In this document: positions 1 through 64,000 of the stretch, piece after piece
Layout of the letters: each line of letters begins with the position of its first letter
How positions within the stretch are numbered: the first letter of the stretch is position 1
Notes under the pieces: generated by a model
The model's input: only the letters and a program-made list of their open reading frames with translations
The model's database searches: none
Told to the model about the DNA's origin: nothing
Source of the DNA: Burkholderiales bacterium
GTDB lineage: Bacteria; Pseudomonadota; Gammaproteobacteria; Burkholderiales; SG8-39
Direction: 5' to 3'
NCBI GenBank assembly: GCA_035517095.1
Contig: DATIZK010000013.1
Span: forward strand, 44,348-108,347
Length of the DNA: 64,000 bases
Made by a program: the position numbers and the translations under genes

Positions 1-1
1 C

Positions 2-547
2 GAGCGCGGCCTGAAACGCGCCGCAGTGTGCGTCATCGTCACCGACGACGGCCGCGGCGAGGCAGCGCTGGTGCTGACGCGGCGCGCCGAGCGGCTTAGC
101 ACGCACTCGGGGCAGTTCGCGCTGCCCGGCGGGCGCCTCGAGCGCGGCGAGAGCGCGCTCGAGGCGGCGCGGCGCGAGGCGCGCGAGGAGATCGGCCTCG
201 AGCTCGCGCCGGAGGATTTTCTCGGGCGCCTGGACGACTACCCGACGCGCTCGGGCTACCTCATCACCCCGCTGGTCGCCTGGTGCGCGCGGACCTCGCG
301 CCTGGTGGCGAACCCGGCGGAAGTGGCGCGAATCTACCGCGTTGCGCTGGCCGATCTGGGCCGGCCCGGGTCGCCCGAGTTCGTCGCCATCCCCGAGTCC
401 GGCCAGCCGGTGGTGCGCTACCCCCTGCTCGGCACCCTGATCCACGCCCCGACGGCGGCGGTGATGTACCAGTTCATGGAGGTCGCCCTGCTCGGGCGCG
501 CCACCCGCGTGGCGCATCTGGAGCAGCCGGTTTGGGCCTGGCGCTAG
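2..547 (+). CDS. NUDIX hydrolase (CoA pyrophosphatase-like), probably 5' partial
   Basis: Nudix box GGRLERGESALEAARREAREEIGLEL is present. The frame stays open back to the window edge, and the first in-window start is GTG at 26. Confidence 0.85.
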   Translation, partial: ERGLKRAAVCVIVTDDGRGEAALVLTRRAERLSTHSGQFALPGGRLERGESALEAARREAREEIGLELAPEDFLGRLDDYPTRSGYLITPLVAWCARTSRLVANPAEVARIYRVALADLGRPGSPEFVAIPESGQPVVRYPLLGTLIHAPTAAVMYQFMEVALLGRATRVAHLEQPVWAWR

Positions 548-605
548 GCTTTAGTTAGGCTTGGATTCTAGGATCATGATCGAAACCATCCTGCTCAGCG
601 CGGCG

Positions 606-794
606 CTAAGAGCTCACGACGTCGCGGCGCAGCAGCTGCGCGATGGTACGTGCGGCCGAGACGCGCGCTGAAAGGACGGACGGCCAGACGTGCGCGGACT
701 CCTCCATCGCCCTCGCCGTCCACTGCAGCTGGCGCAGCAGTTCCTCCAGCTCGTCGAAGGCGGCGCCGATGTCGTTGGCGTGGTGTAGAGGCAT
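606..794 (-). CDS. small hypothetical protein (62 aa), tentative
   Basis: ATG at 794 lies 14 nt downstream of the OMP gene stop. Third-position GC is high and the sequence is helical (MPLHHANDIGAAFDELEELLRQLQW...). There is no strong RBS and no recognised family. Confidence 0.3.
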   Translation of the reverse strand: MPLHHANDIGAAFDELEELLRQLQWTARAMEESAHVWPSVLSARVSAARTIAQLLRRDVVSS

Positions 795-808
795 AGGCGA
801 TCTCACGG

Positions 809-1393
809 TCAGAATCTGAACAACGCGCCGACACTGACTACGTCGAAGTCGGATTCGCCTACGGTACTTCCACCAACGCTTTGATACGACTGGTACTCGG
901 CGCGGAAGGCGACCTGCGGCGAAAAGTCGTACCGGCCGCCGACCCCGAACGTGACGTTCGTGTTGGTGTCGCTGCCCGTGAATCCGGCGTTCGACCGCAA
1001 CTCGGTATTGCCGAGGTAGCCGCCCAGCTTGCCGTAGACGGAGAATCGGTTCTTGAGCGGAAGCGCTCCGACTGCGACCAGCTCCCACACGTTCGCGGTG
1101 ACTTCGCCGGCGACGCCGAAGCCAGTGGCTCTTACATTGCCGAGGTCCTGGTAACCGAGCTCGACCGCAACATTCTGATTGAGCTGGTAGCCGCCGAGGA
1201 TCCTCCATGCGGTGTCGCTGTCGTTGCAGGTTATACCGGGCAGGATGATCCCGCTGCAGCCGTCCGAGGCGGTGGTCTGACCGATCGAGCCTCCAAGGTA
1301 GAACGGGTGCATGCTCTGAGCGGCGGCGGGGATCGCGACCGAAGTGCCGCCAGAGAGAACGAGAACGGCGATGACCGATCTGGCGTTTTTCAT
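809..1393 (-). CDS. outer-membrane beta-barrel protein (OmpA-like/OmpW-like small porin family)
   Basis: Signal peptide MKNARSVIAVLVLSGGTSVAIPAAAQ, an alternating beta-strand pattern and a C-terminal ...GALFRF are present. An AAGGAGAG RBS sits 5 nt upstream of ATG 1393; the ORF-track start at 1408 lies inside that RBS. Confidence 0.85.
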   Translation of the reverse strand: MKNARSVIAVLVLSGGTSVAIPAAAQSMHPFYLGGSIGQTTASDGCSGIILPGITCNDSDTAWRILGGYQLNQNVAVELGYQDLGNVRATGFGVAGEVTANVWELVAVGALPLKNRFSVYGKLGGYLGNTELRSNAGFTGSDTNTNVTFGVGGRYDFSPQVAFRAEYQSYQSVGGSTVGESDFDVVSVGALFRF

Positions 1394-1564
1394 TTTCTCT
1401 CCTTTCACATGTAATCCCCCTACGGCTTATCTTCGCTTTCTGCGCCGGGGCGCTGTCAATCCGGATCGCACGCTCGTCGCCGGCGGGCGACAGGGCACTG
1501 TGTCTTTTACGCCATTTCGCGGCGCCCCCTGTCGGTCGCCGACGACAGAAGTTAGGATTGCTTC

Positions 1565-2425
1565 ATGCACGGTCTCGTTCTAGCCGCTTCGGTCGCTCTG
1601 CTCAGCGCACTGGCCCCTGGCACGAGCTTTCGCGATTGCGATGTCTGCCCCGTGATGGTCGTCATGCCGGCGGGCAGCTTCGAGATGGGCTCGCCGGCGG
1701 GCGATCCGGCGGCTACCGCGGACGAGCGGCCGCAGCACCGGGTGAGCTTCGCGCGCGCGTTCGCGGTCGCGAAGTACGCCACCACGCGCGCCGAGTTCGC
1801 GCGCTTCGTGGCCGAGTCCGGCTACCGGGTCGCCCCGGGCTGCCTGATCCTCAGGGGCGGCGGCTGGATCGACGACCGCCGCGCGGGCTGGCGCCGCCCG
1901 GGCTTCGCCCAGACCGAGCGCGACCCCGCGGTGTGCATGAGCTGGAACGACGGCGCGGCCTACGCCGACTGGCTAAGCCGCAAGACCGGGCACTCTTACG
2001 CGCTGCTGACCGAGGCGCAGTGGGAATACGCCGCGCGCGCCGGGACCACGACGCCCTACTACTGGGGCACGCAGGCGAGCCGCGCTTACGCCAACTACGG
2101 CGCCGAGCGCTGCTGCGCACCGGCGGCCGAGGGCAAGGACCGCTGGCTGAATACCGCGCCCTCGGGCAGTTTTCCGCCCAACGCCTTCGGCCTGTACGAC
2201 ATGCACGGCAACGCCTGGCAATGGATGCAGGACTGCTGGCACCGCAACTATGACGGCGCGCCGGCCGACGGCAGCGCCTGGCTCTCCGGCAGCTGCGTCG
2301 ACCGCGTCATGCGCGGCGGCTCCTGGAACTGCGGCACCTCGACCATTCGCGCCGCCGAACGAGAGGTGCACGACCTCTCGGGCCGCTACGCGGTGGTGGG
2401 GTTCCGCGTCGCGCGCACTGACTGA
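1565..2425 (+). CDS. formylglycine-generating enzyme family protein (SUMF1/FGE-sulfatase domain)
   Basis: Signal peptide plus typical FGE motifs: RPQHRVSF, YALLTEAQWEYAAR, GLYDMHGNAWQWMQDCW, RGGSW. Confidence 0.9.
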   Translation: MHGLVLAASVALLSALAPGTSFRDCDVCPVMVVMPAGSFEMGSPAGDPAATADERPQHRVSFARAFAVAKYATTRAEFARFVAESGYRVAPGCLILRGGGWIDDRRAGWRRPGFAQTERDPAVCMSWNDGAAYADWLSRKTGHSYALLTEAQWEYAARAGTTTPYYWGTQASRAYANYGAERCCAPAAEGKDRWLNTAPSGSFPPNAFGLYDMHGNAWQWMQDCWHRNYDGAPADGSAWLSGSCVDRVMRGGSWNCGTSTIRAAEREVHDLSGRYAVVGFRVARTD

Positions 2426-2428
2426 GCG

Positions 2429-3400
2429 CTACGCCGGCGCTCGAGCGCCCTCGCCGCGGCCGCGGCGCCACGCCGCCGGCGCGACGCCGAACTCGCGCTT
2501 GAAGGCGCGCGTGAACGCGGCCACCGAGCCGAAGCCGGCATCCTCCGCGATCGCCTTGATGGCGCGGTCGGTGTGTCCGAGCGAGTCGGCGGCGAGCCTC
2601 AGCCGCCACTGCGACAGATACTGCATCGGCGCCGCACCGGTGCAGCGCGCGAAGTGCTCGACCAGCGCCGTGCGCGAGACGCCGACCGCGCGCGCGAGCG
2701 ACTCGAGCGTCCACTGCGCGTCGGGCTTGCGGTGGATCAGCGCCAGCGCGCGGCTCACGGTTCCGTCCCTCAGTCCGGCAGTCCAGCCGTGCAGCCCGGG
2801 CTGTGTCTCGAGGTAAGCGCTGATCGCGTCCACGAACAGCATCTCCGAGAGCTTGCCGAACACCGCACCGGCGCCGGGCTTGGGCGTCTGGCGCGAGTCG
2901 CGCACGGTGCGCTCGAGCAGCGCCGCAGCGTTGCTCGCGCCGACCCCGCACTGCACCAGCCGCGGCAGGTTCCGGACCAGGTGCCCCGACAGTGCCTCGT
3001 CGCAGGCGAAGAAGCCGCAGATCAGGCGCGTGCGCGCGCCGCCGCCGCCGTAGCGCACGCGGGCCATCGAGTCGGGCCGGGTAAGCTTCACCGTCATTTC
3101 GGTGGTGATCCGCATCGGCTCCATGCCGGGCTGGCTCGAGAGCACGTGCACGTCACCGTGCGGCAGCATGACGACCTCCCCGCCCGCGACGGCCATGGGT
3201 TTCTCGCCCTTGACCTGCACGTAGCACTCCCCGTCGGGCACCAGGTGATAGGGGATCACCATCTCCGCGCCGGGCGCCAGGCGCTCAGCGATCGCGGACG
3301 GCGGCGGGGTCTGGATCGCCCACGGCGCCGACAGCTCGGCGTCAATATACGCGACGCCGGTCAGTCGGATCACGCGAAGCAATTCGGAAAGCGCGTCCAT
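2429..3400 (-). CDS. AraC family transcriptional regulator (N-terminal cupin-like domain)
   Basis: C-terminal double HTH of AraC type (VSRTALVEHFARCTGAAPMQYLSQWRLRLAADSL...AGFGSVAAFTRAFKREFG). It is divergent from the 3488 monooxygenase-like gene. Confidence 0.9.
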   Translation of the reverse strand: MDALSELLRVIRLTGVAYIDAELSAPWAIQTPPPSAIAERLAPGAEMVIPYHLVPDGECYVQVKGEKPMAVAGGEVVMLPHGDVHVLSSQPGMEPMRITTEMTVKLTRPDSMARVRYGGGGARTRLICGFFACDEALSGHLVRNLPRLVQCGVGASNAAALLERTVRDSRQTPKPGAGAVFGKLSEMLFVDAISAYLETQPGLHGWTAGLRDGTVSRALALIHRKPDAQWTLESLARAVGVSRTALVEHFARCTGAAPMQYLSQWRLRLAADSLGHTDRAIKAIAEDAGFGSVAAFTRAFKREFGVAPAAWRRGRGEGARAPA

Positions 3401-3487
3401 GGAAGCCGTTCCCCTCCGGTCGCCGGATCAATTTTCCCGTTGGATCGGCTGCGATGCCGGTCGCCGCAATCTTATATCTTCGATGTC

Positions 3488-4783
3488 ATGGAACAAGGGC
3501 GCAACCTCGACCTCGCCATCGTCGGCGGCGGCATCGGCGGCGTGATCAGCCTGAAGTACGCCAGGCAGGCCGGCCTCGACGCGCTGCTGTTCGAGCGCAG
3601 CGCGCGCATCGGCGGGCTGTGGCGCGACCTGCCGTCCTGGCAGGACATCCAGATCCGCAGGCAAGACTGGACCCTGGGGGACCTGCCGATCGCGGGCGAA
3701 GACCAGGCCAGCGTGCTGCGCAACATCGAGGCCTGGGTCGAGCGCTTCGGCCTCGCGCCCTACATCCGCGTCGGCTGCGCGGTCGAGAGCGCGCGCCCTT
3801 GCGCCAACGGCTGGACGGTCGCCGCCGGCGGGCAAAGCTACGCCGCGCGCTACCTGATCGCCGCGACCGGCGCCCACAACCGTCCGGTCGTTCCCGGCAT
3901 CGAGAGGCGCGCCCCGACCCTGCGCGAGTTCCACTCCTCGCGGCTGCCCGATCCCGAGCTGCTGCGCGGCCGGCGCGTGGCGGTGGTCGGCGGCGGCGCC
4001 TCGGCCTTCGACCTGCTCGACCTTTGCTTCAAGCGCGGCGCGGCGCAGGTGGACTGGGTCTACCGCTCGATCAAGTGGATGCGGCCCACGCGCGGCCCCA
4101 AGTACTTCGGCGCGGACGTGCGCCTGCTGACGCGCCACCAGATGCTCGGCGCGACGCCGGCGAAGCTCAGCCGCTTCGCCGACGCCGACCTGCGCGCCCG
4201 CTACGCCAAGGCCGGCATCCCGCACCTGGCGCCCGCGGAGCCGTTCGACATCGAGCGCCACCAGCTCATCCCCGGACGGTCGGCGATGATCGCCAATGCG
4301 GACCGCATCGCGCGCCACCGCGCCGAGGTGCGGGCGGTCGAAGGCGCCACGATCGAGCTCTCCAACGGGGAGCGGATCGACGCCGACCTGCTGCTGTGGG
4401 GGACCGGCTACGCGGCCGATCTCGGCTACCTCGAAGTGGACGCGCTGTCGGGCGCGACGGACATGAAGCAAGTCGGCCGCAGGATGCGCGCCGTGTTCCG
4501 CTCGGCCGACGCGCCGAACCTGTTCCTGCTCGCCCCGGGCGTGCTCGAGACGACCACCGTCACGCCCTGGGCCTACGCGCACGCGGCGAAGTCGATCATG
4601 GCGCACATTGCCGGCCGCGCCGAGCTCGACGCGCCGCCCCACCCCGGGATGATCAACCACTGCGACCTGGTGAAGCTCCTCGCGCGGCACGACCGCGCCA
4701 GCTACACGCCGGGGGTTTGGTTCCTGAAATACTTGGCCCTGGCGCTGTTCTACCCGAGAGATCGGCCGCTGCCGATTCCGTGA
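3488..4783 (+). CDS. FAD/NAD(P)-binding oxidoreductase, flavin-containing monooxygenase-like
   Basis: Two dinucleotide-binding motifs are present (IVGGGIGG near the N-terminus, VVGGGASAFD mid-protein). ATG 3488 is in frame with ORF 2573..4783; the upstream part of that ORF overlaps the AraC gene and is spurious. Confidence 0.85.
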   Translation: MEQGRNLDLAIVGGGIGGVISLKYARQAGLDALLFERSARIGGLWRDLPSWQDIQIRRQDWTLGDLPIAGEDQASVLRNIEAWVERFGLAPYIRVGCAVESARPCANGWTVAAGGQSYAARYLIAATGAHNRPVVPGIERRAPTLREFHSSRLPDPELLRGRRVAVVGGGASAFDLLDLCFKRGAAQVDWVYRSIKWMRPTRGPKYFGADVRLLTRHQMLGATPAKLSRFADADLRARYAKAGIPHLAPAEPFDIERHQLIPGRSAMIANADRIARHRAEVRAVEGATIELSNGERIDADLLLWGTGYAADLGYLEVDALSGATDMKQVGRRMRAVFRSADAPNLFLLAPGVLETTTVTPWAYAHAAKSIMAHIAGRAELDAPPHPGMINHCDLVKLLARHDRASYTPGVWFLKYLALALFYPRDRPLPIP

Positions 4784-5479
4784 TCAGGCGCCCGCCGCGC
4801 GGCGCAATGCCGCGCGCGCGAGCAGGCGCGTCGAGTCGAGCACCGGCAGCGGCGAGTTGGCGTCGCTCATGACGAGCGGAATCTCGGTGCAGCCGAGCAC
4901 CACCGCGTCGCAGCCCTCGCCCTTCATGCGGCCGAACACCCGCTGGAAGAAGTCCACCGCCTCGGGCCGGAACACCCCGCACACCAGCTCGTGCATGATG
5001 ATGCGGTTCATCTCCTCGCGTTCGGCCGCCTCCGGCACGACGTGCTCCAGCCCGAGCGCCGCCAGCTTCTGCGGATAGACCTCGCTCTCGAGCAGCCAGC
5101 GCGTTCCGCTCAAACCGAGGCGGCGGAACCCCTGCGCCGAGGCCCGTTCGGCGACGACTTGCGCGATGTGCAGCCACGGCAGCGGCGAGCGCGGCAGCAC
5201 CCAGGGCAGCGCCTGGTGGATCGTGTTGTCGGGGCAGATCAGGAACTGCGCGCCAGCTTTCGCCAGCTTGTCCGCGGCCAAGAGCATCAGCTCGCCCACG
5301 CCCTGCCAGTCGCCGCGGTAGATGCGCTGCATGTAGTCCGCCAGCGAGTGCGTGTGCAGCGACACTTCGGGATGCGCGTGCGCCGCGCCCAGCAGCGCCG
5401 GGCCCTCGACGCAGATCGTCCTGTAGCACAGCGCCGCGCCCTCGGCGGAGCAGGCGACGATGCCGATGTGTTGCGGCAT
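4784..5479 (-). CDS. aspartate/glutamate racemase family protein
   Basis: MPQHIGIVACSAEGAALCY..., ...AQFLICPDNTIH and ...VVLGCTEIP are the two Cys-containing half-site motifs of Asp/Glu racemases. The start is taken at ATG 5479. Confidence 0.85.
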   Translation of the reverse strand: MPQHIGIVACSAEGAALCYRTICVEGPALLGAAHAHPEVSLHTHSLADYMQRIYRGDWQGVGELMLLAADKLAKAGAQFLICPDNTIHQALPWVLPRSPLPWLHIAQVVAERASAQGFRRLGLSGTRWLLESEVYPQKLAALGLEHVVPEAAEREEMNRIIMHELVCGVFRPEAVDFFQRVFGRMKGEGCDAVVLGCTEIPLVMSDANSPLPVLDSTRLLARAALRRAAGA

Positions 5480-5515
5480 GCGGACCTCTTCTAAGCATCG
5501 AACCGGGGCTGTACA

Positions 5516-5843
5516 GTGCGCCCTGTGAGCGCACCCGATCAAGACGGCTTCCGGCAGCTCTGGCCGATTCTATTCCTGCAGCGCGACCTGCCCGCGCCCG
5601 GACCGGCGAGCGCCTGGCTGCGCCAGTGCATCCACAAGACGGCGACCGACTACTGCCGCCGCGCCGGCATGCGCTACCCGATCGACTGGAGCCTGCACGG
5701 CTGGGCCAACGTCAACCGGCTGGGCGACTACCACGACCTGCACAACCACCCGCACGCCTACCCTCGCGGACGCGCCGCGCGTGAGCATCAGCTACAACCT
5801 GATGCTCAAGGATCCGGGCAAGTATCTGCCGCCCCAGGACTGA
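5516..5843 (+). pseudogene. remnant of a 2OG-Fe(II) oxygenase (PF13759/TIGR02466-like) with internal deletion and frameshift
   Basis: The frame of 5516 gives ...LWPILF...WANVNRLGDYHDLHNHPHAY and then loses similarity. A different frame (codons from 5763) gives LADAPRVSISYNLMLKDPGKYLPPQD-stop, the typical C-terminus of the family. About 65 aa of the jelly-roll core in between are missing. Confidence 0.55.
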
Positions 5844-6204
5844 CCTGCGGGTGCTCGCGCAAGCGGGCGGCCACGAAGTCCACAATATCGCGCGGCAGCT
5901 CGGCGGCCTCCGCGAGGAAGCGCTCTACTACCTCCGCCGCCTCGAACGGGCCGTCGGCGAGCAGGATCGGGGACTGCTTCACCACGCCCGCGTTCTCCCC
6001 GTCGTCCACCCGCTCGTGCACGAAGCCCTGGCCCGCCTTCCAGCGGATCGCGTGCTCGTCGCGGTACTTGCCGTAGGCGAGCTGGAACGCGATCGGCGCG
6101 CCGTCGTCGCCGAACCAGACCCACAGGTCCTGCCGGTGCGAGAAGAAGCACCGCCGGCGCGGCTCGCCGGGCACCTGGCGCGGGTTCGCGACTTCTCTCA
6201 GCAT
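5806..6204 (-). CDS. hypothetical protein (132 aa)
   Basis: ATG 6204 overlaps the stop of the upstream gene by 7 nt (ATGCTGA). The composition looks coding (MLREVANPRQVPGEPRRRCFFSHRQDLWVWFGDDGAPIAFQLAYGKY...). No family recognised. Confidence 0.6.
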   Translation of the reverse strand: MLREVANPRQVPGEPRRRCFFSHRQDLWVWFGDDGAPIAFQLAYGKYRDEHAIRWKAGQGFVHERVDDGENAGVVKQSPILLADGPFEAAEVVERFLAEAAELPRDIVDFVAARLREHPQVSPGAADTCPDP

Positions 6205-6638
6205 CGAAGCGCCCCCTGAGACCCGAGATGCGCATAGGCCGCGCGGATGAACTGGCCCGCGCGGCCGCGCACGGTGATCGTCGGCCAGCGGTCGCGCACC
6301 CGGATCGCGGTGCAGGTGCTGAATATGAGGCGCCGCTCCGTCACCGATTCCATCTGCGACCACGCAATGAACAGCGCCGGGCTGCGGAAGCGAAACGGAA
6401 GCAGCAGCGAAAGCCGTATCCCCGCCTCGCCTACCGTGACGAACAGGCAGCCACCGTAGTTCACCGGCACAAGCTTCGCGCCCATCGAGCCGGAGGCGAA
6501 GCGAAAGCGCTCGCCGCTCGCCGGCAGCGTCGCGCGCAAGTCGCGCGCAAGGCTCGCCCAGCCGCTCAATTGCGCGAGCAGGCCGGTGATTCCGAACCAC
6601 GCGACGACGACCAGCGCCAGGAACCAGAGCGATTCCAC
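6198..6638 (-). CDS. membrane-anchored hypothetical protein (146 aa)
   Basis: N-terminal TM helix MESLWFLALVVVAWFGITGLLAQL followed by a soluble domain. It lies 8 nt downstream of the 6646 gene. Confidence 0.6.
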   Translation of the reverse strand: MESLWFLALVVVAWFGITGLLAQLSGWASLARDLRATLPASGERFRFASGSMGAKLVPVNYGGCLFVTVGEAGIRLSLLLPFRFRSPALFIAWSQMESVTERRLIFSTCTAIRVRDRWPTITVRGRAGQFIRAAYAHLGSQGALRC

Positions 6639-6645
6639 TTCGGGC

Positions 6646-7326
6646 TCAGGCGCCGACTTCGCGCTCGCCTAGCGTGTAGTCGCATCGGTAGAGCGCGCCA
6701 AGCACGGCTTCCGCGCCATGATCCTGCAGTCGACTCGCGGCCAGGTCGGTCTCGGTCAGTGCCGCCACGGCGCCTTCGCGGTATCCGGTGGCCAGCAGCG
6801 CCCAGTCCACCTTAGCGTCCGCGCCCCGGATCCGCTGCTCGTTCGTCATCTGCGGCGCCGCGGCGCCGATCAGCAGATGGACGCTGCCCAGGCCCGGCCG
6901 CGCCGGGAGCTTCGGCAGCACCTCCTGCATGAGCCACTCGCGCAGTCGCGGGCCGGCGCCGGCCACCGGCCTGAAGCGGGCGAGCAAGCCGAAGTGGCCG
7001 CTGCCGAGCCCGAAGCTGCCCGCCACCGAGCACAGCCCGCGCGCCATTGCGCGGTAGTGGGGCATCATCTTGCGCGTCCATGGGGTCGGGTTGTTCAGGC
7101 GCTCGAGATACGCGCTCGAAGCCAGGGTGGCGAGATCGGCGACCTCGTACAGCACGAGGTATCCGGGCCGCCCGCGCAGCGCCGCCCAGCGCGTGCCCCT
7201 GAGAAAGCCCGGAATCGACAATCGTTCCGGAAGATGCTCGTGGGTGTGCCAGTCATCGTGCTCATCCACCGCATCCTGCGCAATGTCGAACGACAGAAGC
7301 ATCGCGGCTTTGCCGAGTAGGGGCAT
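6646..7326 (-). CDS. conserved hypothetical protein (226 aa, two ferredoxin-like/EthD-like halves suspected)
   Basis: Clean ORF with coding-like composition (MPLLGKAAMLLSFDIAQDAVDEHDDWHTHEHLPERL...). The family assignment is uncertain. Confidence 0.65.
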   Translation of the reverse strand: MPLLGKAAMLLSFDIAQDAVDEHDDWHTHEHLPERLSIPGFLRGTRWAALRGRPGYLVLYEVADLATLASSAYLERLNNPTPWTRKMMPHYRAMARGLCSVAGSFGLGSGHFGLLARFRPVAGAGPRLREWLMQEVLPKLPARPGLGSVHLLIGAAAPQMTNEQRIRGADAKVDWALLATGYREGAVAALTETDLAASRLQDHGAEAVLGALYRCDYTLGEREVGA

Positions 7327-7347
7327 TCTCGTTTCTCCGTTGGCAGC

Positions 7348-7716
7348 CTAGCGATTCTGGCCGAGGCACAGCGTGTGCCCTTGATCATCCTTGATGATGG
7401 CCTCGCGCGTGCCCCAGGCTGTGTCGTGCACGTCCTTTACCAGCGCGACGCCGTTCGCCTTCAAGGCAGCGCTCGCGGCGGCGACATCGCTCGTCTCGAG
7501 ATACAGATGAAAATGCCCGCCTTCGTCCACGAACCGGATCGAAGGGTCCTTCTCGTCCACGCGCTTCAAGTGAAAGACCTGACTTCCGGCGCGTATTCCC
7601 GCGTAGAAGTCCTGGTAGCGAAACTCCAGGGTCAATCCCAGTTTGGTCGTGTAAAAGTGGATCGACGACGCCAGATCGGTCGTCCGGAGCTGAGCCATCA
7701 CGCCGGTTATCGCCAT
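7348..7716 (-). CDS. VOC family protein (glyoxalase/bleomycin-resistance fold)
   Basis: MAITGVMAQLRTTDLASSIHFYTTKLGLTLEF...AWGTREAIIKDDQGHTLCLGQ. An AGGAG RBS precedes ATG 7716. Confidence 0.85.
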   Translation of the reverse strand: MAITGVMAQLRTTDLASSIHFYTTKLGLTLEFRYQDFYAGIRAGSQVFHLKRVDEKDPSIRFVDEGGHFHLYLETSDVAAASAALKANGVALVKDVHDTAWGTREAIIKDDQGHTLCLGQNR

Positions 7717-7781
7717 CGGTGCTCCTAGCTGCTTACGTTCCGGTTCCGCCTCCGCGGTGAGCCAGAGCTTCTGGCCGCAAG

Positions 7782-8174
7782 TCACTGCCTGCGTTGCGCA
7801 TAAAGCGACTTTGCCGCCTCTTCCCAGTTCGCGCCGTCGAAGCGCCGCAAGGCAAGCGATGCGAGGTCCACGCCCTCGATACAGCGCACGTTTACCGCCC
7901 ACCTGCCCGGGTCGAGCCGCGGGCGCGAGAAGGGATGCACGCCGCAGCGGCGGCAGAAGTAGTGCTTCGCGGTCATGGTATTGAACTGATACAGCGTCAG
8001 CTCATCTTCTCCCGCCGTGATGCGCAGGCTGGCGTCCGATGCGCCGTGCCACAGGGCCCCGACGCGCCGGCACAGCGAGCAGCTGCACTCCATGACGTAG
8101 TCGAGCTTCGCGTCGAGCTCGAACGACACTCGACCGCAGTGACAGGAACCTCGGTAAGTGACTCGCGCGTTCAT
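7782..8174 (-). CDS. GFA family protein (CENP-V/glutathione-dependent formaldehyde-activating fold)
   Basis: Zinc-Cys motifs GSCHCGRVSFE, CSCSLCRR and FCRRCG are present. A GGGAGG RBS precedes ATG 8174. Confidence 0.85.
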   Translation of the reverse strand: MNARVTYRGSCHCGRVSFELDAKLDYVMECSCSLCRRVGALWHGASDASLRITAGEDELTLYQFNTMTAKHYFCRRCGVHPFSRPRLDPGRWAVNVRCIEGVDLASLALRRFDGANWEEAAKSLYAQRRQ

Positions 8175-8304
8175 CTTGCTGTTGCCTCCCTTGAACATGC
8201 ATGCCTGCAGCAATTGTGCCCAATCCTTGTCTTGTACGCACGGAAGCTGCGCCTTGAGCAAGACGCCGACCGGCATGGCTGGCTTCCCGAGCGCTCACTT
8301 CGGG

Positions 8305-8766
8305 CTACGCCGACTTCTCGAGCTCGAGATTGCCGTCGATGAACTTGAGCTTGAAGACAAGACGACGAATGCGCCACCGGTCCGGGAAGGCTTGCAGCTG
8401 CAGCTCGTAGGTGCCCACGAAGACGCGACTCTTCACCCCCGCGGACTGAGCCCTATGGTGGAAGGCTACCCCGTAGCACCTGAGGAGCGCTTGATCGCCG
8501 CCGACCTCGGTGCGGACATTGCCGATCTGATGGTGAACGTGATCGAGCGGCTTAAAACCCGTGGCCCATGCCTGAGCGACCTGGCTCGGGGTCATCTCTG
8601 TCGGCGCTCCGCCGACCATGGACGTCATGTCCAACGTAAAGGGGTTTGTGAAGCAATCTTCCAGCACCGGCCAGTCGCGTTCATCCGTCGCGACGAACAT
8701 CCGAACCACGGCGTCCTCGACCGCGAGGCGCGTAGCCAGTTCAGATACCGACAGAGATGGTGGCAT
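8305..8766 (-). CDS. nuclear transport factor 2 family protein (SnoaL-like)
   Basis: ELATRLAVEDAVVRMFVATDERDWPVLEDCFT...HHQIGN is the typical SnoaL_4 pattern. Confidence 0.8.
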   Translation of the reverse strand: MPPSLSVSELATRLAVEDAVVRMFVATDERDWPVLEDCFTNPFTLDMTSMVGGAPTEMTPSQVAQAWATGFKPLDHVHHQIGNVRTEVGGDQALLRCYGVAFHHRAQSAGVKSRVFVGTYELQLQAFPDRWRIRRLVFKLKFIDGNLELEKSA

Positions 8767-8852
8767 TCATGATCTCCAATAGGCACGACGCAACCTGCGA
8801 CGCCTAACGTTTGAGTTAAGCGGCGCCGTCAGGCGTCCGCTTGAACGAAGGG

Positions 8853-9350
8853 TTAGGCATCACCTGCTCCCCCCAACGCACCAGCGCTCGCGCCCGCAAT
8901 TCGCTCAGCCTCGCGCTTAAGGTCACCTGCGTAGGCTTCAAAGATTGGACGGAAATCTGGGAGCATCCTCTTGGTGAGCGCAAACATGACACCGGAGAAG
9001 TGCTCCTCCATAACGAAGTCAGTCGAGATACCGTTGTGTGGCACAAGTTCAAAGGTGCGAACGCCCTTGAAGATGCCGGCAACACCGTCGCTCCAAGTCA
9101 TGGCCCGCTCTGCTACTACACCCGAGACCTTGGGAGTGAAGGTACGACTCGTGCCTGGTACGTGCAAGCGAAGACGTTCACCCTCACGGATTTCCCCCTC
9201 GATACCAGTGACTGTGGAGTTCCAACGTGGAAAGCCCTTTGCATCCGTCAAGAGGTTCCATACGATGTCCGTAGTCGCCAGAATCTTGACGCCCACTCTG
9301 AAGGTCATCCCAAGGCCTTTCGCGCTCTGTGTAAAGAGTGGCTCGTTCAT
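8853..9350 (-). CDS. SRPBCC (START/polyketide-cyclase-like) domain protein, in a low-GC islet
   Basis: ...FRVGVKILATTDIVWNLLTDAKGFPRWNSTV...TFELVP is SRPBCC-like. The start is uncertain: ATG 9350 (MNEPL) or ATG 9308 (MTFRV). GC is about 55% against about 70% in the flanks. Confidence 0.75.
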   Translation of the reverse strand: MNEPLFTQSAKGLGMTFRVGVKILATTDIVWNLLTDAKGFPRWNSTVTGIEGEIREGERLRLHVPGTSRTFTPKVSGVVAERAMTWSDGVAGIFKGVRTFELVPHNGISTDFVMEEHFSGVMFALTKRMLPDFRPIFEAYAGDLKREAERIAGASAGALGGAGDA

Positions 9351-9664
9351 CTCACGTGCCTCGCTGCGACAAATTGGTTGTGTGATGCCTAACGTGAAAT
9401 AGTCAGATTGGTTGCTGAATAACATAGACCCGAGAGTTTAGGGGGCTGTCAATGCTCACGCGAATCAGCGCGTTAACGCGTTGCACACTCGCGCCGTCGT
9501 CGTGATAGCCGACCTGTGGGCGATCAGGTTTCTGATTCGCGACTTGATTCTTGGCGAGCGCAGGACGGCAAGACAAATCTCGGTCGATCGGCAGGCGGTG
9601 CGCTCCGTTGCGCGCTACTTGTGCGGGCGCTTGCCGGATCCGCCGAGCTTTGTCGTGACGAGCG

Positions 9665-10207
9665 CTAGACGCCATCCGGAATCTTGGAGGCCATCATTTT
9701 CCTCCGGTCGAGCCTGCGTCCGTCGACGATGAAGGTGCCGTCGCCGACCGCGTGCAGGGTGCGCCTCTCCTTGCGCGCGGGGTCGACGTGGGCGGCGACG
9801 CCTTCGAGCACGACGATGTTGTGCTGCTTGACGATGTCGAACACCTTGCACTCGATGTTCGCCAGGCACTCCTTGATCAGCGGCGCCTTGACGCGCTTGG
9901 CGCGCACGGGGGTGAGGTTGAACTTGGCGAACTTGTCGGTCTCGGCGCCGGAGCAGGTGCCGATACCGACCACCTTGTCGAGCATGTCTACGGTGGGGAT
10001 GGCGATGACGCATTGCCTGGTCTTGCGCAGCGCCGCGTAGGAGTGGTTCCACTCGCCGGTGCAGATCGCGAAGGCGGGGGTGAAGTCGAGCACCATGGTC
10101 CAGGAGATGGTCATGATGTTGTTCTTCTTCCCGTCGTAGGTCGTCACGAGGACGACGGGGCCGGATTCCATCAGGGTGAAGGCCTTGCTCAGGTTCAGCT
10201 TGCGCAT
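9665..10207 (-). CDS. flavin reductase family protein (FMN-binding split barrel)
   Basis: LMESGPVVLVTTYDGKKNNIMTISW...CSGAETDKF is the typical flavin reductase-like domain. Confidence 0.85.
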   Translation of the reverse strand: MRKLNLSKAFTLMESGPVVLVTTYDGKKNNIMTISWTMVLDFTPAFAICTGEWNHSYAALRKTRQCVIAIPTVDMLDKVVGIGTCSGAETDKFAKFNLTPVRAKRVKAPLIKECLANIECKVFDIVKQHNIVVLEGVAAHVDPARKERRTLHAVGDGTFIVDGRRLDRRKMMASKIPDGV

Positions 10208-10219
10208 AGGTGTATCTCC

Positions 10220-11287
10220 TCACATCTTGAGCGGTTGCCAGTACCCGGTGAGCTCGAGGTAGCCGCGGCCGGCTTCCCTGCCCGCCTGCATCGCGCGCAC
10301 CGCGCCTTCCCAGTAGATCGCGCCGGTGCTGGCGCGCGAGTCGAGCTCCTGGTCGTCCATCAGGGGCTCGAGGTCCCAGGTTTCGGTGCCGGCGGTGAGG
10401 CGCATCGCGACGGGGTATTCGACGCCGGTGCGCGGGGAGCGCCAGGTGCGCAGCGGCGCGAAGGTGATCTGCGCCGGGGCGAAGCCGGTCTTGCCCTGCC
10501 CGGTCTTGAGCGTGCCGCCGGCCCAGTAGACGCCGCCGGTCTTGTTTCTGATGCGGAACGCCATGAGGGCGCCGCCGCGCTCGAGGTTGATGCCGCACCA
10601 GTCCCAGCCGGCCGCTTCCGGGGCGAGGTAGTCGCTCGACCATTCGTGGTCCAGCCAGGCGCCGCCGCTGACCTGTTCCCTGCCCTTGCCGCGCTCGATC
10701 GTGCCGCGCACTTCGAGCTGCGGGCGGCTGTAGTAGTAGCTCGCCTCGTCCGGGCGCGGGCCCTTGCGGCTGTAGCCGCCGTCGCCTTCCAGCAGCGCCG
10801 GCGCGTAGGCGGCGAGGCCCAGCTCGAGCGCGAATTCGCGCGCGGGGATCGTAGCGCGGTAACTGTCGCCCTCGAGCTTGAAGCGCCAGTCGTCGATCCA
10901 GGCGTCGGTGGTCGCTTCGGACGCGCCGGCGAGGCCGAGCGCTTGGCGCGCGGCGCGCTGGTCGTCGCGCAGGCGGCCGTACGAAGGATCGGACAGCGCG
11001 GCGTGCGCGAACACGAGCTGGCGCGGCGTGAACGCGCTCGGGTTGTCGGTCGCAAACGCAAGGCGACTGCGAAAGAACGTCACCTGGAAGCCGAGCGCCT
11101 CGCTGCCGGCGGCGAGCCAGCCGGTCGCGTACCACCACTCGGTGCGGAAGTCCGGGTGCGCGCCGTGGTCGCGGGGGAAATGAAGGGGGCGATCGGGGAC
11201 GACCTGGGGAAAAGAAATTTCTTTCGCGACCAGGTCACGAGTAAACCCGAGTAAAACCAGCCCCGATACGAATTCCCTGCGCTTCAC
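10220..11287 (-). CDS. lipocalin-like / AttH / carotenoid 1,2-hydratase (CrtC)-like protein
   Basis: FPRDHGAHPDFRTEWWYATGWL and SYYYSRPQLEVRGT motifs are present. The GTG 11287 start sits behind a GGGAGGA RBS and overlaps the upstream stop (GTGA). Confidence 0.8.
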   Translation of the reverse strand: MKRREFVSGLVLLGFTRDLVAKEISFPQVVPDRPLHFPRDHGAHPDFRTEWWYATGWLAAGSEALGFQVTFFRSRLAFATDNPSAFTPRQLVFAHAALSDPSYGRLRDDQRAARQALGLAGASEATTDAWIDDWRFKLEGDSYRATIPAREFALELGLAAYAPALLEGDGGYSRKGPRPDEASYYYSRPQLEVRGTIERGKGREQVSGGAWLDHEWSSDYLAPEAAGWDWCGINLERGGALMAFRIRNKTGGVYWAGGTLKTGQGKTGFAPAQITFAPLRTWRSPRTGVEYPVAMRLTAGTETWDLEPLMDDQELDSRASTGAIYWEGAVRAMQAGREAGRGYLELTGYWQPLKM

Positions 11288-13788
11288 CAGTCCTCCCGCA
11301 CGGCGCGCACGGCGCCGATTCCCATCGCCTCGCGCCCGGAGAGCCAGGCGGTGAGCGCCGCGAGCGCGATCAGGACCGCGGTGAGCGAGGCCAGCATCGC
11401 GTACGGCAGGTGGGTCTCCATGCCCCAGTTGAACGACTGGCGGTTGACGACGTGGATCAGGATCTCGCCGATCGCGAACCCGACCAGCATCCCCGCCGCG
11501 GCGCCCAGCAGCGCGAGCAGGCCGCCCTCGGCGGCGAGCATGGCGCCGATCTGGCCGCGCGTCATGCCCAGGTGGCGCAGCATGCCGAACTCGCGCCGGC
11601 GCGCGAGCACGATCGCGCCCAGGCTCGAGGACAGGCCGAACATGCCCACCAGCACCGCCACCGCCTCGATCGCGTAGGTGATCGCGAAGCTGCGATCGAA
11701 AATGCGCAGCGACGCGCGCCGGATCTCGCCCGGGGTCGAGATCTCGAGCTCGCGCCCGCCGCGCAGCGCGCGCAGCGCCGCGATCGCGTCCTCGACCTTC
11801 GTCCCGGGCTTGACCCAAAGCGCGGCGTCGTTCGCGCGCGCATCGCCCGTGAGCCTGGCGTACTCGGCGCGCTCGACGATGATCGCGCCCTGCTGGCGCG
11901 CGTAGTCGCGCCACACCCCGGCGACCACGAACGCGCGGCGCGCGCCGGCGAGCGGCAGCTCGATTCGTTTGCCCGGCGCGTAGCCGTAGATCGCCTCGAG
12001 CGCCTCGTTTACCCAGGCCGGCGGCGGGTCGCCGGGCTTCAACTGGTAGCGCGCGCCGACCAGCGGGTAGGTCTGCTCCGCCCCGGCCTGCGGCAGGTCG
12101 CGCGCGAGCAGCTGCACCGGCGGGCGGCTCGCATCGAGCGCGATGCGGCTGGTGCGCATGAACTCGGCGCGCGCGATCTGCGGCAGCGCGAGCACCGCGC
12201 GCTCGAACGCGGGATCGAGGAACGCGGTGTCGCCGCTCTGGGTGGTGCGCAAGTAGAAGTCCGCCGGCAGCACGCGGTCGAGCCAGTCGCTCACCGACTC
12301 GCGGAACGATGCCACCATGACCGCCATCGCGACCATGAGCGAGAAGCTGGCGACGATCGCCGCCAGGCTCACCATCGCCTGCCCCGGCGCGCCGCGCAGC
12401 TGCTCGAGCGCGAGCGCCGCCGGCACGCGCCGCGGCGGCGGCAGCCGGTCGAACACGCCTTGGGCCAGGCGCGGCATGAGCGCGATCCCGCCCAGCAGCA
12501 TGCAGGCGATCGCGGCGTAGCCGAACAGCGGCAGCCCGCCGACCGGCCCGAGCCGGGTCATGCCGGCGCCGGCCGCGAGCAGCGCGAGGCCGGGCCAGGC
12601 CGACACCAGCGAGCCGAACATCGCCTGCTCGTCGCCGGCTTTAAGGGCGCGCGCGGGCGGCCGGCGCGCGGCGTCGAGCGCCGGCAGCGCCGCGCCGGCA
12701 AGCGCGATCGTGCTGCCCGCCGCGAGATACGCCAGCGCCGTGCGCCAGTCGAAGGCAAGCTCGGGCGACACGCCGCGGAAGAACCCGGCGCCGAGGTCGG
12801 CGCCGGTGAAGCGCAATGCGAGCTTGGCCAGGCCCCAGCCGAGCGCGAGCCCGAGCGCGCTGCCGAGGAGCCCGACTGCGCCCGCCTCGATCAGCACCAG
12901 CCGCGCCACGCCGCGCCGCGGCAGGCCCAGCACCCGCAGCAGCGCGTGCTCGCCGCGCCGGCGCGCCACCTCCAGCGCCTGGGCCGAGAAGACGAGAAAT
13001 CCGCCGGTGAACAGCGCCACCAGCGCCAGCACGTTCATGTTGACCCGGTAGGCGCGCGAGGGGTCGGCGCTCTGGGCGGCCGCGGTCTGCACCGGCACGA
13101 CGTAGCTGCCCGCCGGCAGCAGCGCGGCCACGCGCGCGCGCATTGCCGCCCGGTCCACCCCCGGCTCGAGGCGCAGGTCGATCCGGTTCAGCTCGCCCAG
13201 GCGGTCGAGGCGCCACTGCGCGGTGGCGACGTCGGTGAGCGCGACCTCGCCCGGCAGCGCCGCCGCCGGCAGCACGCCCGCCACGCGCAGCTCGACGCGC
13301 GACAGTCCCACCACCAGCGCGAGCCGCCCGCCTTGTTTCAGGGCCAGGGCGCGCGCGGCGCCCGCCGAGAGCAGCACCCGGTCCGGCTCGAGCAGCGCGA
13401 GGCGATCGCCCTGCGCCAGCCCGGCGAAGAGCTGCGGATGCATGCGCGCCGCGCGCAGCGCGTCGATCCCGATCACGCGCAGGCTGCGCTCGCTGCCGGC
13501 GACGCCGGCGCGCAGGTCCAGCGCAGGGCTGGCGAGCGCGACCCCGGGCAAGCGCGCGATCCTCGGATAGAGCGCATCGGGAAAGCCGGCGCGGGCGCCG
13601 CGAACCTCGAGGTCGGCGACGCCCGCCACCGCGCGCACTCCGGCGGCGAGATCGTTGACCGCGGCGCGGTTGACCAGCTGCACGCCGAAGCCGAGCGCAA
13701 CGCCGAGCGCGATTCCGGCCACCGAAAGCAGCGCGCGCCCGCGCTGGTGCGCGAGGCGGGCGTTCAGGATGAGGAACAGGCGCAGCAT
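11284..13788 (-). CDS. ABC-transporter permease, FtsX-like, duplicated (MacB-type, ~834 aa)
   Basis: Two FtsX-type 4-TM modules are separated by large periplasmic domains. The start is taken at ATG 13788 (MLRLFLILNARLAHQRGRALLSVAGIALGVAL). No ATPase gene is adjacent. Confidence 0.85.
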   Translation of the reverse strand: MLRLFLILNARLAHQRGRALLSVAGIALGVALGFGVQLVNRAAVNDLAAGVRAVAGVADLEVRGARAGFPDALYPRIARLPGVALASPALDLRAGVAGSERSLRVIGIDALRAARMHPQLFAGLAQGDRLALLEPDRVLLSAGAARALALKQGGRLALVVGLSRVELRVAGVLPAAALPGEVALTDVATAQWRLDRLGELNRIDLRLEPGVDRAAMRARVAALLPAGSYVVPVQTAAAQSADPSRAYRVNMNVLALVALFTGGFLVFSAQALEVARRRGEHALLRVLGLPRRGVARLVLIEAGAVGLLGSALGLALGWGLAKLALRFTGADLGAGFFRGVSPELAFDWRTALAYLAAGSTIALAGAALPALDAARRPPARALKAGDEQAMFGSLVSAWPGLALLAAGAGMTRLGPVGGLPLFGYAAIACMLLGGIALMPRLAQGVFDRLPPPRRVPAALALEQLRGAPGQAMVSLAAIVASFSLMVAMAVMVASFRESVSDWLDRVLPADFYLRTTQSGDTAFLDPAFERAVLALPQIARAEFMRTSRIALDASRPPVQLLARDLPQAGAEQTYPLVGARYQLKPGDPPPAWVNEALEAIYGYAPGKRIELPLAGARRAFVVAGVWRDYARQQGAIIVERAEYARLTGDARANDAALWVKPGTKVEDAIAALRALRGGRELEISTPGEIRRASLRIFDRSFAITYAIEAVAVLVGMFGLSSSLGAIVLARRREFGMLRHLGMTRGQIGAMLAAEGGLLALLGAAAGMLVGFAIGEILIHVVNRQSFNWGMETHLPYAMLASLTAVLIALAALTAWLSGREAMGIGAVRAVREDW

Positions 13789-13839
13789 GGGATATTCGAA
13801 AACAAACCAAAGATTGTAGCCAATAGCTTTTCTGCAATC

Positions 13840-13878
13840 GCACATCCGAATCTTATCGACGCTGCAAGGCGGATGTGC
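13840..13878. promoter_or_regulatory. 9-bp perfect inverted repeat (GCACATCCG-N21-CGGATGTGC) in a divergent promoter region
   Basis: Read directly at 13840-13848 and 13870-13878. It lies in the AT-richer 127-bp spacer between the permease gene and the 2Fe-2S gene, 38 nt upstream of ATG 13916. It could be an operator or a 5'-UTR hairpin. Confidence 0.35.
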
Positions 13879-13915
13879 TATCCCTGCGCGCCCTATCATC
13901 GCTCAGGGAGGAGCC

Positions 13916-14377
13916 ATGATCACGCTGACCGTCAACGGCAGGAAAGTAAAGGCCGCCGCAGAACCCGATACGCCGCTGCTCTGGGTCCTGCGCGACACGC
14001 TCGGTATGACCGGGACCAAGTTCGGCTGCGGCAAGCAGCTGTGCGGCGCCTGCACGGTGCACCTCGACGGCAAGCCCGCCCGCTCGTGCGGCACACCCGT
14101 GGCGGCCGCGGTCGGCAAGCAGATCACCACCATCGAGGCGATCGGCAAGACCGAGGCCGGCAGGAAGATCCAGGCGGCTTGGGTCGCGATCGACGTGCCG
14201 CAATGCGGCTACTGCCAGTCGGGCCAGATCATGAGCGCGAGCGCGCTGCTGGCCGAGAACCCCAGTCCCAGCGACGCGGACATCGACGCCGCGATGGCGG
14301 GCAACATCTGCCGCTGTGGCACCTATCCGCGAATCCGCGCGGCGATCCACAAGGCCGCCGGCACCAAGGGAGCCTGA
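13916..14377 (+). CDS. (2Fe-2S)-binding small subunit of an IorAB-type molybdenum hydroxylase
   Basis: [12 protein letters not shown] and [11 protein letters not shown]...NICRCGTY are the two [2Fe-2S] cluster motifs. A GGGAGGAG RBS is present. Confidence 0.92.
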
Positions 14378-14379
14378 CC

Positions 14380-16497
14380 ATGACGACGACACTCAAGAAT
14401 CCCGCGCGCCGCGACTTCCTGAAGACCGGCGCCGCGCTGGGCGGCGGCCTGGTGATTGGCGTGCATCTGCCGCAGGCCCTCGGCAAGCAAGTCAGCACGT
14501 CGATGCCCAACGCCTTCGTCCGGATCGGATCGGACAACTCGATCACGATCCTGTGCGCCCGCTCCGAGATGGGCCAGGGCGTGGTGATGGCCATGCCGAC
14601 GCTGGTAGCCGAGGAGCTCGAAGTCAACCTGCACCGGATCAAGGTCGACTTCGCGCCCCCGAGCGAGATGTACATCAACAACCTGCTCGGGGCGCAGATC
14701 ACGGGCGGCTCGACCTCGGTTCGCGACGGCTACGACAAGCTGCGCGTCGCGGGCGCGCAGGCGCGCACGATGCTCGTACAGGCCGCGGCGGACGAGTGGA
14801 AGATCGATCCGGCCAAGTGCCGCGCGCGCAATGGCGTGGTGACGGGCCCCGGCGGCAAGAAGGCGACCTATGGGCAGCTGGCCGAGGCCGCCTCCAAGCT
14901 CACGCCGCCCAAGGACGTGAAGCTCAAGGATCCGTCCAAATTCCGCTATGTCGGCAAGGCGCTGCACCGCATGGACACCCCGGACAAGATCCATGGACGC
15001 ACCGTATTCGGCATCGACGTCAAGCTGCCGGGCATGCTCTACGCGTCGCTGGCCCAATGTCCGGTCACGGGAGGCAAGCCCGTTTCCTTCGACGACTCGA
15101 AGGCGAAATCGATGCCCGGCGTGCGTCATATCGTGCAGATCTCCGACGGCGTCGCGGTGGTGGCCGACAGCTGGTGGCGCGCCAGGAAGGCGCGCGACGC
15201 GCTCGCCGTTACCTGGGACGAAGGCCCGAACAAGAGCCTGAGCTCTGAAGGCATGCGCGAGCAGCTGAGCGAGGCGGTGAAGCAACCGGGCGCGACGATC
15301 AAGAAGCAGGGCGACGCCGCCGCCGCGCTGAAGAGCGCGGCAAAGACCGTGGACGCGACCTACGAGATGCCGTTCCTGTCGCACTCGCCGATGGAGCCGA
15401 TGAACTTTACCGCCGACGTGCGCAAGGACTCGGCGACGCTGATCGGCGCGATCCAGTTCCAGCAGGCGGCGCTCGGCATTGCCGCGAAGATCACCGGGCT
15501 CAAGCCGGATCAGATCACGGTCAAGACGACGTTCCTCGGCGGCGGGTTCGGCCGCCGCCTCGACCTCGACTACGTGACGCAGGCCCTGGAGATCTCGAAG
15601 GCGGTCGGAGCACCGGTGAAACTCGTCTGGACGCGCGAAGACGACATGACCCACGACTTCTACCGGCCGGCGAGCCTGACGCAGATGTCGGGGGGCCTGG
15701 ATGCGAGCGGCAAGCCCGTGGCGCTGACCCTCAAGATGACCGGGCCGTCGATCACCTCGCGCTTCGTGCCGCCCGCGGTGAAGGACGGCGTCGACCCGTT
15801 CATGACCGAAGCGATCCTGGTGCCGTACGACATCCCGAACCAGTCGGTGGCGACGGTCATCCACGAGACGGGGCTTCGGGTCGGGTACCTGCGCTCGGTG
15901 TCGCACGCGCTGAACGCCTTCGCGAACGAGACCTTCATCGACGAGATGGCCGTTGCCGCAGGCAAGGACCCGTACGAGTTCCGCCGCAGCCTGCTGGAGA
16001 GCAAGCCGCGCTTCCGCCGCGTGCTCGACATCGCCGCCAAGAGCGCAGGATGGGGCAAGGCGCTGCCCAAGGGGCGCGCCCGCGGCATCGCACTGATGGA
16101 GGGGTACGACACCTATATGGCGCAGGTGGCCGAGGTATCGGCGAAGGACGGCAGGCCCGTCGTGCACCGCGTCGTGGTCGCCGTCGACCTCGGGCGCATG
16201 GTGAACCCCAACATCGTGCGCCAGCAGCTCGAGGGCAACATCATCTTCGGCATGCAGACCGCGCTGTACGGCGAGATCACGCTCGAGAACGGGCGCGTGC
16301 AGCAAAACAACTTCGACAAGTACCTCATGCCGCGCATGCCGGAGACGCCGAAGATCGAGCTGCACATCGTCGACAGCAAGGAAAAGCCGGGCGGCATCGG
16401 CGAGCCCGGCACGGCGGTCCTCGGACCCGCGATCGGCAACGCGATCTACGCCCTCACCGGCCAGCGCCTGCGCAAGATGCCGTTCCGCCTTGCCTGA
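14380..16497 (+). CDS. molybdopterin-binding large subunit of an IorAB-type oxidoreductase (xanthine dehydrogenase family), Tat signal
   Basis: Twin-arginine signal MTTTLKNPARRDFLKTGAALGGGLVIG. About 705 aa with an IorB-like C-terminus ...GIGEPGTAVLGPAIGNAIYALTGQRLRKMPF. Confidence 0.9.
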   Translation: MTTTLKNPARRDFLKTGAALGGGLVIGVHLPQALGKQVSTSMPNAFVRIGSDNSITILCARSEMGQGVVMAMPTLVAEELEVNLHRIKVDFAPPSEMYINNLLGAQITGGSTSVRDGYDKLRVAGAQARTMLVQAAADEWKIDPAKCRARNGVVTGPGGKKATYGQLAEAASKLTPPKDVKLKDPSKFRYVGKALHRMDTPDKIHGRTVFGIDVKLPGMLYASLAQCPVTGGKPVSFDDSKAKSMPGVRHIVQISDGVAVVADSWWRARKARDALAVTWDEGPNKSLSSEGMREQLSEAVKQPGATIKKQGDAAAALKSAAKTVDATYEMPFLSHSPMEPMNFTADVRKDSATLIGAIQFQQAALGIAAKITGLKPDQITVKTTFLGGGFGRRLDLDYVTQALEISKAVGAPVKLVWTREDDMTHDFYRPASLTQMSGGLDASGKPVALTLKMTGPSITSRFVPPAVKDGVDPFMTEAILVPYDIPNQSVATVIHETGLRVGYLRSVSHALNAFANETFIDEMAVAAGKDPYEFRRSLLESKPRFRRVLDIAAKSAGWGKALPKGRARGIALMEGYDTYMAQVAEVSAKDGRPVVHRVVVAVDLGRMVNPNIVRQQLEGNIIFGMQTALYGEITLENGRVQQNNFDKYLMPRMPETPKIELHIVDSKEKPGGIGEPGTAVLGPAIGNAIYALTGQRLRKMPFRLA

Positions 16498-17266
16498 CGC
16501 GCGCCGGTCCACGCGAAAAGCCCGCCTCGGCGGGCTTTTCGCGTTCTGCGCCCTGCTCTGCGCGCTGCCGCCGCCCGCAGGGGCGCAGGACTACGAGCGC
16601 GAGAAGCGCTGGTCCGACCAGATTCTCGAGTCGCTCATGGTCGGCGACGCGGTCTGGCTGCGGCAGAAGAACGGGCACCGCTTCCTGGGCCTGTACACCG
16701 TGGCGAAGAAGCCGCGCGGGGCGGTCATCGTCGCGCACGGCCGCGGCTGGAGCCCGGACTACGGGCTGTACGGCCAATTGCGCACGAAGCTCGCCGACGC
16801 GGGATACACGACGCTCTCGATCCAGCTGCCGGTCCTGCCCAGCACGGCGAAGTTCGGCGAGTACATACCACTCTATCCCGACGCGCGCGAGCGCTTCCAG
16901 CTCGCGGTCGATTTCGTCAAGGCGAAGGGCTACCGCAAGATCGCGATCGTCTCGCACAGCCTGGGCGCGACGATGGCGAACCAGTACCTGATCCGCACCG
17001 ACGACACGAGCGTCGGCGCTTGGGTGTTTATCAGCATCATCCAGGGCCTCGAGGAGATGTTCAGGATCAAGATCCCGGTGATGGACATCTACGGCGCGAA
17101 AGACTGGGACGTGACGCGCTGGGGCGGCCCCGAGCGGGCCAAGGAAATCGCCAAGGTGCCGGGCTCGGAGCAGGTCGTGATCCCGGGCGCGGGCCACTTC
17201 TACGAATACCGGGAGGACGACCTGGTGAAGGTCATCGTGCCGTTTCTCGACCGCAGCCTGCGCTAG
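16490..17266 (+). CDS. secreted alpha/beta-hydrolase-fold protein (DUF3530-like)
   Basis: Signal peptide is present. [14 protein letters not shown]...[37 protein letters not shown] matches DUF3530 as I recall it. Nucleophile elbow is VSHSLGA. It overlaps the preceding stop by 8 nt. Confidence 0.75.
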
Positions 17267-18099
17267 CGCGGGACGTCGCCGGCGAGCGTGATGCGGTGCA
17301 TCAGGCGCCGGTAGCCGTGATAGTCGTTGACCGGGTTGTGCTGCGCGCAGCGGTTGTCCCACAGCGCGATCGAGCCGGGCTGCCAGGCGAAGCGGCAGGT
17401 GAGCTCGGGCCGGATCTGGTGGCGGAAGAGGTACTCGAGCAGCGGGCGCGACTCCTCCTCGCTCCAGCCGGCGAAGCGCGCGGTATGGGCGACGTTGACG
17501 TACAGCGCCTTCCGGCCGGTCTCGGGATGGGTGCGCACCACCGGGTGCTCGGCGTTGAACTGCTTCTTGTCCTGCGTCCGCCCGTCGGTCTTGATGCGGT
17601 CCTCGCGCGTGCGCGTCACGTCGGCGCGTGCCGAGGAGTTGAGCGCGCGCAGGCCCTCGAGCGTGCCCTTGAGGCCTTGCGACAGGGTCTCGTAGGCGAG
17701 GTACATGTTGGCGAACTCGGTGTCGCCGCCGTAGGGCGGCAGCTCGCGCGCGAGCAGCATCGAGGCCATCGGCGGCAGTTCGAGATACGCGGTGTCCGAG
17801 TGCCAGATGCCGCCGAAGTTGACCGTCTCGTGCTCGAGCTTCTTGACCTCGATGATCTCGGGGAAGCCCTCGATGCCCTTGACGAACGGGTATTCGACCG
17901 GCGTGCCCCAGCCGCGCGCGAAGGCCATGTACTGCTCCGGGGTCAGGTTCTGGCCGCGAAAGAACAGCACCAGATGCTCGAGCCATGCCCGGCGCAGCTC
18001 GGCCGCGACCCCGGACGGCAGCGGGCGCGACAGGTCGACCCCGCTCACCTCGGCGCCGAGGGCGCCGGCGATGCGCCTGACTTGAAATCCGGAGGGCAT
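17263..18099 (-). CDS. TauD/TfdA family Fe(II)/2-oxoglutarate dioxygenase
   Basis: WHSDTAY...GGDTEFANM...[16 protein letters not shown] are the His-Asp-His facial triad and family motifs. Confidence 0.9.
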
Positions 18100-18144
18100 G
18101 AATCAATTTATCATACGCGCCGCGATTCATTGCAGGAGGCAGTC

Positions 18145-19998
18145 ATGGGAGCACCCAAGGAAACGCTCGGGTTCCAGGCCGAGGTCAAGCAGCTGCTGCG
18201 GCTGATGGTGCATTCGCTCTACAGCAACAAGGAGATCTTCCTGCGCGAGCTGGTGAGCAACGCCTCGGACGCCTGCGACCGGCTGCGCTTCGAGGCGATC
18301 GCCAGGCCCGAGCTGCTCGCGGGCCGCGCCCAGCCCGCGATCCGCATCGGCTTCGATCCGGCCGCGCGCACGATCACCGTCTCCGACGACGGCATCGGCA
18401 TGTCGCGCGACGAGGCGGTCGAGCACCTCGGAACCATCGCGCGCTCGGGCACGCGCGAGTTCCTCGCCAGCCTGACGGGCGAGGCGCAAAAGGACGCGCA
18501 GCTGATCGGCCAGTTCGGGGTGGGCTTCTATTCCTCGTTCATCGTCGCCGATCGCGTCACGGTGCTCACCCGCCGCGCCGGGCTGCCGGCGACCGAGGCG
18601 GTGCGCTGGGAAAGCGACGGCGAGGGCGAGTTCAGCGTCGAGCCGGCCGAGCGCGAGGGCGCCGGCACCGACGTCACGCTGCACCTGCGCGAAGGCGAGG
18701 ACGAGCTGCTCGCGGACCGCAAGCTGCGCTCGATCGTCACCCGCTACTCGGACCACATCTCGCTGCCGATCAAAATGAAGCAGGACGGCGGCGAGTGGGA
18801 GACGGTCAACCAGGCGAGCGCGCTGTGGGCGCGGCCCAAGGGCGAGATCACGGACGAGCAGTACAAGGCGTTCTACAAGCACGTCTCGCACGACTTCGGC
18901 GATCCGCTCGCCTGGACCCACAACCGGGTCGAGGGGCGCAGCGAGTACACCCAGCTGCTGTACCTGCCCGAGCACGCGCCGTTCGACCTCTGGGACCGGC
19001 AGCAGCGCCGCGGCGTGCGGCTGTACGTGCGACGCGTGTTCATCATGGACGACGCCGAGCAGCTGCTGCCGGCGTACCTGCGCTTCGTGCGCGGCGTGAT
19101 CGACTCGGCCGACCTGCCGCTAAACGTCTCGCGCGAGATCCTGCAGCAGTCGCGCGACGTCAAATCGATCCGCGAGGGATGCACCAAGCGCGTGCTCGCG
19201 CTGCTGCAGGACCTGGCCGACAACCACAAGGACAAGTACGCCGCATTCTGGACCGAGTTCGGCCAGGTGCTGAAGGAAGGCGTGGGCGAGGACGCCGCCA
19301 ACCGCGACGCGCTGGCGAAGCTGCTGCGCTTCGCCGGCACCGCCTCCGACTCCGCCGCTCAGACCGTCTCGCTCGCCGACTACGTCGCGCGCATGAAGCC
19401 GGGCCAGGACAAGATCTATTACGTCACGGCCGACAGCTTCGAGGCGGCGCGCTCGAGCCCGCACCTGGAGATCTTCCGCAAGAAGGGCATCGAGGTGCTG
19501 CTCCTTTGCGAGCGGGTCGACGAGTGGCTGCTGGGCTTCCTCGGCGAGTACGAGGGCAAGCCGCTCGTGTCGGTGGCGCGCGGCGGGCTCGACCTCGGCA
19601 AGCTCGCCGACGCGGACGAGAACGCGGCGCAGGAAAAGACCGCCGCGGAGCACAAGGCGCTGCTGGACAAGGTCAAGGCGGCGCTGGGCGAGCGCGTGAA
19701 GGACGTGCGCGTCACGCTGCGCCTCACCGATTCGCCCTCTTGCCTGGTGGCCGACGAGCACGACCTGAGCGGCCACCTGCAGCGCCTGCTCAAGGCCGCC
19801 GGGCAGAAGGCGCCGGCGTCGCAGCCGATCCTCGAGCTGAACCCGAACCATGCGCTCGTTGCGCGCATGGCGGGCGACGATGCGCACCTCGCCGACTGGG
19901 CCAATCTGCTGTTCGATCAGGCGCTGCTGGCCGAAGGCGGCCAGCTCGACGACCCGGCCGCGTTCGTCAAGCGCGTCAACCGGCTGCTGCTCGAGTAG
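18145..19998 (+). CDS. htpG: molecular chaperone HtpG (Hsp90)
   Basis: [46 protein letters not shown] and [11 protein letters not shown] motifs. 617 aa, with an AGGAGG RBS. Confidence 0.97.
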
Positions 19999-21642
19999 TC
20001 AGGCCTCGAAGCGGTCGAGGACTTCGCCCGGGCCGGCCTTGAGCCGCAGGTAGTCGCGTCCGTCGAACACCTGCTGGCCGTTGACCCACACCCCGGCGAC
20101 CCCCTTCGGGCGGCGGATGACGCGCGTGCCGCCGCCCGGCAGGTCGGCCACGCGCTCGAGCGCGGACACGCCCACCGCGAGCGGGTCGAACAGCAGCAGG
20201 TCGGCGCCGAACCCGGGCTTGATGCGCCCGCGCCCGGCGATGCGGTATCGCATCGCGGGGTCGCTGGTCAGGCGCCGCACGCCCTCCTCCAGGGTGAAGG
20301 TCCCGGTGTCGCGCACCCAGTGGGCGAGAAAGTGCAGGCCGAAGCCCGCGTCGCAAAGGAATATGAGGTGCGCGCCGGCGTCCGAGAGCGCGACCACCCC
20401 GGCCGGGTGGCGCAGCAGCGGCGCCACGCCAGCGTCGTCGTTCTGGAACAGCTTGGCCACCAGCGGCGTGTCGAGCGCCAGGTCGAACAAGAAATCGACC
20501 GGGTCCGCGTTCGCCTCGTGCGCGAGTTGGGTCAGCGGGATTCCCCCGACCTCGACCTTGGACCAGTCGCCGTAGAACAGGATGCCCTGGCCCGGGTGCG
20601 CGAGGTTGTGCCTGAAGCGCGCGCGGAACGCCGGGTCGGCGTAGATGCGCGGCAGCTCTTGCGGGCGCGCCTGCCGGGCGCGCTCGAACGCGTCGTGCGA
20701 GTACAGAGGATAGGGATCCTTGAGCGTGAAGTCGAACGACAGCGGCTGGCAGCTGGTGTGGATGTAGACCTCGTGCCCGCGCTCGATCGCCGCGGCGCAT
20801 TTCTCGTAGTAGCTCAGCGCGCGGTCCGGGTCGGCGTGATTGTGCATCGTCAGCACCGTGACCATGAACGCCGGGCGGCCGGTGCCGGCCGCGATCGCCT
20901 CCATGTACTCGGGCGTGGCGCGCGAGCCGGTCGCCATGACGAGCACGCCGCGCTGCGCCTCGCCCAGCGCGCCGGCGAGCGCCATGAGCTCGTCGTCGGT
21001 GGCGATGGTCGAGGGCATCGGCCGCCCGCCCCAGCCGCTGTGGTTGGGCGAGAACGACGAGGCGAAGCCGATCGCGCCGGCATCGAGCGCTTCGCGCACC
21101 AGCGCGCGCATGAGTGCGATCTCGTCGGCGCGCGCCGCGGAGCGGGTCGAGGCCTCCTCGCCCATGACCGCGGTGCGGATGCTCGAGTGCTGCGCCAGCA
21201 CCGCGACGTTGGCGTAGGGCCGCGCGCGGCGCAGCTGCGCCAGGTACTCGGCGAAGGTCTCGAACTCCCAGCGCGTGCCCGCCATCAGCGCGCCCAGGTC
21301 CATGCCCTCGACCACCGAGAGATTGCGCAGCATCGTCTCGCGCATCGGCGCCGGGCAGGGCGCGATGCCGAAGCCGCAGTTGCCCAGCACCGCGGTGGTC
21401 ACCCCGAGCGCGGTCGAAGGCGACAGCGTCGGGTCCCAGGTCGCCTGCACGTCGTAGTGCGTGTGCAGGTCGACGATGCCTGGCATCAGCGCCAGGCCGT
21501 CGGCGTCTATGCTGCGCCGCGCGCCGTCCTTCACCCGTCCGACCGCGGCGATGCGCCCGCCCGCGACCGCGACGTCGGCGCGCTGCGCTGGCGCGCCGCT
21601 GCCGTCGTAGACCGTGGCGCCGCGGATCAGCAGATCGTGCAT
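19999..21642 (-). CDS. N-acyl-D-amino-acid deacylase family amidohydrolase
   Basis: MHDLLIRGATVYDGSG...GIVDLHTHYD...LGNCGFG are the typical D-aminoacylase metal-binding and N-terminal motifs. Confidence 0.88.
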   Translation of the reverse strand: MHDLLIRGATVYDGSGAPAQRADVAVAGGRIAAVGRVKDGARRSIDADGLALMPGIVDLHTHYDVQATWDPTLSPSTALGVTTAVLGNCGFGIAPCPAPMRETMLRNLSVVEGMDLGALMAGTRWEFETFAEYLAQLRRARPYANVAVLAQHSSIRTAVMGEEASTRSAARADEIALMRALVREALDAGAIGFASSFSPNHSGWGGRPMPSTIATDDELMALAGALGEAQRGVLVMATGSRATPEYMEAIAAGTGRPAFMVTVLTMHNHADPDRALSYYEKCAAAIERGHEVYIHTSCQPLSFDFTLKDPYPLYSHDAFERARQARPQELPRIYADPAFRARFRHNLAHPGQGILFYGDWSKVEVGGIPLTQLAHEANADPVDFLFDLALDTPLVAKLFQNDDAGVAPLLRHPAGVVALSDAGAHLIFLCDAGFGLHFLAHWVRDTGTFTLEEGVRRLTSDPAMRYRIAGRGRIKPGFGADLLLFDPLAVGVSALERVADLPGGGTRVIRRPKGVAGVWVNGQQVFDGRDYLRLKAGPGEVLDRFEA

Positions 21643-21646
21643 CGCC

Positions 21647-22336
21647 TCAGTCTCCGGTGGGGGAGATGCGGAACTCGAGCACCCCCTGGGTTGTCATCAG
21701 CGCCTCCGACAGGCGGCGCAGATTGTCGGGGTCGAGGGTGCGGATCATCATGCGGTACTCGAAGTGCCGCCCGTCGTCGCTCAGGCGGTAGCTCAGGTTG
21801 GCGATGGTAAAGCCGAAGCCGCTCACCAGCGCGCGCAGCTCGCCCGCCGACATCGGCGCCTCGCGCGCGAAGCGCAGCGTGAAGTGCGCGTAGGACTGGG
21901 CCGGCATGCGGCTCTCGAGCCAGCGGAACGCCGACAGCGTGCCTAGCGTCATGGCCGCCGCCAGCGCGGCCGGATAGTAGAAGCCGATCCCCACCAGCGT
22001 CCCGATCGCCGCGGTGACCCAGATCGACGCGGCGGTGGTCAGCCCGCGCACCGACAGGCCCTCCTTCATGATCACCCCGGCGCCGAGGAAGCCGATCCCG
22101 GTCATGATCCCCTGCGCCATGCGGGTCGGATCGATCGATGCGCGCCCGCTCGCGTGCGGCCCGAACCACTGGCCCTCGTAGACCGTGACCAGCATCAGCA
22201 GCGCGGAGCCCAGGCACACGAGCGCGTGGGTGCGGAATCCCGCCGGTCGGCCATGGTAGCTGCGCTCGAGCCCCACCAGCCCGCCGAACACGAGCGCCAC
22301 GACGAGGCGGAAAGTGATCTCCGGATAGTCGCCCAT
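21647..22336 (-). CDS. MgtC/SapB family membrane protein
   Basis: RLVVALVFGGLVGLERSYHGRPAGFRTHALVCLGSAL is the MgtC signature. There are 5 TM helices plus a C-terminal soluble domain. Confidence 0.88.
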   Translation of the reverse strand: MGDYPEITFRLVVALVFGGLVGLERSYHGRPAGFRTHALVCLGSALLMLVTVYEGQWFGPHASGRASIDPTRMAQGIMTGIGFLGAGVIMKEGLSVRGLTTAASIWVTAAIGTLVGIGFYYPAALAAAMTLGTLSAFRWLESRMPAQSYAHFTLRFAREAPMSAGELRALVSGFGFTIANLSYRLSDDGRHFEYRMMIRTLDPDNLRRLSEALMTTQGVLEFRISPTGD

Positions 22337-22374
22337 GCGGCCAAGTGTACGCTCGGCCGCGGCGCGGGCGCGGC

Positions 22375-23259
22375 CTAAGCGGCGCTGCGCTCCTCGCCCG
22401 GGTGGCCGTGGATCGGCCAGCTGGGGTTGCGCAGGTTAAAGCGCGGGCGCGCGCCCTGGACGTCCTTGCGCGCCGCGATCAGCGCCGCCAGCGTGCCGAC
22501 GTCGCGCCAGTAGGCTGGCTCCTCGTAGGGGCGCACTCCCGGCAGCACGTTCTCGGCCAGATCGTAGGCGAACACGCGGTAGCGTCGCGCCAGCTGCGGC
22601 AGCACGTCGTGGCCGAAGTCGTTTCCGCCGCGCTGCGTCATGTCGCGCAGCGCCTGCGCCAGCACGGCGGGATCGAACAGGTAGTTGCCCATCGAGGCGT
22701 AGGCGCGGTGCGGATCGCCCGGCAGCGGCCGCGGCCGCTGCGGCTTTTCCTGGAACTCGCGCACCCGGCCGTCCGGCCCCGCGGCGATCAACCCGAAAGC
22801 CTGCGCGCTCTCGATCGGCACCGCGACCGCCGCGACGCTCGCCTGCGCGCCGCGCGCGCGGTGAAAGGCGGCCATCTGGCGCAGGTCCATGCGATAGACA
22901 TGGTCGGCGGCGAACACCGCCACCAGGCCCGGCCGCGCGCGCTCGACCACGTCCATGTTCTGCAGCACCGCGCTGGCGGTGCCGCTGTAGCCGCCCCCGT
23001 CGCCCGAGCGCGGCAGCAGCACGCTGACCCGCGGCCCCCAGACGGCCGCGACGTGCCTCGCGATCGTGTCCGGCTTGTACTGCGCCAGGACGTGGATCGC
23101 CTCGACGCCCGAATTGACCAGGTTGCTGAGGACGAAATCGATCAGCCGGTAGCCGCCGGCGAAGCCCAGCGCGGGCTTGGCGCGCTCGCGGGTCAGCGGT
23201 TGCAGTCGGGTACCCTCCCCGCCCGCCAGGACAAAGGCTAGGATCTGGCCGCCGACCAT
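22375..23259 (-). CDS. glucose-1-phosphate adenylyltransferase-like nucleotidyltransferase, lacking the C-terminal beta-helix domain
   Basis: LAGGEGTRLQPLTRERAKPAL and GTASAV...EKP are GlgC catalytic-domain motifs. The protein ends at ...FNLRNPSWPIHGH, where the LbH domain of full-length GlgC (~420 aa) would begin. Confidence 0.75.
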   Translation of the reverse strand: MVGGQILAFVLAGGEGTRLQPLTRERAKPALGFAGGYRLIDFVLSNLVNSGVEAIHVLAQYKPDTIARHVAAVWGPRVSVLLPRSGDGGGYSGTASAVLQNMDVVERARPGLVAVFAADHVYRMDLRQMAAFHRARGAQASVAAVAVPIESAQAFGLIAAGPDGRVREFQEKPQRPRPLPGDPHRAYASMGNYLFDPAVLAQALRDMTQRGGNDFGHDVLPQLARRYRVFAYDLAENVLPGVRPYEEPAYWRDVGTLAALIAARKDVQGARPRFNLRNPSWPIHGHPGEERSAA

Positions 23260-23335
23260 GGCTTGCGCTCCTCTCCCCCCCCGCATCGAAATGGTAGAGC
23301 AATAATGCCCCGCCAGGTGTAAATACCATTGATCG

Positions 23336-24253
23336 ATGTCAACATCATCTCCCCGGGACAATCCAGCGCACAGGCCGATGGCGGAAATCGGGAACGAGCG
23401 GCTGCGCCTCGTGCTGGACCACGTTCCAGCGCTGATCGCTTACGTTGACGCAAGCGAAACCTACCAGTTCGCCAACCGGGCCTACGAAACGCTGTTCGGC
23501 CTCGCGCCCGAGCAGATGATCGGCCGTACCATGCGCGAAGTGCTGGGCGAGAAGTACCCCGAGGCCAAGCCCCACATCGACGCCGCGCTCGCCGGGCGCA
23601 GGACCATGCACGACCGGATGGTGACCGCGAACCGGCGCAGCCACTACCTGCACAACGTGTACGTGCCGCACCTGGGCGACGACGGCAGGGTCGCCGGGCT
23701 GTTCATCCTCGCGATCGACGTCTCGGACCGCAAGGCGCTGGAGCAGGACCTCGCGCACAAGGCGCACCACGATCCGCTCACCGGGCTGCCGAACCGCGCC
23801 TTGTTCGAGGATTGCCTGCAGCAGGCGCTGGAGCGCGCCGCGCGCGCCGCCAGCGGGGTGGCGCTGATGTTCCTCGACATCGACAACTTCAAGCGCATCA
23901 ACGACACTCTCGGGCACCCGGCCGGCGACGAGGTGCTGAAGACTTTCGCCGCGCGCATCAAGAAGTGCGTGCGCTCGACCGACGTGGTGAGCCGCTTGAG
24001 CGGCGACGAATTCGTCGTGCTGCTGGAGAACGTGGCGGACGCCGAAACGGCAATGAGCGTGGCGCGCAAACTGGTGGCGGCAATGCGGGAAGAAATCATG
24101 CTGGGCCGCGACACCGTGACGGCCACCACGAGCGTCGGCGTCGCGCACTCCGGGGGCCGGGCCGCGATCGGCGCGCGCGAGCTGATCGCGCGCGCCGACG
24201 CCGCCATGTACCAGGCCAAGGCCGCCGGCCGCAACCGCTTCCACCTCGCCTGA
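23336..24253 (+). CDS. PAS-domain diguanylate cyclase (GGDEF family, SGDEF variant)
   Basis: A PAS region is followed by HDPLTGLPNR...FLDIDNFKRINDTLGHPAGD...RSTDVVSRLSGDEF...MYQAKAAGRNR. An alternative start is ATG 23378. Confidence 0.88.
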   Translation: MSTSSPRDNPAHRPMAEIGNERLRLVLDHVPALIAYVDASETYQFANRAYETLFGLAPEQMIGRTMREVLGEKYPEAKPHIDAALAGRRTMHDRMVTANRRSHYLHNVYVPHLGDDGRVAGLFILAIDVSDRKALEQDLAHKAHHDPLTGLPNRALFEDCLQQALERAARAASGVALMFLDIDNFKRINDTLGHPAGDEVLKTFAARIKKCVRSTDVVSRLSGDEFVVLLENVADAETAMSVARKLVAAMREEIMLGRDTVTATTSVGVAHSGGRAAIGARELIARADAAMYQAKAAGRNRFHLA

Positions 24254-24269
24254 GCCGCCGCGATCGCGC

Positions 24270-25682
24270 CTAGAGCTGGAAGCCCAGCCAGAGCAGCAGC
24301 CCCTCGGCCACGTCGCGCACCAGGCCGGGCGCGCGCGGCCGGTACGCACCGCTGGCGTCGCGCTGGCGCGCGATCCAGTGCGCGAAGCGCTCGATCTCGG
24401 CTCGCTCGTAGAACGCGACCATCAGCTCGTAGTTGAGGAACAGGCTGCGCTCGTCCAGGTTGGCCGATCCGACCAGCGCCAGGTCGTCGTCGATCACCAC
24501 GGCCTTGGCGTGGATCATGCGGGGCAGAAACCAGACCCGCGCCCCGGCGGCCGCGAGCTCGCGCAGCGCGCGATGGCGCGCCATGTCCGCCAGCTTGTGG
24601 TTCGATTTGGCCGGCATCACCAGATCGACCGCGACGCCGCGCCGCGCCGCCAGCGCGAGCGACATCAGCAGGGTCGAGTTGGGCACGAAGTACGGCGTGA
24701 CCGCCAGGACGCGCCGGCGCGCGGCGAAAAAGCCCGAGACGAGGAAGGTGTAGAGCGTGTCGTCGGCCTGGTCCGGGCCGCTCGCGATCAGCTGTCCCCT
24801 CGGCGCAGGCGGCTCGGCCTGCTGCGCGGGCGCCGCCTCGGGGCCGGGCTGCTCGACGGCGAATGCCCAATCCTGCGCGAACTGCTGCTGCGCCTGCGCG
24901 GCCAGCGGCCCGCGCAGGTCGATGCTGAGATCGATCCAAGGCTTCGCCCCGTGCGCGCTCGCCGGGCCGGCGTCGAAATATTCCTGCGCCAGGTTCCTGC
25001 CGCCGCACCATAGCCACTCGCCGTCGGCGATCGCCATCTTGCGGTGAATGCGCAGGTTGGTGCGGCCGTGCAGCGGCGAGCGCAGCGGCGGCACGAACAG
25101 CGCGGTCTGCACCCCCGCCTCCTGCAGGCGCCCGAAATGCGGCAGGCCCGGAAGGTAGGCCCCGATACCGTCCACCAGCAGCCTCACCCGCACGCCGGCG
25201 CGCGCGCGACGCTCCAGGCGCCCGGTGATCTCCCTGCCGATCGCGTCCTTGCCGATGAGGAAGGTGCAGATCTCGAGCGTTTGCGCCGCGCCTTCGATCA
25301 GGTCGCGCAGCGCCTGCAGCGCCTGCGCGCCGTCCTGGTGGATGTTGAGCTGCCGGTAGGTCGCGGCGCTCGGCAGCGACATCGCCGCGGCGAGCTTGCG
25401 CAGGTGCACCTCGGCCGACTCGGGGTGGCCGGGAATGCGCGCCGGGTGCGGCGGCGGCCCGGCGGGCTGGCGCGGGTCGACGAGCTTGCGCGTGCCGAAC
25501 ATCATGTACAGCGGCAGCGCGACGTAGGGCAGCAGCAGCAGCGCGATGACCCAGGCGATCGCGGCCGTCGGGCGCCGGCGCTGGCGCAGCGTACGCGAGC
25601 CCACGACGTAGATCGTCAGGCCGAGCACGACCAGCGCGCCGTGCAGCGTCAGCCAGTGGCGCTCGAGCAGCTCTGTCAGCAT
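24270..25682 (-). CDS. cls: cardiolipin synthase (phospholipase D superfamily, two HKD motifs)
   Basis: Two N-terminal TM helices are present. The HKD motifs are IHRKMAIADGEWLWCGGRNL and IHAKAVVIDDDLALVGSANLD. Confidence 0.88.
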   Translation of the reverse strand: MLTELLERHWLTLHGALVVLGLTIYVVGSRTLRQRRRPTAAIAWVIALLLLPYVALPLYMMFGTRKLVDPRQPAGPPPHPARIPGHPESAEVHLRKLAAAMSLPSAATYRQLNIHQDGAQALQALRDLIEGAAQTLEICTFLIGKDAIGREITGRLERRARAGVRVRLLVDGIGAYLPGLPHFGRLQEAGVQTALFVPPLRSPLHGRTNLRIHRKMAIADGEWLWCGGRNLAQEYFDAGPASAHGAKPWIDLSIDLRGPLAAQAQQQFAQDWAFAVEQPGPEAAPAQQAEPPAPRGQLIASGPDQADDTLYTFLVSGFFAARRRVLAVTPYFVPNSTLLMSLALAARRGVAVDLVMPAKSNHKLADMARHRALRELAAAGARVWFLPRMIHAKAVVIDDDLALVGSANLDERSLFLNYELMVAFYERAEIERFAHWIARQRDASGAYRPRAPGLVRDVAEGLLLWLGFQL

Positions 25683-25748
25683 GACGGTTCGCAAGGCCTC
25701 GGAATTCGTGCGTGATGATAGTCTAGTGGCGATTCGTTTCCTCGTTCG

Positions 25749-26897
25749 ATGACGCTCAAGCAACGCTTTGTCGCGCTCTGGCCGCAGGGACCGCTGTCCC
25801 TGGTGCTGGTTTTGGTCGGCATCCTCAGCGTTCTGGAGGGATCGCGCTACCCGTTAACGACTCTCGATCACTCGCGCGCGCTCACCGGCCTGGCCGACTC
25901 GCTCTCGGCGCTGGGCCACGGCGCGCAAATCATCCTCGGACTCATGCTCGTGCTCGGCGGCATCGGCCTGCTGTGGCGGCTGGTCTCCGCCTGGACGCTG
26001 TCGCTCCTGCTGCTCGTCATCATGGTCGCGGTCAATCTTGCCCAGCAGCACTGGGGCCTCAGTCTCGCGCTGCAGGCGCTTCTGATGGGCGTATTGCTGC
26101 GCACCAGGCATCATTTCACCCGCCGGACGGTTCTGGCGCGACTTCTGTTCTCCTTCAGCGGCGTGCTGGCGGTCCTCGCTTACGGCGCGATCGGGGGCTA
26201 CCTCTTGGGCAAGGGTTTTCGCCCCGCGATTCTCGACTTCGACACGGCGTTGTATTTCACCGTGGTCACCCTCTCCACCGTGGGTTACGGTGATATCGTT
26301 CCGGTCACGCCCGAGGCCCGCTGGTTCGTGATGTCGCTGCTGGTGATCGGGCTGGGCGTGTTCGCCAGTGCCATCGCCTCTGCGCTCGGACCCAAGATTT
26401 CCGGGGAGCTGAACCGGCTGTTCAACCCGAAAGAAAGAACCATGGAACCCGAAGATCACGTCATTCTCGTCGGCGAAGGCTCGATCGCGCTCAACACGGC
26501 GACCGAGCTCGAGCAGCGCGGCGTGGCCTATGTCCGGATCGTGGCCGCCAGGGGCGAAGCGCATCAGCCCGGCGACAGAGTCCTGGAAGGCGACGCGACC
26601 AATGAGGCCGTGCTGCGGCAAGCGGGGATCCAGCGCGCGCGCATGCTGATCGCCGCGCGCGAGGATGACGGCGAGAACGCCTTCATCGTGCTAAGCGCCA
26701 AGGACCTGAACCCGAAAGTGCAGGTGCTCGCCGTGGCGAGCTCGCCGCGTTCGATTCGACGCTTGCAGCTGGCGCGGGCCGACCTGGTGTTCTCACCTGC
26801 GGCGGTCGGCAGCCGGCTGCTGGCGGACCTGGTGCAGGGAAGCCAGATCCTGCCGCAGTTCCGGGATCTGCTCGAAGGTCGTCCGAACAATACTTGA
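25749..26897 (+). CDS. potassium channel protein with C-terminal RCK/TrkA-N domain
   Basis: Selectivity filter TLSTVGYGD and a Rossmann-like HVILVGEGSIALNTATEL segment. There are about 6 TM helices. Confidence 0.88.
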   Translation: MTLKQRFVALWPQGPLSLVLVLVGILSVLEGSRYPLTTLDHSRALTGLADSLSALGHGAQIILGLMLVLGGIGLLWRLVSAWTLSLLLLVIMVAVNLAQQHWGLSLALQALLMGVLLRTRHHFTRRTVLARLLFSFSGVLAVLAYGAIGGYLLGKGFRPAILDFDTALYFTVVTLSTVGYGDIVPVTPEARWFVMSLLVIGLGVFASAIASALGPKISGELNRLFNPKERTMEPEDHVILVGEGSIALNTATELEQRGVAYVRIVAARGEAHQPGDRVLEGDATNEAVLRQAGIQRARMLIAAREDDGENAFIVLSAKDLNPKVQVLAVASSPRSIRRLQLARADLVFSPAAVGSRLLADLVQGSQILPQFRDLLEGRPNNT

Positions 26898-26902
26898 ATT
26901 GC

Positions 26903-27943
26903 TCAGCGCGTGGCGCGCGCGTCGATCAGCTCGCGCAGCGCCGCGGGCAGCATCGCACGCAGCCGCTGCGACCATTCGCGCTCGCGCCGCTGCCACACCA
27001 CCCCGAGCCAGATGATCGCCAGGCCGATCAGGGTAAGCGCGCACGGGAACACCAGACTGTCGCGGAACACGCGCCACGAAAGGTAGCCGAGGTAGCCGGC
27101 GACGCCCATCCCGCCGAACACCGCGAACACGCGCCGCCCGAGCAGGGCGCCGACGAGAATCATCACCAGGTTTATGCCGCAGTAGGCGAGCTTGCCGAGC
27201 TCGCTGCCCGAATTGATGAGCGACAACCCGCCCCAGAAGGTCAACACGCCGAACAGGTAGAGCCAGAACGCGTAATCGCGCGAGAAGCGCGAGCGGATGT
27301 CGACCCAGAATGCGAGCAGCACCGTGGCGAGGCCGAAGTAGAGCGAGATGAACTTGCGGATCTCGAAGTCGTACCGCCCGGCGCCGAACAGCAACGGCAC
27401 CAGGTCCATGCTCATGTACCACAGCGTGAGCGCGATCGGCATCAGCATGAACGGGAAGCGGTAGCGCCACAGCAGCGCCGCGCCGGCCGCGAGCGTGCCG
27501 AGCTCGATCATCAGCCAGCGCCCGTCGATGAACAGGTGGTAGTCGCGGTAGGCCTTGGCCGCGTCCCAGTAGCCGAGCGCGGCCTGGGCCGAGAAGATCG
27601 CCAGCGGCACCATCACCACCGCCAGCGTGGCCATGATGCCGGCCGGTATCCACAACTGCCGGCGCTCGAGGAACCAGTGCGTGAGCGCGAGGAACAGCGC
27701 GAGGTAGCACAACGCGGTGGCGAACCCGCCCCAGCCGCCGAGCGAGTTCCAGCCCAGCGTCATGAACAGCGACATGGCGCCGATCGCGATCATGCCGCCC
27801 AGGTAGTACAGCACGTGAACCAGCGTGAAGCGCGGCCGCTCCTGCTCCTGGGCGAAGAACTGCAGCAGGCGCGCGGCCTGGCCGGCGTCGATGATCCCTG
27901 CCTGCACCGCCTCGCCCAGGCGCTTGCGGTCGTTGGCGTCCAT
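26903..27943 (-). CDS. multi-pass membrane protein (DUF2157-like)
   Basis: Short soluble N-terminus (MDANDRKRLGEAVQAGIIDAGQAARLLQFF) followed by about 9 TM helices. ATG 27943 is in frame with ORF 26903..28630. Confidence 0.7.
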   Translation of the reverse strand: MDANDRKRLGEAVQAGIIDAGQAARLLQFFAQEQERPRFTLVHVLYYLGGMIAIGAMSLFMTLGWNSLGGWGGFATALCYLALFLALTHWFLERRQLWIPAGIMATLAVVMVPLAIFSAQAALGYWDAAKAYRDYHLFIDGRWLMIELGTLAAGAALLWRYRFPFMLMPIALTLWYMSMDLVPLLFGAGRYDFEIRKFISLYFGLATVLLAFWVDIRSRFSRDYAFWLYLFGVLTFWGGLSLINSGSELGKLAYCGINLVMILVGALLGRRVFAVFGGMGVAGYLGYLSWRVFRDSLVFPCALTLIGLAIIWLGVVWQRREREWSQRLRAMLPAALRELIDARATR

Positions 27944-28072
27944 GCCCGGATCATACCGTCCGGCCGCGCCGGGCGCAGTTCGTGCTCCGCCTCGCGCAGC
28001 CCGTCGCACTCCGCTGGCGGGCGCGGCGCGCGCCCCGCAGACTGGCGCCTTAAGGGACAATCCGCTTTCGCC

Positions 28073-29101
28073 ATGCGCCCCTTCGCCACGCTGCCGCGCA
28101 ACGCGCTGATCGTCGCCGCGTTCAATACGCTGGTCGCGCTCTCCATCACGCTGGTGCAGCGCGAGTCCGGTCTGCTCGACAACTTCGTGTTCAGCCAGTG
28201 CATCGGCATGCTGGTGTATCTGACCGTCGACCTGCTGCGGCGCGCCTTCTGGCCGCGCGGCTTGGGCTCGTTCGCCGTCCTGCTCGCGCTTGCCGCGCTC
28301 GGCATGCTGGTGGGCTACTTCGGCGGCACGGCGCTCGCCGCGGCGATCCTCGGCTATCCCTGGCAGCCGGCCGGGCTGAACGAGCCGGACGCCGGCAAGA
28401 CCGTGGTGCTCACGCTCTGGGGCGGCGTGCTCGGCAGCTGGTTCTTCTGGAACCGCGCGCGGCTCGCCGGCCTGCGCGCGCGCAGCGAGGCCACCGAGCG
28501 GCGCGCGCTGGAGGCGCAGCTGCGCATGCTGCAGGCCCAGATCGAGCCGCATTTCCTGTTCAATACGCTCGCCAACCTGGACGCCCTGATCGCGCTCGAT
28601 CCGGCGCGCGCGCGCGTGATGCTCGGCCACCTAAACGACTACCTGCGCGCCTCGCTCGCCGCGGCGCGCAGCGAGCGCCACACCCTGGGCGACGAGTTCG
28701 CGCTGCTCTCCGAATACCTCGAGCTGCTCGCGATCCGCATGGGGCCGCGGCTTGCCTTCACCCTCGATCTGCCCTCGGCGCTCGCGCCCGAGCCGCTGCC
28801 GCCGATGCTGCTGCAGCCGCTGGTGGAAAACGCGCTCAAGCACGGCCTCGAGCCCAAGGTCGAAGGCGGGCGCGTGACGGTGCGCGCGCGGCGCGACGGC
28901 GCCGCGCTGGTGCTGACGGTCGCGGACGACGGCCTCGGACTGGGCGCGGCGCGCTCCCCCGGCACGGGCGTGGGCTTGGCGCACCTGCGCGAGCGCCTCG
29001 CCGCGCTATACGGCGGCGCGGCCGCGCTCGAGCTGCGCGCCGCGCCGGGCGGCGGCGTCGCCGCGACCATCACCATTCCTGGAGCAAGCCATGCTGGTTG
29101 A
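28073..29101 (+). CDS. sensor histidine kinase, LytS/AlgZ-type (His_kinase PF06580 + HATPase)
   Basis: Four N-terminal TM helices, then LQAQIEPHFLFNTLANL (phospho-His box of the LytS family) and LLQPLVENALKHG...GTGVGL. Confidence 0.88.
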   Translation: MRPFATLPRNALIVAAFNTLVALSITLVQRESGLLDNFVFSQCIGMLVYLTVDLLRRAFWPRGLGSFAVLLALAALGMLVGYFGGTALAAAILGYPWQPAGLNEPDAGKTVVLTLWGGVLGSWFFWNRARLAGLRARSEATERRALEAQLRMLQAQIEPHFLFNTLANLDALIALDPARARVMLGHLNDYLRASLAAARSERHTLGDEFALLSEYLELLAIRMGPRLAFTLDLPSALAPEPLPPMLLQPLVENALKHGLEPKVEGGRVTVRARRDGAALVLTVADDGLGLGAARSPGTGVGLAHLRERLAALYGGAAALELRAAPGGGVAATITIPGASHAG

Positions 29102-29579
29102 AATCCTGCGCCACACGCCTAGCTGGGTGTTCGGCCTGTTCGTGCTGCTGCTCGCACTCGGCATCACGCAGGCGCGCGCACGCAGGCTCGGCCGCACGCG
29201 TCTCTCCCTGCTTCCGCTCGCGATGCTCGGCCTGTCGCTGTACGGTGCAGCCTCGGCCTTCGGCTCCGGCCCGCTCGCGCTCGGCAGCTGGGGGGCGGCG
29301 CTCGCTGCGGTGACGCTTGCGAGCCTGGAGCTGCCTGCGGCGCGCGGCGTCGGCTATTCTTGCGCCGAACGGACGTTCACGGTGCCTGGCAGCTGGCTTC
29401 CGCTTGCGCTGATGATGGCGATCTTCTTCACCAAGTACGCGGTTGCGGTGGCGCTCGCGCGCCAGCCCGAATTGCGCACCGCAACCGGCTTCGTGGCCGC
29501 CGTGGGCGGCGTCTACGGCATGTTCAGCGGCCTGTTCTTCGCCCGTGCGCTGCGCATCTTGCGGGTGGCGCGCGCATGA
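29091..29579 (+). CDS. small 4-TM membrane protein of unknown function, between the kinase and regulator genes
   Basis: Hydrophobic ORF MLVEILRHTPSWVFGLFVLLLALGI.... It overlaps the kinase stop by 11 nt and the regulator start by 4 nt (ATGA). Confidence 0.65.
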   Translation: MLVEILRHTPSWVFGLFVLLLALGITQARARRLGRTRLSLLPLAMLGLSLYGAASAFGSGPLALGSWGAALAAVTLASLELPAARGVGYSCAERTFTVPGSWLPLALMMAIFFTKYAVAVALARQPELRTATGFVAAVGGVYGMFSGLFFARALRILRVARA

Positions 29580-30352
29580 GCCCGCGCGCGCTGATCGCCG
29601 AGGACGAGCCGCTGCTCGCCGCGCGGCTCAAGGCGATGCTGGCCGAGGCCTGGCCGGAGCTCGAGATCGTGCACGTCGCGGCGAGCGGCAGCGAGGCGCT
29701 CGACAAGCTCCTTGCGCTCGCGCCCGATGTGGCCCTGCTCGACATCCGCATGCCGGGGCTCACCGGGCTCGAGGTCGCCGAGGAGCTCGCCGACCGGCTC
29801 GCGCCCGGCGCGCGCCCGCCGGCGCTGGTGTTCGTCACCGCCTACGACGAGTTCGCGCTCGAGGCTTTCGACCTGGCGGCAGTCGACTACCTGCTCAAGC
29901 CGGTCGGCGCGGAGCGGCTGGCGCGCTGCGTCGCGCGCCTCAAGGCCGCGTTAACGCAGCCGCCGGGGCTGGAGGCGCTGCTCGCGCAGCTGCGCGCAGT
30001 GAGCGCGCCGCCGCCCGCCGCCGAGCCGCTGCGCCACATCCGGGCCGGTATCGGCAACGCGGTCAGGATCATCGCGCTGGAGGACGTGTGCTACTTCCGC
30101 GCCGGCGACAAGTACACCGCGGTCGCGACGCGCGACGGCGCCGAGGCGCTGATCCGCATCCCGCTCAAGGAGCTGCTCGCGCGCCTGCCCGCCGGGCGCT
30201 TCCGCCAGGTGCACCGCGGCAGCATCGTCAACATGGACCAGGTGGCAGAAGCGCTGCGCGACGACGCGGGGCGCGTGACGCTGCGCCTGAAGCACCGCAA
30301 GGAGACGCTGCCGGTGAGCCGCCTGTACGCCGAGCTTTTCCGCCAGATGTAG
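29576..30352 (+). CDS. LytTR/AlgR-family response regulator
   Basis: Receiver domain (ALIAEDEPLL...DVALLDIRMPGLTGLEV) plus a C-terminal LytTR DNA-binding domain (...FRQVHRGSIVNMDQV). Confidence 0.9.
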   Translation: MSPRALIAEDEPLLAARLKAMLAEAWPELEIVHVAASGSEALDKLLALAPDVALLDIRMPGLTGLEVAEELADRLAPGARPPALVFVTAYDEFALEAFDLAAVDYLLKPVGAERLARCVARLKAALTQPPGLEALLAQLRAVSAPPPAAEPLRHIRAGIGNAVRIIALEDVCYFRAGDKYTAVATRDGAEALIRIPLKELLARLPAGRFRQVHRGSIVNMDQVAEALRDDAGRVTLRLKHRKETLPVSRLYAELFRQM

Positions 30353-30358
30353 CCGGCG

Positions 30359-30871
30359 CTAGCGGCGCGAGTAGACCTGCTCCCAGTCGACGTGCGGATC
30401 CGGGGTGCGTGCGAGCGCCTCGCGCACCCACGCCGCATGCGAGAGCTCCTCGCGCGCCATCTCGGCCGCGAGGTCGCGCAGGCGCGGGTCGACCGCGCGC
30501 TCGAGCACCTGCTCGAAGAAGGCCTGCGCGCGCAGCTCCGCGGCGAGCGCGATCTCGAGCGCGTCGTGCGGGGTCATGAGCCGGAACACGAGGTCGTGGG
30601 CCGCGGTTTCGGGCGCGCCGGCGTCGAGCCAGGCGAACTGCGACGGGGCGATCTGCGGCAGCGCCATCCCGGTGCACTCGCGCTCGAGCGCCCTGGCGTG
30701 CTCGGCTTCGAACCCGGCCAGCTCGGCGAACAGCCGCGCGACCGCGTCGTTGCCCTGGTCGGCCATGCGCGCGGCGAATTCGCCGTAGCGCTGCGCCGCC
30801 TCGCGCTCGATCGCAAGCGCGTGCGCGTACAGCGCCGCCACGCCCCCGCCCAGCTCCGCCTGCTCCGCCAT
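30359..30871 (-). CDS. ferritin-like (rubrerythrin-family) protein, paralog 1
   Basis: Four-helix-bundle di-iron-like ExxH-type pattern (ALYAHALAIEREAAQRY...EAEHARAL...ALAAELRAQAFF...EELSHAAWV). Confidence 0.75.
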   Translation of the reverse strand: MAEQAELGGGVAALYAHALAIEREAAQRYGEFAARMADQGNDAVARLFAELAGFEAEHARALERECTGMALPQIAPSQFAWLDAGAPETAAHDLVFRLMTPHDALEIALAAELRAQAFFEQVLERAVDPRLRDLAAEMAREELSHAAWVREALARTPDPHVDWEQVYSRR

Positions 30872-30942
30872 GACGACCAGCCCTCCCCTTTGTCCTATTA
30901 CGCGCACTGGCGAGGCGCGTCTTGACGGGAGTCAAACAGGGC

Positions 30943-31482
30943 TCAATCGACGCCGTGCAGCGCCGCGCCGCTCACGCCCGCCTCGTGTAGCAGCTCCCAA
31001 TCGAGCCGCGGATCGGGCGTCGCGCGCAGCGCGCGCTCGATCTCGGCTACCCGCCGGTGCTCCTCGAGCGCCATCTCGACCGCCAGCTTGATTCCGCCCG
31101 CGTCGCCGATCCGGCTCGCCGCCACCAGGAAGAACTCCTCGGCGCGCCGCTCTGCCACGCAGGCGAGCGCGAGCGCATCGCGCGGGGTCTGCGGCATGAG
31201 CGGAAAGCTGAGCTCCAGGTAGGCGGGCGACGAAGTGAAGAACCAGGCGTATTCCCAGGGCGAGATCTCCGGCAGCTCGAACCCCGCCGCGGTCCGCTCG
31301 AGAGAATCGAGGTGCGCCCGTTCGCTCCGCTCGAGCTTGCGGAACACGCTCTCGACGCCCCCGATCCCCAGGTCCTGCATCCAGTCGGCGAGCTCGCGGT
31401 AGCGCGACAGCGCTTCGCGCTCGATGGCGAGCGCGTGGGCGAACAATTCGGCGGCGGACGCGGGAATGAGCTGCTGAGCCAT
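30943..31482 (-). CDS. ferritin-like (rubrerythrin-family) protein, paralog 2
   Basis: ELFAHALAIEREALSRY...SERAHLDSL...CVAERRAEEFF...EEHRRVAEI is collinear with paralog 1. An AAGGAG RBS precedes ATG 31482. Confidence 0.75.
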   Translation of the reverse strand: MAQQLIPASAAELFAHALAIEREALSRYRELADWMQDLGIGGVESVFRKLERSERAHLDSLERTAAGFELPEISPWEYAWFFTSSPAYLELSFPLMPQTPRDALALACVAERRAEEFFLVAASRIGDAGGIKLAVEMALEEHRRVAEIERALRATPDPRLDWELLHEAGVSGAALHGVD

Positions 31483-31545
31483 GGGAATTCTCCTTTCGAG
31501 AAACAAACGAGAGAGCGAATTGCCCGCGAGGCTAGCAACGTTTTC

Positions 31546-31564
31546 TTAAATGATTATGAATCTC
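31546..31564 (-). promoter_or_regulatory. Fur-box-like 19-mer upstream of the ferritin-like genes
   Basis: The minus strand reads GAGATTCATAATCATTTAA. This is a 13/19 match to GATAATGATAATCATTATC and includes a perfect ATAATCATT core. It lies 64-82 nt upstream of ATG 31482, in an otherwise GC-rich context. Confidence 0.4.
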
Positions 31565-31633
31565 CGGTAAAGAATGCTTGCGTCGTGTCGTTCGAAAGCG
31601 ACGCGTGCAATCGCCGCGTCAGCCGGCTGTAAA

Positions 31634-32344
31634 TCATGCGATCGCCGCGCCGATCAGCCACGCACCCCAGGCGACGAGCGCCGCGCCCACCGCGCGATCG
31701 AATGCGCGCCCGAACGGAATCAGGCGCTCCGCCAGGATGTAGATCGAGAACGCGGCGGCCCAGGCGAAGCTCATCGCGCCGACCACGAACAGCACGGCCA
31801 TCACCAGCCAGCAGCAGCCCACGCACCAGACGGCATAGCGCAGGCCCATGACGAAACCGCCGCCGACGCCGTCGCGCCACTCGTTCATCATGTAGCCGAG
31901 CGGCGAGCGGCAGCGCGCCACGCAGTTCGCCTTGAACGGCGACCACTGCCAGGCGCCGGCGGCGATCAGCACCGCGCCGCCGAGCGGCGCGCTGCCGAGC
32001 TTCAGCCCCATGCCGATCAGGCCGGCCGCCTGCAGGCCCCAGTGCGCGAGCGCGTAGGCGACGCCGGCCGCGGCCCAGGCGCCGAGGTAGCCCGCGAGGT
32101 AGGCCGCCGAGGCGAGCGGACGCTTCGACATCCGCGCGTGCAGCAGGTAGGAAGGCGCGGCCGCGGGAACCATCATCGCCGCCATCATCACCGCCCACAT
32201 CAGCGCGAGCGCGCCGACGCCCATCTGCATGTCCGGCATCGCTACGCGCATCGCCGACATGCCGCGCCCGATCTGCACGAACCAGGCCCAGGCCAGCAGC
32301 CCGACGACCCCGATCGAGACCAGCGCCAGCGCGCGGCCGTTCAC
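31634..32344 (-). CDS. DUF2182-like integral membrane protein (predicted metal-binding)
   Basis: Met-rich hydrophobic protein (MRVAMPDMQMGVGALALMWAVMMAAMMVPAAAP...). The GTG 32344 start overlaps the upstream stop (GTGA). Confidence 0.75.
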   Translation of the reverse strand: MNGRALALVSIGVVGLLAWAWFVQIGRGMSAMRVAMPDMQMGVGALALMWAVMMAAMMVPAAAPSYLLHARMSKRPLASAAYLAGYLGAWAAAGVAYALAHWGLQAAGLIGMGLKLGSAPLGGAVLIAAGAWQWSPFKANCVARCRSPLGYMMNEWRDGVGGGFVMGLRYAVWCVGCCWLVMAVLFVVGAMSFAWAAAFSIYILAERLIPFGRAFDRAVGAALVAWGAWLIGAAIA

Positions 32345-32937
32345 GCGGCGTACTGGAACGGCGAGAAGAACCCGTTCTTGCCCGAGAGGTTCCAGCTCAT
32401 GCCGTGATCCTTGTAAGTGAACTTCTTCGAGCGCGCGGTAACTGCCGGATTTCCGGGCGCGATGCAAAGCGGGTGGTTGGTGACGGTGATCTCTGCCCCG
32501 CCTTGCCCCTCGAGCGCCTCGATCGTCGCGTCGGCAATGTTGGGAATCGTCAGGCTGCGCTGCTTGCCGCTGGCCGAGAACTTCATCGGCACGCTCGCCA
32601 GCCCGAGGATCTTGCCGACGTGCGAGGCGAGCCGCGCGGGATGGCCGCCCGCCTGCCCGCCGAAGATCTTGGCGAGGGCGTCCTTCTGCTTCGCGTTCGC
32701 CCGCTCGTCGAGGTACAGCGCGGCATCCCACTTCACCTGCGCCATGTGGCCCGGCGAGCGCACCGCGAGCGCGACGTTCAGGCCCTCGAGCGGCACGCCT
32801 TCGAAGTTTCCCTTGTCGATATGCCAGGCGACAAGCACGCCACACTCGCCTTCCGTGGGCTTGCTCAGGAACACGCACGGGCACGCGGCCTCGCAGTTGC
32901 AGGTCTCGAAATACGTTCCTTCCAGTTTCCAGCTCAT
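32341..32937 (-). CDS. DUF1326-like protein
   Basis: MSWKLEGTYFETCNCEAACPCVF is the characteristic Cys-rich N-terminus. An AGGAG RBS is present, and ATG 32937 overlaps the MocR stop (ATGA). Confidence 0.8.
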   Translation of the reverse strand: MSWKLEGTYFETCNCEAACPCVFLSKPTEGECGVLVAWHIDKGNFEGVPLEGLNVALAVRSPGHMAQVKWDAALYLDERANAKQKDALAKIFGGQAGGHPARLASHVGKILGLASVPMKFSASGKQRSLTIPNIADATIEALEGQGGAEITVTNHPLCIAPGNPAVTARSKKFTYKDHGMSWNLSGKNGFFSPFQYAA

Positions 32938-34394
32938 GTCGCGATCTCCTGTTCGTGGTTTGCGGCGCCGAGCAGCGCGCCAAGGGTCTGGATGCCGCGC
33001 TCGATGCGCTCCTCCTCGACTGCGGCGAAATTTAGGCGGATGTAGGGTTGATCGGCCGGCGCGACGAAGAACGCCTCGCCCGGGGCGAAACCGACGCCGG
33101 CGCGAACCGCGTCGTCGAACAGCCGGCGCACCGAGACGCGGCCGGCGAGCTTCACCCACAACACCGGCCCGCCCTCCACCCGACGCCAGCGTGTACCACG
33201 CGGGAACCGGCGCGCGAGCGCCTCGTCCATCGTGCGCTGCCGCGCGGCGTAGACGCGGCTGATCTTCTTCCAGAAGCGCATCGCCTGTCCCGACTCGAGG
33301 TAGTCGGCCATCGCGCGCTGCATCAGCGGCGGGCAGAACATATCCATCGAGCGCTTGCGCGTCACCGCCCACTGCCTGAGCTTCGGCGGCGCCACGAGGT
33401 AGCCCAGCCGCGCCGCCGGCAGGACCGATTTGCTGAAGCTGCCGGCGTAGATCACGTTGCCGCTCGGGTCGAGCGTCGCCAGCGGCGGCGGCAGCGGACT
33501 GCCGAAACGCACCTCGCGCAGCGCGTCGTCCTCGAGCACGGGCACGCCGTGCCGCCGCGCGAGGCGCACCAGCTCGTGCCGCCGCGCCGCGGGCATCACC
33601 GTCCCGGTCGGGTTCTGGAAGGTCGGGATGGTGTAGATGAGGCGCGCGCCGCCCTGCCCGAGCGCCCGTTCCAGCGCGTCGAGGCGCATGCCGTGCTCGT
33701 CGAGCGGCACGCCGACGATGTCGGCGCCCGCCGCCTCGAGCGTGCCGAGCGCGCCCGGCCAGGTCGTCTCCTCGACGATCACCCGCTCGCCGGGCCGCAC
33801 CAGCGCGCCCACCACCAGCTCGATCGCCTGCTGAGACCCGGTCGTGACCACGATGTCGTCCGCGCCGACCGCCAGGTCGAGCTTGCGCAGATAGGCGGCG
33901 AAGGCTTCGCGCAGCGCCGGATCACCCTGCGTCTCGGCAGGCCCGAGCGCGGCGCCGCCGGCGCGGCGCAGGATGCGGTCGATGATGGCGCGGAAGGCAT
34001 CCACCGGAAAAAGCGCAGGGTCACCGGCGCCCCAGGCGAAGGTGACGCCGGCCGTGCCCGCGTTTCTGAACACCTGGGCCAGCATCCGCTCGCGCGCCGG
34101 GTTGGCGCAGGGGGCGAGGCGCACCTCCCAAGGCAAGGCCTCGCCCCGGTGCCCCTCGCGCGGCGCCCCCGCGTGCGCCGCGTGGCGCGTCACGTAGTTG
34201 CCCGAGCGCGCGCGCGCCTCGATCAGCCCCTGCGCCTGGAGCGCCTCGTAGGCGGCCTCGACCGTGATGCGGCTCACCCCGAGGTCCTTCGCCAGGCGCC
34301 GCAGCGACGGCAGGCGGCTGCCCGCGGGCGCGGCGCCGCGCAGGATCGCGCCGATCAGCTGGTCCTGCACGCGCCGGTAGAGCGGCTGGTTCAC
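32934..34394 (-). CDS. MocR-type regulator (GntR HTH fused to a PLP-dependent aminotransferase-like domain)
   Basis: N-terminal wHTH (LPSLRRLAKDLGVSRITVEAAYEALQAQGLI) and a fold-type-I aminotransferase domain with SFSKSVLPAARLGY (PLP Lys). GTG 34394 sits behind a GAGGAG RBS. The long upstream extension of the ORF is spurious. Confidence 0.88.
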   Translation of the reverse strand: MNQPLYRRVQDQLIGAILRGAAPAGSRLPSLRRLAKDLGVSRITVEAAYEALQAQGLIEARARSGNYVTRHAAHAGAPREGHRGEALPWEVRLAPCANPARERMLAQVFRNAGTAGVTFAWGAGDPALFPVDAFRAIIDRILRRAGGAALGPAETQGDPALREAFAAYLRKLDLAVGADDIVVTTGSQQAIELVVGALVRPGERVIVEETTWPGALGTLEAAGADIVGVPLDEHGMRLDALERALGQGGARLIYTIPTFQNPTGTVMPAARRHELVRLARRHGVPVLEDDALREVRFGSPLPPPLATLDPSGNVIYAGSFSKSVLPAARLGYLVAPPKLRQWAVTRKRSMDMFCPPLMQRAMADYLESGQAMRFWKKISRVYAARQRTMDEALARRFPRGTRWRRVEGGPVLWVKLAGRVSVRRLFDDAVRAGVGFAPGEAFFVAPADQPYIRLNFAAVEEERIERGIQTLGALLGAANHEQEIAT

Positions 34395-34541
34395 GGCTTT
34401 CTCCTCGCACAACTGGCATTGCGATTTTAGGGATTCGGCGCAAGGCGCATAGAGCCAGCTGCGCCCCGATCTTCCAGTGCCAGCGGGGCGAATCCGCCCC
34501 TTGGAGTAGAATTCCCTTCCTAAACCGTTGCTTATCCCCGC

Positions 34542-36200
34542 ATGGCGCAAGCTTCCAGCAAGACCCTGAACTCCCCTTCCGCGTCCAACTTCATCCGTCA
34601 AGTTGTAGAACACGACCTGGCGAGCGGCAAACGCAAGAGCGTGCGCACGCGCTTTCCGCCAGAGCCGAACGGCTACCTGCACTTCGGCCACGCGAAGTCG
34701 ATCTGCCTCAATTTCGGCCTGGCGCGCGACTACGGCGGCGTGTGCCACCTGCGCTTCGACGACACCAACCCGGCCAAGGAGGAGCAGGAGTACGTCGACT
34801 CGATCATCGACGCGGTGCGCTGGCTCGGCTTCGACTGGGGCGAGCACCAGTACTACGCCTCGGACTACTTCGACAGGCTGTACGGCTTCGCGCGCAACCT
34901 GGTCGAGCGCGGCCTGGCCTACGTCGACTCGCTCAGCGCGGAGGAGATCCGCAGCCACCGCGGCACGCTCACCGAACACGGCCGCAACAGCCCTTTCCGC
35001 GACCGTCCCGTCGACGAGAACCTGAGGTTGCTGGAGGAGATGAGACAGGGCAAGCATGCCGACGGCAGCCACGTCCTTCGCGCCAAAATCGACATGCAAA
35101 GCGGCAACATCAACCTGCGCGACCCGGTCATGTACCGCATCCGCCACGCCGAGCACCACCGCACCGGCAGCGCCTGGTGCATCTACCCGAGCTACGACTG
35201 GGCGCATGGCGTCTCGGACGCGATCGAGCGCATCAGCCACTCGATCTGCACGCTCGAGTTCGAGGACCACCGGCCGCTTTACGACTGGTTCAACGAGCGC
35301 CTGGCCGAAGCCGGCCTGCTCGAGCGCCCGCTGCCGCAGCAGATCGAGTTCGCGCGCCTGAACCTGACCTACGTCGTTCTCAGCAAGCGCAAGCTTATCC
35401 AGCTGGTCGACGAAGGCCACGTCGAGGGCTGGGACGATCCGCGCATGCCGACCCTGGTCGGCGCGCGCCGGCGCGGTTATACCCCGGAGGGCTTGCGCCG
35501 CTTCGCCGAGCGCATCGGCGTGGCCAAGGCGGACTCCTGGATCGACTTCTCGATCCTCGAGGACTGCATGCGCGAGCATCTGAACGAAGTCGCGCCGCGC
35601 CGCATCGCGGTGCTCGACCCGGTGAAGCTCGTGATCGACAACTATCCGGAGGCGGGCGAGGAGCCGTGCGAGCTGCCAAACCATCCGCAGAAGCCGGACT
35701 GGGGCAAGCGCGAGCTGGCCTTTTCGCGCGAGCTGTGGATCGAGCGCGACGACTACGCCGAAGCCCCGCCCAAGGGCTACTTCCGCCTCGCCCCGGGAAC
35801 CGAGGTGCGGCTGCGCTACGGCTACGTGGTGAAATGCATCGGCATGCGCGACGGCGTCGTGCACTGCACCTATCATCCCGATTCGAAGTCCGGCACCGCC
35901 GGCGCCGAGCGCTACAAGGTCAAGGGCAACATCCACTGGCTCAGCGCGAAGCATGCGCACGCGGCCGAGGTCCGCCTCTACGACCGGCTGTTCGCGGCCC
36001 CGCAGCCCGACGGCGTCGCCGACCTGAACCGCGAATCGAGGCGAGTCATCAGCGCCCGGCTCGAGCCCGCGCTGCGCGGGGCCAGGCCCGAGGAGCGCTT
36101 CCAGTTCGAGCGCCACGGCTATTTCGTCGCCGACCGCGAGGACCCGTCGGCCTTCAACCGGACCGTGACGCTGAGGGACTCGTGGGGCGCCGGCAAGTAA
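34542..36200 (+). CDS. glnS: glutamine--tRNA ligase
   Basis: TRFPPEPNGYLHFGHAKS (HIGH), VLSKRKL (KMSKS) and GlnRS-specific stretches HLRFDDTNP and YDWAHG. 552 aa. Confidence 0.97.
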   Translation: MAQASSKTLNSPSASNFIRQVVEHDLASGKRKSVRTRFPPEPNGYLHFGHAKSICLNFGLARDYGGVCHLRFDDTNPAKEEQEYVDSIIDAVRWLGFDWGEHQYYASDYFDRLYGFARNLVERGLAYVDSLSAEEIRSHRGTLTEHGRNSPFRDRPVDENLRLLEEMRQGKHADGSHVLRAKIDMQSGNINLRDPVMYRIRHAEHHRTGSAWCIYPSYDWAHGVSDAIERISHSICTLEFEDHRPLYDWFNERLAEAGLLERPLPQQIEFARLNLTYVVLSKRKLIQLVDEGHVEGWDDPRMPTLVGARRRGYTPEGLRRFAERIGVAKADSWIDFSILEDCMREHLNEVAPRRIAVLDPVKLVIDNYPEAGEEPCELPNHPQKPDWGKRELAFSRELWIERDDYAEAPPKGYFRLAPGTEVRLRYGYVVKCIGMRDGVVHCTYHPDSKSGTAGAERYKVKGNIHWLSAKHAHAAEVRLYDRLFAAPQPDGVADLNRESRRVISARLEPALRGARPEERFQFERHGYFVADREDPSAFNRTVTLRDSWGAGK

Positions 36201-36523
36201 TCTACGTCGCCAGCATCGCCGTGCTGGCGCTCGGCCTGTGCGCCGCGGCGCTGATCTACCTGACGGCCGGCGAAGGGTCGGACGGCGCAGTGACGTACGA
36301 AGTGATAAACGGCACCGCTTATCCGGTCGAGCCGGGAGACTCCAAGGCCTACCAGCGCGAGCTGGAGCGCTTCGGCGGCAAGGCGAACGTGCTCGCGGCC
36401 GAGTTCACGCATTGGTTCGCCGGACTGTGGCAGGGAAGGAGCCTGGCGTTCACGGTCGCTTTCCTCAGCGCCTTGGTTGCGCTCGCGCTATACCTGTACG
36501 CGAAGTACCTGGAGCCGGAATGA
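36182..36523 (+). CDS. small 2-TM membrane protein (hypothetical); start uncertain
   Basis: The frame is open from GTG 36182 (alternative GTG 36221). Two hydrophobic helices flank a soluble loop, and the stop overlaps the next ATG (ATGA at 36520-36523). Confidence 0.5.
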   Translation: MGRRQVIYVASIAVLALGLCAAALIYLTAGEGSDGAVTYEVINGTAYPVEPGDSKAYQRELERFGGKANVLAAEFTHWFAGLWQGRSLAFTVAFLSALVALALYLYAKYLEPE

Positions 36524-37497
36524 TCCGGGCGCTCGCTGCGGCGCTCGCCTGCTGCGTCGCGCTGGCGGCGCAGGCCTTCGACCTCGAGGGCCATCGGGGC
36601 GCGCGCGGCCTCGCGCCGGAGAACACGCTGCCCGCGTTCGCCAGGGCGCTCTCGATCGGCGTGAGCACGCTCGAGCTCGACGTCGGGGTGACGCGCGACG
36701 GCATGGTCGTCATTTCGCACGAGCGCGGCCTCACGCCGAACACCGCGCGCGGTCCGGACGGCCGCTGGCTCTCCGCGCCGGGCCCCATGATCCACGACCT
36801 GAGCTACGCGGAGCTCGAGCGCTATGACGTCGGCCGGCTCAACCCGCAGACCAAGTACGCCCGGCAGTTTCCCGACCAGGTCCCGGTCGACGGCACGCGC
36901 ATCCCGCGCCTGGCGGACCTGTTCGCGCTGGTGAACAAAGCCGGCAACGGCGCGGTGCGGTTTAACATCGAGACCAAGCTCTCGCCCGAGGCTCCGGGCG
37001 AGACACTCGCGCCAGGGCCGTTCGCGCGCGCGCTGATCGCGGCGATCCGCGCCGGCGGGATGGAAGCGCGCTCGATGATCCAGTCGTTCGACTGGCGCAC
37101 GCTCAAGCTGGTGCAGGCCGAGGCGCCGCAGATTCCGACCGTGTACTTGAGCGCGCAGCAGCGCTGGCTCGACAACATCCGCGCCGGCGACCCGGCCGGC
37201 TCGCCCTGGACCGCGGGCCTGAAGTTCGCCGCTTACGGCTCGGTGCCGAAGATGGTCAAGGCGGCCGGCGGCGCGATCTGGTCGCCCTGGTTCGGCGACC
37301 TCGACGCGGCGAAGGTCGCCGAGGCGCACGCGCTCGGCCTCGCGGTGATACCGTGGACCGCGAGCACGCGCGCGCAGATCGACGCCGTCCTGGCGTTGGG
37401 AGTGGACGGACTGATAACCGACCGCCCGGACTGGGCGCGCGACGCGATGCAGCATGCGGGAATCGCGCTGCCGGCGGCGACGCCCGTCACACCCTGA
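36520..37497 (+). CDS. glycerophosphodiester phosphodiesterase family protein (secreted)
   Basis: Signal peptide, then EGHRGARGLAPENTLPAF...LELDVGVTRDG (GDPD catalytic His/Arg/Glu/Asp motifs). Confidence 0.88.
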   Translation: MIRALAAALACCVALAAQAFDLEGHRGARGLAPENTLPAFARALSIGVSTLELDVGVTRDGMVVISHERGLTPNTARGPDGRWLSAPGPMIHDLSYAELERYDVGRLNPQTKYARQFPDQVPVDGTRIPRLADLFALVNKAGNGAVRFNIETKLSPEAPGETLAPGPFARALIAAIRAGGMEARSMIQSFDWRTLKLVQAEAPQIPTVYLSAQQRWLDNIRAGDPAGSPWTAGLKFAAYGSVPKMVKAAGGAIWSPWFGDLDAAKVAEAHALGLAVIPWTASTRAQIDAVLALGVDGLITDRPDWARDAMQHAGIALPAATPVTP

Positions 37498-37538
37498 ACG
37501 CGAACGGGTGTAATGTGGGCGCTGCAGGCTATGCCGCG

Positions 37539-37826
37539 ATGGACCACGACGCCCTTTCGGGGATCGAAGAGTTCTGCGCCGCGCAGTATTACGCGTTCGA
37601 CGCCGGGGCCTGGCTTGCGCGCGCGCAGCGCGACGGCGCGCATGTCGCCGCCGCGGCCGAGTATCTCGCGCTGACCAGCTGGTACGGCCACGAGGACGAG
37701 CTGGCGGCGGTCGCGCGGCGCATACGCGAGCTGGTCGGCGACAACCCGGCGCCGATCGCGCTGGCGCGTTTCTCGGCCCGTACCCGCTACCTGCTGGCCC
37801 AGCGTCAGAACCGCGCCGACAAGTAG
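37539..37826 (+). CDS. hypothetical protein (95 aa)
   Basis: ORF MDHDALSGIEEFCAAQYYAFDAGAWLARAQRDG... with coding-like composition. An alternative start is GTG 37515. No family recognised. Confidence 0.5.
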   Translation: MDHDALSGIEEFCAAQYYAFDAGAWLARAQRDGAHVAAAAEYLALTSWYGHEDELAAVARRIRELVGDNPAPIALARFSARTRYLLAQRQNRADK

Positions 37827-37876
37827 GAATCCGGTTTCTGATCTATCCTCGCGGCTTCGCCCCGAGGAACCGCGAC

Positions 37877-38161
37877 ATGAGCAAGCGCAACATCGACGTC
37901 GACGCCGCCCGCAAGCTGATCGACGAAATCTCCGAAAACCTCGCCCGGCTGCCCGCCGACAACAGCCACGCCGCGCTGCGCGCGGAGGTGAACGAGCTGA
38001 AGGACATGCTGGGCGCGGGCGGCGCCGAGCCGCCCGAGCTCGAGGACAAGATGAAATCCGTCCATGGCATGTTCGAGCGCGCCAGGACCGAGCTGCAGGC
38101 CGACGGCGTGCGCGCCGGAATGTTCCTTTCCGCCATCGGCCGCATGATCGGCCTCGACTGA
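37877..38161 (+). CDS. DUF4404-like small helical protein
   Basis: MSKRNIDVDAARKLIDEISENLARLPADNSHAALRAEVNELKDML.... The assignment is from memory of the family pattern. Confidence 0.65.
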   Translation: MSKRNIDVDAARKLIDEISENLARLPADNSHAALRAEVNELKDMLGAGGAEPPELEDKMKSVHGMFERARTELQADGVRAGMFLSAIGRMIGLD

Positions 38162-38163
38162 GC

Positions 38164-38833
38164 GTGGCCGCCGACCTGATCCGCCTCACGGCCACCGAGG
38201 TGGTGGCGCGCCTGCGCCGGCGGGAAGTCTCGCCGCTCGAGCTGATCGACGCGCTCGGCGCGCGCATCGACCGGATCGAGCCGCAGGTAAACGCGCTGCC
38301 GTTGCGCTTCCTCGCCCGACTTCTCCGGCTCGATCGAGACTTTCCAGACCCTGCGCGCGGTACTGTTCGGGGCGCTGCGCGGCGAGCTGCTGCCGAAGGA
38401 GCGCGCGCGGATCAACCCGGCGATCGTCTGGAACATCGAAAAAGGCCTCGCCCTGACCGCAGACGAGGTTCTGCGCGCCGAGCGCGAGCGCGCCAAGATC
38501 TATCACCGCGTCGCCGCCTTCTTCGACCAGTACGACCTGCTCGCCTGCCCGACGGTCGCGGTGCCACCCTACCCGGTCGAGCAGGCCTACCCGACCGAGA
38601 TCGGCGGCAGGAAGCTCACCACCTACATCGACTGGATGTTCCTCACCTTCGTGATCACGCTCACCGGCCGTCCCGCGCTCTCGATTCCCTGCGGCTTCAC
38701 CAAGAGCGGGCTTCCGGTGGGGCTGCAGCTGGTCGGCAGCACGCGCGCCGACGGCGAGCTGCTTGGCGCCGCGCGCCTGCTCGAGCAGGACCTGGACATC
38801 GCGCGCCAGCTGCCGATCGATCCGCGCCCCTAG
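38164..38833 (+). pseudogene. amidase-signature-family gene with large internal deletion and frameshift
   Basis: The frame of 38164 gives an amidase N-terminus (VAADLIRLTATEVVARLRRREVSPLELIDALGARIDRIEPQVNALP). A +1 frame open from 38291 gives an amidase C-terminus (...FQTLRAVLFG...PTVAVPPYPVEQ...LTGRPALSIPCGFTKSGLPVGLQLVG...). The central catalytic core (~250 aa, GGSSGG region) is absent. Confidence 0.75.
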
Positions 38834-38839
38834 CGCGGC

Positions 38840-39955
38840 TCAGGCGAACGTCAGGTCGGGCTCGAGCCCGAGCAGGAAGCGCCCCACCGTCTCGAAGTGC
38901 GCGCGGCGGCCCTGCAGCTGCTGCGCCACGGCGTGCAGGTCGCGAAAGCGCCGCTCGAAGGGGTTGCGCTCGAACACCGCGCTCGCGCCCGCCGCGTGGT
39001 AGGCGGCGTCGCCCGCGGCGACCGCGTCCGCGAGCGCCTGGCTGGCGGCGAGCCGGATCGCCATGCGCTGCTCGAGCGTTAGCCGATTGCTCTGCTCGAC
39101 CTCGCGCCACACTTCGGCGAGCGCGCCGCGCAGGTAGGCGCGCGCCCCGCGCAGCCGCGCCTCGGCCTGCGCCAGGTCGGCCTGGAACAGCGCGCTTTCG
39201 CGCAGCCTGGTCTTGTAGCCGCGCGGGGTCTTCTCCTGCGCGAGCGCGACGAGCGCGTCGATCAGCGCGCGCGCCAGGCCGATCGCCACGCTGGCGAAGC
39301 CGGTGGCGAACATCGCGCCGGTGGGCAGGCAGTACAGCGGGCCGGGGTAGCGCCGCTCGGCCTGGTCGTCGCGCGACACGCTGAAGGCCCTGGGCACGAA
39401 CAGCTCCTTCACCTCGTAGGCGTCGCTCGCGGTGCCGCGCAGCCCGATTACCTGCCAGATGTCGCTCATCTGCGCCTGGTCGGCCGGAAAGAGCATGGTG
39501 CGCCCGACCTTGCCGCCCTCGATCGCGCAGTAGCCGCCGAGCCAGCTCGCGTGCCGGCCGCCGCTGGCGAAGGCGAACGATCCGCTCATGCGCCAGCCGC
39601 CCTCTACCGGCACCGCGCGCGCGTTCGGCCCGGGGCCCCAGGCCAGCACCGCGCGCGGGTCGCGCGCGAAGATCTCCTCGGCGACCTCGGGCGCGACGAA
39701 CGCGGCCACCATGGCGCAGACCGCGTTCTGGCACAGGCACCAGGCGGTGCTGGCGTCGTTGCGCGCGACTTGCTCGACGATCTCGACGAAGCCGAGCGGG
39801 TCGATCTCGCCCCCGCCGTAGGGCCTGGGCAGCAGCAGACGGAACCAGCCGCCCGCGTGCAGCGCATCGAGCAGCTCGGCGGGCAGGCGCCGCTCGCGCT
39901 CGATCGCGTCGGCCGAGCGCGCGCTCAGCGCGCCAAGCCCGGCAAGGTCCCTCAC
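38840..39955 (-). CDS. acyl-CoA dehydrogenase-fold flavoprotein (type-2/DszC-like oxygenase subgroup possible)
   Basis: Three-domain ACAD pattern (...GGWRMSGSFAFASG... and a C-terminal helical domain ...FERRFRDLHAVAQQ). The GTG 39955 start overlaps the upstream stop (GTGA). Confidence 0.78.
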   Translation of the reverse strand: MRDLAGLGALSARSADAIERERRLPAELLDALHAGGWFRLLLPRPYGGGEIDPLGFVEIVEQVARNDASTAWCLCQNAVCAMVAAFVAPEVAEEIFARDPRAVLAWGPGPNARAVPVEGGWRMSGSFAFASGGRHASWLGGYCAIEGGKVGRTMLFPADQAQMSDIWQVIGLRGTASDAYEVKELFVPRAFSVSRDDQAERRYPGPLYCLPTGAMFATGFASVAIGLARALIDALVALAQEKTPRGYKTRLRESALFQADLAQAEARLRGARAYLRGALAEVWREVEQSNRLTLEQRMAIRLAASQALADAVAAGDAAYHAAGASAVFERNPFERRFRDLHAVAQQLQGRRAHFETVGRFLLGLEPDLTFA

Positions 39956-40824
39956 CTCCGCTCCGCGCGCGGCAGCACCGCCGGCGTGGCGTCGTAGCCG
40001 GGCGCGTAATCGACGTTGCTCTGCGCCGGGTCGCGGTTCACCAGCGGCCGCGCGTAGAGCGGGTGGCGCATGCTGCGCACCTCGTGCTCGAGGACGAAGA
40101 GCTTCTTGCCGTTCGCCGGGTCGACCAGGTCGGTGAAGCGGTACTGGTGCTGGTCGCTCTCCTCGCTCACCAGGCCGCGCTCGAGCAGCCTGAGGTAGGG
40201 CCCGGAGAAGTCCGCCAGGTAGATCTGCACGTGGTGGCCGTCGTAGGGCGGAAGCTTGCGCTCGGTTTCGCGGTAGATCAGGACCTGGTCGGGGCCGACC
40301 GAAACGCGCGTTACGCCGTCCTCGTGGCGCGCGGGCGCGCCCACGATCTGGCGGTAGAAGCGCGCGATGCCCTCGGCGGCCGCGGGCGGCACGTCGAGCT
40401 CGACGTAGGGCATGCCGAGCCGCATGCGCCCGAAGCCGGGGTGCGGATCGTGGCAGCGGATCACGTTGCCCCAGGGGCTGACCGTCTCGACGTAGCCCTC
40501 GTGCTCGGCAAAGGCGAACCGCGTGCCCTCGAGCGGCTTGCGCGCGCGCGCCAGGCGCGCCAGCAGCGCCTCGCGCCCGGGCAACACTATGCCGACCCGC
40601 CCGCGCAGCACCTGCGGCTTCGCGCTCGGCAGGTGAAACTGGCTGCGCCCGACGTTGGCCCACATGTTGTCGGTGCCGGTCATCAGGTAGGGGTCGCGCG
40701 TCAGCCCGAGCGCGCTGATATAGAACGCGGTGGCGAGCTGCTGGTCGGGGATCCAGGTGTTGACGTGCTCCAGGGCAACGACATTGCCCAGGTCCTCGGC
40801 GGCGCGATCGTAGCTTTGCGGCAT
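39952..40824 (-). CDS. hypothetical protein, VOC/extradiol-dioxygenase-like fold suspected
   Basis: GNVVALEHVNTWIPDQQLATAFYISALGL... resembles a VOC beta-alpha-beta-beta-beta module. The start is taken at ATG 40824; the ORF-track start is TTG 40860. Confidence 0.6.
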   Translation of the reverse strand: MPQSYDRAAEDLGNVVALEHVNTWIPDQQLATAFYISALGLTRDPYLMTGTDNMWANVGRSQFHLPSAKPQVLRGRVGIVLPGREALLARLARARKPLEGTRFAFAEHEGYVETVSPWGNVIRCHDPHPGFGRMRLGMPYVELDVPPAAAEGIARFYRQIVGAPARHEDGVTRVSVGPDQVLIYRETERKLPPYDGHHVQIYLADFSGPYLRLLERGLVSEESDQHQYRFTDLVDPANGKKLFVLEHEVRSMRHPLYARPLVNRDPAQSNVDYAPGYDATPAVLPRAERR

Positions 40825-40888
40825 GAGCACCAGATTGCCGCATGCCATGGCGCTTGGCAATCCGGCGCCGATCGCGCCGCGAAGGATC

Positions 40889-42034
40889 CTAGTTCGCCGG
40901 TTGGGTCGAGTAGTAGTCGGCCAGGCTCTCGATGATGGCGTCGCCGTAAGGCAGGCTCATGGTGTGCATCATGGTGCTCTGGCGCCGGTCGTCGCGGTAC
41001 GCGCGCAGCGCCATGATCAGGTAGTCGCGGTCCTGACCATTGATCTTGGGGAATGCCACGTTGGGGTTGTCCGCCACCTCGGGACCATGGCAGCGATTGC
41101 ACTTGTCGGTCAGGTCCTGGACCAGGGTCTGTCCGCTCTCGGCGGGCTTCGATTTCTGGATCGAGTAGAAGGCGGCGATGTCATCGATCTGCTTGTCGCT
41201 CAGCTCGCTGACGTATATGCGCATGGCCTCGCGCTTGCGCAGCGTGCGGTAGGCCTTGATCGCATCGACCAGGTAGCGGGGGTCCTGCCCGGCGAGGCGC
41301 GGGGTCGCCGTATCCGCGCTCACCCCGGAGGGGCCATGGCAGCCGCCGCACACCGCGCTCAGCGGTTCGCCCGCCTTGGGGTCACCGAACGGCGGCGCCG
41401 CGCGTTCGGCGGGAGCCTGCGACGCAAAGTACAGCGCAAGGCTCTCCATCTGCAGCCGGTTGAGGCTGACCAGCATCGGATGCATCGGCGAGCGCGGGCG
41501 CTCCGCGTTGAGGTATTCCTGCATCGCGGCCACGAGATAGCGCGGCTGCTGGCCGGCGAGCGTGGGCGTGCCGGCAATCACGCTGTTGCCGTCGGCGCCG
41601 TGGCACCGCGCGCACTCAGCCGACAGTTTGCCGCCCTCCTCGTAGGGCGAAAAGACATGGGCCGGCTTGCCCTGCTTGGAAGCAACCGGCGGCTGCGAGG
41701 CGTAGTACGCGAGAACGTCGTGTTCCTGCGCCTGGGTCAGGCCTTCGGCAATCTTGCGCAGGACGACGTGAATGCGCTTGCCCTGCCGGTATTCGTCCAT
41801 CGCCTCGACCAGGTAGCGGTAGCGTTGCGCCGCAAGTGTCGGAATGCCCGGTGCCAGGCCCTTGCCGTCCAACCCGTGGCAACCCTTGCATTCGCGCTCG
41901 GCAATGCCCTTGCCGGCGGCGAGGTCCGCCGCGGGCTGCGCGGATCCTGCGCTCTTGGACGGCGGCTCCTCCTTGTTCGAGCAGGCGAGCAGAGCGGCGC
42001 AGAGCACGAGACCCAGCACGACGCGCGTCTTCAT
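40889..42034 (-). CDS. tetrahaem c-type cytochrome lipoprotein (four tandem class-I/c4-like domains)
   Basis: Lipobox LLAC-S. Four CXXCH motifs (CKGCH, CARCH, CGGCH, CNRCH), each followed by a P-x-L-A-G/A-Q...Y motif and a distal Met region. A GGAGG RBS is present. Confidence 0.9.
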   Translation of the reverse strand: MKTRVVLGLVLCAALLACSNKEEPPSKSAGSAQPAADLAAGKGIAERECKGCHGLDGKGLAPGIPTLAAQRYRYLVEAMDEYRQGKRIHVVLRKIAEGLTQAQEHDVLAYYASQPPVASKQGKPAHVFSPYEEGGKLSAECARCHGADGNSVIAGTPTLAGQQPRYLVAAMQEYLNAERPRSPMHPMLVSLNRLQMESLALYFASQAPAERAAPPFGDPKAGEPLSAVCGGCHGPSGVSADTATPRLAGQDPRYLVDAIKAYRTLRKREAMRIYVSELSDKQIDDIAAFYSIQKSKPAESGQTLVQDLTDKCNRCHGPEVADNPNVAFPKINGQDRDYLIMALRAYRDDRRQSTMMHTMSLPYGDAIIESLADYYSTQPAN

Positions 42035-42076
42035 CGCAAACCTCCGTTTTTTGATTCTACTCCGTCGCGCGAACGC

Positions 42077-44065
42077 TCATGCGAGACCCGCGCTGCCGAT
42101 GAAGCCGATGATGACGAGGATCAACAAAACCAGGCCGATGCTGATCAGCGTGAAGCCGAGGATTCTGGAGCCGAGCGTCATCGGGCGCGACGGAACGTCG
42201 ACCAGGTGCCTGTCCAGCTCTCCCGAGTCGACCAGGCGCTTGAATTCGACCGCGTGCTCGCGCTTGAACTCCTCCAGCGAGACAGCGCCGGTGAACATCA
42301 CGATGTCGAGCGGGAACTTGTCGGGCCGGAAGTGGTTGTTGAAGAAGTGCACCGTGAACAGGAACACGGCCGCGAGAATCGCCTCCTCGCCGTGCACCAG
42401 TGTCGCCACGTTGAAAACCCAGCCCGGAAGCACCGATGCGGTCACGTTGGGGAACCACAGCATCAGGCCGCTGCCGCCGATGATCGCAAAGCCCCAGAAC
42501 ACCGCCCAGTAGTCGAATTTCTCCCAGTAGGTCCAGCGGTCGAAGCCGGGCCGCGGCCCCTTGCCGACGAACCACTTGAACATCGCGACGATGTCCTTGA
42601 AGTCCTGCCAGCGCGGGACCAGGGAAGTGGGTCCGAACCAGCGGAACGACCTCCCCTTGCGCACGATATGGACCGCGAAATAGATCAGGTGCACCAGGAA
42701 GATCGTGATGAACACCGACGCGAACGTCCGGTGCACGATCGCTGCGACCTTCGGGCTGCCCAGCCAGCGCATGACCACCGGCGCCCACGGGCTGGAGCCG
42801 TAGAGCACCGACATCCCGGTGAGCACCAGCCCCATGACCGAAATCGCCAGCAACAGGTGCGCGAGGCGCCACAGCGGCCCGAAGCGCTGGAAATACTTGC
42901 CCTCGGGCGGCAGCGCCATCTCGCCGGTCTTGACGTACGGCCGCGTCTTGCGTTCCTGGCGGTCCCTGTACTCGCGGTAGAACCACAGCAGCATATGCGT
43001 CCAGAAGAACGCGAACACGCCCGCCAGCAGCGCGACCATGAAGCGTGCCGCGAGCCACAGATAGGGATAGTGCTTGAAGTCGTGCGCGTTGCCGTGCGGC
43101 TCGAACGTGACGAAGCCCGCGGTCGCGCCCTGGTGGCACTTCTGGCAGGTCTCAAGCCGGTTGGCCGGGTACACGCTCGAGCGCGGATCGTCGACCCGCT
43201 TGATGGTGTGGTGGCCGTGGCAATCGAAGCACTTGGCAGTGTAGCCGTAGCCCAGCTGGGTGATCTGGCCGTGGTAGGTTCCGAGGTAGGTCCTGAGCTG
43301 CTCCTGGTGGCACTTGCCGCAGTTCTTGGTGATGAGCACCCTGACCGACGCCAACTTCGGCGACTCGACGTTGTGCATGCTGTGGCAGTCCGCGCACACC
43401 GGCGCCGCCTGGATGCCGTACTTCAGCACCAGTTCGCCGTGGATCGACGTCGCGTATTCGGCGCGCTCCTTGACGTGGCATTTGCCGCAGATGTCGGGTA
43501 CCGTCAGCCGCCACTGCTCCCACGCCGGGCTGCCCTTGGGGTAGACGTAGTGCGCGTCGTGGCAGTTGTAGCAGGTGGCGTTGGTGCGCGACTGATCTGC
43601 CCGGCTCGGCCGGGCGTGAATCGATTTCATGTAGCCGTTGATCTGCTCCACCACGACCCCCAGCCGGGCAAACTGGGCGGTCTTGCCCTCACGCTGCGCC
43701 TGGGCCCACAGGTCTTCGTGGCATTCCACGCAGCTGACCTTGTGCTGCACGCCCGGCCGGTGCGGGATCTGCTGGATGTCCTTGTGGCACTCGACGCACA
43801 TGCGCTTGCCGTGCACGCTGTGGCCGAAGCGCGCGGAGTCGACGTGCAAGTCGCGCATTTTGCCGTCCGGGCCGGGCACCTGGAACCCTTCGGTGCCGTG
43901 GCAGGCCAGGCATGTTTCGTTGTTGAGCTGCTCGGCAGCCTGGCCGGATGCCTGGGCGCCGCCTGGCGCGGCGGGAGTGTCGGCCGCCGCCGCGAGGCTG
44001 GGTACGCCGGCAAGACAGGCAGCGCCCGCCAGCGCCCAAGCCGCTATCCTTCGCTTCATGTGCAT
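42077..44065 (-). CDS. nonahaem c-type cytochrome fused to a multi-TM b-type-cytochrome-like membrane domain (CbcL-like)
   Basis: Signal peptide and nine CXXCH motifs (CLACH, CVECH, CVECH, CYNCH, CGKCH, CADCH, CGKCH, CFDCH, CQKCH) in the first ~330 aa. About 6 TM helices follow, with conserved His (WTH, LAH, IVHRTF, LVH, LVHGEEA, TVHFF). A GGGAG RBS is present. Confidence 0.88.
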   Translation of the reverse strand: MHMKRRIAAWALAGAACLAGVPSLAAAADTPAAPGGAQASGQAAEQLNNETCLACHGTEGFQVPGPDGKMRDLHVDSARFGHSVHGKRMCVECHKDIQQIPHRPGVQHKVSCVECHEDLWAQAQREGKTAQFARLGVVVEQINGYMKSIHARPSRADQSRTNATCYNCHDAHYVYPKGSPAWEQWRLTVPDICGKCHVKERAEYATSIHGELVLKYGIQAAPVCADCHSMHNVESPKLASVRVLITKNCGKCHQEQLRTYLGTYHGQITQLGYGYTAKCFDCHGHHTIKRVDDPRSSVYPANRLETCQKCHQGATAGFVTFEPHGNAHDFKHYPYLWLAARFMVALLAGVFAFFWTHMLLWFYREYRDRQERKTRPYVKTGEMALPPEGKYFQRFGPLWRLAHLLLAISVMGLVLTGMSVLYGSSPWAPVVMRWLGSPKVAAIVHRTFASVFITIFLVHLIYFAVHIVRKGRSFRWFGPTSLVPRWQDFKDIVAMFKWFVGKGPRPGFDRWTYWEKFDYWAVFWGFAIIGGSGLMLWFPNVTASVLPGWVFNVATLVHGEEAILAAVFLFTVHFFNNHFRPDKFPLDIVMFTGAVSLEEFKREHAVEFKRLVDSGELDRHLVDVPSRPMTLGSRILGFTLISIGLVLLILVIIGFIGSAGLA

Positions 44066-44190
44066 CTCTGCTCCCTGAGCATTGCTTGCTGTTATTGTCG
44101 GTGCGAGACGGTATCATTGCGCCCTGACCGGGCCGTAGCGGGCGCAACGTTGACCGTTCGAGGTTATAAAGACAAGCCCCCGGCGCCGAT

Positions 44191-44204
44191 TTGACCTAGA
44201 TCAG
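44191..44204. promoter_or_regulatory. FNR/CRP-family box TTGAC-CTAG-ATCAG
   Basis: Read directly in the 238-bp divergent spacer. The centre (44197.5) lies 29.5 nt from the first base of a minus-strand TATAAC hexamer (44168-44163). That is class-II (-41.5) geometry for the 44065 operon. Confidence 0.45.
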
Positions 44205-44303
44205 AGCGCGACGAGATATGGTATGCGAAGTTGGCGGAATGACAAGCTTTTTAACCCGGCGGAGCGCTGACTAAGGCGTCTCGCCCCTAGCGGAGGTAGA
44301 GCA

Positions 44304-44630
44304 ATGAAGATCGCGAAAAACATGCTAGTCATCCTGGCGCTGGTGGCCGTCGGCGCGTTCAGCGCGAGCGCCATCGCGGTGCCGCCCGGCATGACGGTCG
44401 AGTTCGCCGGCGGTCCGATGGGCAAAGTCGTGTTCAGCGGCAAGATCCATGCCGATGCGGGCGTGAAGTGCAACGAATGCCACACCAAGATCTTCCAGAT
44501 GAAGAAAGGCGCGGACAAGATCACCATGGCCGCGATCGGAGAGGGCAAGTTCTGCGGCACCTGCCACAACGGCCAAAGGGCGTTCAAGGCGAACGACCCC
44601 GCCAACTGCACGAAGTGCCATAAGAAGTAG
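44304..44630 (+). CDS. small periplasmic trihaem cytochrome (c7/c3-family-like)
   Basis: Signal peptide and three CXXCH motifs (CNECH, CGTCH, CTKCH) in the spacing GKVVFS.K.H...C..CH...F.M......M....GK.CG.CH.G..AF......C..CH. A GGAGGT RBS is present. Confidence 0.88.
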   Translation: MKIAKNMLVILALVAVGAFSASAIAVPPGMTVEFAGGPMGKVVFSGKIHADAGVKCNECHTKIFQMKKGADKITMAAIGEGKFCGTCHNGQRAFKANDPANCTKCHKK

Positions 44631-44644
44631 CGGCGCAGCCCTGA

Positions 44645-44670
44645 CCGGCCCCGGCCTTGCCCGGGGCCGG
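44645..44670. terminator. GC-rich hairpin between convergent genes (CCGGCCCCGG-N6-CCGGGGCCGG)
   Basis: A 10-bp perfect stem read directly, 15 nt after the stop of the trihaem gene and 32 nt after the stop of the 44702 gene. No clear U-tract on either side. Confidence 0.4.
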
Positions 44671-44701
44671 GATCGTCAACGATCGAATCTGCCTGGCGCG
44701 C

Positions 44702-45499
44702 TCAGCCGAGCACGCGCGCGTTTGCCCCCGCTCGCTCGACGACCGCCCGAGGGGGCCTTGAAAACCACATCTGATACATCGCCACGATCCACATGTAGGC
44801 GAACGAGAACGCCATCAGTGCGCCGGCACTGATCACGACCCCAGCGAACGGATGGTACAGCTTGGTGAAGTACCAGGAGCTGACGTCCAGCACCAGGCCC
44901 AGGAACGGCGCCGCCATGACGGTGCACTTGAACCATACCGGGCGCACGAAGGCGTGGCTGAATATCAGCCCCACGATGAAGAAGATGAACGTGATGCCGA
45001 ACAGGTGGATGTGCGACACGCGCACCAGCGTGAATATTCCGGTGCCGGTGTCGATTTCGGTCACTTTCCTAAGGTTGTCGTAGCCGTTGAGGTTCGGCAG
45101 GTGCGGATTGCTGCCGTCGTGGCAGGCCATGCAGCGCTGGTCGAGTATGGGCTTGATGTCCTTCTCGTACTTGGCGCGATCGGAACCCTTCTCCACCCAG
45201 GTGATGACCGCGTTCATCTCGTCGCGCGGCAGCATGGTCGACATCGGCCCGCGCAGCGCCGATTCGAGGCGCGACATCTTGCCGCTGCCGCTGTAGGCGA
45301 CCACGATGTCCTCGTAGCTCAGGAGCATCGGATTGCCCCCCGCGCGCCCGGCATAGGTGTGGTACAGGTAGATGCCCGCGAACAGATACCCGAGCGCCAG
45401 CACCAGCAGCGCGCAGGTGTACAGCACGCGCAGGCTGTAAGGCAGCTCCGAATAATGCAGATAGAAGCGGTGTACGGGCGAAGGCGCGTCGGTCATCAT
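44702..45499 (-). CDS. 4-TM membrane protein with one periplasmic CXXCH haem motif (uncharacterised family)
   Basis: TM1 is followed by a ~100-aa loop containing IKPILDQRCMACHDGSNPHLPNL and then three more TM helices. It lies 13 nt downstream of the tetrahaem gene. Confidence 0.8.
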   Translation of the reverse strand: MMTDAPSPVHRFYLHYSELPYSLRVLYTCALLVLALGYLFAGIYLYHTYAGRAGGNPMLLSYEDIVVAYSGSGKMSRLESALRGPMSTMLPRDEMNAVITWVEKGSDRAKYEKDIKPILDQRCMACHDGSNPHLPNLNGYDNLRKVTEIDTGTGIFTLVRVSHIHLFGITFIFFIVGLIFSHAFVRPVWFKCTVMAAPFLGLVLDVSSWYFTKLYHPFAGVVISAGALMAFSFAYMWIVAMYQMWFSRPPRAVVERAGANARVLG

Positions 45500-45512
45500 C
45501 GATTCCTTTGGC

Positions 45513-46751
45513 TCACTGGCACGGCAGCGTCACGTACACGACCGGGCGCGCGCGCTGGCTGGCATAGTAGCCTGCGAGCGCGCCGACATCCACGCGGCTC
45601 AGCACGTCGGCCATTGCCGCCATCGTGGCGCTCTTGCGTGCTCCGGTCTGATACGCGCGCAGCGCCTGCTCCAGGTAGTCGAAGCGTTGCGCCGCGAGCG
45701 CCGGAATGCGCGGGTCGATGCTGTTGCCGTTGACGCCGTGGCAGCGATCGCAGCGCTCGACCCACTGCGCCGGGGACAAGGGCGGGCGCACGTTGGGCGG
45801 CTGCTTGGGCTCCAGCGCGGCGTAGTACGCGGCCAGATTCTTCACCGCACGATCGTCCAGCCCGGCCGCGATGCCGCTCATCACCGGATCGCTGCGCGCC
45901 CCGCTCTTGTAGTCGTGCAGCGCAGTCGCAAAATACCCGGCATCCTGGCCGGCGAGACTAGGCGTGACCGGATTCCCGCTCACGCCCTGCTCGCCATGGC
46001 AGCCGACGCACGCTGCCGCCGCAGTCTTGCCCGCCTCCCGGTCGCCTTGCGCCGGGGTCTGCGCGCGGGCGGGCTTTTGCAGCGCGTAATACAATGCAAT
46101 GCTCTTGATCTCCGAATCCCCCAGCGTGCCGACCATCGACTTCATCATGTCGCTCTTGCGCTGCCCGCTCTTGTAGGTGGAGATCGCCGCGGCCAGATAC
46201 TTGGGATCCTGGCCGACCAGATTTGGCATCCCCGGCGTCGCGCTGACGCCGTGCTCGCCGTGGCAGCCCGCACATGCGGACGTAGCCGCCTCGGCGGCTT
46301 GGAGCGTAGAGCCCTTGGCTGCCGCGGCAGCCGCTCCGCGCAGCGGTGCCGGGGGCGCCGGCTCGAGGCTCGCGTAATAGGCGGAGACCTCGACCAGCGC
46401 GTCGTCACTGAGGAACTTTACCGAGCGCGCCATGGCTTCGTTGGCGCGCTGCCCCGTCTTGTAGGCCTTCAATTCGAGATAGAAATAGGCTGCGCGCTGG
46501 CCCGCGATGTTGGGAATTCCCGGGATCGCGCTCTGCCCGCTCACACCGTGACATGCAGCGCAGGAACTTTCGGCGACGGCTTTGCCCTCCGCGATGTCCG
46601 CCGCGCCGGCGTACACGGCACGGAAGTCGTCGCCCTTGCGCGGCGTCACCGTGACCGCCTGGCCGGCTGCCTGCGCAACATAAGCCGCGAGCGCGATGGC
46701 TGCGCAAGCAGCTGACACGGCCCGGATTGCAGCTTGGGTCCGGCGCTTCAT
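45513..46751 (-). CDS. periplasmic tetrahaem c-type cytochrome (four tandem class-I/c4-like domains)
   Basis: Signal peptide and four CXXCH motifs (CAACH, CAGCH, CVGCH, CDRCH) with P-x-[IL]-[AV]-[GA]-Q...Y...Y..G.R motifs. The start is taken at ATG 46751, 7 nt after GAGGAA; the ORF-track start is GTG 46757. Confidence 0.9.
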   Translation of the reverse strand: MKRRTQAAIRAVSAACAAIALAAYVAQAAGQAVTVTPRKGDDFRAVYAGAADIAEGKAVAESSCAACHGVSGQSAIPGIPNIAGQRAAYFYLELKAYKTGQRANEAMARSVKFLSDDALVEVSAYYASLEPAPPAPLRGAAAAAAKGSTLQAAEAATSACAGCHGEHGVSATPGMPNLVGQDPKYLAAAISTYKSGQRKSDMMKSMVGTLGDSEIKSIALYYALQKPARAQTPAQGDREAGKTAAAACVGCHGEQGVSGNPVTPSLAGQDAGYFATALHDYKSGARSDPVMSGIAAGLDDRAVKNLAAYYAALEPKQPPNVRPPLSPAQWVERCDRCHGVNGNSIDPRIPALAAQRFDYLEQALRAYQTGARKSATMAAMADVLSRVDVGALAGYYASQRARPVVYVTLPCQ

Positions 46752-46907
46752 AAGCACTTCCTCTGAAACAGGAACGGGTTCATCGAGCGAGGCAGTTTAA
46801 CGCAACGGGCCTTATCGAGAATTGCGCCACGGGATCGTCAGCGATGGGCCGCGGATTTATGGAGTGCGGGCAGTGGCGCCAGCCTAGTGAACCCTGGAAA
46901 CGCGCGC

Positions 46908-46921
46908 TTGACGCAGGTCAA
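46908..46921. promoter_or_regulatory. FNR/CRP-family box, perfect palindrome TTGAC-GCAG-GTCAA
   Basis: Read directly, about 150 nt upstream of the 46751 cytochrome operon start and 78 nt upstream of the divergent thioesterase gene. A TAGGCT hexamer on the minus strand (46886-46881) would place the site near -40.5. Confidence 0.5.
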
Positions 46922-46998
46922 ATGCACCCTGTATTGGCAACCGCCGGCGCGGCGCCCGGCAATCGGGCGATAATCTCGCAGCCGAAAGGAGCCGCCGC

Positions 46999-47451
46999 TT
47001 GGACGCCGCCGCCATTCCCGAGGGCTTTCGCGCCCTCAACCTGCCGCGCAACCCCTTCATCGAGGCCAACGGCCCGCTCTACGGGCGGCTCGATGGCGAG
47101 CAGTTCGTCATGGGATTCCGCTGCCAGACCAAGCACTGCAACCCGATGATGGTCTGCCACGGCGGGATGGTCGCGACGCTGGCCGACATGCTGCTCCTGC
47201 TCGGCACCAACATCCAGACCGGGCTCGGGCAATTCATGCTCACCGTGAGCCTGGACGTCGACTTCCTCGCCCCGGTCAGGCTCGGCGACTGGCTCGAGGG
47301 CCGCACCGAAGTGCTGCGCGCCGGCAAGAGCATCATCTTCTCCCACGGCCGCATGAGCGTCGGCGGCGAGCCCGTCGCGCGCGTCAACGCGGTGCTCAAG
47401 CCGAGCGGGAGGCCGTTGGCCGATTTCACCCCCGGGCGCTACTTCCTCTAG
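46999..47451 (+). CDS. PaaI-family hotdog-fold thioesterase
   Basis: CHGGMVATLADM motif. TTG start 7 nt after GAAAGGAG. Confidence 0.8.
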   Translation: MDAAAIPEGFRALNLPRNPFIEANGPLYGRLDGEQFVMGFRCQTKHCNPMMVCHGGMVATLADMLLLLGTNIQTGLGQFMLTVSLDVDFLAPVRLGDWLEGRTEVLRAGKSIIFSHGRMSVGGEPVARVNAVLKPSGRPLADFTPGRYFL

Positions 47452-47458
47452 TGCGCCG

Positions 47459-48532
47459 ATGACTTCCGGGCACGGTCACCGCATCGTGGTCGTCAAGGGC
47501 GACGGCATCGGCCCGGAGCTGGTCGACGCCGCCCTGCTCGTGCTCGGGGCGGCGCAGGAAGCGCTCGGCTTTCGGCTCGAGATCGACCTGCGCGAAGGCG
47601 GCGCGGGATACTACGAAAAGAGCGGCGCGAGCCTTGCACCCGAGACCTTCGAGGCGATCAAGGCCGCCGACGCCGCGCTCAAGGGCCCGGTCGGCCTGCC
47701 CGGCGTGCGCCTGCCCGACGGCACCGAGGCCGGGCTGCTCGGCGGCGTATTGAGAATCGGCCTCGATGCCTATGCCAACCTGCGCCCGGTGCGCCTGCTG
47801 CCCGGAGTCGAGGCGCCGCTCAAGGCCAAGGCGGGCGAGATCGACTACGTCATCGTGCGCGAGAACACCGAAGGGCTCTACCTCTCGCGCGGCAAGGGCA
47901 TCGGCACCAGCGAGGCGATGGCCGACACGCTGCTGGTGACGCGCAAGGGTGTCGCGCGCATCGCGCGCTACGCCTTCGAGCTCGCGCGCCGGCGCAACCG
48001 CGCCAGGCAAGTCACCTGCGTCGACAAGGCGAACGTGCTGGCCTCGCTCGCGTTCTTTCGACGCGTGTTCGACGAGATCGGCGAAGCCTACCCGGACGTG
48101 CGGCGCGAGCACCTGTACGCCGACGCGGCGGCGCAGGCGCTGGTACTCGAGCCGCAGCGCTTCGATGTGCTGGTAATGGAGAATTTCCTGGGCGACATCC
48201 TGTCCGACCTGGGCGGCGCGACCGTGGGTGGAATCGGCCTTTGCCCCTCGGGCAACATCGGCGACCGCCATGCCTATTTCGAGCCGATCCACGGCAGCGC
48301 GCCCGACATCGCCGGCCAGGACAAGGCCAACCCGATCTCCCAGATCCTCTCCGCTGCGCTTATGCTCGAGCACTTGGGCGAGCGCGCCGCCGCCGAGCTG
48401 ATCCGCCGCGCGGTCGACGCCGCGCTCGCGCAGCGCAAGCTCGTGCTCGGCCGCCACGGCCAGCCCGAAGGCGGCACCAGGCGCGCGGCCGCAATCCTCG
48501 CCGCCGCCGTACGCGAGCTCGCCCCGCGCTAG
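47459..48532 (+). CDS. isocitrate/isopropylmalate dehydrogenase family oxidoreductase (tartrate/D-malate dehydrogenase-like)
   Basis: VVKGDGIGPE, VRENTEGLY, NFLGDILSDL and HGSAPDIAGQDKANP motifs. Confidence 0.9.
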   Translation: MTSGHGHRIVVVKGDGIGPELVDAALLVLGAAQEALGFRLEIDLREGGAGYYEKSGASLAPETFEAIKAADAALKGPVGLPGVRLPDGTEAGLLGGVLRIGLDAYANLRPVRLLPGVEAPLKAKAGEIDYVIVRENTEGLYLSRGKGIGTSEAMADTLLVTRKGVARIARYAFELARRRNRARQVTCVDKANVLASLAFFRRVFDEIGEAYPDVRREHLYADAAAQALVLEPQRFDVLVMENFLGDILSDLGGATVGGIGLCPSGNIGDRHAYFEPIHGSAPDIAGQDKANPISQILSAALMLEHLGERAAAELIRRAVDAALAQRKLVLGRHGQPEGGTRRAAAILAAAVRELAPR

Positions 48533-48551
48533 CCCCCTCGCCAGCGGCCAT

Positions 48552-48983
48552 ATGGACATACGTGTTTATCAACCCGGCGACGAAGCCGCGGTCGTATCTT
48601 TGTGGCAGGAGTGCGGCCTGACGCGGCCATGGAACGACCCGCACAAGGACATCGCGCGCAAGCTTCTCATCCAGCCGGAGCTATTCCTGGTTGGCGTTCT
48701 CGAGGCTCGGCTGATCGCGACCGTCATGGCGGGTTACGAAGGCCACCGCGGCTGGGTGAACTACCTTGCGGTCGCGCCGCGCTGGCGCGGCCGGGGCTGC
48801 GGACGCGCCCTGATGGAAAGGGTCGAGCACTTGTTGCGCGCGCTCGGCTGTCCCAAGGTGAATATCCAGGTGCGCACGCCCAACGCCGACGCAGTGGCCT
48901 TCTACCGGGCCATCGGCTATGCCCGGGACGAATCAATAAGCCTCGGCAAAAGGCTCATTCCCGACGACGGGACTGCAGAATGA
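48552..48983 (+). CDS. GNAT family N-acetyltransferase
   Basis: [15 protein letters not shown] acetyl-CoA-binding motif (Q/RxxGxG/A). Confidence 0.85.
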
Positions 48984-49012
48984 AGTGGGTCTGGAACTGC
49001 TAGGATGGCAAC

Positions 49013-49405
49013 ATGAAAGCGTCGGGCGCGAGCGGAGGCCGGCGCGCATCGGAGCTCATCTCGAAAAGAATTGCCGAACTCGCGGACTGGCGCGGGAAAA
49101 CCCTCGACCGAATGCGCAAGCTCATCAAGCGAGCAGACCCGGAAGTCGTCGAGGAGTGGAAGTGGATGGGCACTCCGGTTTGGTCGCACGACGGCATCAT
49201 CTGCACCGGCGAGTCCTACAAGCATGTCGTGAAGCTCACCTTCGCCAAGGGCGCGTCGCTGGATGATCCGGCCCGCCTCTTCAACTCGAGCCTCGACGGC
49301 AACGTACGCCGCGCGATCGACATCCGCGAAGGAGAAGAAGTTGACGCCTCCGCCTTCGAGGCGCTCGTTCGCCAAGCGGTCGCCCTCAACGGATCGAAGC
49401 GATGA
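49013..49405 (+). CDS. DUF1801 (YdhG-like) domain protein
   Basis: [36 protein letters not shown]...VKLTFAKG pattern. Confidence 0.75.
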
Positions 49406-49917
49406 TCACGCGCATCCCCGCCCTGCTCCTGGCCCTGGCCGCCACCTTCGGCAACGGCGCCCAGGCGTCGCCGCTCGATGAGCTTGGCGGCACGCCGGTG
49501 TCCAAGCTCGAGTTCGGCTGTTTCAAGCTCGAGGTTGCGCTAACCGGAATCAAGGATTGGCCCTCCCCCATCGCGGGCGCGAACGTGTCGTACCGACGCG
49601 ACCCGGACCAGATCGAAATACTCGTCGCCTTGAGGGATGTCCGGCCCGATGCGTTTCGCACGGCGTGTGCCAAAACCGTTGGGCGGGTGCGCGAGTTTCT
49701 GTACGTGGACGCCGACGGAGTCGCGCCGATGGGACGCTCGTTCCTGGGCTCCTACTTCCGGGGCCTGTGGAAGGGACCACAACGAGATGCCGCGTTGCGC
49801 GAGTTGGATGCGGATACGCTGATACGAGTGGATGTCGTCGGGAGAGGGAGTTGCCAAGCCGCGCTGACAAGGGCTCCAATCACGTTTGAAGCGCTATCCC
49901 CGAGACAAAGCCAATAG
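49402..49917 (+). CDS. secreted hypothetical protein
   Basis: Signal peptide [26 protein letters not shown] overlap with the upstream gene. No family recognised. Confidence 0.6.
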
Positions 49918-49925
49918 GACAAGAC

Positions 49926-50258
49926 ATGGCGGACACCCTATCCCTGCTCGGTTTGCTGCTTGATTTCGCCGGTGCGCTGCTGCTCGTGCTGCATCGCTTC
50001 CCGGCGCTCGAGGTCACCGCCGACGGGCGCAGCATGGCGCCGCCGCAGGCCGAGCCCTCGCCGCAGGAGCGTGCGCGCAATCTGCGCCGCTACTGGCGCA
50101 ACGCGGTCGCGACGCGCGCCGGGCTGGTGTGCCTGTGCGTGGGCTTCGCGCTCCAGCTGCTGGGTTTCATCTATCCCGACAACGGCACGGGTGCGACCGG
50201 CACGACGACGATGCAGCGCCACGTGAGCTTCGCCGCCGGCCGCCGCCATGGCGGCTGA
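49926..50258 (+). CDS. small 2-TM hypothetical membrane protein
   Basis: Two hydrophobic helices (LSLLGLLLDFAGALLLVL and AGLVCLCVGFALQLLGFI). Weak support only. Confidence 0.45.
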   Translation: MADTLSLLGLLLDFAGALLLVLHRFPALEVTADGRSMAPPQAEPSPQERARNLRRYWRNAVATRAGLVCLCVGFALQLLGFIYPDNGTGATGTTTMQRHVSFAAGRRHGG

Positions 50259-50261
50259 GCC

Positions 50262-50477
50262 TTACTTGCGGGCGGCCTTCTTTGCCGCCTGCCGCTCCTT
50301 CTCCAGGCGGGTGACCTTGTCCAGCTCGCGCTGCTTCGCTTCCCGCCGCGCCTTCACTTCCTGCAGCCGCTGCTCCTCGGTCGGCGGCTCCCAGTCGAGA
50401 AACTTGGGCCGCGAGCGGCGGAAGTACTCGGCGGCAGACTCGCTCTGCCGCGCCTTGCCCTTGTCCGCCTTGCTCAC
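50262..50477 (-). CDS. small basic/charged hypothetical protein (71 aa)
   Basis: The GTG 50477 start overlaps the stop of the 50474..50662 ORF (GTGA). Lys/Arg/Glu-rich sequence (…EYFRRSRPKFLDWEPPTEEQRLQEVKARREAKQRELDK…). Confidence 0.4.
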   Translation of the reverse strand: MSKADKGKARQSESAAEYFRRSRPKFLDWEPPTEEQRLQEVKARREAKQRELDKVTRLEKERQAAKKAARK

Positions 50478-50662
50478 GCGCGTCTCGGCCAGGACGGCGG
50501 CTTGGACGATTCGCCCGTGCGCTTGAGCTCCGGCGGACGCGACGCGGTGTACGCGCCCCTCACGGTGCGCACCGCGGCCCCGACCGCGAGCGGCCGCGCG
50601 TCGCCGTTCAATACCTCGCACCAGAACGCGGAACGGGTCAGCTTGTCGTCGCGCGCATGCAT
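50474..50662 (-). CDS. small hypothetical protein (62 aa)
   Basis: ATG start and high third-position GC (MHARDDKLTRSAFWCEVLNGDARPLAVGAAVRTVRG...). It is coupled to the downstream small ORF. Confidence 0.35.
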   Translation of the reverse strand: MHARDDKLTRSAFWCEVLNGDARPLAVGAAVRTVRGAYTASRPPELKRTGESSKPPSWPRRA

Positions 50663-50740
50663 CGATCTTCCTTCCTCCGCCGCCTTGCAGCTACTCTAGA
50701 CCTTTTTGCGCACCCCGAACAATTTTTCCCGAGGCTTGGC

Positions 50741-51232
50741 ATGCAATCGCTCACCGCCCTGGGCAGCGCCGTCGGCGAGCTGCTCAAATCGCGCAATCAA
50801 ACGCTGGCCGCGGCCGAGTCCTCCGCCGGCGGACTGATCAACGCTGCGCTGGTGGCGGTTCCGGGCGCATCGGCCTTCTATCTCGGCGGCCTGATCGTCT
50901 ACACCCAGGCCGGACGCGAGGCCCTGCTCGGCCTCGGCAGCGACGAGATGAAGGGCATCCGCTCGGCGAGCGAGCCCTTCGCGCAGCTCATGGCGCGGCG
51001 CATCCGCGCCAAGCTAGGCGCGACCTGGGGCCTGGCAGAGACCGGCGCCAGCGGGCCGAGCGGCAACCGCTACGGCGACGCGCCGGGACACGCGTGCATC
51101 GCGGTCAGCGGGCCGCTGGACGCGGTGGTGACGCTGGAAACGGGACGCGGTGCGCGCGAGGCGAACATGTGGGCCTTCGCGCAGCGCGCGATCGATCTGC
51201 TGCAGCAATGCCTGCGCGAGGCCGGCGGCTAG
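50741..51232 (+). CDS. CinA-family protein (PncC-like nicotinamide-nucleotide amidohydrolase domain)
   Basis: LAAAESSAGGLINAALVAVPGASAFYLGGLIVY...WGLAETGASGP pattern. The start is taken at ATG 50741. Confidence 0.82.
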   Translation: MQSLTALGSAVGELLKSRNQTLAAAESSAGGLINAALVAVPGASAFYLGGLIVYTQAGREALLGLGSDEMKGIRSASEPFAQLMARRIRAKLGATWGLAETGASGPSGNRYGDAPGHACIAVSGPLDAVVTLETGRGAREANMWAFAQRAIDLLQQCLREAGG

Positions 51233-51519
51233 TGCTTGCCGAGCAGCTCCGAGATCTTGAAATTGCCTGTGAAATCGAGGTCGCGATCGGCGGCGGCGGG
51301 CGAGGATTCGAGCAGGCGCAAGGTCTCCAGCTGCGCCAGCCAGTTGTCGATCTGCGCGTCGCTGTAGCGCCGCAGGCCGGCGCGGATCGAGTCGGAGTGG
51401 GTTTCGTCGACGACCAGCCCCAGGATGCGCCGGCATTCGGCCGACAGGCCGGGATTCTCGTTCTGCCAGGCTTTAAGTCCTGCTTCGGTGCGCCGGTAGA
51501 CCTTGTCGCTCGTTGCCAT
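51229..51519 (-). CDS. hypothetical protein (96 aa)
   Basis: Clean ORF MATSDKVYRRTEAGLKAWQNENPGLSAECRRILGLV..., downstream of hppD on the same strand. Confidence 0.55.
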   Translation of the reverse strand: MATSDKVYRRTEAGLKAWQNENPGLSAECRRILGLVVDETHSDSIRAGLRRYSDAQIDNWLAQLETLRLLESSPAAADRDLDFTGNFKISELLGKH

Positions 51520-51632
51520 CTACGCCCCCCAAACCGCGCGGCCCATTGAGGACCGGCTGCCATATTTGCACCGCAGCCGGCCCGGGCGCAAGGGGTTTAA
51601 AGGATTTTGACGTAAGTGTTTGACATCGGTGC

Positions 51633-52712
<1,080 letters not shown>

Positions 52713-52790
52713 TGCGCGCTCCGATCGATGCCCCACGGATTATTCTAGGGTAGCATCGGCGCGCGAGGCCAAAGCGAGAGGAGGCCGCGA

Positions 52791-54443
52791 ATGGACCTGA
52801 AACCGAGCTACGTGCACGGCGCGTCGCCGGCCCCGCTGATCGGCGAAACGATCGGGGCCCACTTCGACCGGGTGGCGGCGAAGCACGCGCCGCGCGAAGC
52901 GCTGGTGGTACGGCACCAGGACGTGCGCTGGAGCTGGGCCGAGCTCAAGCGCCGGGTCGACAACCTGGCCTGCGGCCTGCGCCGCCTCGGGCTCGCGCCC
53001 GGCGAGCGGATCGGGATCTGGTCGCAGAACTGCGCCGAATGGGTGCTGACCCAGTTCGCGACCGCCAAGGCAGGCCTCATCCTGGTCAACATCAACCCGG
53101 CCTACCGCAGGTCGGAGCTCGAGTACGCGCTCAACAAGGTTCAGTGCAAGGCGCTGATCCTTTCGCCTGGGTTCAAGACCAGCAACTACCTCGAGATCCT
53201 GCAGTCGGTCGCGCTCGACCTTGGAAGCCTTTCGATCGTCGTCCGGCTCGGCAGCGAAAAGACGCCCGGCATGCTGAACTTCGACGACCTGCTGGCGGAC
53301 GCGAGCGACGCCGAAGTCGAGCAACTTGAAGCCCTCGGCGCAAAGCTTCAGTTCGACGATCCGATCAACATCCAGTTCACCTCGGGCACCACCGGCCAGC
53401 CCAAGGGTGCCACCCTCACCCACCACAACATCCTCAATAACGGCTTGTTCATCGGCCAGGCGATGCGCTTCGGCGAGCAGGACCGGCTGTGCATCCCGGT
53501 GCCGCTGTACCACTGCTTCGGCATGGTGCTCGGCAACCTCGCCTGCCTTACCCACGGCGCGACCATGATCTACCCCGACGGCGGCTTCGACCCGAAGAGC
53601 GTGCTCGAAGCGGTGCAGGCCGAGCGCTGCAGCGCGCTGCACGGCGTGCCGACCATGTTCATCGCCGTGCTCGATCATCCGGACTTCGCCAAGTACGACC
53701 TGTCGAGCCTGCGCACCGGCATCATGGCCGGCTCGCCCTGCCCGGTCGAAGTGATGAAACGCGTGGCCGAGAAGATGAACATGCGCGAGGTGACCATCGC
53801 CTACGGCATGACCGAGACCTCGCCGGTGAGCTTCCAAAGCTCGGTCGACGATCCGCTCGAGCGGCGCGTCTCGACCGTGGGCCGCATCCAGCCGCACATC
53901 GAGGTCAAGATCGTGGACGCCGAGGGCCGCGTGGTGCCGCGCGGCGAGAAGGGCGAGCTGCTCACGCGCGGCTACTCGGTGATGCTGGGCTACTGGAACG
54001 ACGAGGACAAGACGCGCGAGGCGATCGACGCCGCGGGCTGGATGCACACCGGCGACCTGGCCACGATCGACGCCGAGGGCTACTGCAACATCGTCGGGCG
54101 CTCCAAGGACATGGTGATCCGCGGCGGCGAGAACATCTACCCGCGCGAGGTCGAGGAGTTCCTCTACCGCCACCCGAAGGTGCAGGACGTGCAGTGCGTG
54201 GGAGTTCCGGACGACAAGTACGGCGAGGAGCTGTGCGCCTGCGTGGTGCTGCGCCCCGGCATGAGCGCGAGCGAGGAGGAGATACGCGAGTTCTGCCGCG
54301 GCCAGATCGCGCACTACAAGATCCCGCGCTACGTCAGGTTCGTCGACGGCTTCCCGATGACCGTGACCGGCAAGATCCAGAAGTACCTGCTGCGCCAGCA
54401 GGTGGCCGACGCGATGGGACTCAAAGCTCAAAAAGCCGCTTGA
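52791..54443 (+). CDS. AMP-binding acyl-CoA synthetase/ligase
   Basis: [14 protein letters not shown] (AMP-binding P-loop), YGMTETS, TGDLA and [20 protein letters not shown] motifs. Confidence 0.92.
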
Positions 54444-54533
54444 CTGGTAACGATTTCCTTGTGTACGATCAAATAGTTCTGGAATTCTGTTCATAGTTGA
54501 ATTGAAGTAGCATCCAGGATCCGGGGGTGAGGC

Positions 54534-55301
54534 TTGAAAGGTCTTCTGGCCGCGATCCTTCTGGCCCTGCCCGGCCTCGCCGCGGGGCAGCGCGTGCTCG
54601 AGTTCCGCAACGACTTCGCCTTCAGCGCGGCGGAAGTGAACGACCTCGCCGCGCGCGCTTACGGCGCGCGCCTGCGCACCCTGGCGCGGGCCGGCAAGCT
54701 CGACCCCGAGCCCGCGCTCAAGGCCAGGCTGCAGCGCATCGCGCCGCGCCTGATCCGCGCCGCCGACCACGAGCGCCCCGGCGCCGCGCGCCTGCAGTGG
54801 GAGATCCACGCCTGCCGGCAATGCGACGAGAACGCCTCCGCCATGGCCGGCGGCAAGCTGCTGCTGTCGGCGGAGTTCGTGCATCGGCTCGCGCTGAGCG
54901 ACGACGAGCTCGCCTACCTGCTCGCGCACGAGATGGCGCACGTGCTGGCGCAGCACACGCGCGAATTCGCTTCCGCCGCGCGCTACTTCGCCGACAACGG
55001 CTTGAGGCGCGACTATGCCGACCTCAGGCACGAGCTGTCCGAAAGCATCCCGCTCATGCTGAGCATGAACCAGCTCTCGGTGCAGCAGGAGCTCGAGGCC
55101 GACTACATCGGCTTCGTGCTCGGCGCCGAGGCCGGGTTCCGGCCGCAGGCCATGCTGTCGCTGCTGGCCAAGCTGGGCGACAGCAGCGACTCGATCTTCG
55201 CCACTCATCCGAGCGCGGCGCAGCGCATGCAGCAGGCACGCACCATGCTGGAGAGCGCCCGCCGCCTGTACGCCGAGGCACGCGCCCGCGGCTTGAAGTA
55301 G
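54534..55301 (+). CDS. M48 family metallopeptidase (secreted)
   Basis: Signal peptide and HEMAHV zinc motif within ELAYLLAHEMAHVLAQH. TTG start after GGGGGTGAGG. Confidence 0.82.
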   Translation: MKGLLAAILLALPGLAAGQRVLEFRNDFAFSAAEVNDLAARAYGARLRTLARAGKLDPEPALKARLQRIAPRLIRAADHERPGAARLQWEIHACRQCDENASAMAGGKLLLSAEFVHRLALSDDELAYLLAHEMAHVLAQHTREFASAARYFADNGLRRDYADLRHELSESIPLMLSMNQLSVQQELEADYIGFVLGAEAGFRPQAMLSLLAKLGDSSDSIFATHPSAAQRMQQARTMLESARRLYAEARARGLK

Positions 55302-55348
55302 TCGACGCAGGCGGGGCATACTTGCGCTATCCCAGCGGAGGAGCTCCC

Positions 55349-55594
55349 ATGCAGATTCTGCCCCACGATCTGGACCACGAGTTCCCCGAGTTCTCGGGCC
55401 TGATGCACCAGCTCAGAATGCGCGACCCGAAGCTCGGCAACTTGTTCGAGCAATACGACAAGGTGAACGGCACCATCGTCGACATCGAGGAGAACGACAA
55501 GCCGTTCCAGGACGTGGAATTCGAACAGATGAAGAAGAAGCGCCTGCGGATCAAGGACGAGATCTACCACGCGCTTCTGGCGCACAAGCGCTAG
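55349..55594 (+). CDS. DUF465 (YdcH-like) small protein
   Basis: HDLDHEFPEF...LFEQYDKVNGTIVDIEEN pattern. A GGAGGAG RBS is present. Confidence 0.8.
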   Translation: MQILPHDLDHEFPEFSGLMHQLRMRDPKLGNLFEQYDKVNGTIVDIEENDKPFQDVEFEQMKKKRLRIKDEIYHALLAHKR

Positions 55595-55600
55595 CTGCGC

Positions 55601-56293
55601 ATGCGCTACCGGCTCTACTACTGGCCCTCGATCCAGGGCCGCGGCGAATTCGTCCGCCTTGCGCTCGAGGACGCGGGCGCCGACTACGTCGACGTCGCGC
55701 GCCGGCCGGGAGGCGTGGCGCGGATGATGCGGCTGATTGAAAGCTCGTCGCTTGCCCAGCCGCCGTTCGCGCCCCCCTTTCTCGCCGCAGGCAGGCAGCT
55801 CATCGCGCAGACCGCGAACATCCTGCTCTACCTGGGTCCCCGGCTGGGCCTGGCGCCCAAGAGCGAGCCCGGGCGGCTCTGGCTGCACCAGCTTCAGCTC
55901 ACGATCGCGGACTGGGTGGTCGAGGTGCACGACGTGCATCATCCGATCGGCGGCCGCCTTTACTACGAGCAGCAAAAGCGCGAGGCGAAGCGCCGCGCGG
56001 AGGACTTCCGGATAAATCGGCTGCCGAAGTTCCTCGATTATTTCGGCGCCCTCGTCAGGCGCCGCGGCGCACGCGCCACTTACGTCGATCTGTCGCTGTT
56101 CCAGATGATCGCCGGGCTGCGCTACGCCTTCCCGCGCGCGATGGCCAGGCTCGAGCGCCGCCGCGCCTGGGCCGCGGCGCTGCACGATCGAATCGCCGCT
56201 CGCCCGCGCATCGCCGCCTACCTCGCCTCGCCGCGGCGCATCCCGTTCAACGAATCCGGAATATTCCGCCACTACGCCGAGCTCGACCGATAG
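55601..56293 (+). CDS. glutathione S-transferase family protein
   Basis: MRYRLYYWPSIQGRGEFVRLALEDAG (thioredoxin-like N-domain) plus a helical C-domain. Confidence 0.8.
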   Translation: MRYRLYYWPSIQGRGEFVRLALEDAGADYVDVARRPGGVARMMRLIESSSLAQPPFAPPFLAAGRQLIAQTANILLYLGPRLGLAPKSEPGRLWLHQLQLTIADWVVEVHDVHHPIGGRLYYEQQKREAKRRAEDFRINRLPKFLDYFGALVRRRGARATYVDLSLFQMIAGLRYAFPRAMARLERRRAWAAALHDRIAARPRIAAYLASPRRIPFNESGIFRHYAELDR

Positions 56294-56304
56294 ATAATCG
56301 GCGC

Positions 56305-57234
56305 ATGACGCAGACGAACGACGGCGCGCCCGCGCCGGTGCCGGCGAGCGTGGTGGCGCTGGCGATGACGGAATTCGCGCACCAGCCCGCGGCGGATCGG
56401 AACACGCTGCGCGCGCAGCTCGAGGCGCTCACCGGCGTGGCGTTGCAGCCGCTGGCGGCCTCCGACCGGATCGTGCTGGACGGCGGCGGTGCGCTCGCGG
56501 TGGTCGTGCTGCAAGGCCCCGCGGCGGCGCTCGCGCTCGCCGAGCGGGCCCGCGCCGCGGCGGGCGAGCTGCCGCTGCGCGTCGGCGTGGACTACGGGCC
56601 GCTGCACGCGCTCGAGGACCCGGAGCACGGCACCTGCCTGGCGGGCGAAGGCCTCGGCGCGGCGCTGGCGCTGACCGACGCCGCCGCCCCGGGCGACATG
56701 CTCGCCTCGCCGCAGTTTCGCGCCGCCCTTGCCGCCTCCTCGGCCGCGGCCGGCGCCGCGCGCGCCCAGCGCCGCTGGCGCATGGGCCTGTTCGCGGCCG
56801 CCGCGAGCGTGCTGCTCGCGCTCGGCGCGGGCGCGCGCGCGCTGCGCCCGCCGCCCGCGCCTCCGGTCAGGCCCGCGCTGCTGCAGTTCGAGATCAAGCC
56901 GCGCGGCGAGGTCATCGTCGACGGCAAGATGAAGGGCCCGACGCCGCCGCTGCTGCAGCTCGAGGTCGCTCCCGGGCCGCACACGGTCGAAGTGCGCAAC
57001 GGCGCCTTCGCGCCGCTGCAGATCGAGATGAACCTCGCCGCAGCCGAGCAGATGACGATCCGGCACGATTTCGTCGCGCCCAAGCCGGCGCCCGCCCCGC
57101 CGCACAGGAAACCGAAGAAGGAGCTTCGTAAGGAAGCGAACAAGGAGACGATGACGGAACCGAAAGAGGAGGTGGACTGGGGCGAGACCGTCAGGAGCGA
57201 TTTCGAGAACATGCGCCGCAAGCTGGGGTTCTAG
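56305..57234 (+). CDS. membrane protein: degenerate class-III cyclase-homology domain, TM helix, PEGA domain
   Basis: The N-terminal domain is collinear with adenylate/guanylate cyclase motifs, but both metal Asp positions are substituted (VVALAMTEFA, LDGGGALAVV). The TM helix is MGLFAAAASVLLALGAGA. The PEGA-like domain is LLQFEIKPRGEVIVDGKMKGPTPPLLQLEVAPGPHTVEVRN. Confidence 0.7.
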   Translation: MTQTNDGAPAPVPASVVALAMTEFAHQPAADRNTLRAQLEALTGVALQPLAASDRIVLDGGGALAVVVLQGPAAALALAERARAAAGELPLRVGVDYGPLHALEDPEHGTCLAGEGLGAALALTDAAAPGDMLASPQFRAALAASSAAAGAARAQRRWRMGLFAAAASVLLALGAGARALRPPPAPPVRPALLQFEIKPRGEVIVDGKMKGPTPPLLQLEVAPGPHTVEVRNGAFAPLQIEMNLAAAEQMTIRHDFVAPKPAPAPPHRKPKKELRKEANKETMTEPKEEVDWGETVRSDFENMRRKLGF

Positions 57235-57237
57235 GGC

Positions 57238-58335
57238 GTGGACGAGCCGCTGCCGGAACGGATCGGACGCTTTCGCGTGCTGGGCGAGCTCGGACGCGGC
57301 GCGATGGGCGTGGTGTACCGCGCCGAGGACCCCATGCTCAACCGCACGGTGGCGATCAAGACCATCCTCATGTCCTCCGACCCCGCGCTGCGCACCGAGT
57401 ACGAGGCGCGCTTCCGCCAGGAAGCGAAGGCCGCGGGCGGCCTGAACCACCCCAACCTGATCACCATCTACGACGTCGGGCGCGAGGAGGACATGGCCTA
57501 CATGGCGATGGAGCTGCTCGAGGGGGTCGAGCTGCGCGACATGATGAAGAGCGGCCGGCTCGAGCTGCCGTTCGTGCTCGAAATCCTGGCGCAGGTCGCC
57601 GACGGGCTCGCTTTCGCCCACGAGCGCGGCGTGGTGCACCGCGACGTCAAGCCGGGCAACATCATGGTGGTGGGCGGGCGGCGCGCCAAGGTGATGGACT
57701 TCGGCGTCGCGCGCATGCACGCATCGGACATCCAGACCCAGGTCGGCGCCGTGCTCGGCTCGCCCAAGTACATGTCGCCCGAGCAGGTGGCCGGCAGCCC
57801 GATCGACGGGCGCTCGGACGTGTTTTCGCTCGGCGTCATCCTGTACGAGCTGGCGGCAGGCGCGCCGCCGTTCGCCGCGCCCGACGTGGCGCAGTACATG
57901 CTGCAGATCGCCGGCGCGACGCCGACGCCGCCGAGCGTCCTGAACCCCGAGCTGCCGCAGATGCTCGACCTGATCGTCGCGCGCGCGCTGGAGAAGGATC
58001 CGGCCCGCCGCTACCAGAGCGCGGCCGACTTCGCGGCCGACCTGCGCGCCTGCCTGGGACAGCCCGGCGTGGCGGCGCGGGCCGCGCCGGCGATCGATTT
58101 CGAGCTCGATGACACCATGGTCCCGAGCCCCGCCTCCGGCCGCATGCCGTTGTCGCGCCGCTTCGACTCCGCCGCCGCGCTCGAGCGCCTCTCGGCGCTC
58201 GCCGCCGCCGGACGCGGCGCGGACGGCGCGCCGCCGCCGTTGCGCCGGCGGCTGAACGAGGACCCGTTGCTGGCACTGCTGGCCGCGGGCGTCGCGCTCG
58301 CCACGCTCGCCGCGCTGGTGGTCGCGCTGGTGTAG
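57238..58335 (+). CDS. Hanks-type Ser/Thr protein kinase, C-terminally tail-anchored
   Basis: GRGAMGVVY, VAIK, HRDVKPGNIM, DFGVAR and SPKYMSPEQ motifs. A single C-terminal TM helix (LLALLAAGVALATLAALVVALV) ends the protein. GTG start 3 nt after the upstream stop. Confidence 0.9.
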   Translation: MDEPLPERIGRFRVLGELGRGAMGVVYRAEDPMLNRTVAIKTILMSSDPALRTEYEARFRQEAKAAGGLNHPNLITIYDVGREEDMAYMAMELLEGVELRDMMKSGRLELPFVLEILAQVADGLAFAHERGVVHRDVKPGNIMVVGGRRAKVMDFGVARMHASDIQTQVGAVLGSPKYMSPEQVAGSPIDGRSDVFSLGVILYELAAGAPPFAAPDVAQYMLQIAGATPTPPSVLNPELPQMLDLIVARALEKDPARRYQSAADFAADLRACLGQPGVAARAAPAIDFELDDTMVPSPASGRMPLSRRFDSAAALERLSALAAAGRGADGAPPPLRRRLNEDPLLALLAAGVALATLAALVVALV

Positions 58336-58350
58336 GCTTCGGGCGCCGTC

Positions 58351-59673
58351 ATGCCCCGCCTCCTGCGCGACACCTTGATTTCGTTTCGCGACCTGCTCGC
58401 CACCGCCGGCCCCCTGCTGCTGCTGACCCTGGCGCTGCTGGTCGGCGCCTACCTGGTGCTCAAGCCGCAGCCGCCCAAGCACGTTGTGCTCGCGACCGGG
58501 TCCGACCAGAGCAGCTACGCCGAGCTCGGCGCGCGCTACGCCGCCGAGCTCAAGCGCAACGGCATCCGGGTGACGCTGCTGCCCACCCTCGGCTCGCTCG
58601 AGAACCTGCGCGACCTGCGCGACCCGAAGCAGAGGGTGGACTTCGGCTTCGTCAAAGGAGGCTCGAGCGCGGCGGCGCGCGTCGCCGACGAGGAGCACGG
58701 CGGCGTGCCGCTGGTGTCGCTCGGCAGCCTGTTCTACGAGCCGCTGTGGATCTTCTACCGCGCGCCGGAGCCGCTCGCGGACCTCGGCGCCTTGCGCGGC
58801 CTGCGCGTGAACCTCGGCGCGCGCGGCAGCGGCACGCCGGGGCTGATGCGCAAGCTGCTAGAGGCGAACGGCATCGACCGCGACAGCCTGCGCGCGACCT
58901 ACCTCGACCTCACGCCCGCGGTGGTGGCGCTGCTCGGCGGCGAGACCGATCTCGTCGCGTTCACCTCGGCGCCGGAAGCCGCGATGGTGCAGATGCTGCT
59001 CCAGACGCCCGGCGTGAGGCTGCTGGAGTTTCCCCAGGCCGAGGCCTACGCGCGGCGCTTTCCGTTTCTGAGCGCGGTCGTGCTGCCGCGCGGCGTGGCC
59101 GACCTGGCGCACGACGTCCCGCCGCACGACGTGCCGCTGATCGCGACCACCACCTCGCTGCTCGCGCGCGCGGATACGCACCCGGCGCTGGTGCAGCTTT
59201 TCGTCCAGGCCGCGGCGCGCATCCACGGCGGCGCCGGCTGGATCGTGCCGGCGGGGCGCTTCCCTTCGCCGCAGAGCACCGAGTTCCCGCTCGCACCGGA
59301 GGCCGAGCGCTACTACCGCAGCGGCCCGCCGCTGCTGCAGCGCTACCTGCCGTTTTGGCTCGCGAACCTGATCGACCGCATGTGGGTGGCGCTGTTCTCG
59401 ATCGTCGCGGTGCTGATCCCGCTCTCGCGCGTGGTGCCGCCGGTGTACCGGTTCCGCATCCGCTCGCGCATCTTCCGCTGGTACCGGCAGCTGCGCCAGA
59501 TCGAGGACCGCCTGGGCCGCGCCGAGGCGCCGCCCGCGCAGCTGCTCGGCGAGCTCGACCGGCTGGAAGCCAAGGCGCGCGGCATCGCGGTGCCGCTGTC
59601 GCACACCGACGAGCTGTACGAGCTGCGCAGCCATATCGCCCTGGTGCGAGCACGGCTGCAGCAGAATTCCTAG
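58351..59673 (+). CDS. TAXI/NMT1-like solute-binding domain protein flanked by N- and C-terminal TM helices
   Basis: N-terminal TM, then a TAXI-like SBP region (VLATGSDQSSYAELGARYAAELKRNGIRVTLLPTLGSLENLRDL...FVKGG). A TM helix (MWVALFSIVAVLIPL) and an Arg-rich helical tail follow. Confidence 0.72.
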   Translation: MPRLLRDTLISFRDLLATAGPLLLLTLALLVGAYLVLKPQPPKHVVLATGSDQSSYAELGARYAAELKRNGIRVTLLPTLGSLENLRDLRDPKQRVDFGFVKGGSSAAARVADEEHGGVPLVSLGSLFYEPLWIFYRAPEPLADLGALRGLRVNLGARGSGTPGLMRKLLEANGIDRDSLRATYLDLTPAVVALLGGETDLVAFTSAPEAAMVQMLLQTPGVRLLEFPQAEAYARRFPFLSAVVLPRGVADLAHDVPPHDVPLIATTTSLLARADTHPALVQLFVQAAARIHGGAGWIVPAGRFPSPQSTEFPLAPEAERYYRSGPPLLQRYLPFWLANLIDRMWVALFSIVAVLIPLSRVVPPVYRFRIRSRIFRWYRQLRQIEDRLGRAEAPPAQLLGELDRLEAKARGIAVPLSHTDELYELRSHIALVRARLQQNS

Positions 59674-59687
59674 CAGGGAGGGCGCCG

Positions 59688-60449
59688 ATGTTCGATCTGG
59701 GCGGAAAAGTTGCAGTGGTCACCGGCGGCAACGGCGGCATCGGACTCGGGATTGCGCGCGGCCTCGCCGGCGCAGGCGCCAGGGTGGTGGTCGCGGCGCG
59801 CAACGCGAAGAAATCGGCGGCTGCGGCGGCCGAGCTGCAGGCGCTGGGTGCCGGCGGCGCGCTCGCGCTCGAGTGCGACGTCACCGACGAGAAGGCGGTC
59901 GGCGCGCTGTTCGACGCGGTCGCCGCCCGCTGCGGCCGGCTCGACATCCTGGTCAACAACGCCGGCACCAACATCAGGAAGCCGCCGCAGGCTCTGTCGC
60001 TCGCCGAGTGGCGCGAGGTGATCGACACCAACCTCACCAGCGCGTACCTGTGCTCGCACGCGGCCTACCCGCTGCTGAAGCGGGCCGGGCGCGGCAAGCT
60101 GATCAACATCGGCTCGATGCTATCGATCTTCGGCGCCGGCTTCGCCCCCGCCTACGCCGCGAGCAAGGGCGGCATCGTGCAGCTCACCAGGGCCTGCGCC
60201 TCGGCCTGGGCCGCGGACAACATCCAGGTCAACGCGATCCTGCCGGGCTGGATCGACACCGAGCTGACAGTGAAGGCGCGCGCGCAGATACCAGGCCTGC
60301 ACGACAGCGTGCTCAAGCGCACCCCGGCCGCGCGCTGGGGCGCGATCGACGACTTTCGCGGCATCGCGGTGTTTCTCGCCGCGCCGGCGTCGGACTTCGT
60401 CACCGGCGCCGCGATCCCGGTCGACGGCGGCTACTCGATCCAGGCCTGA
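59688..60449 (+). CDS. SDR family oxidoreductase
   Basis: VTGGNGGIGLG (TGxxxGxG), NNAG and YAASK (YxxxK) motifs. An AGGGAGGG RBS is present. Confidence 0.92.
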   Translation: MFDLGGKVAVVTGGNGGIGLGIARGLAGAGARVVVAARNAKKSAAAAAELQALGAGGALALECDVTDEKAVGALFDAVAARCGRLDILVNNAGTNIRKPPQALSLAEWREVIDTNLTSAYLCSHAAYPLLKRAGRGKLINIGSMLSIFGAGFAPAYAASKGGIVQLTRACASAWAADNIQVNAILPGWIDTELTVKARAQIPGLHDSVLKRTPAARWGAIDDFRGIAVFLAAPASDFVTGAAIPVDGGYSIQA

Positions 60450-60474
60450 GCCCGCCGCCGCCCCGCGCGCAGGC

Positions 60475-60954
60475 TCAGCGCACGACGATGCCATCGTGCA
60501 CGTCGCGCACGCCGTCGACGCTCGAAGCTATCTTCAGCGCTTGCGCCCGCAGCGTCGGGTTGTCGACGAAGCCCGACAGCAGCACGCGTCCGTGGTCGGT
60601 CTGCACGCTTATGTCGAAGCCCTTGAGCTGCTCATGCTCGACCAGCGCGGCCTTGACCTTGGCCGTGATCACGCTGTCGTCGACGTATTTTCCGAGCCGG
60701 ATGCGGTCGTAAATCGCCCCTGCCTTGACGAATTCGTCGCGGTCGAGCTTGCCATCGTGGTTGGCGTCGGCCTCGTCGAACGCCTTGCCGAATCCTTCCA
60801 GCTTGGCGGTTTCCGCTTTCGAGAGATAGCCGTCGTGGTTCGCGTCGAGCGCGGCAAAGTCGCCGGCACGGCCGTTGGCCGCGGCCGCGGCGGGCAGCGC
60901 AGCCAGCGCCAGGGCCGCGGCGAGGATCGCATGGTTGGTCAGCTGTCGTCTCAT
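60475..60954 (-). CDS. periplasmic EF-hand (x2) + BON domain protein
   Basis: Signal peptide, two Ca-binding loops (DANHDGYLSKAE, DANHDGKLDRDE) and a C-terminal BON domain (ISVQTDHGRVLLSGFVDNPTLRAQALKIASSVDGVRDVHDGI). Confidence 0.82.
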   Translation of the reverse strand: MRRQLTNHAILAAALALAALPAAAAANGRAGDFAALDANHDGYLSKAETAKLEGFGKAFDEADANHDGKLDRDEFVKAGAIYDRIRLGKYVDDSVITAKVKAALVEHEQLKGFDISVQTDHGRVLLSGFVDNPTLRAQALKIASSVDGVRDVHDGIVVR

Positions 60955-61185
60955 CGCTTGCTCCTTTCACGAGTTGATACGGCACGGGGGCCTTGTGAGC
61001 CCCCGCAGCGCTATAAAGGCAATCGCCGTGCCAGGAGAAGGGAAACTTCGCGCGATCAGCCAGTTAACTCGATTGAGGAGGTTTGCCGAAACCCCGGGAC
61101 TTGTCGCCTCAGGGCGACGCGCGGCGCCGCGGGTACTGTCACGAAAGCGTTTTCTGCGTCGCTTAATCGGGACAGTCCGCCCGGC

Positions 61186-62013
61186 TCAGCCGCCCAGGGC
61201 CGCCAGGTCGTCCGCGCCGAGCGCAAGGGCCGCAGCGCGCATGTTCTCCTCCAGGTGCGCGAGCGACGCGGTGCCCGGGATCGGCAGCACGAGCGGCGAG
61301 CGCGCGAGCAGCCAGGCGAGCGCGACCTGGGCCGGGGTCGCGCCGTGGCGCGCCGCGACCTTCTTCACCCGCGCCGAGCGCAGGCTGCTGCCCGCGCCGA
61401 GCGGGTACCAGGGCAGGAAGGCGATGCCCAGGCGCTCGCAGGCGGCGAGCACCTTGTCCGAGGCGCGGTCCTCCAGGTTGTAGCGGTTCTGCACCGACAC
61501 GATCGGCGCGATGCGGCGCGCCTGCTCGAGCTGCGCCACCGAGACGTTCGACAGGCCGAGGTGGCGAATCTTGCCCGCGCGCTGCAGCTCGGCCAGGCAG
61601 CCGACCGAGTCGGCGAACGGCACCTTCGGGTCGGGCGCGTGCAGCTGGTACAGGTCGATGCGCTCGAGCTTCAGACGCGCCAGGCTGCCCTCGAGCGCGC
61701 GCCGCAGGTGCTCGGGCCGCCCGTCCGGGTCCCAGGCGCGGCGCGTCGGGCGCACCAGGCCGCCCTTGGTCGCGATCACCAGGCCGGCGGGATAGGGATG
61801 CAGCGCCTCGGCGATCAGCGTCTCGTCGACCTGCGGGCCGTAGCTGTCGGCGGTATCGATGAAGTCCACCCCCAGCTCGAGCGCGCGCCGCAGCACGCGG
61901 TGCGCCGCGGCGCGGTCCTTCGGCGGCCCCCACACGTCGGGGCCGCACACGCGCATCGCACCGAAGCCCAGGCGGCGCACCTGCAGGTCGCCGAGCGCGA
62001 GCATCGCCTGCAT
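61186..62013 (-). CDS. aldo/keto reductase
   Basis: GFGAMR...FIDTADSYG...DLYQLH...LGLSN...QNRYN are the AKR catalytic and family motifs. Confidence 0.9.
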   Translation of the reverse strand: MQAMLALGDLQVRRLGFGAMRVCGPDVWGPPKDRAAAHRVLRRALELGVDFIDTADSYGPQVDETLIAEALHPYPAGLVIATKGGLVRPTRRAWDPDGRPEHLRRALEGSLARLKLERIDLYQLHAPDPKVPFADSVGCLAELQRAGKIRHLGLSNVSVAQLEQARRIAPIVSVQNRYNLEDRASDKVLAACERLGIAFLPWYPLGAGSSLRSARVKKVAARHGATPAQVALAWLLARSPLVLPIPGTASLAHLEENMRAAALALGADDLAALGG

Positions 62014-62022
62014 CGACTTCGC

Positions 62023-62490
62023 TCAGCCGCTCTTCGCGGGCGGCGGCGCGCCCTTGACCTGGAGCGTCGAGACCACGTCGCGCACACCGTCGGTTTCGAG
62101 CGCGAGCAGCATCGCCTTGCCGATCTGGTCCGCCGAGGCCACCGTGCCGGACAGGGTCACGCGCCCGTTGGTGGTGTTGACCGAGACGTCGAGCGCCGAC
62201 AGCTCGGGGTCGGCGAGCAGCTTGCGCTTGACCTCGGCGGTGATGCGCGCATCGGTGGCCGCGTCGCTGGCGGCCTGCCCGACCTCGCGCGCCGTGCGCC
62301 GCGCCACCTCGCCCTTCTGCTTCAGCTCCTCGCGCACCTCGTCCGCGGTGAGCTGCAGCGCCTCGAGCTTGGCCGCCAGCGCCTGCCGCGCCTGCTGCAC
62401 CGGCTGCTGCACCGGCTGCTGCATGACGTACCAGTAGCCCGCCGCGCCGAGGATGATCCCCAGCAGGAAGGCTATGAACAAGTTCTTCAT
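62023..62490 (-). CDS. membrane-anchored BON domain protein
   Basis: N-terminal TM (MKNLFIAFLLGIILGAAGYWYV), a helical linker, then a BON domain (LDVSVNTTNGRVTLSGTVASADQIGKAMLLALETDGVRDVVSTL). Confidence 0.8.
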   Translation of the reverse strand: MKNLFIAFLLGIILGAAGYWYVMQQPVQQPVQQARQALAAKLEALQLTADEVREELKQKGEVARRTAREVGQAASDAATDARITAEVKRKLLADPELSALDVSVNTTNGRVTLSGTVASADQIGKAMLLALETDGVRDVVSTLQVKGAPPPAKSG

Positions 62491-62561
62491 GCACGACCTC
62501 CTGCGGACCAATCTTACCGATCGCCGTCAAAGCGATCTACCGCACGAGGCTGCGCCTGCGC

Positions 62562-63047
62562 TCAGCGCGAAGGCGGCGGAGGCGGCGGGGCGTAGCTGCG
62601 CGCGGGCGCCTGCTGCATTCCGCCGTAGACCGGGACGCGATTGCCTTTGGCGTACATGCACTGCACGTACGCGGTGTCGTAGCGCTGCTGCAGATTTCCC
62701 GCCGAGGCCTGCGCCGCGCCGGTGCCGGCGAGCGCGCCGACCGCGAGCCCGGCGCCGGCGCCGCTGCCGGCGCCTTCGTGCCCGCCCATCAGCGCGCCGG
62801 CCGCCGCGCCGACCGCGGCGCCGACCGCCGCGCTCTTCACGCCGCTCTCGGTCGCCGCCTGCTGCGCGTTGCTGCCGCCGATCGAGGCCTTGGCGAACTG
62901 CTTGCAGCCGTAATCGTCGAGCTGGAACTGGTCGAAGCTCTTGCCGCTGCCGGGCAGCACCATCACGCTCGGACCCTCCGGCACCGTCACGCAGGCCGCG
63001 AGCAGGAGCGCGGCGCCGAGCGCCGCGTATTGTGTTTTGAGCTTCAT
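62562..63047 (-). CDS. glycine-zipper lipoprotein
   Basis: Lipobox LLAAC-V and a glycine-zipper segment (AAVGAAVGAAAGALMGG...GAGAGLAVGALAGTGA). The start is taken at ATG 63047. Confidence 0.78.
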   Translation of the reverse strand: MKLKTQYAALGAALLLAACVTVPEGPSVMVLPGSGKSFDQFQLDDYGCKQFAKASIGGSNAQQAATESGVKSAAVGAAVGAAAGALMGGHEGAGSGAGAGLAVGALAGTGAAQASAGNLQQRYDTAYVQCMYAKGNRVPVYGGMQQAPARSYAPPPPPPSR

Positions 63048-63060
63048 CGCCGTCTCCGGG

Positions 63061-63438
63061 TCACTGCGCCGGTGGCGTGGGGCTGACCCGCTCCCACCCG
63101 CCCGGGCACTGCTTGACATAGGGATAGTATGCATTCGATTGACGGCAGAAATACCACCAGTTCTGCGCCGCCGGAGCTTGCCCGGACTGTTCGCCCTGCT
63201 CGACGTACACCGGCGGTGACTGCGGCACCACCACGGTAGGCGGATAGTAATACGGCGGGTAGTAGTACGGCGCGTCCCAGTACAGCGGTCCGCCGAGATA
63301 GAGGCCGAAGTTCACACGGCCATGCCCGTGCCAGCCGCCGTGCCAGCCGCCGTGGCCGTGGTACGCGTTGGCCGGCCCCGCTACCAGGGCGGCGCACAAT
63401 GCAGATGCCGCAATCCAGCCCGTTTTCGTGAATCGCAT
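63061..63438 (-). CDS. secreted His/Gly- and Tyr/Pro-rich small protein with a C-terminal C-x-YYPYV-x-x-CPGGW motif
   Basis: Signal peptide, then YHGHGGWHGGWHGHG, then YYYPPYYYPP, then WWYFCRQSNAYYPYVKQCPGGWERV. Confidence 0.7.
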   Translation of the reverse strand: MRFTKTGWIAASALCAALVAGPANAYHGHGGWHGGWHGHGRVNFGLYLGGPLYWDAPYYYPPYYYPPTVVVPQSPPVYVEQGEQSGQAPAAQNWWYFCRQSNAYYPYVKQCPGGWERVSPTPPAQ

Positions 63439-63550
63439 CGTCGACCTCCAATGCGCCTGTCAGAGCACAAATGATAGACCCGATACCGCGCCGATGGTTC
63501 TGTGCGCAGGTAAAGATATGTCTCTGCGCGCAGCCGGCGCAGCGCGACAA

Positions 63551-64000
63551 CTAGGCTGCGAGCCGCAGCGGCAGCGAGCGCAGGCGGCGCCCGGTGAGGC
63601 GGAACAGGGCGTTCGCCACCGCCGGCGCGATCGGCGGGGTGGCCACCTCGCCCACCCCGCCCGGCGGCGCGTCGCTCGGCACCAGGTGGGTGTCGATGCG
63701 CGGCGTGCCCGCCAGCGTCAGCATCGGGTACTGCGGAAAGCTCTGCTGCTCGACGCGGCCGGCGTTGATCGTAATCTCGCCGTACAGCGCGGCGGTGAGC
63801 CCGAACACGATGGCGCTCTCCATCTGCTGCGCCACGATCTCCGGGTTGACCGCCGTGCCGCAGTCGAGCGCGCACACCACCCTGTGCACGCGGATCTCCC
63901 CCTGCGCGAGCGATACCTCGGCGACCTGCGCCACGATCGAGCCGAAGCACTCGTGCAGCGCGATGCCGTGCGCGCGTCCCGGCCCCACCCTTCCCCACTG
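63551..64000 (-). CDS. second IorB-type molybdopterin subunit (C-terminal part only; gene runs off the window)
   Basis: ...GRAHGIALHECFGSIVAQVAEVS...NPEIVAQQMESAIVFGL...GVGEVATPPIAPAVANALFRLTGRRLRSLPL is collinear with residues ~560-705 of the 14380..16497 product. The frame is open to position 64000. Confidence 0.85.
   Translation of the reverse strand, partial: QWGRVGPGRAHGIALHECFGSIVAQVAEVSLAQGEIRVHRVVCALDCGTAVNPEIVAQQMESAIVFGLTAALYGEITINAGRVEQQSFPQYPMLTLAGTPRIDTHLVPSDAPPGGVGEVATPPIAPAVANALFRLTGRRLRSLPLRLAA

Follow-up and report, generated by a model that had tools for sequence, protein, structure and literature searches.

Which electron route is served by a cluster of multihaem cytochrome genes that has neither a terminal enzyme nor a porin beside it? 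The locus that raises this question is an island of five adjacent genes, A to E, in a 64-kb window (the whole stretch of DNA that was analysed) from a Burkholderiales bacterium. The initial annotation had assigned 21 CXXCH motifs to these genes, and our motif count gave the same number (A 4, B 1, C 3, D 9, and E 4). The five open reading frames that it proposed are all present at the coordinates given below, with coding-type GC3 of 0.81–0.90. In a six-frame scan of open reading frames of at least 60 aa, the CXXCH motifs of the window were found in A–E only, and this clustering is far beyond chance. Pfam and TIGRFAM domain calls, CXXCH counts, helices, and the lipobox all agreed with the parts list, and its description as a membrane cytochrome that is coupled to the quinone pool and accompanied by periplasmic and membrane-tethered cytochromes is upheld.

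The claim that a terminal enzyme or porin is absent from the window was also borne out by tblastn and Pfam scans. No homologues of MtoA, MtoB, MtrC, NrfC, NrfD, a Mo-enzyme, or CymA were found in the window by tblastn, nor was one of the monohaem periplasmic protein MtoD, and the only signal for MtoA or MtoB was a weak match of MtoA to the haem region of D itself. Pfam scans of nearly all other coding-type open reading frames of the window gave no ccm or haem-copper oxidase genes. The NapC/NirT quinol dehydrogenases (CymA, ImoA) consist of a single N-terminal transmembrane helix and a tetrahaem domain; none was found in the window, and A–E were all without a PF03264 match. Contigs carrying identical proteins gave a view of about 10 kb past the window ends, and there was no MtoA, MtoB, MtrC, or Cyc2-like gene in the window or about 10 kb past each end.

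D (42077..44065, minus strand) encodes a protein with a signal peptide, nine c-haems, and a six-helix FdnI-like dihaem b domain. Its start is probably 44059, because the database copy has 660 aa. The nine CXXCH motifs lie behind the signal peptide, between residues 52 and 311. The periplasmic part has exactly nine further invariant histidines (H85, H102, H150, H172, H209, H231, H265, H286, and H324), a number compatible with bis-His ligation of the c-haems. Besides multihaem domains, D matched Ni_hydr_CYTB (PF01292, 32.5 bits vs. a cut-off of 30.1), and in the AF2 model the C-terminal domain consists of six long helices. The pLDDT of this model was 52, and thus only the match of the b domain to FdnI is usable; the top Foldseek match was E. 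coli FdnI (1kqf_C, probability 1.00, TM-target 0.65). H403, H445, H558, H573, and H578 are invariant in the b domain. A profile search of the PDB with D gave no significant match. Aligned along almost its whole length, D shared 48–54% identity with homologues from MtoD-MtoA-MtoB (MtrB_PioB) clusters, and its relatives were present in at least 531 matched stretches of a one-genome-per-species collection. Judged by its sequence, D is a member of the CbcL/MtrH/MtoC family of inner-membrane quinone-pool cytochromes. This family is already known and is used for electron exchange with iron minerals, and its proposed role is that of the quinone-pool link of extracellular electron transfer (PMC6295460, PMC8805035). 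The initial annotation had not recognised the island as a described complex, but this does not hold for D, whose family is published (PMC6295460), and it is also weakened by the pairing of D with a c7-type protein, which resembles CbcL-PpcA (PMC9129911).

Two of the other cytochromes are built from class I domains. E (40889..42034, minus strand) is a lipoprotein tetrahaem with four c4-like domains, called as Cytochrom_C and Cytochrome_CBB3, and each of its four CXXCH motifs has a downstream methionine. Its lipobox is LLAC|S, with Cys18, and 47 of 54 E-type orthologues have a lipobox as well. The closest solved relatives of E are dihaem c4 proteins. A (45513..46751, minus strand) is a periplasmic tetrahaem with a Sec signal peptide and likewise four class I (c4-like) domains by Pfam (Cytochrom_C and Cytochrome_CBB3), each CXXCH being followed by a methionine about 40–45 aa downstream. 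Comparison with relatives places the start of A at the ATG at 46751, as in the initial annotation; the open reading frame tool gives a GTG at 46757. The closest solved relatives of A are cytochromes c4 (8uf3, 6q2u, 1etp, and 1h1o; E 1e-22 to 1e-16).

C (44304..44630, plus strand) is a periplasmic c7-type trihaem cytochrome encoded divergently from D. Members of the cytochrome c7/PpcA family have about 70–80 residues in the mature protein and three CXXCH motifs. C has three CXXCH motifs and matched PF14522 (Cytochrome_C7) at 69 bits (cut-off 24.8) and TIGR04257 at 81 (cut-off 40), and its closest solved relatives are c7-type domains of a Geobacter dodecahaem protein (3ov0 and 1rwj). Against the Geobacter c7 equivalog NF043011 it reached 31 bits, far under the cut-off of 120. 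Beyond the histidines of its CXXCH motifs, C has one spare invariant histidine (H49) and two invariant methionines (M39 and M75), and therefore its haems are probably not all bis-His.

B (44702..45499, minus strand) is an inner-membrane protein with four TM helices and a single c-type haem, and it probably belongs to the Aq_1264_TM family (PF27139). Its haem motif is CMACH at residues 123–127, and four hydrophobic helices (21–50, 153–180, 188–211, and 218–245) were seen in an AF2 model made with 20 sequences of at least 70% identity (pLDDT 62). PF27139 is precomputed on orthologues of B (70–87% identity) and on all 240 homologues listed. B has every residue that is invariant family-wide (the CXXCH motif, H165, D205, G71, and G226), while M86 and H163 are near-invariant in the family. 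No PDB relative of B was found by sequence or profile search, and Foldseek with the AF2 model found none (best E about 1). We considered whether the helices of B are a relic of the b domain of D and rejected this (hhalign probability 2%). [quoted passage not shown] 2017, since the membrane proteins there are five-helix proteins with two HX13H motifs. The new candidates of a bioRxiv paper on Ferrigenium are other proteins than those of the island, and a literature search for aq_1264 found no paper.

In 45 of 46 loci, A is the gene immediately upstream of B, and the homologues of B form about 3,900 clusters, every one of which is annotated as hypothetical. A-B is a widespread, conserved, and uncharacterised pair, and it is the new part of the island. 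The distant Aq_1264_TM members from Methylomonas, Mariprofundales, and Nitrospiria stand alone in unrelated contexts without conserved neighbours and thus give no clue to a function, and therefore B is not necessarily dedicated to extracellular electron transfer. We put forward, tentatively and as an unlikely rather than a leading idea, that A and B are a respiratory membrane complex of an unrecognised type. B would then be a minimal 4-helix protein in which a c-haem on the periplasmic side is accompanied by an invariant His-x-His/Asp site where the inner membrane faces outward; this site might be a new type of quinol/quinone-reactive site or might bind and oxidise a metal (e.g. Fe(II)), and A would be the dedicated wire of B. 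If this were true, B would supply the inner-membrane component that is missing from the Mto-type pathways of uncultured Burkholderiales of soil and groundwater.

The promoter regions of the island suggest how it may be controlled. The divergent C/D region contains a box of the FNR/CRP-family type (TTGACCTAGATCAG, 44191..44204) with one mismatch to TTGAY-N4-RTCAA; six sites of this type (one mismatch) occur in the window vs. 1.2 expected. The 14-mer is identical in the related loci L003, L031, L088, and L090 and lies within a 17-column invariant block. A -10-like hexamer for the D-E transcript, TATAAC (44163..44168, minus strand), is 29.5 nt from the centre of the box, which is class II FNR spacing, and its TATAA block is conserved in an alignment of five intergenic regions. 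Upstream of A-B there is a perfect FNR-type palindrome (TTGACGCAGGTCAA, 46908..46921), with a -10-like TAGGCT (46881-46886, minus strand) 28.5 nt from its centre. In the alignment, L003, L031, and L090 also have a box at this position; the target of the palindrome is not certain, because it is also about 80 nt upstream of a divergent thioesterase gene. The boxes were assigned to FNR by motif and conservation only. Since conserved FNR-type boxes are at class II spacing in both promoter regions, induction at low oxygen is suggested, and a regulator of the FNR family appears to switch both transcription units on at low oxygen. Between the convergent genes C and B is a GC-rich hairpin with a 10-bp perfect stem (CCGGCCCCGG-ccttgc-CCGGGGCCGG, 44645..44670), which is probably a bidirectional terminator. 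It was not picked up in a scan for terminators with a T-tail, and in that scan and a sigma-70 scan the matches were no more numerous than in shuffled sequence.

In other genomes, parts of the gene set are found in company that the window lacks. A neighbour-joining tree of D contained one clade partnered with a c4x4 gene and B (clade I) and another partnered with MtoD (clade II). D is accompanied by a c4x4 gene at 20 of 26 clade-I loci vs. 7 of 52 in clade II, and by B at 16 of 26 vs. 2 of 52 (Fisher p = 3e-8 for B). E is usually the neighbour of clade-I D. Of 30 loci that were centred on B and 10 kb or longer, 21 had E, 13 had D, 16 had NrfC/NrfD, and 11 had MtoA; MtoA, MtoB, or MtrC was present in 13. 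A-B and D-E of relatives often adjoin MtoA/MtrB-PioB and sometimes MtrC porin-cytochrome genes, together with a hexahaem-NrfC-NrfD module. The initial annotation had called the island self-contained and without an outer-membrane partner, and for the gene set in general this fails, because copies in relatives adjoin MtoA/MtrB_PioB/MtrC and hexahaem-NrfC-NrfD. Therefore, the missing outer-membrane partner is a feature of the locus in this lineage and not of the system. The five closest relatives are likewise without an MtoA, MtoB, MtrC, or Cyc2-like gene within the flanks that were fetched. As for recurrence of the set, genomes of Beta-, Gamma-, and Alphaproteobacteria repeatedly have A-B together with D-E, though the order varies, and thus the juxtaposition is not due to chance; the ordered arrangement of five genes including C was found only in the closest relatives (L003/L004, L031, L088, and L090).

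The reading that we prefer, at about an even chance, is that the island encodes those parts of an electron-exchange chain of the Mto/Cbc type that belong to the inner membrane and the periplasm, in a variant that is unlinked to an outer-membrane conduit in this lineage. The FdnI-like dihaem b domain of D would exchange electrons with the quinone pool, and its nine c-haems, which are putatively bis-His, would act as a wire into the periplasm. C may be a small c7 trihaem carrier that plays the part that PpcA plays opposite CbcL. E, the habitual partner of D, would be a membrane-tethered tetrahaem with His/Met high-potential c4-like haems, in the place that the monohaem MtoD has in canonical mtoABCD clusters. 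The soluble tetrahaem A and the 4-TM monohaem protein B would form a second, obligate membrane-bound cytochrome unit, in which the invariant H-x-H and Asp of B are predicted at the periplasmic face of the membrane beside the c-haem. The onward partner in relatives would be the adjacent MtoAB/MtrCAB porin-cytochrome. We infer that the proteins form a complex and that a partner for them exists in this genome. As to direction, we infer with a modest leaning that net flow is from quinol to D, then to C/E/A, and onward. One point against the Mto/Cbc-type chain is that His/Met c4-type haems are an odd intermediate for an acceptor such as low-potential Fe(III) oxide.

An alternative is a quinol:cytochrome c branch that is independent of bc1 and works in ordinary low-oxygen or denitrifying respiration, without an extracellular partner in this organism. 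D would oxidise quinol, and E and A (and C) would feed a cbb3-type oxidase or periplasmic nitrogen-oxide reductases. A and E carry haems of the class I His/Met type, and the nearest solved relatives of the two proteins are cytochromes c4, including entries solved with cbb3 oxidase subunits. The FNR-type boxes suggest induction at low oxygen, the outer-membrane conduit is absent from the window plus flanks, the homologous D-E/A-B locus of one relative (L002) adjoins a nar operon, and a cluster of COX1, SCO1, and Rrf2 is located about 10 kb past the window end. However, such a branch does not lead one to expect the repeated linkage of the gene set to MtoA/MtrB_PioB/MtrC in many lineages, and no terminal reductase gene is conserved beside the set. 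We consider this branch possible, though on the whole rather improbable.

Electrons might also flow inward, in a lithotrophic uptake. Fe(II) or another extracellular or periplasmic donor would deliver them via an outer-membrane conduit whose genes lie elsewhere, and the high-potential c4-type tetrahaems would receive them. One share would then go to a terminal oxidase or reductase and another to uphill reduction of quinone via D, and B would be the site of membrane entry or oxidation. In Fe(II) oxidisers, MtoC has been proposed to reduce quinone (PMC6295460, PMC5566968), and His/Met carriers of high potential suit an oxidative chain. The taxa with the set or relatives of B include Gallionella, Sulfuricaulis, Sulfuritalea, and Mariprofundales MAGs. 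The invariant His-x-His and Asp of B by the c-haem at the periplasmic face would also fit. Yet to reduce ubiquinone from c4-type haems, the FdnI-like domain would have to move electrons uphill as well as against the membrane potential, and a coupling device is not evident in the island. The characterised analogues CbcL (PMC5322298, PMC9129911) and ImoA (PMC9600427) act as quinol oxidases, and a carbon-fixation or Fe-oxidase gene is absent from the window. We consider inward flow decidedly unlikely. Finally, that unrelated cytochrome genes were brought together by chance is extremely improbable, and the synteny counts already speak against it. In its favour are the opposite strand of C, the unrelated metabolism of the flanking genes, and the exact five-gene order being confined to close relatives, but the island holds all 21 CXXCH motifs of the window, the combinations A-B, D-E, and A-B-E-D recur with shuffled order in three proteobacterial classes, and one conserved type of regulatory box is common to both promoter regions.

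With the Mto/Cbc-type chain as the preferred reading, the island bears on the electron route between outer-membrane conduits of the MtoAB type and the inner-membrane quinone pool in neutrophilic iron-cycling bacteria, and it supplies candidates for the periplasmic and inner-membrane steps. One large MtoC-like clade has its own partner set in the place of MtoD, namely a lipoprotein tetrahaem, a soluble tetrahaem, and an Aq_1264_TM monohaem membrane protein. This partner set is abundant in metagenomes from soil, groundwater, and sediment. A-B can be used as a marker gene pair for surveys, and oxygen-responsive control of the island is predicted.

Among known systems, CbcL-PpcA of Geobacter sulfurreducens is similar in two respects. 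CbcL has a six-helix dihaem b domain and nine bis-His c-haems, and it reduces the trihaem PpcA (PMC9129911). CbcL is a low-potential quinol oxidase route (PMC5322298). D has the same fusion of nine c-haems to a six-helix HydC/FdnI-like dihaem b domain, and the c7-type trihaem gene C beside D parallels the redox pair. However, CbcL and betaproteobacterial MtoC/MtrH are reported to share only about 35% identity (PMC6295460), and the likeness of D to CbcL is one of architecture. C also differs from PpcA, being far under the Geobacter c7 equivalog cut-off and probably not all bis-His, and tetrahaem c4-like or Aq_1264_TM partners are not known for CbcL. MtoC/MtrH of the mtoABCD and mtrABC clusters (Gallionella ES-2, Dechloromonas RCB, and Rhodoferax ferrireducens) share the domain plan and proposed role of D. 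In contrast to these, the sister clade to which D belongs usually has the lipoprotein tetrahaem E and not the monohaem MtoD, and it also has A-B and often hexahaem-NrfC-NrfD; the locus of the island is without mtoA and mtoB.

A multihaem c cytochrome with an NrfC-like FeS protein and NrfD is a composition typical of quinone-reactive complexes, such as those of Geobacter Cbc4-like clusters and alternative complex III. A-B adjoins such a trio in relatives, whereas the trio is absent from the window, and B is not NrfD-like. Finally, the class I His/Met domains of A and E are those of the cytochromes c4, as in Pseudomonas stutzeri c4 and Acidithiobacillus ferrooxidans c4/Cyc1. Unlike these two-domain proteins, A and E each consist of two tandem c4 units with four domains in total, E is a lipoprotein, and A is genetically locked to the membrane protein B.

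An ORF list with a GC3 filter places the cytochrome island, five genes of coding type, at 40889-46757. Gene A (45513-46751/46757, minus strand) and gene E (40889-42034, minus) carry four CXXCH motifs each, gene B (44702-45499, minus) one, gene C (44304-44630, plus) three, and gene D (42077-44065, minus) nine. The initial annotation had described a five-gene island with 21 haem motifs, and this is borne out: A-E contain 21 CXXCH, and when the entire 64-kb window was scanned in six frames, every other ORF of 60 aa or longer lacked the motif. Such a concentration is far more than chance would give, and the cluster is real. For all five proteins, the domain calls also agree with the parts described at that stage. 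A and E have four class I cytochrome c domains apiece, with a methionine about 40-45 residues downstream of each CXXCH, and their closest solved structures are dihaem cytochromes c4. E contains a lipobox (LLAC followed by S) and B four helices; C is a trihaem protein of the c7 type.

The remaining genes of the window belong to unrelated metabolism or are regulators. Searches of the window, with Pfam scans of nearly all its other coding-type ORFs, found no ccm genes, haem-copper oxidase, Mo/FeS respiratory enzyme, MtoA, MtrB-type porin, NrfC/D, or CymA, in agreement with the absence of the Mo/FeS enzyme, haem-copper oxidase, porin, and ccm genes noted from the sequence. The GC content of the island is 65.5% against about 68-70% in the flanks, which would fit either an old horizontal acquisition or cytochrome genes being compositionally biased. 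Between the convergent genes C and B lies a 10-bp GC hairpin. Beyond E, and set off by short gaps, two more genes share its strand (38840-40860, minus). They encode a 302-aa protein without a Pfam match and an HsaA/ACAD-fold flavin monooxygenase-like protein. This arrangement is present in all five close relatives (5/5), and the two genes might be co-transcribed with D-E. An amidase gene remnant (38164-38833, plus) retains only residues 1-44 and 299-472 of a 472-aa orthologue in locus L003, in two frames; its missing middle points to an internal deletion of ~760 nt or an assembly error. A Fer2 and MoCoBD pair of a xanthine-dehydrogenase-type molybdoenzyme (63551-63988, minus) runs past the right-hand edge of the window; it is also seen at 5753-8463 of L171, a contig that carries proteins identical to those of the window, and has no link to the island. 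Contig L171 further encodes COX1 (haem-copper oxidase family subunit I), SCO1/SenC, and an Rrf2-family regulator (1-2835), ~10 kb past the right end and ~27 kb from the island. This cluster could encode a terminal oxidase or NO reductase.

D combines nine haem c sites with a Ni_hydr_CYTB domain of the FdnI/HydC type, and its periplasmic part has exactly nine invariant histidines in addition to the nine CXXCH. The AF2 model of D was poor overall and has six long helices; the top and sole convincing structural match of the membrane part was E. coli FdnI (1kqf_C, probability 1.00, TM 0.65). This is the architecture of the CbcL/MtrH/MtoC family, which Zhong and Shi 2018 (PMC6295460) found in 15 phyla; its proposed part in extracellular electron transfer is to oxidize quinol, to reduce quinone, or both. 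CbcL of Geobacter contains nine bis-His c-haems together with a dihaem b domain of six helices, and the trihaem PpcA receives electrons from it (PMC9129911). When one genome per species was scanned, relatives of D turned up in at least 531 matched stretches. ORFs were called in 80 fetched loci and clustered, and representatives were searched against Pfam. Near the D homologues were an MtoD-like monohaem cytochrome (38 of the 80 loci), an A/E-type tetrahaem (28), decahaem MtoA/MtrA (23), an MtrB_PioB porin (21, representative E = 3e-119), and B (18). MtrC/OmcA-like proteins, NapC/NirT proteins, NrfC/NrfD, and a molybdopterin oxidoreductase set also recurred. On the basis of its homology and the genomic context of its relatives, we assign D to the MtoC family.

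A neighbour-joining tree built from 81 D proteins resolved two clades. The lower one, clade II, holds canonical MtoC-type loci with MtoD plus MtoA/MtoB, CymA, or a Mo enzyme, while the partners in clade I, including the window, are A/E-type tetrahaems and B. B is a partner gene in 16/26 loci of clade I and 2/52 of clade II (Fisher p 3e-8), and the tetrahaem in 20/26 and 7/52, respectively (Fisher p 5e-8). Clade I members come from Beta-, Gamma-, and Alphaproteobacterial MAGs, and their gene orders are D-E-A-B (Hyphomicrobiales MAGs), B-A / D-E (Gammaproteobacteria), and A-B-(C)-D-E (window). Chance juxtaposition had been allowed for in the initial annotation; instead, the set recurs beyond this genome in three proteobacterial classes, and its retention despite shuffled order argues for functional coupling. 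MtoA, MtoB, or MtrC lies within 8 kb in 11/26 clade I loci, one of which (L020) has the order B, A / D, E, MtrC-like, MtoA, MtoB. In four Hyphomicrobiales/Pseudolabrys MAG loci (L017, L019, L021, L022), a second and divergent paralogue of D with 48-50% identity is encoded on the opposite strand, immediately beyond D-E-A-B and close to MtoA/MtoB. In clade II, L037, L041, L054, and L063 encode a trio of molybdopterin oxidoreductase, 4Fe-4S subunit, and NarJ-like chaperone ~3-6 kb upstream of D. Since MtoD and the MtoC homologue are immediately preceded by this trio in several loci, MtoC-type proteins may serve periplasmic Mo enzymes too.

B homologues form about 3,900 clusters at 90% identity. 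Among those listed, the top 120 share 70-86% identity with B, derive from metagenomes or MAGs, and all carry Pfam PF27139 (Aq_1264_TM); nearly all are unnamed or called hypothetical protein, and a few have evidently wrong automatic labels. Compared across the same genomes, B shows higher conservation than either D or A. B did not match the PDB by structure or by sequence, and a relationship to the b domain of D was rejected after the two were compared. Invariant throughout the family, down to 25% identity, are the CXXCH, H165, D205, and two glycines, and M86 and H163 are nearly so. These residues imply a c-haem, probably with His/Met ligation, that would neighbour a His-x-His/Asp site on the periplasmic face. 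Distant family members (Methylomonas, Mariprofundales, Nitrospiria) occur alone in unrelated contexts. In a B-centred survey of metagenome contigs and three long contigs, the pairing of A and B was obligate: in 45/46 loci with enough flank, B was immediately preceded by an A-type gene on its own strand, often with a 103-aa monohaem gene in between. Among 30 such loci of at least 10 kb, E was found in 21, D in 13, a hexahaem-NrfC-NrfD trio in 15-16, a dihaem c4 in 15, and MtoA in 11. MtoA, MtoB, or MtrC was present in 13/30, and a candidate quinone module (D, NrfD, or CymA) in 24/30. E-type proteins are lipoproteins in 47/54 cases, and A-type proteins have ordinary signal peptides. Uncultured Burkholderiales and others have a conserved supercluster, [MtoA-MtoB] [hexahaem-NrfC-NrfD] [A-(mono)-B] [D-E] [dihaem], in which D is associated with E and the gene set is linked to porin-cytochrome and NrfCD modules. 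The window locus is a reduced version of it.

The exact order A-B-C-D-E, with C inverted, was found only in the closest relatives (L003/L004, L031, L088, L090; 75-92% protein identity), which share the flanking thioesterase/isocitrate-type dehydrogenase genes and F/G genes with the window. Outside the window, C was seen only in these relatives. A D gene with a divergently transcribed c7 gene recalls the CbcL-PpcA pairing of Geobacter. Because just one invariant His is left over in C and two Met are invariant as well, it is probably not of the all-bis-His PpcA type.

Six sites of the FNR-family consensus TTGAY-N4-RTCAA were found in the window against 1.2 expected, and zero shuffles reached six. 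One, TTGACGCAGGTCAA (46908-46921), lies upstream of A and matches the consensus perfectly; another, TTGACCTAGATCAG (44191-44204), lies in the C/D divergent region and has one mismatch. The C/D box is identical in 4/4 relatives inside a 17-column invariant block and is followed by a conserved TATAAC whose first base is 29.5 nt from the box centre, the geometry of a class II FNR-dependent promoter. Three relatives retain the box upstream of A, from whose centre TAGGCT is 28.5 nt away. From these motifs and their conservation, we infer that the island would be induced at low oxygen by an FNR/Anr/Dnr-type regulator. Two more perfect FNR-type palindromes (23329-23342 and 30922-30935) sit at the 5' ends of genes. 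One is found where a PAS-GGDEF gene starts and precedes an NTP-transferase gene, and the other falls between two rubrerythrin/ferritin-like genes, a placement that suggests a local low-oxygen regulon.

In the mechanism we propose, D would exchange electrons between the quinone pool and its own periplasmic haem wire, C and E would accept electrons from D or donate to it, and A-B would be a second membrane-bound unit. The characterized analogues CbcL (PMC5322298, PMC9129911) and ImoA (PMC9600427) are quinol oxidases. Electrons run downhill when they pass from bis-His haems to c4-type haems with His/Met ligation; transfer from c4-type haems to ubiquinone via an FdnI-like domain would be uphill and against the membrane potential. 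By this analogy and these energetics, the direction quinol to D to carriers is modestly favoured. The same two points weigh against inward electron uptake, which is still a live rival, since the many high-potential class I carriers suit an oxidative uptake chain better than low-potential Fe(III) oxide reduction. Neither the window nor the ~10 kb past each end shows an outer-membrane conduit. A bypass of bc1 that feeds cbb3 or denitrification enzymes is also a live rival to the outward flow from quinol through D.

The initial annotation did not recognize the island as a described complex. This does not hold for D, which is in a known family, or for D with C, whose logic is known from Geobacter; it stands for the partner set E and A-B, often with hexahaem-NrfCD, which is not described in PMC6295460, PMC8805035, PMC5566968, PMC10734462, or the 2026 Ferrigenium preprint. 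The island is therefore less exotic than first thought, yet not ordinary, and its new element is A-B, a widespread but uncharacterized component pair. Canonical Mto clusters use MtoD, whereas the clade of the window uses E and A-B, often together with hexahaem-NrfCD.

Follow-up and report, generated by a model that had tools for sequence, protein, structure and literature searches.

The gene at positions 42077..44065 (minus strand) of the analysed window, the whole 64-kb stretch of DNA, encodes a bc-type cytochrome of the CbcL/MtoC/MtrH family, in which a periplasmic nine-haem c-type domain is fused to a six-helix b-type membrane domain. The protein probably acts in the inner membrane, passing electrons between the quinone pool and cytochromes of the periplasm, and the gene neighbourhoods of its relatives suggest a link to extracellular electron transfer. 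It is a member of an already described and common proteobacterial family, neither an oddity nor a new kind of protein.

Domain architecture and b-type core

The open reading frame is intact and conserved, which rules out a pseudogene. It encodes 662 aa, ends with a stop codon at 42077-42079 and has a Shine-Dalgarno sequence (GGGAG) about 6 nt 5' of the first ATG. The protein starts with a Sec-type signal peptide (residues 1-29; 43979..44065, minus strand) consisting of a KRR n-region and a hydrophobic core, with the hydrophobic segment covering residues 6-29 (Kyte-Doolittle). Cleavage is predicted, by reading the sequence, between AAA and AD, and the N-terminus has low pLDDT in an AF2 model with a mean pLDDT of 86.3. 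The nine-haem domain (residues 30-333; 43067..43978) and the membrane domain (residues 334-662; 42080..43066) follow on the same strand, the latter with six transmembrane helices according to Kyte-Doolittle hydropathy and the AF2 helices (334-370, 397-421, 438-473, 513-537, 549-578 and 627-661). The three predicted cytoplasmic loops contain 20 lysines and arginines versus one in the two periplasmic loops. Together with the N-terminal signal peptide, these positive-inside loops place the haem domain in the periplasm, and no cytoplasmic placement was predicted. Thus, the ORF call, motif positions, hydropathy and AF2 model confirmed the original prediction of a 662-aa ORF with a signal peptide, nine CXXCH motifs and about six transmembrane helices, and its haem domain was correctly taken to be periplasmic.

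The nine CXXCH motifs lie at residues 52, 90, 112, 165, 193, 224, 249, 279 and 307 (span 52-311), while the sole cysteine outside them, C17, falls inside the signal peptide. Only five ORFs in the 64-kb window carry any CXXCH; all are located in the cluster at 40.9-46.8 kb and none beyond it, which argues that the nine motifs are not a product of chance. All nine haem sites align across the family. The domain has seven conserved non-motif histidines for its nine haems (H85, H172, H209, H231, H265, H286 and H324) and, like CbcL, no conserved methionine. Profile matches of the c domain in the PDB were to MtrA (6r2q_A, E 3.6e-16) and other multihaem cytochromes, and in Pfam the target matched both multihaem families and PF01292. 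At haem site 5, the target has a CX2CH motif (CGKCH), in contrast to the CX3CH motif (CGxxCH) in representatives of the Gallionella/Rhodoferax MtoC/MtrH-type clade, which also has nine haem sites once this CX3CH site is counted.

In the membrane half, PF01292 was matched with 32.5 bits against a gathering cutoff of 30.1. When the membrane domain was searched against the PDB as a single sequence, only noise was returned; a match to Escherichia coli FdnI emerged with the family profile (1kqf_C, E 7.6e-10), with the four ligand histidines aligned. FdnI was also the best Foldseek match of the AF2 model (1kqf_C, probability 1.00, TM-score 0.76, rmsd 3.8 A). H18, H57, H155 and H169 of FdnI correspond to H403 (TM2), H445 (TM3), H558 and H573 (both TM5) of the target, respectively. 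The haem-ligand assignments of FdnI, which we take to be those of Jormakka et al. 2002, agree with the numbering from the profile alignment. Among 78 sequences with identities as low as 30%, H445 and H558 are invariant, and H403 and H573 are conserved in at least 90%. TM2-TM5 of the target represent an FdnI-type dihaem b core for which haem binding is predicted. We propose H403 and H573 as ligands of the cytoplasmic-side haem, and H445 and H558 as ligands of the periplasmic-side haem. The most conserved motif of the family is the loop RWTYWEKFDYW (residues 510-520). It aligns with the FdnI loop that reportedly lines the HQNO/menaquinone site (N110, G112, Q113; Jormakka et al. 2002).

The resemblance to FdnI, the cytochrome b556 subunit of E. 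coli formate dehydrogenase-N (PDB 1KQF chain C), and to HyaC/HydC therefore extends to the fold and haem ligation of TM2-TM5. Unlike FdnI, the target has two extra transmembrane helices (TM1 and TM6), is only about 16% identical, and has no FeS or molybdopterin partner, its electron partner being the covalently fused nine-haem domain. The original prediction had likened the membrane histidines to those of FdnI, HydC and NarI. The FdnI/HydC likeness is borne out by the PF01292, profile and Foldseek matches, so that similarity of the membrane domain to a b-type cytochrome family is significant. The comparison with NarI did not hold, as no match to PF02665 (NarI) was obtained at E up to 0.1; a NarI-type b cytochrome was rejected on this ground, and the fold search gave FdnI and HyaC and not NarI. 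All transmembrane histidines listed in that prediction are present: the four proposed ligands as well as H357 and H578 are conserved, but H459 and H466 are not.

Given the homology of its b domain to FdnI and HydC, the target could be conceived as the membrane anchor and electron-entry module of a periplasmic catalytic enzyme, as for FdnI, HydC and PhsC, with the nine-haem domain in place of the FeS subunit. Homologues are indeed named 'cytochrome b subunit of formate dehydrogenase' or 'thiosulfate reductase cytochrome b subunit' in the source databases, but such labels are carried over automatically from the PF01292 domain. Furthermore, genes for an FeS subunit or for molybdopterin, NiFe or other catalytic subunits are neither present in the cluster nor conserved beside homologues, which makes an anchor role highly improbable. 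An anchor of a molybdenum or NiFe enzyme was rejected on account of the absent partner genes.

Placement within the CbcL/MtoC/MtrH family

Few routes are known that connect the quinone pool with multihaem cytochromes of the periplasm; the family is one of them, and in metagenomes it is taken as a marker of iron cycling and of extracellular electron transfer. Within it, experimental study is limited to the Geobacter protein; our literature search turned up no experiments on a proteobacterial member. In Geobacter sulfurreducens, CbcL (GSU0274) has nine haems, bis-His ligated according to spectroscopy, and a dihaem b domain of six helices, and it pairs with PpcA (PMC9129911; bioRxiv 10.1101/2022.08.31.506072). 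Its behaviour is potential-gated, and it serves as menaquinol oxidase for acceptors below about -0.1 V. Like the target, it comprises a signal peptide, nine haem motifs within about 260-280 residues and six transmembrane helices with an FdnI/HydC-type core.

Two CbcL-clade sequences, linked to CbcL solely by a short stretch of the G. sulfurreducens sequence recovered by OCR, served as stand-ins for full-length CbcL. The target is 53% identical over 133 aa to the first, fragment P0284 (E 3e-45). Through this fragment we reached the second, a frameshifted gene in locus L085, which aligns with 26% identity over 438 aa and 51% over 152 aa (E 2e-76; about 33% overall). The similarity is unevenly distributed: identity to the CbcL-clade sequences is 51-53% in TM4-TM5 and the loop before them, but only about 26% in the haem domain and TM1-3. 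The PDB fragment 28pb_A matched nothing close when used as a CbcL query, and the published CbcL landmarks V205 and F525 occurred in none of the 280 proteins screened. Since members of the Desulfuromonadia CbcL clade share at least 57.6% identity (PMC6295460), the target, at about 33%, lies outside CbcL sensu stricto, on the proteobacterial branch.

In family and architecture, the target equals MtoC of Gallionella and Dechloromonas and MtrH of Rhodoferax ferrireducens. It is 50-54% identical to homologues from Gallionella and Rhodoferax MAGs, a distance about that among published MtoC/MtrH proteins (55-59% identity), while the published identity between CbcL and MtoC/MtrH is about 35% (PMC6295460). 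In a neighbour-joining (NJ) tree, the target nevertheless fell into a clade separate from the Gallionella/Rhodoferax MtoC/MtrH proteins, on the proteobacterial branch and away from CbcL. The source names of ten mid-identity representatives were uninformative.

The architecture and homology justify the description of the protein as CbcL-like in the original prediction, but not its further claim that such a protein is unusual in Beta- or Gammaproteobacteria. CbcL homologues have been described in Betaproteobacteria since 2012, namely MtoC in Dechloromonas and Gallionella and MtrH in Rhodoferax, and a survey in 2018 counted 103 homologues in Proteobacteria (PMC6295460). Our searches retrieved more than 1695 homologues of the target, 869 clusters at 50% identity (E ≤ 1e-30) and at least 588 family copies in species-representative genomes. 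The family is thus far commoner in Proteobacteria of soil, wetland and groundwater than the 138 homologues of 2018 indicated.

Cytochrome neighbours and Mtr conduits in related loci

The target gene is embedded in a cluster of cytochrome genes, and the c4-type partners noted in the original prediction proved to be real and conserved beside homologues. Located 42 bp downstream of the target is a gene for a 381-aa tetrahaem class-I cytochrome of c4/PdsA-like type (40889..42034, minus strand; four Pfam Cytochrom_C domains), which is probably lipid-anchored by virtue of a lipobox-like signal (LLAC followed by S). It matched NCBIfam PdsA with E 9e-30, below the family cutoff. Genes of this type adjoin homologues of the target in 42 of 84 loci screened (L001-L003 counted separately).

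On the other side, a divergent intergenic region of 238 bp (44066..44303) separates the target from a divergently transcribed gene for a 108-aa c7-type trihaem cytochrome of the PpcA-like fold class (44304..44630, plus strand; PF14522, E 2.7e-19; TIGR04257, 80.9 bits with a cutoff of 40). This arrangement recalls the pairing of CbcL with PpcA; among the 84 loci screened, the c7 gene is confined to L001-3 and L060, the closest relatives. The intergenic region contains one sigma-70-like site (minus strand, 44245-44218) where 0.8 were expected by chance, a positional hint only, and the promoter and terminator scan of the target region as a whole remained at chance level. Further along are a gene for a 265-aa monohaem membrane protein (44702..45499, minus strand), assigned to PF27139 (Aq_1264_TM) by a precomputed Pfam label, and, after a gap of 13 bp, one for a second c4/PdsA-like tetrahaem cytochrome of 414 aa (45513..46757, minus strand; assigned by Pfam; NCBIfam PdsA E 5.6e-34, below cutoff). 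The pairing of these two genes is conserved across loci. The PF27139 protein consists of TM1, a periplasmic CMACH domain and three further transmembrane helices with an invariant RVSHIHLFG motif; in its AF2 model (pLDDT 59.7), the transmembrane helices alone are confident. Its gene is co-located with homologues of the target in 35 of the 84 loci, and a literature search for 'Aq_1264' yielded nothing usable.

About half of 80 related loci possess the module of two PdsA-like c4 tetrahaem cytochromes and the PF27139 protein. We did not find this partner set of the large clade described in the literature searched, nor such partners, mainly His/Met c4 tetrahaems and a PF27139 protein, reported for CbcL. 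About a dozen related loci also contain NrfC/NrfD-like genes beside the module. Mtr conduit genes adjoin several same-clade homologues, including MtrB_PioB (E 7e-123), MtrA-like and MtrC-like genes, and locus L021 contains a full conduit island with TIGR03507 and TIGR03508 above their cutoffs. Of 20 same-clade loci of at least 15 kb, 8 have MtrB and 12 have MtrA at a distance of no more than 10 kb, which is as frequent as in the published MtoC/MtrH clade, whose members likewise often adjoin MtrAB(C). The occurrence of the module beside MtrAB(C) and NrfCD/NetBCD-like genes in many related genomes suggests that the usual job of the family is the inner-membrane step of extracellular electron transfer. 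The wetland metagenome from which the DNA comes is in keeping with such a setting.

No homologue of MtrA, MtrB, MtrC or NrfCD was found in the 64-kb window, where the c4/c4/PF27139 module takes the place of the mtoA, mtoB and mtoD neighbours of MtoC, and none of these genes lies within 10 kb of the homologues in the closest relatives L060, L001 and L005. The flanking genes are ordinary heterotroph housekeeping genes. By direct reading of the sequence, the c4-type cytochromes are mostly of the His/Met type, with Met ligand motifs in domains 2-4. Such haems usually have a high potential and would be equally at home in aerobic respiration, denitrification or an extracellular chain. The missing conduit genes, the housekeeping flanks and the mostly His/Met partners count against an extracellular role in this organism.

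The absent conduit genes and the Met ligand motifs of the partners favour an internal respiratory branch with no extracellular step, in which electrons would pass from (ubi)quinol via the nine haems and the high-potential c4 tetrahaems to periplasmic or terminal reductases such as a cbb3/aa3 oxidase, nitrite reductase or N2O reductase. Such a branch would be bc1-independent and of low coupling, possibly in complex with the PF27139 protein. Consistent with this idea, 8 to 12 of the 20 larger loci of the clade contain the four-gene module with no Mtr conduit close by, and in locus L004 the homologue directly follows NarGHJI. However, the frequency of MtrB and MtrA across the same 20 loci equals that of the MtoC/MtrH clade, PdsA-type c4 cytochromes are known Mtr shuttles (NCBIfam NF049874; PMC8805035), and a conduit could be encoded elsewhere in the genome. 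On balance, we regard the internal branch as unlikely.

Proposed electron path and possible directions

For the favoured role in linking quinones with periplasmic cytochromes, we envisage a quinone/quinol site at the cytoplasmic face, adjoining the b haem of H403 and H573, as suggested by the homology to FdnI and the conserved RWTYWEKFDYW motif. Electrons would cross the membrane via the second b haem (H445/H558) and then enter a nine-haem periplasmic wire, in which probably all haems are bis-His ligated. Likely partners would be the two PdsA-like c4 tetrahaem cytochromes, the c7 trihaem cytochrome and possibly the PF27139 protein.

A job of this kind, in which electrons of the quinone pool reach MtrA by way of periplasmic cytochromes, is also that of NetBCD-PdsA and CymA, the inner-membrane quinol dehydrogenases and periplasmic shuttle in the Mtr systems of Aeromonas, Vibrio and Shewanella. 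The c4-like neighbours of the target resemble PdsA, although they do not reach the PdsA cutoff and, as tetrahaem proteins, comprise two PdsA-like units. No relationship exists between the quinone-reactive proteins, which are of the NrfD type in NetBCD and the NapC/NirT type in CymA as opposed to the FdnI type in the target, and the NrfCD-like genes of NetBCD systems are lacking in the window.

Electrons might also run in the opposite direction. In the role proposed for MtoC, the target would be a quinone reductase for electron uptake, supplied with electrons by Fe(II) outside the cell or another reduced donor through periplasmic cytochromes, the nine haems and the b haems; quinone reduction at the cytoplasmic face would take up cytoplasmic protons and, as in FdnI, help to build the proton-motive force. 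The FdnI-type polarity of the b domain fits this direction, as does the origin of the DNA from a wetland metagenome. Betaproteobacteria normally use ubiquinone, and so, probably, does the host, a betaproteobacterium, in contrast to menaquinone for CbcL. The higher potential of ubiquinone would favour flow from low-potential bis-His haems to the quinone. In addition, MtoC homologues are found in Mto clusters of Fe(II)-oxidisers and have been proposed as quinone reductases (PMC6295460; PMC8805035). On the other hand, the target lies outside the Gallionella/Rhodoferax MtoC/MtrH clade, with CX2CH and not CX3CH at haem 5, and lithotrophy or carbon-fixation genes are absent from the window. Moreover, c4 partners of high potential would be ill suited to donate electrons to haems of low potential, and no sequence feature diagnostic of the direction of electron flow emerged from published comparisons (PMC6295460). 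Electron uptake is a possibility that we consider to have perhaps one chance in a few.

As the clade of the target occurs both with and without Mtr conduits, a lone CbcL/MtoC match in a genome annotation is insufficient evidence for extracellular electron transfer or for its direction. A more speculative proposal, to which we give little credence at present, is that the two c4 tetrahaems, the PF27139 protein and the target clade form a distinct, widespread module that would act as a bc1-independent quinol:cytochrome c4 oxidoreductase, conduit-free in this organism, with the PF27139 protein as a new haem-binding subunit. The PF27139 partner is in any case a sensible target for biochemical work.

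Architecture of the fused cytochrome

An intact ORF for a 662-residue protein occupies 42077-44065 (minus strand), with a GGGAG ribosome-binding site immediately 5' of its first ATG. Behind a hydrophobic signal segment (residues 6-29) come a haem domain with nine CXXCH motifs (residues 52, 90, 112, 165, 193, 224, 249, 279 and 307) and then six hydrophobic helices (334-370, 397-421, 438-473, 513-537, 549-578 and 627-661 in a confident AF2 model; mean pLDDT 86.3, pTM 0.81), confirming the layout given in the original prediction. The only cysteine outside the motifs, C17, lies within the signal peptide. Since the only five CXXCH-bearing ORFs in a six-frame scan of the 64-kb window are all confined to 40.9-46.8 kb, the motif density is beyond chance. 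Attachment of c-type haem is periplasmic, and the three predicted cytoplasmic loops hold 20 Lys and Arg residues versus 1 in the two short periplasmic loops. Together with the signal peptide, this shows that the haem domain faces the periplasm, as predicted.

Among solved structures, the profile matched MtrA (6r2q_A, E 3.6e-16), 28pb_A, GSU1996, NrfB, HAO and MtrC in the haem domain; these matches reflect generic multihaem-wire similarity. The 278-aa entry 28pb_A, titled just 'Cytochrome c', was the second-best match for haems 1-3 (E 7.4e-12) and was not close to any sequence fetched. Across the family alignment, seven non-motif histidines of the haem domain are conserved (H85, H172, H209, H231, H265, H286 and H324), and no methionine is. 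This pattern fits bis-His ligation, with two distal ligands expected outside these seven. The haems of CbcL were shown to be bis-His by spectroscopy (PMC9129911).

Pfam assigned residues 394-574 to PF01292 (prokaryotic cytochrome b561, Ni-hydrogenase/FdnI type; 32.5 bits, gathering score 30.1), and the NCBIfam model for the formate dehydrogenase gamma subunit matched below threshold. A single-sequence PDB search with the membrane domain found nothing. A profile of 78 family members (identity down to 30%) matched E. coli FdnI (1kqf_C, E 7.6e-10) over its residues 3-207 of 217, pairing FdnI H18, H57, H155 and H169 with H403, H445, H558 and H573. Jormakka and colleagues are said to have assigned, in 2002, FdnI H18/H169 to the cytoplasmic-side haem and H57/H155 to the periplasmic-side haem. 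Among the 78 sequences, H445 and H558 are invariant and H403 and H573 are conserved at >=90%; these four of the helix histidines originally listed are upheld, whereas H459 and H466 are not conserved. On the cytoplasmic side, H357 and H578 are conserved in the family without an FdnI counterpart. Foldseek likewise placed FdnI first for the model (probability 1.00, TM-score 0.76 normalised to FdnI, rmsd 3.8 A), with HyaC weaker, and retrieved no solved structure spanning the entire fusion. The expected FdnI/HydC-type likeness is thus borne out; the NarI-type likeness is not, as NarI never matched in family or fold searches. The most conserved stretch of the family, R510-WTYWEKFD-518, pairs with FdnI K108-M116, where N110, G112 and Q113 presumably line the HQNO/menaquinone site. 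This alignment supports a putative quinone site at the cytoplasmic face.

A widespread family and its relation to CbcL

The architecture is identical to that of G. sulfurreducens CbcL, in which the nine-haem periplasmic domain comprises residues 30-279 and the membrane half has six helices with a dihaem b of the 'three-helix' FdnI/HydC type (PMC9129911; bioRxiv 10.1101/2022.08.31.506072). Starting from a machine-read fragment of this CbcL, we reached the protein P0284 and then a gene in locus L085, and used both as CbcL-clade references. The window protein shares 53% identity with P0284 over 133 aa (E 3e-45). It aligns to the L085 gene in two stretches, 438 aa from the haem domain to TM3 at 26% identity and 152 aa covering the loop and TM4-TM5 at 51% (combined E 2e-76), or ~33% overall; the published identity between CbcL and MtoC/MtrH is ~35% (PMC6295460). 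Read through its frameshifts, the L085 gene also has nine CXXCH motifs. These alignments support the CbcL-like interpretation and, at the sequence level, identify a true homologue of CbcL rather than an orthologue within the Desulfuromonadia clade. On a 686-kb long-read MAG contig (region L085:4635-6805 and 7076-8524), the L085 gene is broken into several ORFs by frameshifts that are probably assembly errors. It lies directly 3' of atpI/B/E and is followed by a 482-aa NapC/NirT-like multihaem gene, whose product could be ImcH-like.

The fusion had been considered unusual in Beta/Gamma-proteobacteria, which does not hold. MtoC of Dechloromonas aromatica and Gallionella capsiferriformans and MtrH of Rhodoferax ferrireducens were reported in 2012, and Zhong and Shi (2018), describing the CbcL/MtrH/MtoC family, surveyed 138 homologues from 15 phyla, 103 of them from Proteobacteria (PMC6295460). 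We obtained more than 1695 protein matches among 8000 candidates scored, the best 120 all at >=62% identity, and 869 clusters at 50% identity clustering with E <= 1e-30. Species-representative genomes of Beta-, Gamma- and Alphaproteobacteria gave at least 588 matches, including Gallionella, Sideroxydans, Rhodoferax, Thiobacillus, Sulfuricaulis, Chromatiaceae, Lysobacterales and Hyphomicrobiales. The closest genome copy (84%, locus L060) belongs to an uncultured betaproteobacterium; the window itself derives from a wetland metagenome. CbcL-type fusions are therefore not unusual in Proteobacteria, and the present protein adds a member to a known family that is experimentally characterised in Geobacter only. 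Variants of ~737 aa (P0038, P0044, P0047, P0052, P0054 and others) carry an extra fused class-I cytochrome c domain (PF00034/PF13442), indicating that the c4-type partnership is sometimes covalent.

A neighbour-joining tree of homologues from the fetched loci resolved two groups: the window's clade (56-84% identity to the window protein) and one of Gallionella, Rhodoferax and Paucibacter MAG genes (50-54%). Genes of the latter group have MtoD-like monohaem, MtoA-like decahaem and MtrC-like genes as neighbours, which is the setting published for MtoC/MtrH. Nine haem sites are present in either clade; site 5 is CX2CH (CGKCH) in the window's clade, whereas it is CX3CH (CGxxCH) in the MtoC/MtrH-type clade (P0121-P0123; loci L058, L064, L077, L078 and others), so that counting CX2CH only yields eight haems there although nine sites align.

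A conserved partnership with c4-like cytochromes and a PF27139 protein

In minus-strand order, the cluster begins with a 414-aa c4-like tetrahaem gene, 13 bp before the gene for a 265-aa monohaem membrane protein of PF27139 (Aq_1264_TM; 44702-45499, minus strand). A plus-strand gene for a 108-aa c7-type trihaem protein lies between the latter and the fusion gene, from which a 238-bp divergent intergenic region separates it. A second c4-like tetrahaem gene (381 aa; 40889-42034, minus strand) follows 42 bp after the fusion gene. The c4-type partners proposed originally are real: of 84 loci screened, 35-42 have the c4-like and PF27139 genes beside the homologue, and most of these loci are at >=56% identity; the c7 gene was found in the closest relatives only. 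This conserved association with a pair of PdsA-like tetrahaems and an abundant membrane haem protein is the chief by-product of the analysis.

Both c4-like proteins score highest in NCBIfam against PdsA, a dihaem protein that serves Mtr systems as periplasmic shuttle (NCBIfam), yet below its cutoff. The 381-aa protein carries a lipobox-like signal (LLAC|SNKEEPPSK) ahead of a linker rich in Pro, Ser and Ala. In its haem domain 1, a histidine (RIH) takes the place of the Met motifs of domains 2-4 (SPMHPM, REAMRIY and STMMHTM). Given the signal and the RIH, this cytochrome may be tethered to the membrane and contain one bis-His haem.

In the PF27139 protein, a first TM helix precedes a periplasmic CMACH monohaem domain, after which come three more TM helices; its AF2 model is confident in the TM helices only. 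Invariant residues are the RVSHIHLFG motif (H163, H165), H182, H216, M86 and M89. Its homologues in the database number 3,885; where the best 120 bear an informative source name, it is 'hypothetical protein', bar a few evident mis-annotations; a literature search on this protein found none. Its gene is nearly always directly 3' of a c4-like tetrahaem gene.

A 302-aa ORF (39952-40860, minus strand), 28 bp after the cytochrome cluster, is a candidate operon member only; it is kept in the closest relatives only, its L001 orthologue had no Pfam match, and the next gene is acyl-CoA dehydrogenase-like. G+C over the cluster (42001-46000) is 0.64-0.65 versus ~0.68-0.69 in adjacent 2-kb bins, which may hint at horizontal acquisition; other dips in the window are similar or deeper (0.60 at 8-10 kb, 0.66 at 48-50 kb).

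Proposed electron route and neighbouring conduits

The best-supported reading is an inner-membrane oxidoreductase between the quinone pool and periplasmic cytochromes. Electrons from a quinone site on the cytoplasmic face would reach first the b haem on that side (H403/H573), next the one on the periplasmic side (H445/H558) and then the nine-haem wire, which would hand them on to the c7 protein and to the c4 tetrahaems, soluble or lipid-anchored. Given the FdnI polarity of the b domain, oxidising quinol would deliver protons to the cytoplasm and drive electrons outward, dissipating rather than building membrane potential, as has been argued for CbcL (bioRxiv 10.1101/2022.08.31.506072). The reverse direction would build potential and require donors well below the quinone couple. 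Direction is not readable from the sequence, as a published comparison also concluded (PMC6295460).

In this organism the module may connect to an outer-membrane conduit encoded elsewhere, or may form an internal branch leading to c4 cytochromes of high potential; the window is compatible with either. Its 64 kb hold no MtrA, MtrB, MtrC or NrfC/NrfD-like genes and no hexahaem gene, and the remaining genes are ordinary housekeeping ones. Same-clade genes elsewhere adjoin Pfam-verified MtrB/PioB porins, MtrA-like decahaems and one MtrC-like protein. Within ~10 kb, MtrB is found in 8 and MtrA in 12 of the 20 window's-clade loci of >=15 kb, and each in 7/19 loci of the MtoC/MtrH clade. The c4/c4/PF27139 module is thus no substitute for Mtr conduits.

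NrfC-like and NrfD-like genes, along with a hexahaem, turn up in about a dozen related loci. The NrfC/TtrB/DsrO-like 4Fe-4S and NrfD/DsrP-like membrane proteins (L004, L013-L015, L020-L022, L026, L030, L043, L045 and L067; for example L021:6866-9646) look like a second, NetBCD-like quinol dehydrogenase next to the CbcL-type one. L021 holds the entire island, with MtrC- and DmsE/MtrA-family matches above NCBIfam cutoffs. The hexahaem ORF (~330-370 aa) occurs in at least L020, L021, L022 and L043; the L021 version joins a tetrahaem to a PdsA-like dihaem unit. In a 66%-identical relative (L004:1-6250), the homologue lies ~4 kb downstream of narGHJI and MtrB/PioB fragments follow ~9 kb downstream, suggesting that this genome links the module, nitrate respiration and a porin-cytochrome conduit.
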